This document shows positions 1 through 32,000 of a stretch of 32,000 nt of DNA, piece by piece. The stretch is from Coprobacillaceae bacterium. GTDB lineage: Bacteria > Bacillota_I > Bacilli_A > Erysipelotrichales > Coprobacillaceae. The notes beneath the pieces are model-generated. The model saw nothing but the letters and a program-made list of their open reading frames with translations, ran no database searches and was not told the origin of the DNA. The stretch is from contig OY776328.1 of assembly GCA_963675515.1 (NCBI GenBank), forward strand, positions 1,380,001-1,412,000. The letters run 5' to 3'. The position numbers were made by a program, and so were the translations under genes. The stretch's first letter is position 1, and each line of letters begins with the position of its first letter.

Positions 1-1
1 T

Positions 2-1186
2 ATGGGTGTTTATAATTCTTGTGCATTGGACATTGGCAACATTGCATCTATGGATCAGTTCGCTTCAGGCGAGGTTGTGGTAGATGAAAAAGGGAATCCG
101 GTCGGGCTTTTAAAGGAAACTGCGCATATGAGTCTAAGCAAGCTGGTTTTGGTTCCTGATGACGTGTTGATGAAGGGGATTCAAAATGCGAATGCGATAA
201 TGCTCGAAAATGGCATAACTTCAGTTCACGATGCTGGAAGCTATGGAAAGACAGCGATGCGGCTGTTGCAAAAAGCAAGCAAGGAGAAAAAAATCCAGGT
301 TAAAGTCCGCCCGATGATATTTGATATGTATGGCAAGGAATCAAACATCGGTCTAATTGAAGATTACTTAAGAATGGGAATTCACACAAACTTCGGGGAT
401 GACCATTTTAATCTCGGTCCCATTAAAATAATGATGGATGGAAGCACAAGCGGTCCATCATGCGCAACAATCGAGCCATATTCCCATGACGAGAATTTAA
501 GAGGTATCCAGGTGTGGCAGCAGGAGGAAACGGATGTGGTTGTGTCCAAAGCCCATCACTGCGGTTTTCAAATGTCGGCTCATGCAGTAGGTGACAAGGC
601 TGTGACCGTCTTGCTCAACAGTTACGAAAAAGTATTAAAGGAGCAACCTAGAGATAATCACCGTCATCGGATTGAACATTGTGCGCTGACCAATGAATCA
701 ATACTTCAAAGGGTTAAGGATTATTCGATTGTTCCGGTATCCAACCCTGCATTTATTTCTCTCAATGCTCCCGATTACAACAGATTCTATGGCAATCGGG
801 TTAAACACATGTTTCCATTGAAGGATTATCTTGAAAGAGGAATCGTCACCGCTATTGGGTCCGATGCACCAGTTACGGAAGCCAATCCCATGTTCAGTTT
901 GTTTGGAGCAGTTAACCGCTGTGACGTCAAAACAAGGGAATTATGCGGAGAAAACCAGAAAGTCAGTGTTTTGGATGTCGTAAGAATGCTGACATATAAC
1001 GGAGCATACGCGGCATTCGAAGAAGATATCAAAGGCAGTCTTGAACCGGGAAAAATGGCGGACATTGTCATGCTTTCAAAAGATATTCTGGAATATCCCA
1101 AGGAAGATCTGATGAAGGTGAAAGTAATGCTGACAATGGCAGATGGTCAAATAGTTTATGAAAGTAGAAATTTAAGAGGTAAATAG
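2..1186 (+). CDS. Amidohydrolase-3 / YtcJ-like metal-dependent hydrolase; 5' end lies outside the window
   Basis: The frame is open from the window edge. The translation parallels the C-terminal two thirds of the paralogs at 2264-3916 and 5201-6360/9135-9611 (GITSVHDAG, IMMDGSTSGPS..EPYSHD, HAVGD, HRIEHC, GSDAPV, KGSLEPGKMADIV). The first Met aligns with the internal CCGHMGVYNS of paralog 3, so it is not the true start. Confidence 0.85.
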   Translation: MGVYNSCALDIGNIASMDQFASGEVVVDEKGNPVGLLKETAHMSLSKLVLVPDDVLMKGIQNANAIMLENGITSVHDAGSYGKTAMRLLQKASKEKKIQVKVRPMIFDMYGKESNIGLIEDYLRMGIHTNFGDDHFNLGPIKIMMDGSTSGPSCATIEPYSHDENLRGIQVWQQEETDVVVSKAHHCGFQMSAHAVGDKAVTVLLNSYEKVLKEQPRDNHRHRIEHCALTNESILQRVKDYSIVPVSNPAFISLNAPDYNRFYGNRVKHMFPLKDYLERGIVTAIGSDAPVTEANPMFSLFGAVNRCDVKTRELCGENQKVSVLDVVRMLTYNGAYAAFEEDIKGSLEPGKMADIVMLSKDILEYPKEDLMKVKVMLTMADGQIVYESRNLRGK

Positions 1187-2254
1187 ATGGAACTACCAAT
1201 CATTGAAGTGGAAGGTAATCCGCACAATATAGGATTTATGCATGGAAGCCTTGCAAAAGAGCAGATCGGTATCAACATTGAAATGTACAAAGCGATGTTC
1301 ATGGAATATGCGAATATATCATGGGAAGATGCAAAAAAGATCGCCAGGAGTTTTGAAAAATCAATCAACGACTTCAACCCCAAATTCATTCAAGAGATTC
1401 AGGGAATAGCTGAGGGCTCTGGATATGAATATGAAGAAATACTGGCGCTTAACGTAAGGAGTGAGCTGGTATTTCAGGGAACAAGTTTGACGATGGATGG
1501 CTGCACGTCATTGGCGATCACAGCCGACAGGACAGAAAACAATAAGAATTACATTGGTCAAAACTGGGACTGGAAGGTAAAAGTATCGGGCGGTGTGATT
1601 CTTTTGAAAATCAAACAGGACAATTTGCCGGATATTGCAACAATGACCGAAGCCGGGATTGTCGGTAAAATCGGCTGCAATTCGGCTGGAATCGGGCTGT
1701 GTTTCAATGCATTATCCATCAATGCGACACCTTATGGCGTTCCAATTCATATCGTCCTCCGGGCCATTTTGGAACAGGATGACTTCCTGAAAGCGATGAC
1801 GGTGGTATCTGGTACGCGAATCGGATGTCCGGCGAACATCATGATTGCCAGCAAATACGGGGAAGCGATCGATTTTGAAGTGGGCATCGATGATTTTGAC
1901 GCCATATATCCTACAGACGGAGTACTTACCCATACAAATCATTATAAGAGCATGAGAGTGCCAAAGTACAATCAAAATGACATTGCCAAATACAAGTTCC
2001 CGGACACATTTATCCGTCTGGGACGAGCCGATTATATTATCTCCAAGATACAAGGGCGCATTGCAACGGAGGATATGAAGAAGGTATTCACAAATCACAC
2101 CGATCCGAGTTCTTCGATTTGTCATCATGGCAAGCATCCTGACGATATCGGAACCATATTCAGCATAATAATGGACTTGAACGAAGACAAGTTCTATGTT
2201 TCTTTTGGCCAACCATGTCTGAACGAATTCAAGCTGTATTGTATAGCTAAATAA
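1187..2254 (+). CDS. Peptidase C45 family protein (acyl-CoA:6-aminopenicillanic-acid acyltransferase-like Ntn hydrolase)
   Basis: 355 aa. The ATG directly abuts the upstream stop (aaatagATG). The LTMDGCTSLA motif places a Gly-Cys autoprocessing site near residue 106, as in C45/IAT-type Ntn hydrolases. QNWDW and HTNHY blocks are typical of the family. Confidence 0.75.
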   Translation: MELPIIEVEGNPHNIGFMHGSLAKEQIGINIEMYKAMFMEYANISWEDAKKIARSFEKSINDFNPKFIQEIQGIAEGSGYEYEEILALNVRSELVFQGTSLTMDGCTSLAITADRTENNKNYIGQNWDWKVKVSGGVILLKIKQDNLPDIATMTEAGIVGKIGCNSAGIGLCFNALSINATPYGVPIHIVLRAILEQDDFLKAMTVVSGTRIGCPANIMIASKYGEAIDFEVGIDDFDAIYPTDGVLTHTNHYKSMRVPKYNQNDIAKYKFPDTFIRLGRADYIISKIQGRIATEDMKKVFTNHTDPSSSICHHGKHPDDIGTIFSIIMDLNEDKFYVSFGQPCLNEFKLYCIAK

Positions 2255-2263
2255 GGGGGATTT

Positions 2264-3916
2264 ATGCATATGAAATTTGATAAGACCTATATTGATGTTG
2301 CGTTTATTAACGGGAGTGTCATTACTGTAAACGACAGCGATGAAATAGCACAGGCAGTAGGAATCAAGAACAATAGAATAGTTTTTGTAGGCAGCGATGA
2401 GCAGCTCAAGGAGCTCACAGACGGTAATACGAAAATTGTCGATTTGCAGGGTAGGACATTGATGCCCGGGCTGATTGATTCCCATTTCCATCCACTTTTC
2501 AAAGGTCTTCTAGGAAATGAAGTTGAGTCTTCGATCATTAACATTGACACATCTCAGTGCAAAAGTATCAAAGAAATGCTTGAATTGTTCAAGAAAGCTG
2601 TGAAAAACAAAAAACCTGGCGAATGGGTATCTTCCCTGGGTTATGAACCTAAATATCTTGAAGAAGGCAGACATCCAACCTTGGAAGAACTGGATAAGGT
2701 GGCTCCGGATAATCCGGTTCAGTGCCTTCATGTGTCTGGCCATATCGGGATATACAATTCCAAAGCACTTGAAACAATCGATGTTTACACAGTGGATGAT
2801 ATAAATAAGTATCCAAAGGATGAAATAGAAATTAAGGATGGCAGATTGACCGGTCTTACCAGAGAAAACACCTGCTTCCTTTTATGGTCCAAAGTGGCGT
2901 ACACTGAGGAACAACAAAAAAGTGCGGCCTTGAAATCACAGGAGCAGCTTTTGGAAAACGGGATCACTTCGATCCATGACTGCGGCGCTTTCGATGCACC
3001 ATCTTATCACCTTATGATGAAGCTTTGCAGGAGTGGCGAATTCAAAATCAGGGATTACATGTTCCTGCACAGCATCTATGGAAAACCATATTCACATCAG
3101 GATAATGAGCACTGGTTGAGCCTGGGTCTGATGAGCGGCCTGGGAGATGAACATTTCAAGATCGGTGGCTGCAAATTCATGATTGATGGTGGCAGTGGTG
3201 CGCCTTCAAGCGCCTGCAGGGAGCCATATTCCCATGATCCGGAACTTCCGGGCATCCTGGGATGGGAACGGGAAGAAACAGCCAGATATATTGCGAAGAT
3301 AAATGACGCGGAGTGTCAGGCAGCCTCGCATGCAATGGGCGATCTGGCAATCGAATACATGGTCGAAGGCTATGAAAAGGCGTTTGAAACAAGTGCAAGG
3401 CCGGATCTTAGACACCGGATCGAGCACTGCATGGTTGTCGATCAGGATCTGGTTGACCGAATGGCCAAAATGAACATCTGTCCGACAATCAACTCGGGAA
3501 TGATCACATTCCAAGGAAAGAAATATGCCCAAATATACGGCGAAAAGAGAAGCGAATACATTATCGCACTTAGAAGCATGTTGGACGCGGGAATGAAACC
3601 TTCTATTGCCAGCGACGCCCCGTCGGGACCGATGGGGTTCAGTGTCATTGATGGCGCTGTCAATCGCTATGATTATAAAGGGAATTACCAGTTTGACCGC
3701 ACCCAGGCGATCACTCTTTTGGAGGCAATCCGATGTGCAACATTGCATGGTGCGTATTCATCTTACGAAGATAAGATCAAGGGAAGTATCGAATGTGGGA
3801 AACTTGCTGACTTGATCGTGTTGGATCAGGACATAATGGCAATGGATACCATGGAAATCAGAAATGTAAAAGTTGATATGACAATGATAGATGGCGAATT
3901 CTGCTTTGAAAGATAA
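2264..3916 (+). CDS. Amidohydrolase-3 / YtcJ-like metal-dependent hydrolase (full length, 550 aa)
   Basis: RBS aaggggga lies upstream of the ATG. N-terminal LMPGLIDSHFHP (HxH metal motif), then FMIDGGSGAPS..EPYSHD, HAMGD, HRIEHC, ASDAPSGP and KGSIECGKLADLIVLD. More diverged paralog of the genes at 2-1186 and 5201. Confidence 0.85.
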   Translation: MHMKFDKTYIDVAFINGSVITVNDSDEIAQAVGIKNNRIVFVGSDEQLKELTDGNTKIVDLQGRTLMPGLIDSHFHPLFKGLLGNEVESSIINIDTSQCKSIKEMLELFKKAVKNKKPGEWVSSLGYEPKYLEEGRHPTLEELDKVAPDNPVQCLHVSGHIGIYNSKALETIDVYTVDDINKYPKDEIEIKDGRLTGLTRENTCFLLWSKVAYTEEQQKSAALKSQEQLLENGITSIHDCGAFDAPSYHLMMKLCRSGEFKIRDYMFLHSIYGKPYSHQDNEHWLSLGLMSGLGDEHFKIGGCKFMIDGGSGAPSSACREPYSHDPELPGILGWEREETARYIAKINDAECQAASHAMGDLAIEYMVEGYEKAFETSARPDLRHRIEHCMVVDQDLVDRMAKMNICPTINSGMITFQGKKYAQIYGEKRSEYIIALRSMLDAGMKPSIASDAPSGPMGFSVIDGAVNRYDYKGNYQFDRTQAITLLEAIRCATLHGAYSSYEDKIKGSIECGKLADLIVLDQDIMAMDTMEIRNVKVDMTMIDGEFCFER

Positions 3917-3951
3917 TGGGTGAATGAGCAAAAATTTAAAGGAGCGGGGAA

Positions 3952-5181
3952 ATGATGGCATATAAATGCGATGAAGCAAGAATGGAAGACAAGATCAGGA
4001 CATTTTCGAGATTTGGAGATACGGGTGCAGGTGGAATCACGCGCTTGTCGCTCTCAAAGGAAGCTCTTAAAGCAAGAGATGAGCTGGTAAAGAGATGTAA
4101 GGAATTGGGATTGAAAATCAAAACCGATGATATGGCCAATATATACGCCACTTTGCCAGGAAGTGAAGATCTGCCGGCAATTGTATCAGGGTCGCATATG
4201 GATTCAGTACGTTGTGGTGGAAACTACGATGGAATTCTAGGGGTGTTGACTCCCCTGGAGGCGATCGAAACAATCGTAAAAGAGAAAATTCCTCATCGCC
4301 ATCCAATCACCCTGATGGTCTGGACCAATGAAGAGGGGGCGCGTTTCGAGCCGGCGATGATGTCTTCGGGCGTGCTCACCGGTAAGTTTGACTTGGAAAC
4401 GATGCTCAAGTCCACGGACGAGGAAGGATGCACATTTGAAGAAGCGCTGGAGGCTTCGGGTTACCGGGGATCCAGTGAAAACCGATTGAATGCAAAGGAT
4501 TATTGTGCGGCAATCGAGTTGCATATTGAACAGGGACCGGTGTTGGAAAGTGAAGGGATTGATATAGGTGTTGTCGAGGGAGTTTGTGGCATGGTGAACT
4601 ATGAGTTCACATTCCTTGGCCAGGCAGGACATGCCGGGACAACTCCGATGCCATACCGTAAGGATTCCCTATATGCGGCGGTTAAGACAATTCAATATCT
4701 TCATGATGAATTTGACAAGCTTGATTCAAAACTTGTCTATACGACAGGTAAGATTTCAGCTCATCCAAACATCCATACGGTCATTCCGGATGTTGTGAAA
4801 TTCACCGTTGATGTCAGACATCAAGAACCTGAAGTGATCAAACAGGTGGTGGCAATCATCGAGGCGTTGCCCTTAGAGGTTGAAAAGTGCAAGGCTTCAT
4901 TTGAATTGGCTTGGTCACGGGATACGGTTCATTTTGCGCAAGACCTGGTTGATTGTGTGGAAGAAAGCGCGAAGGAGCTAGGACTTAGCAATATAAGAAT
5001 GTATTCGGGACCGGGTCACGATGCGCAATTTTTGTGTGAACTGATTCCGACATCGATGATCTTTGTTCCATCAATCGGGGGACATAGTCACTGCGAAATA
5101 GAAGAAACCACAGTGGAAGACTGCACAAACGGGGCTTCGGTATTGCTGAATGCGATGCTTAAAATTGATGCGATATATTAA
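3952..5181 (+). CDS. M20-family Zn-dependent amidase (N-carbamoyl-L-amino-acid / allantoate / beta-ureidopropionate amidohydrolase type)
   Basis: 409 aa with RBS aaaggagcgggg. GSHMDSVRCGGNYDGILGV, WTNEEGARF and GPGHDAQ are the characteristic blocks of the AmaB/AllC/HyuC M20 subgroup. Confidence 0.8.
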   Translation: MMAYKCDEARMEDKIRTFSRFGDTGAGGITRLSLSKEALKARDELVKRCKELGLKIKTDDMANIYATLPGSEDLPAIVSGSHMDSVRCGGNYDGILGVLTPLEAIETIVKEKIPHRHPITLMVWTNEEGARFEPAMMSSGVLTGKFDLETMLKSTDEEGCTFEEALEASGYRGSSENRLNAKDYCAAIELHIEQGPVLESEGIDIGVVEGVCGMVNYEFTFLGQAGHAGTTPMPYRKDSLYAAVKTIQYLHDEFDKLDSKLVYTTGKISAHPNIHTVIPDVVKFTVDVRHQEPEVIKQVVAIIEALPLEVEKCKASFELAWSRDTVHFAQDLVDCVEESAKELGLSNIRMYSGPGHDAQFLCELIPTSMIFVPSIGGHSHCEIEETTVEDCTNGASVLLNAMLKIDAIY

Positions 5182-5200
5182 TTTTTTGGGAGATGGAAGG

Positions 5201-6360
5201 ATGGAAGAATACAGACAATATGCAGACAAGGTGTTCGTCAATGGCAGGGTGCTCACAGTCAACGACACGGATGATGTAGTTGAAGCAGTGGCGATCAAAG
5301 GGAAATCCATCATAGCCGTTGGCAAGGAAACTGAAATCGAGAAATACATCAATCATGAAACAACTGTGATTGACCTTAAAGGAAGGAGTCTTGTACCGGG
5401 ATTCATAGACTCCCACATGCATTTCATGATGTATAGCTTGTTCTATAAAGCCACCATCGACATTGCCTACGATAAGGTCCAGTCGGTTGAAGGAATCAAG
5501 AAATTCATAAAAGAAGCGGTAGGTAATAAAAAACCCGGCGAATGGATCTGCTTATGGGGATATGACCATAACAAGCTATTGGAAAAACGGCACCCCACAA
5601 TCGAGGATCTGGATGAAGTGGCACCCGACAATCCGGTCCAATGTGTAAGATGCTGCGGCCATATGGGGGTATATAACTCCAGGGCATTTGAAATCGGTAA
5701 AATCACAAGTCCTGACCAATATGAGCCCGGTGAAGTTGTCGTTGATGAAAACGGGCAAATTACCGGATTGTTGAAGGAAACCCCTAACGATATCCTATGG
5801 AGTTATATCAAATACTCCGATGAGGAAATCATGGAGGGTTATAGGGCATTTGGCCAACTGATGCTCAAGTCGGGAATTACAAGCATTCATGATGCTGGAA
5901 CATATGGAGCCCAATATATCAAGGTTCTTCAGGATGTGATAATGGATGGGACCTTCCCGGTAAAAATGTATGCGATAATCTACAATGTTCTGGGCAAGGA
6001 ACACAGCAAGGAATGGATATATGATTTTATCAAAACAGGTATTCATACGGGAATGGGCAATGAACATTTCAAAATAGGTGCCGCCAAAATACTGTTGGAT
6101 GGAAGCTCCAGTGGCCCTTCAAGCGCGACCAGAGAGCCTTATTCCCATGATCCTGAGCTCAAGGGGCTATTGAACTGGAAACAAGAAGAGATCAATGAGA
6201 TATTCTTGGACGCCCAAAAGGCAGGTTTTCAATTGACCGCCCATGCAGTTGGCGATATGGCGGTTGAACAGGCTATCAATGGAATCGAGTACGCTTTGGA
6301 ACATTGTCCCAAGGAAAATCACCGCAACCGGATTGAGCATTGTGGAATCATCGATGAATC
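5201..6360 (+). pseudogene. 5' part of a third YtcJ-like amidohydrolase gene, interrupted by IS66 insertion
   Basis: Start taken at ATG 5201 (MEEYRQY..) behind RBS gggagatggaagg. The frame carries DSHMHF, CCGHMGVYNS, ILLDGSSSGPS..EPYSHD, HAVGD and HRNRIEHCGIIDES, then runs straight into the IS66 terminal repeat GTAAGCG at 6361. Confidence 0.9.
6353..6360. repeat. 8-bp target-site duplication GATGAATC (left copy) of IS66 copy 1
   Basis: The same octamer recurs at 9135-9142, immediately outside the other IS end. Confidence 0.9.
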
Positions 6361-6424
6361 GTAAGCGTCAAATAGAGCGGTGGAAGAATATTCTGATGCA
6401 AGGAAAAAGGAATCCGCGGACAAT

Positions 6425-8230
6425 TTATTTCTGTCTTTGGATTCCTTTTTTAAGTTCTTTGATTTCTTTGGCCGTCAGTTGGCGCAAATATTTGGGCAGG
6501 TCCTTGTTGTATGGTAATAGCTTTCTGATTTCGACCTCATCACTTGGATCGATGCTTGGTAATCTTTCCAATACGTACTCCATGTACATGTATGCTGACA
6601 ACCCATTCTCTTCGGCACTAAGTAGTAACGAGTAAATGATTGCCGCAGCTTGGGCTCCTTTGGGGCTGGTATAGAACTTGCAGCGATTTCTAGATACCAC
6701 AAATGGTCTGATAACTCTCTCGGCGCTTGAATTGTCGAACGGAACTTTTGGATTATTGAATACTTCACGGAATTCCTTCTCATGGTTCAATTCGTAATTA
6801 ATTGCCTTGATCAACGTAGGTTTCATATTCACTTCAGGTAGCAAGATTATTTCTTTAAGGTACGCTAAAAAATTGTCATAAATAGGCTTTACGATATCAT
6901 TTCGGCCCTTATGAACATACTCAAAATATTTAACTGGATTTTTGCCGTGTTTTGACTTAGCGGTCGTTTCAATCTTGTTTTTTGCTTCGAATATTTTCTG
7001 GTAATAACGATAGCACGTATATTCGTAACTTTTGCTTTTATCACTACCTTTTGGCAATACCTCAAGGGCTTTACGGAAATAACGGAAGGCGTGGACGTGG
7101 CAAAAACAGTTGGTGACATTATCAAGGGCCTCGTAGGCCCCATATGCATCGGTTACCAGGTAGTTCGAATAATCTCCGATGAAATCTTCGACAACACGTT
7201 TTGAGCGAGTGGGATCATAACGATATAAGATGATCGGCACATCATATTGGCAGGTTCTTACCACCCACATGTAGGATTTACTTTGAGCCGTCTTGCCCTC
7301 TTCATTTAAAATTTGGGTCGTGGTTTCGTCGCAGTGTATCACATTCATGGCCAACAGATCCTTGCGCATGCATTCGAACAGTAAACCCAGATGTACCGAG
7401 GCTTTAATCATCCAATTGGCCATATTTTGTCTAGGGATGACAACATCATTCTCCAGGAATCGTTTTTCCTGAGCGGCCAGGGGCAAACCCTTCAAATATT
7501 TCATATCCATTATATTCGCAATCAGCGAAGGTGAAGCAATGCTCCCCTTGATGACAGGTTGTCTGCCCGGAACTCTTTTATAAGATGACTTGCCGTCCAG
7601 GTTATGTTCCTGGCAAGCAACACATTCGTATACTGGAGTACGGTATATATTCATTTCCACTTTGGCTGGGGTATAGACGAGTTCCTTTCTTTCATCGTAC
7701 TTTTTTATTTTCATGGTTGTACCACAAAGGTCGCAGACATCGAAATTTTCTGGTGTCGGCTCGTCAATGATATTGGTTTTTAGGTGATCGTAGTTAATGT
7801 GCTTTTCTTTAGGGATTCTTACTTTTCTTTTGTACCCTTTGATTTCCTTGACTTCTATTTCTTCAGTCTCAGTTACCACACCAAAATCGATACCAATCAG
7901 ACTGAAAAGGTCGGGACCTTGATTGTATTCTTTTATATTATTTCTCTGAGAGGAATATCTGGCGTTTTCTAATATCTTTATATATTCGTTTTTCTGTTGC
8001 AGTTCCAATTTGCGTTCGTTGATTTCACTAATCAGCTTCTTATTTTCGGCAATCAAAGTCTTTTCTTTAGCAGTGAATTTCTTTTCTTTGGCAGCCAACA
8101 GCTCATTTTCTTTGATAAGTTTAACTTTTGAAATACGGTCGGATTCGATTTTCTCACAAAGCTCTTTTTCTCTATTTTTGAAAGCAGCAATCAGCTCTTC
8201 TTTAGACATATTTTCCATCAGCTTTATCAT
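6425..8230 (-). CDS. tnpC: IS66-family DDE transposase TnpC
   Basis: Start placed at MIKLMENMSK, behind gaggtgg, rather than at the longest-ORF start 8266. N-terminal coiled-coil-like Lys/Glu-rich region, CDLCG..CVACQ zinc-finger-like pair, HCDETT and TDAYGAY blocks. Confidence 0.85.
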   Translation of the reverse strand: MIKLMENMSKEELIAAFKNREKELCEKIESDRISKVKLIKENELLAAKEKKFTAKEKTLIAENKKLISEINERKLELQQKNEYIKILENARYSSQRNNIKEYNQGPDLFSLIGIDFGVVTETEEIEVKEIKGYKRKVRIPKEKHINYDHLKTNIIDEPTPENFDVCDLCGTTMKIKKYDERKELVYTPAKVEMNIYRTPVYECVACQEHNLDGKSSYKRVPGRQPVIKGSIASPSLIANIMDMKYLKGLPLAAQEKRFLENDVVIPRQNMANWMIKASVHLGLLFECMRKDLLAMNVIHCDETTTQILNEEGKTAQSKSYMWVVRTCQYDVPIILYRYDPTRSKRVVEDFIGDYSNYLVTDAYGAYEALDNVTNCFCHVHAFRYFRKALEVLPKGSDKSKSYEYTCYRYYQKIFEAKNKIETTAKSKHGKNPVKYFEYVHKGRNDIVKPIYDNFLAYLKEIILLPEVNMKPTLIKAINYELNHEKEFREVFNNPKVPFDNSSAERVIRPFVVSRNRCKFYTSPKGAQAAAIIYSLLLSAEENGLSAYMYMEYVLERLPSIDPSDEVEIRKLLPYNKDLPKYLRQLTAKEIKELKKGIQRQK

Positions 8231-8375
8231 CGAAATCCACCTCGTTTCTCTTTGAGAGTATACCATAAAAATGGCTGTAAGTCTTGATTTTACGGCAATT
8301 TCTTAAAGATGTGAATAACTTAAAAAGATATAAAAGAAACCCACAAATTATTGTGAATTACTCCTATATCTTTCG

Positions 8376-8735
8376 CTAAATTATTACTGAAATATCCTTG
8401 AACGCCCGCTTTTGTTCAATCTCCAGACCATCAAGCAGCCAGTTTAGCTGCCGCAAGTCAACGGTCATCGAGCTGATCTCATCTTGGGCCTTGGGCCAAT
8501 AGAATCGATCAGTGTTCAACAGCTTCTTGGAGTGGATGACAAAACCGTTTTTATCAAACTCCAACATCTTGATTGTCCGCTTGTTCCGGCTACAAAATAT
8601 GTAGAGATTATTGGCGGTTGGATCCAGGTAAAGATTGTGGCTCACCATGGCGCTCAATCCCGCATAACTTTTTCTTAAATCCGTTGCTCCGGGTACCAGA
8701 TAGATATTGTCGAAGTCCTCAAATTTAATCTTCAT
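8376..8735 (-). CDS. tnpB: IS66 Orf2 accessory protein (IS66-type TnpB; unrelated to IS605 TnpB)
   Basis: 119 aa. Overlaps the tnpA stop by 11 nt. The protein sequence is identical in both IS copies. Confidence 0.8.
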   Translation of the reverse strand: MKIKFEDFDNIYLVPGATDLRKSYAGLSAMVSHNLYLDPTANNLYIFCSRNKRTIKMLEFDKNGFVIHSKKLLNTDRFYWPKAQDEISSMTVDLRQLNWLLDGLEIEQKRAFKDISVII

Positions 8736-9057
8736 CGAGCAACCTGATAAGCTTGGCCAAAGTCACCAAATCCGTTGAATCATCAACTTTGATGCAGGCT
8801 TTACCGATGACGATTTCAAAACCATCATTCCGGATAGTTGGAACGCAGTCGACTAAGCTAAGTTTTACCAGCGGGCTGTTGACTTCGTTGGCATATTCGC
8901 TTACCCTGGATCTTTTCCGATACGGCTTCGAATATTTGTGGTAGCAAAAGGCATTAAAAGAAACGTCATTGGCTAAGCACCATTTCTTGATTGGTAAATC
9001 ACTATTGGCGGCATCTTCGAAAAACTGATGCCACTGGTCCTGAGAATATTGATTCAT
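8725..9057 (-). CDS. tnpA: IS66 Orf1 accessory protein TnpA
   Basis: Start placed at MNQYSQDQW, behind ggaggtg. First gene of the IS66 three-gene unit. Confidence 0.75.
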   Translation of the reverse strand: MNQYSQDQWHQFFEDAANSDLPIKKWCLANDVSFNAFCYHKYSKPYRKRSRVSEYANEVNSPLVKLSLVDCVPTIRNDGFEIVIGKACIKVDDSTDLVTLAKLIRLLDED

Positions 9058-9134
9058 ATCACACCTCCAAGTTGATGTGATCATTGTATCAACAAAAAGA
9101 AAGGAATCCTACCACCGCTCTATTTGGCGCGTAC

Positions 9135-9142
9135 GATGAATC
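9135..9142. repeat. 8-bp target-site duplication GATGAATC (right copy) of IS66 copy 1
   Basis: Directly follows the IS end ..GGCGCGTAC (9134) and is identical to 6353-6360. Confidence 0.9.
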
Positions 9143-9611
9143 ACTGGCCAGAAGAATCAAGGATTTGGGGATAATACCTATTTCAAATCCGGGTTTTTTA
9201 ACCATTAACGGCAGTGACTATAACACCTTTTATGGGGATAGGGTAAATTACATGTTTGCCACAAAAACCTATAAGGAAAATGGCATCATCACCGCGTTTG
9301 GTTCGGATTGCAGCGTTATAAATGAGAATCCGATGATCGGGCTATATGGAGCTATCACCAGGAAAGATATGGCAACAGGTGATATTTGTGGTGAGTCACA
9401 GAAAATAAGTCTCCTGGATGCGATCAGGTGCTACACCTATAATGGTGCCTATGCGAGCTTCGAAGAAAAGATCAAAGGTTCGATCGAGGTTGGCAAAGTG
9501 GCTGACTTGGTCGTGCTGTCCGAAGATATCTTGCAAATAGACAAGGAAAGCATAAAGGATGTAAAGGTCGATATGACAATCATCGATGGGAATATCCTTT
9601 ACAAAAGGTGA
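9135..9611 (+). pseudogene. 3' part of the IS66-split amidohydrolase gene
   Basis: After one TSD copy is removed, the frame continues ..IEHCGIIDES|LARRIKDLGIIPISNPGF... This parallels IEHCALTNESILQRVKDYSIVPVSNPAF in the paralog at 2-1186. C-terminal blocks GSDCSV and KGSIEVGKVADLVVLS are present. Confidence 0.9.
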
Positions 9612-9793
9612 TTCTTACTTTTATTAACTGGTCGAGAACACTCGCGACTTTAGTCGTGGAGATGAATCGACTTTTTTGTGACTCTTTTCAACTGTGTTCT
9701 ATTGGCTACATATATTGTTAAAATTATGGACTAAAAGTGCTTTAAAGCTGTAATTTTTTGCAACCATATGTTAAAATGTATATGAGGTGATAA

Positions 9794-10198
9794 ATGATGG
9801 CTGATATTAATTACGGACGTGGTTACGTCTATTCGATTCAATACCATCTGGTCTGGTGTGTGAAATACCGTCACGATATTTTGACTGGTCAAGTTGACGA
9901 TGATGTCAAGAAATTGTTGACTAAGATTGCAGCTGATAATGACATAAATATCATTGAAATGGAATCGGATAAGGACCATATCCACTTGCTTATCGATTGC
10001 AAGCCCCAACACCATATTCCCAGTATGGTAAAAGCATTCAAAGGGTTATCTGCAAGATTTCTGTTCCAGCAACACCCTGAGCTTAAAAGTCGTCTATGGA
10101 AAGGTCATTTGTGGAATCCCAGCTATTTCGTAGCCACCGTTAGTGATAATACTCAAAAGTAGATAATAGATTATATAAAAACTCAGAAGAAGAAATAA
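9794..10198 (+). pseudogene. tnpA: IS200/IS605 Y1 (HUH) transposase TnpA with an in-frame TAG at 10160-10162
   Basis: YHLVWCVKYR and the HUH motif DHIHLLI are present. The ORF stops at ..YFVATVSDNTQK(TAG). The same frame continues IIDYIKTQKKK(TAA), which is the expected C-terminal helix holding the catalytic Tyr (residue 127 if read through). Confidence 0.75.
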
Positions 10199-10199
10199 G

Positions 10200-11348
10200 G
10201 TGATGATGATGTTGCACCATAAGGCATACAAGTTCAGGATCTACCCTGATAGTGTACAGGTAATACTGATCTGTAAAACGATCGGATGTGCCCGATTTGT
10301 CTACAATCACTTTTTGAATTTGTGGAATGAGGAGTATGCTGGTACTGGAAAGGGTCTGTCTTACAATTCCTGCTCCGCCATGCTTCCTCAGATGAAACGG
10401 GATGAAAATACACAGTGGCTAAAAGAAGTAGACAGCATTGCCCTTCAATCATCGGTGAAGAATCTCTCCGATTCATTCGCAAGGTTCTTCACTAAGCAAA
10501 ACAGCCACCCGCGATACAAGAGCAAGAAGAATCCGGTTCAAAGCTACACCACCAAGAATGTTAACAACAGTATTGCCGTAATTGGCAAGTCGATCAAGCT
10601 GCCTAAGTTAGGTCTGGTAAGATTCGCCAAGAGCCGGGAGATAAAAGGCAGGATCATTAAAGCGACTATCCGGAAAAATCCCAGTGACAAATACTTCATT
10701 GCCGTTGTTGTTGAAGAAAAGATCGAGCAATTGCCCAAAACGAATTCGACAGTAGGTATTGATCTTGGCATCCGTGACTTTGCGATATTTTCAAATGGTA
10801 GAAAAGTCGCTAATCATAAGTTTACCAACCAAATGGAAAAGAAACTTATCCGCGAACAGAAAAAGCTGTCAAGACGGGCGCTCCTTGCCAAAAGCAAAGG
10901 AATCAATCTTCTTGGAGCAAAGAACTACCAGAAACAAAGACGCAAAGTGGCAGGGCTTCATGAAAAAGTAATGAACCAACGCAATGACTTTTTGAACAAG
11001 TTGACAACCCAGATCATCAAAAACCACGATGTAATCTGCATAGAAGACTTGAACACATTAGGAATGTTGCGTAATCATAGACTGGCTAAAAGCATATCTG
11101 ATGTTTCCTGGGCATCATTTGTGGATAAGCTCATCTACAAGGCTGAATGGTATGGCAGAGAAATCATCAAGGTGGACCGCTGGTATGAGTCCAGCCAGAT
11201 ATGCAATAAATGTGGCCACAAGGATGGCAAGAAACCACTCCACATCAGGGAATGGACTTGTCCTAATTGTGGCAGTACCAATGACCGAGACATAAATGCA
11301 AGCAAGAACATCCTGAAAGAAGGACTGCGCATAATAGCATCAACATAA
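10200..11348 (+). CDS. tnpB: IS605-type TnpB (RuvC-like RNA-guided endonuclease family), apparently intact
   Basis: HKAYKFRIYP N-terminus. RuvC triad contexts VGIDLGIRDF, ICIEDLNTLG and NDRDINASKN. Zinc finger CNKCGH..CPNCG. The true start may be any of ATG 10203/10206/10209, after SD-like aaggtg. Confidence 0.85.
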   Translation: MMMMLHHKAYKFRIYPDSVQVILICKTIGCARFVYNHFLNLWNEEYAGTGKGLSYNSCSAMLPQMKRDENTQWLKEVDSIALQSSVKNLSDSFARFFTKQNSHPRYKSKKNPVQSYTTKNVNNSIAVIGKSIKLPKLGLVRFAKSREIKGRIIKATIRKNPSDKYFIAVVVEEKIEQLPKTNSTVGIDLGIRDFAIFSNGRKVANHKFTNQMEKKLIREQKKLSRRALLAKSKGINLLGAKNYQKQRRKVAGLHEKVMNQRNDFLNKLTTQIIKNHDVICIEDLNTLGMLRNHRLAKSISDVSWASFVDKLIYKAEWYGREIIKVDRWYESSQICNKCGHKDGKKPLHIREWTCPNCGSTNDRDINASKNILKEGLRIIAST

Positions 11349-11400
11349 ACAACTACTTAACCGTAGGGACTACGGGGATAGCTTGGTAAAGAAGAGAAAC
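11349..11400 (+). ncRNA. Upstream fragment of the IS605 right-end / putative TnpB guide-RNA (omega/reRNA) scaffold, cut off by IS3
   Basis: Non-coding tail after the tnpB stop with hairpin ccgtag-gga-ctacgg (11361-11375). Its continuation is found after the IS3 at 12615. No covariance model was run. Confidence 0.3.
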
Positions 11401-11429
11401 TGGAAAGTCAACACTTTTCTAGACAATTT

Positions 11430-12285
11430 TTATAAGGACATCCTGTATTGTACGGGTGTTTTGTAATTAAGGCTCCCATGCTTCCTTTTGTTGTTGAACC
11501 AGTTGACATAATCATACAGTTCCAATGACAATTCGTCGATACTGCGGAATTGTCGATTGAATGCGAATTCTGTTTTGAGTATTTTGTACATTGATTCTGA
11601 TACTGCGTTATCAATCGGTTTACCTTTTGCACTCAACGATCTCTTGATTCCATTCAATGCCAATATCCTATCAATCATCTCGTTTTTGAACTCTGAGCCT
11701 CGGTCTGAATGAAATACTTCGACATCACTTAAATCACTTTTTATATCGTTTAATGCCTTAATAACCAAGTTGGCGTCTTTGTTTTGACCACTAGATTTAC
11801 CAACGATTTCACGATTGTATAAATCTATTATCAGACAAATATAGTTCCATTTTCCAGCCACCTTGATGTAGGTCAAGTCGCTGGTTAAATATTGCATTGG
11901 CCGCTCTGCTTGGAATTTTCTATTGATCAGATTTTCAATATCGTCATTATTTACTTTGCCATAATGCTTTGGTCTTTGCTTGATGGTGTATTTACTGATC
12001 AAGCCGTATTTGTCCATGATTTGAGCAATTTTTCTTCTGCTGGCAACCATATTCAAATCATCCAGGTCATCTTTTATCTTGCGTGTTCCATAATTCTTCT
12101 TGCTGTTTTTGAATGATTTTATTACTTCATCTTCAAGCTTCGAATCCACTTTACGCCCTTTGGGTTTGTAGTAGAGAGTTGCCCGAGAGATTTTCAAGAC
12201 TTTGCACATAGCGCTGATAGAGTATTTGTGTTGATTTGCAAAGATTACTTGTCTTTTCGTCCCATTATCAGCGCCGCTTGCTTTA
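11430..12285 (-). CDS. IS3 OrfB (DDE integrase domain); made as an OrfAB fusion by -1 frameshifting
   Basis: The -1 frame is open from the heptamer at 12281-12287 (FKASGADNGTKRQVIFANQHKYSISAMCKVLKISRATLYY..). DDE contexts SDLTYI, HSDRGSEF and NAVSESMYKILKTE. The longest ATG-initiated ORF is 11430-12209. Confidence 0.8.
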
Positions 12286-12538
12286 AAATATCATTTTCCA
12301 TCTTCAGTCGTTCGTTTTCTTTTTGGAGCTTGATAAGTTCCTTGTCATGATCTGATCGATTGTCGGCTTCAGTAAACGAACCCGTATCATTGAATCGTTT
12401 AACCCATTTATTGAACGCTGAAGCTGTCAAATCGTATTCACGGATTATTTCCGCTCTGGGTTTCCCATTGTTGTAAAGTTGAACCATTTTGATTCTGAAT
12501 TCATCGGTGTAAGTACGTTTAGGTCTGCGTTTTGTCAT
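12245..12538 (-). CDS. IS3 OrfA (HTH DNA-binding protein with leucine-zipper-like tail)
   Basis: Start placed at MTKRRPKRTYTDEF, behind gtggaggat. The C-terminus ELIKLQKENERLKMENDILKQAA is typical of IS3 OrfA. Confidence 0.8.
   Translation of the reverse strand: MTKRRPKRTYTDEFRIKMVQLYNNGKPRAEIIREYDLTASAFNKWVKRFNDTGSFTEADNRSDHDKELIKLQKENERLKMENDILKQAALIMGRKDK
12281..12287 (-). other. Candidate -1 programmed frameshift heptamer T TTA AAG
   Basis: In the orfA frame the codons read ..att tta aag.., which fits X XXY YYZ. It lies 12 codons before the orfA stop, and the -1 frame is open from here into orfB. Confidence 0.5.
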
Positions 12539-12614
12539 TTTGAATATCCTCCACAAATTTAACAAGATTTTATCATGTCCTTATAATCTTGTCTAATTTA
12601 TTGTAACCTATCCA

Positions 12615-12697
12615 AACCGCTGATTATGGTGGATGCACCATAATCAAGTAAGCTCTGTTCCCAAGAATCCCGTGACTTTCAGTCATGGGAGGTTCAA
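12615..12697 (+). ncRNA. Downstream fragment of the IS605 right end / putative TnpB guide-RNA scaffold
   Basis: Perfect 10-bp hairpin gattatggtg-gatg-caccataatc (12622-12645) and the right-end hairpin (12669-12690), ending at TCAA 12694-12697. By analogy, the guide would be the flanking nucleotides from 12698 (agcggctatcaaaacg..). Confidence 0.35.
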
Positions 12698-13029
12698 AGC
12701 GGCTATCAAAACGGTGATTATGTGCTTCAAACCATAGCATTCACAATATTTTCGAGTCTGATTTTACTATGTCCAAATGCTTGATTATTCAATTGCCCTG
12801 TTGTTTGGCCTAAACAGTAAGCTTATTGTACCTGGGCACAAATAACATTGAATCGCAGACCATTGATAATAATATGTATTTTAGATAATATATTTTTATC
12901 AATTAGGGACAGAGATTTGATTGATACTCTTTAGCTCCCAACCAGATGGTTATTGGATAAATACTGCAAAAATCATCTGCTTATTTGATAAATTATTTCT
13001 AAAACATATTGGTTAGATGGAGGAACACA

Positions 13030-13713
13030 ATGTTTGTCGAATTAGGTTATAAAATATATGAAGACATGCCGGTCTATCCCGGTTTGCCAAAGGTGACCGT
13101 GGAACCCCGGGAGCAGATTGCCAAAGGGGATGGCTGGAACGGTTCGGTCCTGTCGATGTATCTCCATGCAGGCACCCATGCCGATGCGCCTTGTCACTAT
13201 GCCCAAGGGGCAATCGGAATTGACCAGATCCCGATCGAGAGTTTCATCTACGATCACCCGATTGTGATCACGACTCCATGGCAGGAAGATTACCTGATCA
13301 CCATCGATGACCTCAAGGCTATCGGTGATGAACTTTACCAGGCGGACATGATCTTCTTCAACACCGGACACTGGAAACTAAGGGCGAACAATTTCGATGC
13401 CTATAAGGACCACTTCCCGGCGCTCTCGCCAGAAGCGGCCCGGTTCATCCGGACTCAGTTGCCTAAAATCAAGGCGGTAGCGATCGATACGCTAAGCATC
13501 GAGAACCTGGCTCAGGGGGCGCAAAACGGTTATAAGACCCACAATGCTCTGTTGAACCCTTTCGATTTCAAGGAACGGACGTTGGTCATCATCGAGGACT
13601 ACAACCCGGAACCCCTGATCAACAAGTTGGTGATCAGCGCGTTTGCGACGCCCCTTAGAATCAAGGACAAGGATGCGACACCGATCAACGTTGTGGCAAA
13701 AATAGGAGACTAA
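13030..13713 (+). CDS. Cyclase-family protein (kynurenine/aryl formamidase-like metal hydrolase)
   Basis: Start placed at MFVELGY, behind RBS ggagg. The HAGTHADAPCHY motif (HxGTHxDxPxH) and the AIDTLSIE block are typical of Pfam cyclase/KynB-like proteins. Confidence 0.8.
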   Translation: MFVELGYKIYEDMPVYPGLPKVTVEPREQIAKGDGWNGSVLSMYLHAGTHADAPCHYAQGAIGIDQIPIESFIYDHPIVITTPWQEDYLITIDDLKAIGDELYQADMIFFNTGHWKLRANNFDAYKDHFPALSPEAARFIRTQLPKIKAVAIDTLSIENLAQGAQNGYKTHNALLNPFDFKERTLVIIEDYNPEPLINKLVISAFATPLRIKDKDATPINVVAKIGD

Positions 13714-13714
13714 A

Positions 13715-14866
13715 ATGACAAACAAATTCACAATCCCAAACACTTCATATTTTGGAGCCGGGGCACTGCAAAGTGCAATGGCAGACATATGCAAGCTGGG
13801 AAAAAAGGCATTGATCGTGGCAGGAAGTTCGATGATCAAACAAGGCCATGTGGCATTGCTTACAAATCAGCTGGCCCAAAACAATGTCGGACATTGCATC
13901 TTCAGTGAAATTTCCGGTGAGCCCACCGACACAATGATCGAGGCCGGTCTGGAAGTGTACAGAAAAGAGAACTGCGATTTCATCATCGGATTCGGGGGCG
14001 GAAGTCCTTTGGACTCGGCCAAGGCGATTGGTGCGCTGGCAACCAACGGCGGGAACATCACCGACTACAATGGCAAAGAGGTGCCTATCGCCCTGCCGCC
14101 GCTGGTGGCTATCCCGTCGACGGCGGGAACAGGTTCCGAGGTGACCCAGTTCACCATCATCACGGATACCAAAAGGTCAATCAAGATGCTTATCAAGGGG
14201 ACAAACTGTCTGCCGGATATGGCGGTGGTCGATGCCAACTTCACCATGGCCACACCACCAAGCATCACTGCGGCAACCGGACTTGATGCCCTGACCCACG
14301 CCATCGAAGCCTACACTTCAAAAAAGGCTTTCTCGATCACCGACCTGTATGCGATCTCGGCAATCAAACGGATATTCAAATATCTGCCAATCTGCTACAA
14401 AGACGGCAGCGATGTCAAAGCCCGCGAAGAAATGGCCATGGCGGCCTATGAGGCAGGGATCTGCATCAACAATTCATCGGTGACTTTGGTCCATGGGATG
14501 AGCCGGCCGATCGGGGCAATCTTCCATGTCCCTCACGGGATGTCCAACGCCATCCTTTTGAAGGAATGTCTTTCATTCGCTTTGGAAGGTGCCTATGACC
14601 GTTTTGCCAGACTGGCGCGCGAAATCGGGGTGGCCTCAACTCAGGAGACAGACGAGGCGGCGGCATTCAAGTTTCTGGCCGCGGTGGGGCAAATCTGCCA
14701 GGTCTTAAACGTACCTACCTTGGCCGGGTATGGAATCGACAAGGAAGAATTCTTCCAGGTCATCGACAAAATGGCGATGGACGGCTACAACAGCGGCAGC
14801 CCGTCGAACACCATCAGGGATATCACAGTCGAGGATATCAAGGAAATCTACCGCAAACTGTGGTAA
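13715..14866 (+). CDS. Iron-containing (group III) alcohol dehydrogenase
   Basis: 383 aa. GFGGGSPLDSAK, IPSTAGTGSEVT, the metal-ligand contexts TGLDALTHAIEAY, LVHGMSRP and HVPHGMSN are all present. The start is 1 nt after the cyclase stop. Confidence 0.88.
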   Translation: MTNKFTIPNTSYFGAGALQSAMADICKLGKKALIVAGSSMIKQGHVALLTNQLAQNNVGHCIFSEISGEPTDTMIEAGLEVYRKENCDFIIGFGGGSPLDSAKAIGALATNGGNITDYNGKEVPIALPPLVAIPSTAGTGSEVTQFTIITDTKRSIKMLIKGTNCLPDMAVVDANFTMATPPSITAATGLDALTHAIEAYTSKKAFSITDLYAISAIKRIFKYLPICYKDGSDVKAREEMAMAAYEAGICINNSSVTLVHGMSRPIGAIFHVPHGMSNAILLKECLSFALEGAYDRFARLAREIGVASTQETDEAAAFKFLAAVGQICQVLNVPTLAGYGIDKEEFFQVIDKMAMDGYNSGSPSNTIRDITVEDIKEIYRKLW

Positions 14867-14979
14867 ACCCATCATCACACAATCACGAAACAAATCCAAA
14901 AAAATATAAGGACAATCATGACTCGGCAGGTGGCCTGACCACGACAGGCAGAGTCAATGGAAAAAGAGAGGAAACAATT

Positions 14980-16305
14980 ATGACAGGCGAAGAAGTAGTA
15001 AGCAAACACAAGAAGTACAATTTACAATCATGGTCTAAACAAGGAAATCTAAACCCGATTGCCATTGAAAAGGCCGAAGGAATCTACATGTGGGATTATG
15101 AAGGCAACCGTTACAGCGACATGTCTTCACAGCTGGTAAACATGAACCTGGGATTCGGGAACAAGGAAATCGCGGAAGCTATCAAGGCCCAGGTTGACAA
15201 ATACTGTTTCGTGGCCCCAAGCTATGCGACCGAACCAAGATCAAAGCTCGCTGAGATGATTGTCAATCTCATGCCTGACAATATCGGCAAGGTGTTTTTC
15301 ACCAACGGTGGAGCCGATGCCAATGAAAACGCGATCAAGATGGCCCGACTTTTCACCGGACGCAACAAGATTTTCAGCCGTTACCGCAGCTACCACGGTT
15401 CATCTTTCGGGGCCGGTAACCTGACTGGAGAACCACGAAGGTTCGCCTTGGAACCGGGGGTTCCAGGATTCGTGAAATTCTTCGATCCTTATATGTACCG
15501 TGAAAAGCTGAAATTCGAAAGTGAAGAAGAGGCTACCGAATATTATGTTGAAAAACTCCGGGAACAGGTGATCTATGAAGGTGCGGATATGGTTGCGGCC
15601 ATCGTTATGGAAACAATCACCGGATCAAACGGAATCATCATTCCACCCAAGGGATACTTCCAAGGGGTCCGCAAGATCTGCGACGAGTTTGGAATCATGA
15701 TGATCTGCGATGAAGTCATGGCGGGATGGTGCCGGACCGGAAAAATGTTCGCGTTTGAAAACTTCGATGTCAAACCTGATATCGTGACTTTCGCAAAAGG
15801 AGTCACTTGCGGATATGTTCCTCTGGGTGGGGTTGCCGTTTCCAAAAAAATCGCGGCCTACTTCGATGACAACGTGCTTTCATGTGGCTTGACATACAGC
15901 GGTCATCCTCTTGGATGCGCTGCCGGTGTTGCCTGTGTCCAATACTATCAGGATGCCAATATCATGGAAAACGTGAACAAGGTCGGTGACATCTTGAAAG
16001 TGCAGCTGGAAATTCTTAGGGAAAAACATCCATGTATCGGCGATGTCCGTTCAATTGGTCTTTTCTCTTGTGTCGAACTGGTAAAAGACAAGGATTCAAG
16101 AGAAGCGCTGGTACCTTATGGGAAGGATCCCCAAGGTCTGATGGGCAAGATCATCGGATTGTTGAAGGCCCGCGGATTCATGACATATTCTCATGAAAAC
16201 ATGGTTTTCATCTGCCCGCCGCTGATCATCACCGAAGACCAGCTTAAAGAAGAAATGGTTAAATTCGACGAAGTAATGGCCATTGTCGACAAGGAAATGA
16301 TTTAG
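14980..16305 (+). CDS. Class III (omega-amine:pyruvate/2-oxoglutarate type) PLP aminotransferase
   Basis: Start placed at MTGEEVV, behind aaagagagg; the longer ORF start at 14860 overlaps the ADH end and has no RBS. FTNGGADANENAIK, ICDEVMAGWCRTGK and the PLP-lysine context DIVTFAKGV are present. Confidence 0.88.
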   Translation: MTGEEVVSKHKKYNLQSWSKQGNLNPIAIEKAEGIYMWDYEGNRYSDMSSQLVNMNLGFGNKEIAEAIKAQVDKYCFVAPSYATEPRSKLAEMIVNLMPDNIGKVFFTNGGADANENAIKMARLFTGRNKIFSRYRSYHGSSFGAGNLTGEPRRFALEPGVPGFVKFFDPYMYREKLKFESEEEATEYYVEKLREQVIYEGADMVAAIVMETITGSNGIIIPPKGYFQGVRKICDEFGIMMICDEVMAGWCRTGKMFAFENFDVKPDIVTFAKGVTCGYVPLGGVAVSKKIAAYFDDNVLSCGLTYSGHPLGCAAGVACVQYYQDANIMENVNKVGDILKVQLEILREKHPCIGDVRSIGLFSCVELVKDKDSREALVPYGKDPQGLMGKIIGLLKARGFMTYSHENMVFICPPLIITEDQLKEEMVKFDEVMAIVDKEMI

Positions 16306-16492
16306 TTGCATCATTTAGGTAACTTGATTTTTGAAATAAAATACACATCATAGCCATAAGGGGAAGAGCTGATAGCAACTTGGCAAAAAGTCTGCAGCAG
16401 GTTTTAACCATCAAAAATGATTTTTCTAGCTGGATTGAAAAGGACACAACAAGTCAACTCGTTATCTTGACAATCCCGGATAGACATTTGAA

Positions 16493-16522
16493 GGATTCCA
16501 GTCTAGGGCTGGAGTCCTTTTT
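16493..16522 (+). terminator. Rho-independent terminator candidate after the aminotransferase operon
   Basis: ggattccag-tctaggg-ctggagtcc (9-bp stem with one U.G pair) followed by ttttt. Confidence 0.55.
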
Positions 16523-16600
16523 CGATTATTGCGGTTCCAATCTCTGGGAATGAATGGATAAGCTATTTTGTGATTTGAATTTTAATAGGGGGAATTCGAA

Positions 16601-16705
16601 ATGGAAAATCAAAGAAATGTGAAATTGGATTTTAGAAAATTGGAAAGGCAAATAAATGCCGGCTCGATCGATTCGAATATGGCAGGGAAGGGGATGGTGT
16701 CATGA
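16601..16705 (+). CDS. 34-codon micro-ORF (MENQRNVKLDFRKLERQINAGSIDSNMAGKGMVS), function unknown
   Basis: ATG 7 nt after aggggg. Its TGA overlaps the ATG of the next gene (tcATGA). It is below the ORF-track length cut-off, and no homology could be assessed. Confidence 0.3.
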   Translation: MENQRNVKLDFRKLERQINAGSIDSNMAGKGMVS

Positions 16706-17817
16706 GTTCAGTTGTATTGAGTCCCAAAACAGTGGTGATCGGAACGGATGCCTTGCGCAAAAGTTCCAAATACATCATCGACTATGGCAAAAAGGCCTTT
16801 ATCGTCACTGACGAGAAAACCGCCAAAACCAAGGCGATGCGCGATTTGAAATGCTTTCTCAATGATTGCGATATCGGCTATTTCGAGTATGCCGGAATCA
16901 GGGGCGAGGTAGATGACAGCCAGATATCTCAGGGGCGCAAACTGTATGACTATGCCAAATGTGATTTTGTGATCGGGGCTGGCGGAGGAAGCGTCATGGA
17001 CGGTGCCAAGGGGATCGCCATCCCGGCAGACAATCCCCTCGCGTTCTACAAAAACAAGGAAGTGCCAGGCAATACGGCCAAGATTGTCGCTATGTTGAGT
17101 GTTCCGTTAGGTGGAACTGAGATAAACAGGTTCGCCCTGATTGGAGATTCGATGACCGAAACGAAGATGATGCTAAAAGGCGACGGACTGATACCTGAAC
17201 TGGTTGTCATCAATCCTCATTACAGTGTTACGGCCCCATTGGAAATCGTGATAGAAAGTGCCATGGAGACATTGGTACTGGCGATCGAATCTTTCCTGTC
17301 GACAAAGTCGAACGATATCTCGAATATCTATGCCATTCAGGCGATCAGGAAGGTTTTCGAATACCTGCCCAAGGCAATCGATGACTTTAACGACCTGGAG
17401 TGCCGGGAACAGCTCGCAGCAGCTGCATATCATGCCGGGATGGCGACAAACAACACAAGTGCCGGGCTGATAAGCTCGATGGCGGTGCAGCTGGGCTCAG
17501 TATGCAACTTGCCTAAAAGTAAGGCTAATGTCCTGGTCATGTTGCCTTGTCTTGAATATCTTGCCCGGGAACTCAAAGACGAGTTCAGACTTCTGGCAGG
17601 TTCAATTAAAAAAAGAAATTTTATTGACGAATTGCGCCAGTTGTTTGATTCTTGCTCATTGACAGGTTATAATGGGCTAAACATCAAAGAGGCGGATCAG
17701 GAAAGCAATATCACGAGGATGGCTTATGAAACCTTGATGACGGGTGGTTTTTCCAATCTGGGGGTGACCCTGTCACAGGATATCCTGGTGGAAATATTTC
17801 ATGACTGTCTAATATGA
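16702..17817 (+). CDS. Fe-ADH-fold protein lacking the metal-ligand tetrad (possible pseudoenzyme)
   Basis: 371 aa, collinear with the ADH at 13715. GAGGGSVMDGAK is retained, but the ligand contexts read SAMETLVLAIESF, LISSMAVQ and NLPKSKAN. Confidence 0.8.
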   Translation: MSSVVLSPKTVVIGTDALRKSSKYIIDYGKKAFIVTDEKTAKTKAMRDLKCFLNDCDIGYFEYAGIRGEVDDSQISQGRKLYDYAKCDFVIGAGGGSVMDGAKGIAIPADNPLAFYKNKEVPGNTAKIVAMLSVPLGGTEINRFALIGDSMTETKMMLKGDGLIPELVVINPHYSVTAPLEIVIESAMETLVLAIESFLSTKSNDISNIYAIQAIRKVFEYLPKAIDDFNDLECREQLAAAAYHAGMATNNTSAGLISSMAVQLGSVCNLPKSKANVLVMLPCLEYLARELKDEFRLLAGSIKKRNFIDELRQLFDSCSLTGYNGLNIKEADQESNITRMAYETLMTGGFSNLGVTLSQDILVEIFHDCLI

Positions 17818-17839
17818 ATAAAAGAAAGAGGGGTTGGCA

Positions 17840-18979
17840 ATGGGAATCACACTTAGGGAACTTAGCGATGAGGGGAAACAGAAATATCGGATGTCTTTGA
17901 AGGCGGGTAAACATGGTCTTGTCTCCAATGTGACCTGGGTTCACACCATTGAACAGGTGGAAGTCGCCAACTTCCTCCATGGTGGAGAACTGATCTTCAC
18001 GACGGGCATAGCCAACCAGGGGACCCAATGGCTTATGCAACTTGTCGAAGAACTCCACCAGGCCAATGCCGTCGGTCTGGTGATCAATACGGGACCGTTC
18101 ATCGATGGAGTTGCCAAAGAGGTGGTTGATTTGTGCGATTCCCTGAACTTCCCAGTGTTTGTCGTCCCCTGGGAAGTCCGTTTGGTGGACGTTACCAAGG
18201 ATTTTTGCGACAAGATCATCCAGAACAACAAGCGGGAAGAGAGCATCGGTGACCTGTTCAAGAACTACGTCCACAACCGTTCCAATGACGCCTTTGTGGA
18301 GCTGAAAAATCGTGGATTCGACCTCAATGGCACCTATCTTATCTATGGCTTCAAGATCGAAAGCCCGGATGGGGAATACCAATATGAAGAAAGGCTCAAA
18401 ATCAATCTCCATCAGATATTTGTGACTTTGAATCTTAACTTCGCCTATTTTGGCGAGTCGGGAGTGCTCTATTACATTATCGAAGACCTCGGCAGCGAAC
18501 AGGAAAGCCTGCTCAAAGAGGAAATCAGACGGCTCTCCGGCCGGGGAAAGATCAGATCATATGTTTCCAAGCATGATGACAATATCTTCAACCTCTCGGA
18601 CAACTATGTCAAACTGAATACGCTGATAAACTCCAAGCTGGATGGCAATCTCGTCAGTTTCGATGAGCTGGGGATCGAGAGGATCCTTCTAGGCGTAACG
18701 AACAAGGAAGACCTGCGGTGGTATTATCGCAGCCTGATCGGTCCGTTGATCGAGTATGACAGACAGAACAAGACGGAATTCTACCCCTTGCTCGAATCGT
18801 ATATCGAAAACAACGGTTCGCTCCAACAGGTGGCCAATGAATTCTACCTGCACAAGAACACAATCAATTACCAGCTCAAGAAAATAAGCCAGATAATCGG
18901 GATGGATATCTCGGACTTCGGCAACCGGGTCCAGCTGAGTGTGGTGTTCAAAATTGAGAAAATCCTGACCTCGAGCTGA
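17840..18979 (+). CDS. PucR-family transcriptional regulator
   Basis: Start placed at ATG 17840 (MGITLREL), behind aaagagggg. The N-terminal PurC-like/PucR ligand domain pattern (KAGKHGL..VTWVHTIE..FLHGGELIFTTG) and a C-terminal HTH (QQVANEFYLHKNTINYQLKKI) are present. Confidence 0.8.
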   Translation: MGITLRELSDEGKQKYRMSLKAGKHGLVSNVTWVHTIEQVEVANFLHGGELIFTTGIANQGTQWLMQLVEELHQANAVGLVINTGPFIDGVAKEVVDLCDSLNFPVFVVPWEVRLVDVTKDFCDKIIQNNKREESIGDLFKNYVHNRSNDAFVELKNRGFDLNGTYLIYGFKIESPDGEYQYEERLKINLHQIFVTLNLNFAYFGESGVLYYIIEDLGSEQESLLKEEIRRLSGRGKIRSYVSKHDDNIFNLSDNYVKLNTLINSKLDGNLVSFDELGIERILLGVTNKEDLRWYYRSLIGPLIEYDRQNKTEFYPLLESYIENNGSLQQVANEFYLHKNTINYQLKKISQIIGMDISDFGNRVQLSVVFKIEKILTSS

Positions 18980-19046
18980 AACTTTGACTGGTCAATTGTG
19001 CGAGACTAAAAACATGGCAGGCAGTTATCGCTAAAAATTATTAAGT

Positions 19047-19074
19047 CGGTATTGATAATACCGTCTTTTATTTT
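19047..19074 (+). terminator. Weak Rho-independent terminator candidate after the PucR gene
   Basis: cggtatt-gat-aataccg (7-bp stem) followed by tcttttatttt. Confidence 0.4.
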
Positions 19075-19186
19075 GCATATACGTCAATATCTTTAATAAT
19101 CCAAGTTTTTTACTAACTTCTTCAAATCGGTTTACTTTTATGTGTAAATAAATTATTATTACGATAATAAATTAGGAGGTGTTATT

Positions 19187-19447
19187 ATGAGTTTGACAGT
19201 AATCGGCAGCAGCATGTGCGTTGATACCAAAAAGGCGTTGATGGCCCTCGATGAGGTTAATGCGTCTTACGAATTATTGGATATCTTGACTAATTTGGAT
19301 TCATTGAAGGGATTTATCAAGGAATGGGATACCAATCCCTTGTACTCGAAAGTGAAGAAAAAAGGAACCATGGGGATTCCTTTGTTTGTCCTCCAGGACG
19401 GTACGAAGACTTTGTCATTGAACAAGGTGCTTCAGGCCCTCAAGTGA
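19187..19447 (+). CDS. Glutaredoxin-related small thioredoxin-fold protein with a single active-site Cys
   Basis: 86 aa with RBS aggaggtg. The layout resembles COG4545-type glutaredoxin-related proteins (..LDI..L..FI...D.NP.Y..VKKKGTMGIPLFVL.DG), but the usual CxxC position reads SMCVDT. Confidence 0.6.
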   Translation: MSLTVIGSSMCVDTKKALMALDEVNASYELLDILTNLDSLKGFIKEWDTNPLYSKVKKKGTMGIPLFVLQDGTKTLSLNKVLQALK

Positions 19448-19996
19448 TTCGGTTTTGGGTTGTTCAACCGTCTTGCCACTCTGGTTGTATCCTTGTGCCT
19501 TGTTCATCCGTCAATTCCTCGGGGGTTCTTGCATCCTGATCAGGTCTGCCTGGTTCAATCCTTCGGTGGAATTTGGATGTCATTAGGGCGGGGACCGGAA
19601 AGACCGGCATCTCAGCCCTGCAGGATGGAAGCAAACAGGATGCGACCTTAATGGTTGGAATTAAAATTATCAATTCATATATTAATGCGATAGAGTCGGT
19701 GGGAATCCTTTTCCTGACCGGCTCTTTTTGACGTTTTAAACGAAATTGATTTTGGACGGCTTTGTCCATCCAGGAATGTTATTGGCCACAATACTTACTT
19801 GATAAGATACCTCCATCTTCATGGCGGGAGATTGACTGATAGATCAGGGTCGTTGGATTTGAACCCATGATAGGATGTCCAAATGGCAGGAGCCTGACAA
19901 TATGGTTAAAGCTGGTTGCCTCTTCACGTTTAAAGCAGCTTGTTATTTTCCTGGAGACTTTTAACGATGGCAATATAATTGCCAAGGTTTGTCCTG

Positions 19997-20050
19997 TTAA
20001 CAATATTTAAACAATCGCTGCGATAAAGATAAACAATTCTGCCTTAGAAT
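19997..20050 (+). promoter_or_regulatory. Three 11-bp-phased TTAAACAAT-like boxes plus a -10 (TAGAAT) upstream of the ABC operon
   Basis: TTAACAAT 19997-20004, TTAAACAAT 20007-20015 and ATAAACAAT 20029-20037. The AACAAT cores are 11 and 22 bp apart. TAGAAT at 20045-20050 lies 7 nt after the last box. Related boxes with the same geometry sit at 22801-22833. Confidence 0.45.
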
Positions 20051-20085
20051 CGTCAGTGTCAATACAAATCAAGGAGGTTGATGAA

Positions 20086-20997
20086 ATGGAAAATGAGATT
20101 GTGGTCGAAAACATGACCAAAGACTACGGTAATGGCCGGGGAATATATGATGTGTCTTTCGCGGTCAAAAAAGGCGAGGTGTTCGGCTTTCTTGGACCTA
20201 ACGGGGCCGGGAAATCGACGACGATGCGTCATCTGATGGGGTTTGCCAAGCCCCATCAGGGTCAGGCGACCATACTTGGCCATGATTGCTGGAACAGGCA
20301 CTCCAAGATCATGAAGGACGTCGGGTATCTTCCAGGCGAGGTGACGTTGCCCGACGGGCTCAACGGGGCCGGTTTTCTGGAAATGATGCAAAGAATCAGG
20401 AAGTCAAAGAACACGACTAAGATCATGGAGCTCATGGAGCTGTTCGATCTCAATATCGAAGGTGATGTCAGGAAGCTTAGCATCGGGGAAAAAAGGAAGC
20501 TGGCGGTGGTTGCCGCCTTCATGGATGACCCCCAGGTTCTCCTGCTCGATGAACCGACCAGCGGACTGGACCCGATCATGCAGGAGGTCTTTATCGACTT
20601 TGTCAAAAAGGAAAAACAGCGGGGCAAGACAATCCTGCTTTCAAGCCATATCTTTGCCGAGGTGGAAGCCTTGTGCGACCGGATCGCCATCATCAAGGAA
20701 GGGCGGATAATCGCCCTTGTCAATGCGGGCGATGTCAGACATTACAAGCGCAAGACATTCGAGATAACCTTTTGTTCAATGGAACATTACCACAAGTTCC
20801 AGCTTGAAAACTTCGAAGTCCGTCAGGTCGATCCAGAAAGGATGCAGATTGCCATCGTCGCTGACAACGACCGGGTGAATGAGCTGATCGGGGCATTGAC
20901 CAGATATCAGGTGTCCCTGTTTGTCGAAAAGCAGCAGACACTCGAGGATTATTTCATGCGTTTTTACAAGAGCGAAAGGACATTTGGAGGAGTATAA
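20086..20997 (+). CDS. ABC transporter ATP-binding protein 1
   Basis: Start placed at MENEIVV, 8 nt after aaggagg. Walker A GPNGAGKST, signature variant LSIGEKRK, Walker B LLLDEPTSGLD and H-loop SSHI. Confidence 0.88.
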   Translation: MENEIVVENMTKDYGNGRGIYDVSFAVKKGEVFGFLGPNGAGKSTTMRHLMGFAKPHQGQATILGHDCWNRHSKIMKDVGYLPGEVTLPDGLNGAGFLEMMQRIRKSKNTTKIMELMELFDLNIEGDVRKLSIGEKRKLAVVAAFMDDPQVLLLDEPTSGLDPIMQEVFIDFVKKEKQRGKTILLSSHIFAEVEALCDRIAIIKEGRIIALVNAGDVRHYKRKTFEITFCSMEHYHKFQLENFEVRQVDPERMQIAIVADNDRVNELIGALTRYQVSLFVEKQQTLEDYFMRFYKSERTFGGV

Positions 20998-21932
20998 TGG
21001 ACGAAATGATAAAAGTGAGCCATCTGACCAAGGACTATCAGGGTGGCAAGGGAATTTTCGATTTTGACTTCTGTGTATCAAGGGGCGAGGTTGTCGGCCT
21101 TGTGGGCACCAACGGTTCGGGCAAGACAACGACCATGCGCCACCTGATGGGATTTGTCAGGGGCAATCAGGGCAGTGCCTCGGTCGCTGGCCTGGACGCC
21201 TGGAAGGACACCGCCTATATCAAGAAGCTGGTGGGCTATGTTCCCGGCCAGATCGATTTCCCGGATGTGGGAACCGGAGCCGAGTTTTTGAAAATCCAGG
21301 CGGAACTTGCGGGAATAAAGGATTATACCTCCATGAACGAGCTGATCGACCGGTTCAAGATCGATGTATCCGCTCCGCTTAAAAGGATGTCCAAGGGGAT
21401 GAAACAGAAGATGGGACTGGTAGTCGCTTTCATGGGCGAACCGGACATCTACATTCTCGATGAACCGTCGACCGGGCTGGATCCGCTTATGCGCGATGCT
21501 TTGATCGAGCTGATCCTGGAACAAAAGGCCAAAGGGAAGACCGTTTTGATATCCAGCCATATCTTCAAGGAGCTCGAGGCAATCTGCGACCGGGTCATCT
21601 TCATCAAGGATGGCCATATCGTAAGTGAGGTGGACCGGAGCCAATACGAGAGCGATCCGATGGAGCGCTATTCGATCAAGTTCGCCTCCAAGAAGGAGTT
21701 CCAGCGGTATCTGGATTCCCGCGACCTGATCAAAGGCTGTCAGGGAAAGCTGGATGACCAGTTCGAAGAGCTGGCCAAGTTCAACCGGATCGAGCTTGAT
21801 GTATCCCAGAAACACGTCAACGAGCTTTTCCGTGACCTATCAGGCTACAATCTGGCAGCCATCGACAATGTGAGCTTCACATTGGAAAAATACTATATCG
21901 AAATCATAGAAAATCAGGAGAGAAAAAGATGA
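20997..21932 (+). CDS. ABC transporter ATP-binding protein 2
   Basis: TAATG overlap with the preceding gene. Walker A GTNGSGKTT, signature variant MSKGMKQK, Walker B YILDEPSTGLD and H-loop SSHI. Confidence 0.88.
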   Translation: MDEMIKVSHLTKDYQGGKGIFDFDFCVSRGEVVGLVGTNGSGKTTTMRHLMGFVRGNQGSASVAGLDAWKDTAYIKKLVGYVPGQIDFPDVGTGAEFLKIQAELAGIKDYTSMNELIDRFKIDVSAPLKRMSKGMKQKMGLVVAFMGEPDIYILDEPSTGLDPLMRDALIELILEQKAKGKTVLISSHIFKELEAICDRVIFIKDGHIVSEVDRSQYESDPMERYSIKFASKKEFQRYLDSRDLIKGCQGKLDDQFEELAKFNRIELDVSQKHVNELFRDLSGYNLAAIDNVSFTLEKYYIEIIENQERKR

Positions 21933-22693
21933 TCAGTCTACCATTAATGAAACAAACATTCAAATCCAATGCCGTTATCTGGCTGGCGATGACCGGGGTA
22001 TCGGCAATCCTGCTGGGGCAGTTCGCCGCCATGGAGATGACCCAGAATTTGCTTTTTACCATCTACTATTCAATCATGGTGACTCTGTTCCCGGCAATCT
22101 ATTCGATGATTTGTGCCAACAAGCTGCTGGCCAGCCAGGTGGATTCGGGCTCGATGGCCTATGTCCTGGCTTCGCCTAAGCGGCGCAGCAATGTCGTGTT
22201 GACCCAGGTCGCCTTCTCGATTGGCACCATGGCCCTGATGTTTCTTGTCACTGCGATAGTCCACAGTCTTGTCAATGCTTCTTCGCCCCTTAGCATACTG
22301 CAGGCCACCGGCGGTTCAATCAAGGTTGGCGGCAATCTGACCACGTCTTTGATTATGAAGGTATCTTTGTCGGCGTTCGCTGCCAGTATTGCGGTTTCCG
22401 GTTTGTGCTTCATGTTTTCAGGGATCTTCAACCGCTCCAAATATGCCATCGGTTTTTCCGGAGCGCTTATCGGGGTGTGCATCCTGGCCGGGATGATGGC
22501 CATGTTCGGGACCCTTGGCATGAGTGAGCTTGAAAACTTCAAGTACCTGACGTTGTTTTCCCTGTTCGACTATCATTCGATTTTGATTGGCGGCAGTGAA
22601 TGGATGACAAAGGCGCTTTCTGCCGGCTTGATCGGTCTGGTCGGGTATACCATCGGCGGGGTGTGGTTTTGCAGGAAGGATTTGCCCCTGTAA
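21929..22693 (+). CDS. ABC-2-type transporter permease (multi-pass membrane protein)
   Basis: ATGA overlap with ATPase 2. 254 aa, with about six hydrophobic segments visible by eye in the translation. Confidence 0.75.
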   Translation: MISLPLMKQTFKSNAVIWLAMTGVSAILLGQFAAMEMTQNLLFTIYYSIMVTLFPAIYSMICANKLLASQVDSGSMAYVLASPKRRSNVVLTQVAFSIGTMALMFLVTAIVHSLVNASSPLSILQATGGSIKVGGNLTTSLIMKVSLSAFAASIAVSGLCFMFSGIFNRSKYAIGFSGALIGVCILAGMMAMFGTLGMSELENFKYLTLFSLFDYHSILIGGSEWMTKALSAGLIGLVGYTIGGVWFCRKDLPL

Positions 22694-22698
22694 TGGTG

Positions 22699-22740
22699 AA
22701 CGGACTGGCACTGCTTGAAGTGTCAGTCCGTTATATTTTA
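22699..22740 (+). terminator. Terminator candidate after the ABC operon
   Basis: 13-bp stem aacggactggcac / gtgtcagtccgtt (one G.U pair) with an 8-nt loop, followed by atatttta. The U-tract is modest. Confidence 0.55.
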
Positions 22741-22800
22741 GGGGGCAATTGTAAGAAATCTGGTTTGATGCAATTGTCAAATGTCATATTTATGAAGGAT

Positions 22801-22833
22801 TTAAACAAAACTTAAACAAATCTGTGGTATGAT
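22801..22833 (+). promoter_or_regulatory. Two TTAAACAAA direct repeats (11-bp spacing) plus an extended -10 (TGgTATGAT) upstream of the two-component operon
   Basis: Boxes at 22801-22809 and 22812-22820. TG at 22825-26 and TATGAT at 22828-22833, 7 nt after the proximal box, the same spacing as at the ABC promoter. Confidence 0.5.
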
Positions 22834-22860
22834 TTTTAAAAGTCTAAGGGGGATTGAGCT

Positions 22861-23532
22861 ATGGTCAGGATAATGGTGGTCGAGGATGATGTGAAGTTGA
22901 ATAATGCGATGTGCGTCTATCTGCGGGGCTGTGGCTATGAGGTGACGGGCTGTTTGAGTGCCAATGATGCATATAACGGGATGTATAACAATCTCTATGA
23001 TCTGATAATCTCCGACATCATGATGAAAGAGATCGACGGGTTCGAATTTGCGAAGACGGTGCGCGACCTCAACGAGACCATCCCGCTTCTGTTTGTCTCG
23101 GCAAGGGATGACATCCAGAGCAAGCATCGGGGCTTCAATCTGGGAATCGATGACTACATGGTCAAGCCCATCGACTTCGAGGAGCTGACCTTGCGGGTCA
23201 GTGCCCTGCTGCGCCGGGCCAATCTCGAAAGCGACCGCAAGATAATAATGGAACACCTGGTTGTGGACCAGGATGCCATGGAGATCCTGCTTGATGGTTT
23301 TGAGGTGGCGGTGACCAGCCGGGAATTCAATATCCTGTTCAAGATGCTTTCATACCCGAATAAGACGTTTTCCCGGGCCCAGCTTATGGATGAGTTCTGG
23401 GGCTATGATTGCGAGACCTCATTGCGGGCCGTCGATGTGATCGTTACCAAACTGCGTGACAAGTTTTCAGAATGTGAGGACTTCGAAATCAGGACAATCC
23501 GGGGAATGGGCTACAAGGTGGTGGTGCGATGA
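22861..23532 (+). CDS. OmpR/PhoB-family response regulator
   Basis: Receiver domain (MVVEDD, DLIISDIMM, KPI) plus a winged-helix output domain (LTSREFNILFKML.., IRTIRGMGYKV). Confidence 0.9.
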   Translation: MVRIMVVEDDVKLNNAMCVYLRGCGYEVTGCLSANDAYNGMYNNLYDLIISDIMMKEIDGFEFAKTVRDLNETIPLLFVSARDDIQSKHRGFNLGIDDYMVKPIDFEELTLRVSALLRRANLESDRKIIMEHLVVDQDAMEILLDGFEVAVTSREFNILFKMLSYPNKTFSRAQLMDEFWGYDCETSLRAVDVIVTKLRDKFSECEDFEIRTIRGMGYKVVVR

Positions 23533-24596
23533 ACGGACCCAAGATAAGGAACAGCCATTTTCCCGTCCGCCTCTTTTTCATCCTGTTTGGGGTCATGATC
23601 CTGGTCGCCGGAATCCATGAGGGAATAATCGTCCTGATGGAAGTGGTCAAGGTGCCGGCATACATCGAGCCGGGCATCATCCTGGTGTACTGGGTCGCTG
23701 TGGCCATCGGGGTCACCCGTTACATCCAGCTGCAGATGAAAAAGGCCTACGAGATTCCGATGCGGACGCTGGCCAATGCGACCGCCCGGGTGGCCAAGGG
23801 GGATTTTTCCGTATACGTGCCGATCATCCATACGGCGGACAGATACGACTATCTTGATGTCATGATCATGGACTTCAACAGGATGGTCGAGGAGTTGGGA
23901 AGTGTCGAGACGCTCAAGACCGATTTTTTCTCCAACGTTTCCCATGAAATCAAGACGCCCCTGGCGGTGATTTCCAACTACGCCCAGCTGCTTACCAAGG
24001 ACGGGACTCTCGATGTCACCCAACGGTTGCACCTTGATGAGATAATCCAGGCGAGCGAGCGGCTCAACAACATGATCACCAATATCCTCAAGCTCAACCG
24101 GCTTGAGAAACAGCAGATCAATCCGGAAATCGGGAAGTTCGACCTTTGCGCCCAGCTGGTCGAATGCGCTCTCCAGTTCGAGAATGAGTGGGAAAAAAGA
24201 GGTATCGATTTTGTGGTCGATATCGAGGACCGGGCGATGATCGTCTCCGACAGAGGTCTGCTTGAGCTGGTCTGGACCAACCTGATTTCCAACGCGCTAA
24301 AGTTCACGCTAGATGGTGGGAAAGTGACCATCTTTGAACAGTCGACGCCCGATGAAATCGTGGTCAAGGTCATCGATGATGGCTGTGGGATGGACAACGA
24401 GACAACAAAGCACATCTTCGATAAGTTCTATCAGGGTGACAGTTCCCATGCCACCCAGGGCAACGGCCTGGGTCTGGCCATATCCTACCGGGTTTGCCAG
24501 ATATTGGGTGTGGAGATCACGGTTGAAAGCGAGATCTCCAAGGGAACGACATTTACGATCAGGGTGCCAAAGGGCGCCCATCAAGGGGGATTATGA
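23529..24596 (+). CDS. Sensor histidine kinase with a minimal extracytoplasmic loop (intramembrane-sensing type)
   Basis: ATGA overlap with the RR gene. Two N-terminal TM segments are separated by roughly 15-20 residues. H-box FFSNVSHEIKTPL, N-box LISNALKFT, G1 DDGCGM and G2 GNGLGL. Confidence 0.88.
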   Translation: MNGPKIRNSHFPVRLFFILFGVMILVAGIHEGIIVLMEVVKVPAYIEPGIILVYWVAVAIGVTRYIQLQMKKAYEIPMRTLANATARVAKGDFSVYVPIIHTADRYDYLDVMIMDFNRMVEELGSVETLKTDFFSNVSHEIKTPLAVISNYAQLLTKDGTLDVTQRLHLDEIIQASERLNNMITNILKLNRLEKQQINPEIGKFDLCAQLVECALQFENEWEKRGIDFVVDIEDRAMIVSDRGLLELVWTNLISNALKFTLDGGKVTIFEQSTPDEIVVKVIDDGCGMDNETTKHIFDKFYQGDSSHATQGNGLGLAISYRVCQILGVEITVESEISKGTTFTIRVPKGAHQGGL

Positions 24597-25120
24597 AAGA
24601 AGAAAGAAAAGCCTATGTGGGCTACGAATATCAGGATTTAAAAATTGACAAGTCATCGCTCCACGGCTATATGGACGGGTATGTGAACTTCGGCTGGGAG
24701 ATGCTCGAGCAGCGGGGAATGACCGGCGAGCCCAACAAGGTGCTTGTTTCGATGCGCCGCGACAGCAGGATCATCAACAAGATTGAACTGACCAGGCTGC
24801 AAAGCCACTTCGAGGATTGCATGGACCAGATTGTAAAGCTGGAAAAGTCGATCAATAGCGCCGCTGTGATTGCTTCAATGACAATCGCTCTTATCGGCAC
24901 TGCCTTTATGGCCGGGAGCGTCTTTGCAGTGGTTGCCGATCAGCCCAATTACCTTTTGATGGTCCTGCTTGCCATTCCGGGATTTGCGGGGTGGATCATG
25001 CCGATATTCGTACATAAAAAGGTGCTTGTCAAGAAACGTCATGAAATCAATCCGCTGATCGAGTCTAAAAGGGTCGAGGTGGACCAGGTATGTCAAAAGG
25101 CCCATGGCCTATGGGACTAA
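24593..25120 (+). CDS. 175-aa membrane protein of unknown function, translationally coupled to the kinase
   Basis: ATGA overlap with the HK stop. A soluble N-terminal region of about 90 aa is followed by two hydrophobic helices (AAVIASMTIALIGTAFMAGSVFAVV, LLMVLLAIPGFAGWIMPIFV) and a charged tail. No family was recognised. Confidence 0.65.
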   Translation: MKEERKAYVGYEYQDLKIDKSSLHGYMDGYVNFGWEMLEQRGMTGEPNKVLVSMRRDSRIINKIELTRLQSHFEDCMDQIVKLEKSINSAAVIASMTIALIGTAFMAGSVFAVVADQPNYLLMVLLAIPGFAGWIMPIFVHKKVLVKKRHEINPLIESKRVEVDQVCQKAHGLWD

Positions 25121-25205
25121 AGTAAAATTCAACAGCATTACAAGGCATTTACAGATAGAATCTTGGATTGTTTATCTGCAATTTTTGTTCAATCCATATT
25201 CAATT

Positions 25206-25246
25206 AAGAACCCGCTCTCGTGTCTAAAGGGAGTTGGTTCTTTTTT
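25206..25246 (+). terminator. Terminator candidate after the two-component operon
   Basis: aagaacccgctctc / ggagttggttctt stem (one mismatch, two wobble pairs) followed by a T-run. Confidence 0.5.
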
Positions 25247-25312
25247 CTTGCTTACCGTTGCTATGGGAAACTGATGGGAGCTGATTTTTCATAAGAAAGG
25301 TAACCAGCCAAT

Positions 25313-25340
25313 GAAAAAGACGACTCACCTGGAGTCGTCT
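25313..25340 (-). terminator. Rho-independent terminator of the channel gene, overlapping its stop codon
   Basis: The minus strand reads agacgactc-caggt-gagtcgtct followed by ttttt. Perfect 9-bp stem. Confidence 0.65.
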
Positions 25341-26059
25341 GATCGGCGCGGTTTCTCTTTGGAATCGTTGACTATGCCCATGTAGCCGGCGGTTATTATC
25401 CCGGTAGGCAGGGCGACAATCGCGATTCCCAAAAAAGAGGAGATCATGGAAAAGGCCTTGCCGATCATGGATGTGGGATAGACATCGCTGTAGCCGACCG
25501 TAGTCAGTGTTACCACCGAACAGTAAATGGCATCGAAGAAGCTGTCGAAGGTGTCAGGTTCGACTGAAAACAGGATCAGTGATGACAGGAAGATGTACCC
25601 GATGGCCAGATATCCCACCGCCAGCAAGGCGGGCTTTTGCCGTTTGATGACCCGCTTGATCAGCACAAAGCTTTTCGAGTAGCGCAGCACCTTGAAAATC
25701 CGCAAGGCCTTGTTCAACCGGAACAGCCGCAGCAGCTTGAATCCGGGATTCAGGGCCGTAAGCACCGGCAGGATTGAAAGCAGGTCGATGATCGCAAACG
25801 GGGTGAAAGGGTAGTACCAGAATGCTTTCTTGCCTTTGTTTGCCAGCTTGTAATCGGCCGTAGCCCACCTGGCCAGGTAATCAAGGATGAATACGGTCAC
25901 GGTGGCATACTCGATGAACAGAAACAAAGGATTGCTTTGCTTGAAGCAGAGGGGAACGATGCTTAGGGCAATGACAGCTATCATCGTATAATCGTAGATC
26001 ACACTGACCCGGTCATTGGAACGGGCAAGATCCAGTATTTCAAACAATCTCTTTCGCAC
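25325..26059 (-). CDS. Six-TM voltage-sensor-type ion channel (Kv-like), no cytoplasmic regulatory domain
   Basis: GTG start 6 nt after ggaggtg. S4-like LLRLFRLNKALRIFKVLRYSK has Arg/Lys at every third position. Pore signature TLTTVGYSDVYP. Confidence 0.8.
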   Translation of the reverse strand: MRKRLFEILDLARSNDRVSVIYDYTMIAVIALSIVPLCFKQSNPLFLFIEYATVTVFILDYLARWATADYKLANKGKKAFWYYPFTPFAIIDLLSILPVLTALNPGFKLLRLFRLNKALRIFKVLRYSKSFVLIKRVIKRQKPALLAVGYLAIGYIFLSSLILFSVEPDTFDSFFDAIYCSVVTLTTVGYSDVYPTSMIGKAFSMISSFLGIAIVALPTGIITAGYMGIVNDSKEKPRRSDDSR

Positions 26060-26297
26060 TGCTTACACCTCCAGTTAGATTGGGAAATTTTAAATAACGA
26101 ATATTGTCAAAATGATGATTATGTTATTATGAATGGATTTTCCATAATGATTTTAGTGTTGGAGTTGATATTCCCATTTCAATCTAATCTTAACCCAAAC
26201 TCTTAGAAATATCAATTCGTAAAAATAAGGCCCCTCAATTAATATCTAAGAAAAGTTGCTGAATCCGCCAGCCAATTAGAAAGGTGGATTTGTAAAT

Positions 26298-26327
26298 AAA
26301 AAAGCGGAGCCAGACTCATCCGACTCC
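26298..26327 (-). terminator. Orphan Rho-independent terminator-like hairpin on the minus strand
   Basis: The minus strand reads ggagtcgga-tgag-tctggctcc (9 bp, two G.U pairs), then gc + tttttt. No ORF of 60 aa or more lies upstream of it on that strand. Confidence 0.4.
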
Positions 26328-26620
26328 ACCAGGCATTCTCCAAAAGAGATACGCCGCATTCCTTATTACATTGTACTTGGTGATGGAATGGATTTCAAGT
26401 ATTTTCTGGATCATATTAATTCTGCCTTACAACAACTTTTGCTTATATACATGAAATTTGGACGTATATCAATGATTATCCTATTGCGCCGTATATGTTT
26501 ATGGTGCAGTGCGTTAATGAGTTTGTTTCTTAACGTGATTTATCCATTAGTAATGTGTTTTAGGAACAAACCCTAGAGCACTAAGATAAGAAATACTAAT
26601 CCCTTTGTGAAAATCCTATA

Positions 26621-26628
26621 ATCTGTGT
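26621..26628. repeat. 8-bp target-site duplication ATCTGTGT (left copy) of IS66 copy 2
   Basis: The identical octamer is at 29403-29410, just outside the other IS end. Confidence 0.9.
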
Positions 26629-26705
26629 GTACGCGCCAAATAGAGCGGTGGTAGGATTCCTTTCTTTTTGTTGATACAATGATCACATCAACTTGGAGGT
26701 GTGAT

Positions 26706-27038
26706 ATGAATCAATATTCTCAGGACCAGTGGCATCAGTTTTTCGAAGATGCCACCAATAGTGATTTACCAATCAAGAAATGGTGCTTAGCCAATGACGT
26801 TTCTTTTAATGCCTTTTGCTACCACAAATATTCGAAGCCGTATCGGAAAAGATCCAGGGTAAGCGAATGTGCCAACGAAGTCAACAGCCCGCTGATAAAA
26901 CTTAGCTTAGTCGACTGCGTTCCAACTATCCGGAATGATGGTTTTGAAATCGTCATCGGTAAAGCCTGCATCAAAGTTGATGATTCAACGGATTTGGTGA
27001 CTTTGGCCAAGCTTATCAGGTTGCTCGATGAAGATTAA
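26706..27038 (+). CDS. tnpA: IS66 Orf1 accessory protein TnpA
   Basis: ATG 26706, behind ggaggtg. Homologous to 8725-9057. Confidence 0.75.
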   Translation: MNQYSQDQWHQFFEDATNSDLPIKKWCLANDVSFNAFCYHKYSKPYRKRSRVSECANEVNSPLIKLSLVDCVPTIRNDGFEIVIGKACIKVDDSTDLVTLAKLIRLLDED

Positions 27039-27387
27039 ATTTGAGGACTTCGACAATATCTATCTGGTACCCGGAGCAACGGATTTAAGAAAAAGTTATG
27101 CGGGATTGAGCGCCATGGTGAGCCACAATCTTTACCTGGATCCAACCGCCAATAATCTCTACATATTTTGTAGCCGGAACAAGCGGACAATCAAGATGTT
27201 GGAGTTTGATAAAAACGGTTTTGTCATCCACTCCAAGAAGCTGTTGAACACTGATCGATTCTATTGGCCCAAGGCCCAAGATGAGATCAGCTCGATGACC
27301 GTTGACTTGCGGCAGCTAAACTGGCTGCTTGATGGTCTGGAGATTGAACAAAAGCGGGCGTTCAAGGATATTTCAGTAATAATTTAG
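27028..27387 (+). CDS. tnpB: IS66 Orf2 accessory protein (IS66-type TnpB)
   Basis: Identical protein to 8376-8735. 11-nt overlap with tnpA. Confidence 0.8.
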   Translation: MKIKFEDFDNIYLVPGATDLRKSYAGLSAMVSHNLYLDPTANNLYIFCSRNKRTIKMLEFDKNGFVIHSKKLLNTDRFYWPKAQDEISSMTVDLRQLNWLLDGLEIEQKRAFKDISVII

Positions 27388-27532
27388 CGAAAGATATAGG
27401 AGTAATTCACAATAATTTGTGGGTTTCTTTTATATCTTTTTAAGTTATTCACATCTTTAATAAATTGCCGTAAAATCAAGACTTACAGCCATTTTTATGG
27501 TATACTCTCAAAGAGAAACGAGGTGGATTTCG

Positions 27533-29338
27533 ATGATAAAGCTGATGGAAAATATGTCTAAAGAAGAGCTGATTGCTGCTTTCAAAAATAGAGAAAAAGA
27601 GCTTTGTGAGAAAATCGAATCCGACCGTATTTCAAAAGTTAAACTTATCAAAGAAAATGAGTTGTTGGCTGCCAAAGAAAAGAAATTCACTGCTAAAGAA
27701 AAGACTTTGATCGCCGAAAATAAGAAGCTGATTAGTGAAATCAACGAACGCAAATTGGAACTGCAACAGAAAAACGAATATATCAAGATATTAGAAAACG
27801 CCCGATATTCCTCTCAGAGAAATAATATAAAAGAATACAATCAAGGTCCCGACCTTTTCAGTCTGATTGGTATCGATTTTGGTGTGGTAACTGAGACTGA
27901 AGAAATAGAAGTCAAGGAAATCAAAGGGTACAAAAGAAAAGTAAGAATCCCTAAAGAAAAGCACATTAACTACGATCACCTAAAAACCAATATCATTGAC
28001 GAGCCGACACCAGAAAATTTCGATGTCTGCGACCTTTGTGGTACAACCATGAAAATAAAAAAGTACGATGAAAGAAAGGAACTCGTCTATACCCCAGCTA
28101 AAGTGGAAATGAATATCTACCGTACTCCGGTATACGAATGTGTTGCTTGCCAGGAACATAACCTGGACGGCAAATCATCTTATAAAAGAGTGCCCGGCAG
28201 ACAACCTGTCATCAAGGGGAGCATTGCTTCACCTTCGCTGATTGCGAATATAATGGATATGAAATATTTGAAGGGTTTGCCCCTGGCCGCTCAGGAAAAA
28301 CGATTCCTGGAGAATGATGTTGTCATCCCTAGACAAAATATGGCCAATTGGATGATTAAAGCCTCGGTACATCTGGGTTTACTGTTCGAATGCATGCGCA
28401 AGGATCTGTTGGCCATGAATGTGATACACTGCGACGAAACCACGACCCAAATTTTAAATGAAGAGGGCAAGACGGCCCAAAGTAAATCCTACATGTGGGT
28501 GGTAAGAACCTGCCAATATGATGTGCCGATTATCTTATATCGTTATGATCCTACTCGTTCAAAACGTGTTATCGAAGATTTCATCGGAGATTATTCGAAC
28601 TACCTGGTAACCGATGCCTATGGGGCCTACGAGGCCCTTGATAATGTCACAAACTGTTTTTGCCACGTCCACGCCTTCCGTTATTTCCGTAAAGCCCTTG
28701 AGGTATTGCCAAAAGGTAGTGATAAAAGCAAAAGTTACGAATATACGTGCTATCGTTATTACCAGAAAATATTCGAAGCAAAAAACAAGATTGAAACGAC
28801 CGCTAAGTCAAAACACAGCAAAAATCCAGTTAATTATTTTGAGTATGTTCATAAGGGCCGAAATGATATCGTAAAGCCTATTTATGACAATTTTTTAACG
28901 TACCTAAAAAAAATAATCCTGCTGCCTGAAGTGAATATGAAACCTACGTTGATTACGGCAATTAAATACGAATTGAATCATGAGAAGGAATTCCGTGAAG
29001 TATTCAATAATCCAAAAGTTCCGTTCGACAATTCAAGCGCCGAGAGAGTTATCAGACCATTTGTGGTATCTAGAAATCGCTGCAAGTTCTATACCAGCCC
29101 CAAAGGAGCCCAAGCTGCGGCAATCATCTACTCGTTACTACTAAGTGCTGAAGAGAACGGGTTGTCAGCATACATGTACATGGAGTACGTATTGGAAAGA
29201 TTACCAAGCATCGATCCAAGTGATGAGGTCGAAATCAGAAAGCTATTACCATACAACAAGGACCTGCCCAAATATTTGCGCCAACTGACGGCCAAAGAAA
29301 TCAAAGAACTCAAATTAGGAATCCAAAGACAGAAATAA
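27533..29338 (+). CDS. tnpC: IS66-family DDE transposase TnpC
   Basis: ATG 27533, behind gaggtgg. A possible extended -10 (TGgTATACT, 27498-27506) lies upstream. Same motifs as copy 1. Confidence 0.85.
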   Translation: MIKLMENMSKEELIAAFKNREKELCEKIESDRISKVKLIKENELLAAKEKKFTAKEKTLIAENKKLISEINERKLELQQKNEYIKILENARYSSQRNNIKEYNQGPDLFSLIGIDFGVVTETEEIEVKEIKGYKRKVRIPKEKHINYDHLKTNIIDEPTPENFDVCDLCGTTMKIKKYDERKELVYTPAKVEMNIYRTPVYECVACQEHNLDGKSSYKRVPGRQPVIKGSIASPSLIANIMDMKYLKGLPLAAQEKRFLENDVVIPRQNMANWMIKASVHLGLLFECMRKDLLAMNVIHCDETTTQILNEEGKTAQSKSYMWVVRTCQYDVPIILYRYDPTRSKRVIEDFIGDYSNYLVTDAYGAYEALDNVTNCFCHVHAFRYFRKALEVLPKGSDKSKSYEYTCYRYYQKIFEAKNKIETTAKSKHSKNPVNYFEYVHKGRNDIVKPIYDNFLTYLKKIILLPEVNMKPTLITAIKYELNHEKEFREVFNNPKVPFDNSSAERVIRPFVVSRNRCKFYTSPKGAQAAAIIYSLLLSAEENGLSAYMYMEYVLERLPSIDPSDEVEIRKLLPYNKDLPKYLRQLTAKEIKELKLGIQRQK

Positions 29339-29402
29339 ATTGTCCGCGGATTCCTTTTTCCTTGCATCAGAATATTCTTCCACCGCTCTATTTGACGCTT
29401 AC

Positions 29403-29410
29403 ATCTGTGT
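29403..29410. repeat. 8-bp target-site duplication ATCTGTGT (right copy) of IS66 copy 2
   Basis: Directly follows the IS end ..GACGCTTAC (29402). Confidence 0.9.
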
Positions 29411-29490
29411 GGAGAGTTGCAAATCACTTGGAATAGTTGTGTTTTGTGCATAATGATGTTACAATAATGTACAAAGAAAGGAGGGCTATT

Positions 29491-29754
29491 ATGCCTAAAA
29501 TTAGACCTATAACGGATCTGAGAAACACCAATGAGATTTCCGACATTTGTCATTCAAGTCACGAACCTTTGTTTATCACTAAAAACGGATATGGAGATTT
29601 GGTTGTTATGAGCATTGAGACATACGAGGAAATGTTTGAAACCGCCGCAGTCGACCGGGCGATTAGTGAGGCTGAAGTAGAATTTTCCGTTGATGGCAAA
29701 CTTCACGATGCAAAAGAGTCACTCGCTTCGCTCAAAAGAAAGCATTTTGGATAA
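29491..29754 (+). CDS. Type II antitoxin, Phd/YefM family
   Basis: Start placed at MPKIRPITDLRN, behind aaaggaggg. ..EPLFITKNGYGDLVVMSIETYEEM is the classic Phd/YefM N-terminal fold pattern. Confidence 0.75.
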   Translation: MPKIRPITDLRNTNEISDICHSSHEPLFITKNGYGDLVVMSIETYEEMFETAAVDRAISEAEVEFSVDGKLHDAKESLASLKRKHFG

Positions 29755-30049
29755 GTACAGCGTCAAGCTAATGAGCCGTGCGATAGATGACTTGGAGGAT
29801 ATTTACGTATATATTGCCAAGAACCTTTTGGAACCGGAAACCGCATTGAATATTGTAGAGGCAATCGAAAGTGAGATACTTAATCTGGATTCCATGCCGT
29901 ACCGTTGCCCCGAACGTCGTAATGGATTGTACGCCAACAAGGGTTACCGTCAGCTATTAATTAAAAACTATATAATAATTTTCAGAGTGGATGAGAAAAG
30001 CAAAACCGTAATTATCGTGACAGTGCGGTATTCAAAAAGTCAATTCTAA
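29747..30049 (+). CDS. Type II toxin, ParE/RelE superfamily
   Basis: ..YSVKLMSRAIDDLEDIYVYIAKNL...PYRCPE....GYRQLLIKNYIIIFRVDEKSKTVIIVTVRYSKS has the ParE-like pattern. The start is uncertain: TTG 29747 (8-nt overlap with the antitoxin) or ATG 29771. The ORF-track start at 29690 lies deep inside the antitoxin and is unlikely. Confidence 0.7.
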   Translation: MDKYSVKLMSRAIDDLEDIYVYIAKNLLEPETALNIVEAIESEILNLDSMPYRCPERRNGLYANKGYRQLLIKNYIIIFRVDEKSKTVIIVTVRYSKSQF

Positions 30050-30070
30050 TCATGATAACCACAGCATTGG

Positions 30071-30096
30071 CAGTGGCTCCTTGGGGCCACTTTTTT
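30071..30096 (+). terminator. Terminator candidate after the toxin-antitoxin pair
   Basis: agtggc-tccttggg-gccact followed by ttttt. Confidence 0.5.
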
Positions 30097-30542
30097 CATT
30101 CCAAAAAGTTATCAATCTGATTTGCGAAAAAGTGTGGATTAATACTTATTTGTTTGGAATACCTTAATTAATATCGGTGGGCTACGTATATCGACGATGT
30201 AGTACTAAGTAAATATATGATGTGTTGTCTAGCAAAGCAAAATTTAATATTCTGGAGGTTTTCAATGCACATATCTATCGGGATTCCTTTCTTAAAATGA
30301 CATGTTGGATCTTAAGAAATAATGGATAAGATAGATGAAGCAAGGATTTGCAAAACAAAATTTTGATTGTGTTTAAGTAAACATCCGCAATAAGCAAATG
30401 GTAGCGGATATTTACTCTGAAATTGGAGGCGATACGAATCATTATGAGACAACCAAAATTGATCAGAACAACAAACAGAAAAATATACTAATGAAAATTA
30501 ATAGTCATTTACAGCTTAAATACTAGGATATTATTTTTCATT

Positions 30543-30550
30543 AAGTAATA
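30543..30550. repeat. 8-bp target-site duplication AGTAATAT (left copy) of IS256-family element
   Basis: The identical octamer is at 31919-31926. Confidence 0.85.
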
Positions 30551-31918
30551 TGGTAGTGTCAATATTTTTGTGTAAATTTGTAAAATTAGTTCTTACTGAT
30601 CATCTTGGTTATTCTTCTTCTAGCAGGAACCAACGTTCGTAAGATATTCCTTTGAATCCCTTATGGGTATGGTTCATGAATTTTTGGTTATATTGTTCAA
30701 ATTGCGAAACGATGTATTTCTCCACAGCTTCCTCATTTGGGAATTGTTCTTTAGCCTTGATTTTCCGCTTGAGCTGTTTATTGAAACCTTCGATCAGGTT
30801 TGTTGTATATATGCTCTTGCGTACCGATTCAGGGAACAAATAGAAAGTGAATAGATTTGAATTCTCTTCAAGTGATTTTGCCACTTTTGGGTATTTTTGC
30901 CCCCATTTGGTGATGAACTCCTTAAGCTCTTCACTCGCCGCTTTTTCAGTTTCGCAATTGTAAACTCGCTTAAAATCCTGTGCAATCTCACTACGGTCTT
31001 TCACTCTTGCTTTGGCTGTAATGTTTCTTGAAACATGCACCAGGCAACGTTGGATTTTGGCCATCGGAAAAGTGTCTTCAATGGCGTTCTCAACACCGGT
31101 TAGCCCGTCAGTACAGAATAACGCAACCGCTTCCAAACCGCGTGTTTTGAACTCTTCAAACAGTTCCCGCCATGTTGTTGCGGATTCGGTTGGCGCAATT
31201 GAATATCCTAGTATTTCCTTTGTTCCCTCTAGAGTCACTCCTATAGCGATATGAACCGCCTCTTTAGACACGGTATCGCGCCGCAAAGGAATAACTGTAG
31301 CGTCGGTATAAACAACTGCGTATTGCTTGTTTAACGGGCGATTTTTAAAGGCTTCAACATGGGCAACTATTTCCTTAGTAATATTGGAAACTGTCTGTCT
31401 GGAGTATTTCTTGCCGTAGATTGATTCAACAGTTTTTACAATGTCGCTGTTGGTCATCCCTGAATTAAATAGATCGATGACAGTGTTGGTGGTAGCTAGA
31501 TCGTTTCGCTGATATTTAGGGACCAGCGGTGAATCAAAGTCCCCTTGACGGTCACGTGGTATGCGCAGGTTCAACACACCATATTTAGTGTTGTAATCGC
31601 GGTTGTAATAGCCATTTCTTGAATTCGAATTCTCAGATCGGTCATATTTCTCATAATCAAGAAAAACGGTAAGTTCGGACTTCAAAATATCGTTGATGGC
31701 ATTCTCCAATTCGCTCCGGAAAAGTTCTGAGACTACTTGCTCAAAAGCTGGCAGATTATTATCATTTGATATTAGACTTCTAAGTAAAGTTGTTGTAAAA
31801 TAGTTCATGGGTGTAATCCTCTCGTAAATTGTTTTCGTCGAACTAATTTTACAAGGGTTGCACCCTTTTTTCTACTTAAAAGTTGAAATCCTATTTACAC
31901 AAAATATTTTACACTATC
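30551..31918 (-). mobile_element. IS256-family insertion sequence (1368 bp)
   Basis: Terminal IRs are GGTAGTGTCAATATTTTTGTGTAAAT (30551-) and, reverse-complemented from 31918, GATAGTGTAAAATATTTTGTGTAAAT. A single mutator-type transposase gene and an 8-bp TSD. Confidence 0.88.
30609..31808 (-). CDS. IS256-family (Mutator-like) transposase
   Basis: 399 aa. The YTDATVIPLRRD, CTDGLTGVENAIEDTFPMAKIQRCLVH and TTNLIEGFNKQLKR blocks are characteristic of IS256 transposases. Confidence 0.9.
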   Translation of the reverse strand: MNYFTTTLLRSLISNDNNLPAFEQVVSELFRSELENAINDILKSELTVFLDYEKYDRSENSNSRNGYYNRDYNTKYGVLNLRIPRDRQGDFDSPLVPKYQRNDLATTNTVIDLFNSGMTNSDIVKTVESIYGKKYSRQTVSNITKEIVAHVEAFKNRPLNKQYAVVYTDATVIPLRRDTVSKEAVHIAIGVTLEGTKEILGYSIAPTESATTWRELFEEFKTRGLEAVALFCTDGLTGVENAIEDTFPMAKIQRCLVHVSRNITAKARVKDRSEIAQDFKRVYNCETEKAASEELKEFITKWGQKYPKVAKSLEENSNLFTFYLFPESVRKSIYTTNLIEGFNKQLKRKIKAKEQFPNEEAVEKYIVSQFEQYNQKFMNHTHKGFKGISYERWFLLEEE

Positions 31919-31926
31919 AGTAATAT
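31919..31926. repeat. 8-bp target-site duplication AGTAATAT (right copy) of IS256-family element
   Basis: Directly follows the IS end ..ACACTATC (31918). Confidence 0.85.
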
Positions 31927-32000
31927 TGTATCATTTGACTTGTTTTTTTTAATCTTGTATTATTAAATATGTTAGAATATTACAACAGATGTAATAAAAG

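Follow-up and report, generated by a model that had tools for sequence, protein, structure and literature searches.

An IS3-family insertion sequence nested in the guide-RNA region of a decaying ISDra2-like IS605 element

The closest described system to the locus reported here is ISDra2 of Deinococcus radiodurans, in which the boundary between the tracrRNA-like and the crRNA-like parts of the omega-RNA is the loop of stem 4 (positions -20 to -17) and in which activity survives deletion of the distal stem 3b (PMC10097598). Splitting of an omega-RNA into a tracrRNA and a crRNA has been discussed as a route to type V CRISPR systems (PMC10097598), and Jin et al. 2025 is cited in reviews for omega-RNA splitting. 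A second point of comparison is the nesting of insertion sequences, a common route of IS decay. Our locus shares with ISDra2 the homologous TnpA and TnpB proteins, the gene order, the end hairpins and the insertion 3' of a pentanucleotide. With nested insertion sequences it shares an IS within an IS, an exact duplication at the junctions and an inactivated host element; it differs from them in that the part struck is the guide-RNA scaffold and not the transposase gene.

In the window, i.e. the whole stretch of 32,000 nucleotides that was analysed, an ISDra2-like IS200/IS605 element spans 9625-12697, which amounts to 1856 bp after subtraction of the insert. It differs from ISDra2 in four respects: (i) the TAM is TTTAT, whereas it is TTGAT in ISDra2 (PMC10097598), (ii) TnpB is without the C-terminal extension and the core of the scaffold therefore lies wholly beyond the tnpB stop codon, (iii) the 5' hairpin of the scaffold is arranged unlike stem 1 of ISDra2, and (iv) the copy is broken by an IS3-family element and by a nonsense codon in tnpA. 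The features are as follows.

9620-9624, + strand: TTTAT, TAM and left cleavage site, directly abutting the IS605 left end on its 5' side
9625-9793, + strand: IS605 left end and upstream region of tnpA, conserved in relatives
9794-10198, + strand: tnpA, Y1 HUH transposase, pseudogene (Pfam Y1_Tnp, NCBIfam)
10200-11348, + strand: tnpB, reading frame of the RNA-guided nuclease (NF038281, homology to ISDra2 TnpB)
11357-11400, + strand: 5' part of the omega-RNA scaffold, 44 nt (alignment, consensus fold, covariance-model half-match)
11398-11400: left copy of the AAC target-site duplication; relatives have a single AAC
11401-12614, minus strand: complete IS3-family insertion sequence, 1214 bp (repeats, reading frames, profile matches)
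11430-12209, minus strand: IS3 orfB, intact
11442-11456, + strand: terminator-like hairpin and T-run (consensus match), 42 nt into the IS3 and in the path of transcripts leaving tnpB
12245-12538, minus strand: IS3 orfA, intact
12281-12287, minus strand: slippery heptamer T-TTA-AAG, in the correct frame
12559-12587, + strand: sigma-70-like site TTAACA-17-TATAAT in the IS3 left end, pointing outward to the 3' scaffold fragment
12615-12617: right copy of the AAC target-site duplication
12618-12697, + strand: 3' part of the omega-RNA scaffold and IS605 right end, 80 nt (homology, fold, covariance model)
12621-12647, + strand: variable inner hairpin of the scaffold
12668-12690, + strand: terminal hairpin, presumably also the right-end hairpin bound by TnpA
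12698-12713, + strand: predicted guide of 16 nt, flank sequence AGCGGCTATCAAAACG, placed by the ISDra2 architecture with its length assumed from ISDra2

The first-pass annotation had placed the IS3 within the right-end/guide-RNA region of the IS605 element, had held that removal of the IS3 and one AAC restores a continuous, hairpin-rich right end, and had named a search for uninterrupted copies as a check. All of this is borne out. Joining 11400 to 12618 gives AAGAGAAAC followed by CGCTG, a string that uninterrupted relatives carry unbroken, and the sequence without the IS3 and one AAC, in which the restored region measures 124 nt, can be aligned continuously with the right ends of dozens of relatives that lack an interruption (more than 50 loci aligned across the junction). 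One uninterrupted relative locus encodes a TnpB that is 92% identical to that of the window. Homology to the relatives continues to 12697, where it stops exactly at GGTTCAA; beyond this point the flanks diverge in all relatives, and all 18 aligned loci have their right end at TTCAA. With a covariance model derived from the joined sequence and 17 relatives, 67 uninterrupted full-length loci were recovered among the relatives, directly after tnpB, at 79-147 bits. The contiguity of the joined halves is far beyond chance.

A scan with omega-RNA covariance models had also been proposed in the first-pass annotation. Our custom model detected the two scaffold halves of the window only separately, on either side of the IS3, at 39 and 47 bits; the left match extends over 11357-11465, and its homologous portion is only 11357-11400. 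A weak match to the model lies near the left end (9576-9666). Rfam at its gathering threshold returned no matches in the whole window, and no curated Rfam omega-RNA family covering this element was found either there or in the nine relatives that were scanned at a permissive threshold. On the right end, the only matches of the permissive scan were to Rfam RF02841, Ref70 (Enterococcus sRNA 70); they coincide exactly with the right-end and guide-RNA region of six uninterrupted relatives, cover the whole model (positions 1-122) and score 28-36 bits for a gathering score of 115, i.e. below the score that assigns a sequence to this family. A literature search for 'Ref70' found no paper containing the term, and neither of two exact-pattern scans of metagenome contigs, one with the inner hairpin and one with the IS3 end, gave a match.

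On folding, the restored 124-nt scaffold reaches -49.4 kcal/mol (z = -5.3). The consensus structure has 32 pairs, with 96.5% of the cells paired as compared to 32-54% when the partners are slid, and 15 pairs have compensatory changes; the observed values were attained in none of 500 shuffles. The 5' 44 nt contain the hairpin CCGUAG/CUACGG, the strand GGGAU of a candidate pseudoknot and, as the 5' sides of the central helices, CUUGG and AGAG; the 3' 80 nt contain the variable hairpin, the 3' strands CUCU and CCAAG and the terminal hairpin, and end in GGUUCAA. The latter heptamer and GGGAU/GGAGAU, approximately 100 nt upstream, are the two strands of the candidate pseudoknot, for which covariation is uninformative because both strands are nearly invariant. 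The restored region thus has a predicted, covariation-supported fold comparable to the core of the ISDra2 omega-RNA, which it resembles in the scaffold length of approximately 120 nt, the ending GUUCAA and the candidate GGRAU partner approximately 100 nt upstream (PMC10097598) as well as in the variable inner hairpin near the position of stem 3b and the UUUA/UUCA-type loop of the terminal hairpin. The IS3 is inserted between scaffold positions -81 and -80, in the internal loop that connects the AGAG/CUCU helix to the variable inner hairpin. Consequently, the 5' hairpin, one strand of the candidate pseudoknot and the 5' halves of the central helices are cut off by the IS3 from their partners on the 3' side, from the terminal hairpin and from the guide.

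The insert itself was described in the first-pass annotation as a 1214-bp IS3 element located 52 nt after the tnpB stop codon, with TG..CA ends, inverted repeats of roughly 40 bp, an AAC duplication and intact orfA and orfB, and this description proved exact to the base. The element starts with TGGAAAG and finishes with CTATCCA, and its imperfect inverted repeats (11401-11441 and 12575-12614; 29 identities over 41 aligned nt, with one gap) were detected by gapped local alignment and are missed by a search that does not allow for gaps. A -1 frameshift at the slippery heptamer would yield a full-length OrfAB of 369 aa, which matches the IS3 family transposase model NF033516 of NCBIfam over positions 1-369 of 369 (310.6 bits, cut-off 160), and the Pfam domains rve, rve_2, rve_3, HTH_21 and HTH_Tnp_1 are present. 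Thus, the features that define the IS3 family, i.e. a frameshifted OrfAB of the DDE/rve type, inverted repeats of the TG..CA type and a target duplication of 3-5 bp, are all present. Because its DNA identity to annotated IS3-family elements on Firmicute plasmids is only 65-69%, we consider the element an undescribed member of this family. Near-identical copies (98-99.6% DNA identity) exist elsewhere, and the OrfB cluster has six sequence variants on one contig of 2.88 Mb, which probably belongs to the genome of the window. The flanks of two such copies (99.6% and 98.4% identical) are unrelated and have no similarity to the IS605 right end. A preference of this IS3 for TnpB right ends was therefore rejected, and nothing points to a targeting of the guide-RNA region.

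The IS605 element has end hairpins, no terminal inverted repeats and an insertion point 3' of a fixed motif without duplication, as expected for this family. TTTAT lies directly 5' of the left end in six of six loci (the window and five relatives with otherwise unrelated upstream flanks), and an imperfect subterminal hairpin in the left end, CTCGCGAC-TTTA-GTCGTGGAG (9641-9661), resembles the right-end hairpin. Translation of tnpB probably starts at the ATG at 10206, giving 380 aa. TnpB scores 547.7 bits against NF038281, IS200_TnpB (cut-off 425), and matches ISDra2 TnpB (8h1j/8bf8) with an E-value of 1e-87. In agreement with the first-pass annotation, the RuvC triad and the zinc finger are retained: D188, E282 and D364 align to D191, E278 and D361 of ISDra2, and the CxxC..CxxC motif is present. 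No disabling mutation was found in the reading frame; at positions invariant in seven close paralogs, TnpB has only three private substitutions, namely G161D and E237G, at sites that are invariant also in the more distant P0008, and L250G, where P0008 has R. Six TnpB paralogs with 91-94% identity are encoded on the 2.88-Mb contig that presumably belongs to the genome of the window, and exact-protein look-ups of the window TnpB (with three alternative starts) and of a neighbouring dehydrogenase gave no match.

TnpA matches Pfam Y1_Tnp (E-value 9e-39) and the IS200/IS605 transposase model NF033573 (140 bits). Codon 123 has changed from CAG to TAG (10160-10162), four codons ahead of the catalytic tyrosine Y127, and six relatives have Q at this position. 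If the stop codon is read through, TnpA aligns to ISDra2 TnpA (2xm3, E-value 7e-47), in which Y132 corresponds to Y127. TnpA is truncated, and by analogy to ISDra2 the truncated protein would have lost its activity. We therefore regard this IS605 copy, with a nonsense codon ahead of the catalytic tyrosine, as decaying. The intactness implied by the first-pass annotation holds for the reading frame of TnpB but not for the IS605 element as a whole.

Combining these data, we suggest that an ISDra2-like IS605 element came to lie 3' of TTTAT and that its right end was later the target of an active IS3-family element, present in multiple copies, whose transposition duplicated AAC. The first 44 nt of the scaffold would have stayed joined to tnpB, and the last 80 nt together with the guide would now lie 1217 bp downstream, past the antisense IS3 sequence and the terminator-like hairpin. 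Because the scaffold halves are separated by the IS3, the copy would most likely be without a contiguous guide RNA of its own, and the anatomy thus points to an uncoupling of TnpB from its RNA. Given that the guide RNA is most likely broken and tnpA is truncated, the copy is a non-autonomous, decaying element in which the tnpB reading frame simply remains open. We infer that TnpB from the interrupted locus could only work with the omega-RNAs of sister copies in the same genome and that the IS605::IS3 composite of 3.07 kb would be mobile only if a sister TnpA acts on the end hairpins, which are still intact. In total, we are highly confident that the IS3 is nested in the IS605 right end, that the guide RNA of this copy is most likely inactivated and that the copy is decaying.

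Other explanations keep the guide functional or place the IS3 differently. The alternative raised in the first-pass annotation, that the 3' scaffold fragment may be driven from within the IS3, has one strong match to the sigma-70 consensus in its favour. It is conceivable that the omega-RNA has become two RNAs that rejoin on TnpB and that the locus is still active: a tracr-like 5' piece, which would be the tail of the tnpB transcript ended at 11442-11456, and a cr-like 3' piece started at 12559-12587 would reassemble via the candidate pseudoknot and the helices CUUGG/CCAAG and AGAG/CUCU. The promoter-like site is in the right orientation and is the best consensus match of the 32-kb window and the only one there with 11 of 12 consensus positions; the terminator-like hairpin lies just within the IS3 on the + strand; and the break falls between the strands of conserved helices, which leaves complementarity in trans. 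Omega-RNA splitting is, in addition, discussed for the origin of type V CRISPR (PMC10097598). Nevertheless, we judge this scenario very unlikely. RNAcofold joined the two pieces without the native helices, and since the gain of -8.4 kcal/mol was matched by 22 of 200 shuffles, annealing of the scaffold halves in trans is unsupported. On the opposite strand, the orfA promoter is formed by a palindrome with which the promoter-like site overlaps; the site may be a by-product of this, and approximately 0.1 matches of equal quality per 2 kb, or 1.5 per 32 kb, are expected by chance. Moreover, the dead tnpA shows that the copy is not being maintained. The locus shares with TranC and Cas12 RNA splitting the physical separation of a nuclease-linked 5' part from a guide-linked 3' part, whereas a CRISPR array is absent here, the pieces are known from sequence alone, and the break is at -80 instead of in the stem 4 loop where the crRNA-like and tracrRNA-like parts of ISDra2 meet. 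If both RNA halves were expressed and functional, the locus would bear on the origin of the dual tracrRNA/crRNA from a single omega-RNA, as a present-day case of the splitting proposed for type V CRISPR.

Alternatively, a single transcript of approximately 1.35 kb could read through the IS3, which would form a giant antisense insert by the dispensable inner hairpin while the flanking helices close. That stem 3b is dispensable in ISDra2 suggests that the region enclosed by the central helices tolerates change. However, the IS3 has entered the junction that precedes the inner hairpin on the 5' side and not the hairpin loop, the closing of helices of 4-5 bp over 1.2 kb would be unfavourable, a transcript would meet the terminator-like hairpin 42 nt into the IS3, and it would collide head-on with expression of orfAB; we consider read-through even less probable than two rejoining RNAs. 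It is less plausible again that the IS3 was put here by mis-assembly: it is multi-copy in the genome, a setting in which repeats get mis-joined, but each junction is exact, the 3-bp duplication is perfect and involves a sequence that relatives have only once, and the flanks complement each other to one conserved unit of 124 nt, which a chimeric join would not yield. Finally, a position of the IS3 outside the IS605 element, with the true right end before 11400 and 12618-12697 as unrelated flank, has a negligible probability and is refuted by the relatives, all of which, when uninterrupted, have the 80 nt past the IS3 conserved and contiguous with the preceding 44 nt, with flank divergence beginning only beyond TTCAA; no point in favour of such a position was found.

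Inactivation of the guide RNA by nesting thus being the favoured explanation, the case is a real but ordinary nesting of decaying mobile elements, and its biological significance was overrated in the first-pass annotation: both elements are present in many copies in this genome, and the insertion of one into the other is a routine event. The value of the locus lies mainly in annotation: an ISDra2-like element family with a wide distribution in Firmicutes gains boundaries exact to the base, a TAM (TTTAT), a scaffold and a predicted guide, and a new IS3-family element is described. It also illustrates that an open tnpB reading frame is not proof of a working RNA-guided nuclease locus; surveys that score an 'intact TnpB' from the reading frame alone would miscount such copies. 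The neighbourhood is rich in insertion sequences, including two inverted copies of an IS66-family element. A composite transposon formed by these two copies was rejected, as each of them has a separate 8-bp duplication.

The region from 9.6 to 12.7 kb of the window consists of two mobile elements, the inner nested in the outer, and both are new members of known families. The features on which the argument rests are as follows:

9794-10162 as open frame, 9794-10198 as whole region: tnpA, Y1 transposase gene, IS200/IS605 TnpA by Pfam and NCBIfam
10200-11348: tnpB, RNA-guided endonuclease TnpB by Pfam and NCBIfam
11401-12614, minus strand: IS3-family element, 1214 bp, first bases TGGAAAG, last bases CTATCCA
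12538: ATG of IS3 orfA, with an in-frame slippery T-TTA-AAG at 12281-12287
11442-11456: terminator-like hairpin just inside IS3, met by a transcript leaving tnpB
12559-12587, plus strand: sigma-70-like site TTAACA-17-TATAAT in the IS3 left end, outward-facing, 27 nt from the IS3 end
12698-12713: predicted guide

The outer gene products are clear homologues of ISDra2 TnpA (2xm3; E 7e-47) and ISDra2 TnpB (8h1j/8bf8; E 1e-87). The IS3 element ends in imperfect inverted repeats (41 nt aligned, 29 identities, one gap) with AAC on either side (11398-11400 and 12615-12617), and a -1 shift at the slippery site yields OrfAB, 369 aa in length, which covers the whole of the NCBIfam IS3 transposase model with 310.6 bits (cut-off 160 bits). 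The coordinates and features listed for TnpB and IS3 in the first-pass annotation, including ends, inverted repeats, AAC duplication and orfA/orfB, all proved correct.

That annotation had also placed the IS3 element within the right end of the IS605 element, and relatives bear this out. We fused 11400 to 12618, thereby excising IS3 plus one AAC, and compared this joined sequence to 77 loci encoding relatives of the window TnpB. More than 50 of these align unbroken across the junction, and ..AAGAG-AAAC-CGCTG.. is contiguous, with a single AAC, in all 18 loci of the multiple alignment. In the same 18 loci the right-end homology stops at ..GAGAGGTTCAA, corresponding to 12697 in the window, and the flanks beyond are unrelated; none of these right ends lies before 11400, since all reach past the junction. 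In L078, a relative locus with a 92% identical TnpB and an intact 134-aa TnpA, the uninterrupted right end is 92% identical to the joined sequence. At the left boundary, homology of six loci begins right after a common TTTAT (9620-9624 in the window) and, together with the homology end at 12697, this defines an element spanning 9625-12697, or 1856 bp once the insert is subtracted.

The right end had been proposed to be a hairpin-rich stretch of about 130 nt, and this structure is recovered. The 124-nt stretch that starts at 11357 and finishes with the element was aligned with 17 relatives and gave an RNAalifold consensus of three parts: (i) a 5' hairpin (CCGUAG/CUACGG), (ii) a long central helix in two segments, CUUGG/CCAAG and AGAG/CUCU, around a variable hairpin, and (iii) a terminal hairpin. 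The restored window sequence folds with -49.4 kcal/mol (z = -5.3). A covariance model built on this alignment has full-length matches of 79-147 bits directly after tnpB in 67 of the 77 loci, 50 of which had not contributed to the model. Among 38 diverse matches, standard pairs occupy 96.5% of cells as opposed to 32-54% with partners slid, and two-sided changes occur at 15 of 32 pairs, the observed values being reached by 0 of 500 shuffles; this alignment was fitted to the model and is biased toward the structure, and the independent RNAalifold result concurs. The covariance-model scan suggested previously, here run with our own model, detects in the window just two half-matches, one per side of IS3 (11357-11465, 39 bits; 12559-12697, 47 bits), and no further scaffold copy.

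The overall plan of the scaffold is the same as that of the ISDra2 omega-RNA, the core of which is 116 nt (PMC10097598). Numbering back from the guide, the ISDra2 RNA has a pseudoknot of -105..-103 with -5..-3, to which -106G:-2A and -102U:-6G add non-canonical pairs; the RuvC domain binds its stems 2 and 3a; stem 3b (-70..-49) is dispensable; and stem 4 has a UUUA loop at -20..-17 (PMC10097598). Correspondingly, the window scaffold ends in G-G-U-U-C-A-A with a candidate partner G-G-G-A-U at -106..-102 (GGAGAU in relatives), its variable inner hairpin occupies roughly -77..-51, and its terminal hairpin has a UUUA/UUCA-type loop, whereas its 5' hairpin is arranged differently. Both candidate pseudoknot strands are near-invariant and, hence, uninformative for covariation.

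The IS3 insertion point is at -81|-80 (alignment columns 47|48), in the internal loop leading from the AGAG strand to the inner hairpin. The tnpB side retains the 5' hairpin as well as the candidate pseudoknot strand GGGAU and, from each segment of the central helix, its 5' strand. The two matching 3' strands lie 1217 bp downstream, along with the inner and terminal hairpins, the GGUUCAA strand and the predicted guide. A transcript from tnpB would run into antisense IS3 sequence and meet the terminator-like hairpin. From this anatomy, we infer that a contiguous guide RNA cannot be made by this copy itself.

Alternatively, the guide RNA could function as two pieces, resembling tracrRNA and crRNA, with the 5' piece ended by the terminator-like hairpin and the 3' fragment driven from within IS3; such a split of omega-RNA has been discussed as an origin of type V CRISPR (PMC10097598). 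The sigma-70-like site faces the 3' fragment, matches the consensus at 11 of 12 positions and is the sole such and best match in the 32-kb window, and together with the terminator-like hairpin it permits this model. However, this site and the orfA promoter-like site are the two arms of a palindrome (12555-12572/12582-12599), and chance alone would produce about 1.5 matches this good per 32 kb. Moreover, the cofolded halves do not recover the native helices, their energy gain is equalled by 22 of 200 shuffles, the split at -81/-80 differs in position from the crRNA-like/tracrRNA-like boundary of ISDra2, and the disabled tnpA points to a copy no longer under maintenance. We consider the two-piece model very improbable. 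A giant RNA read through IS3, an IS3 element outside the IS605 element and a mis-assembly are each unlikely or refuted.

TnpB had been described as otherwise intact, and this holds for its reading frame; tnpA is not intact. TnpB residues D188, E282 and D364 align to D191, E278 and D361 of ISDra2 TnpB and the zinc-finger cysteines are kept, as had been noted, and only three private substitutions (G161D, E237G, L250G) fall at positions invariant in seven close paralogs; judged from its sequence, TnpB looks functional. In tnpA, an in-frame TAG at 10160-10162 replaces a glutamine codon of six relatives, beyond which the frame stays open for 11 codons (IIDYIKTQKKK). The tyrosine four codons after the TAG aligns to Y132 of ISDra2 TnpA, the established catalytic tyrosine of that enzyme, so that the predicted transposase is cut off ahead of its active-site residue and the copy, as sequenced, is incapable of moving on its own. 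Its two end hairpins and two boundary motifs are undamaged and, thus, mobilisation in trans remains conceivable. The nested insertion and the nonsense mutation make this a decaying ISDra2-like copy in which tnpB happens to stay open, an arrangement that is explicable without any new mechanism, and the significance of the nested insertion is modest.

Right ends of relatives vary in other ways. At L007:4036-4118 (Candidatus Enterococcus wittei), tnpB breaks off near residue 368, and of the right end just the final ~27 nt follow; most of the scaffold is deleted, which is another route to the same loss. A second subtype (L015, L018, L028, L046 and other Enterococcus-type loci, e.g. L028:4142-4289) has the opening ~95 nt of the scaffold in common and a different terminal hairpin, ~27 nt longer (148-nt model matches); it is accompanied by a different TnpA type with about 30% identity to the window TnpA. 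Rfam RF02841 (Ref70, Enterococcus sRNA 70) has full-model matches exactly on the right-end and guide-RNA region of six relatives (L060:4155-4286, L011:4148-4282, L001:4151-4296, L028:4140-4271, L006:4154-4273, L004:4146-4278), at a sub-threshold 28-36 bits (gathering score 115); Ref70 itself probably represents omega-RNA from a related TnpB element in Enterococcus. A T-box leader match upstream of the degraded tnpA in an Oceanobacillus locus (L004:2133-2408; 86.7 bits, gathering 93) appears unrelated to the IS3/IS605 finding.

The window OrfB is assigned to a 2,881,239-bp contig, which we take to be the source genome, and its 90% cluster holds six distinct OrfB sequences on that contig. A contig of equal length carries six TnpB paralogs with 91-94% identity. 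Each of the two elements therefore probably has several copies in the source genome, and IS3 was probably recently active. The protein collection includes these six paralogs and lacks the TnpB sequence of the window itself. TnpB (10206-11348) equals one paralog (P0001) over its first ~90 residues and another (P0003) over its last ~95, a pattern suggestive of exchange between copies, by recombination or gene conversion. IS3 copies 99.6% and 98.4% identical were found in two public sequencing runs; their flanks bear no similarity to the right end and, thus, give no sign that IS3 seeks TnpB guide regions.

Two IS66-family copies, inverted to each other, also lie in the window:

6361-9134, minus strand: IS66-family copy, genes of 119, 119 and 613 aa
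26629-29402, plus strand: IS66-family copy, genes of 119, 119 and 613 aa

They share 98.6% identity over 2774 bp, and each is a simple insertion flanked by an 8-bp duplication of its own (GATGAATC; ATCTGTGT). The first splits an amidohydrolase gene just upstream of the IS605 element, and its removal restores a 559-aa ORF (5150-6360 + 9143-9611).
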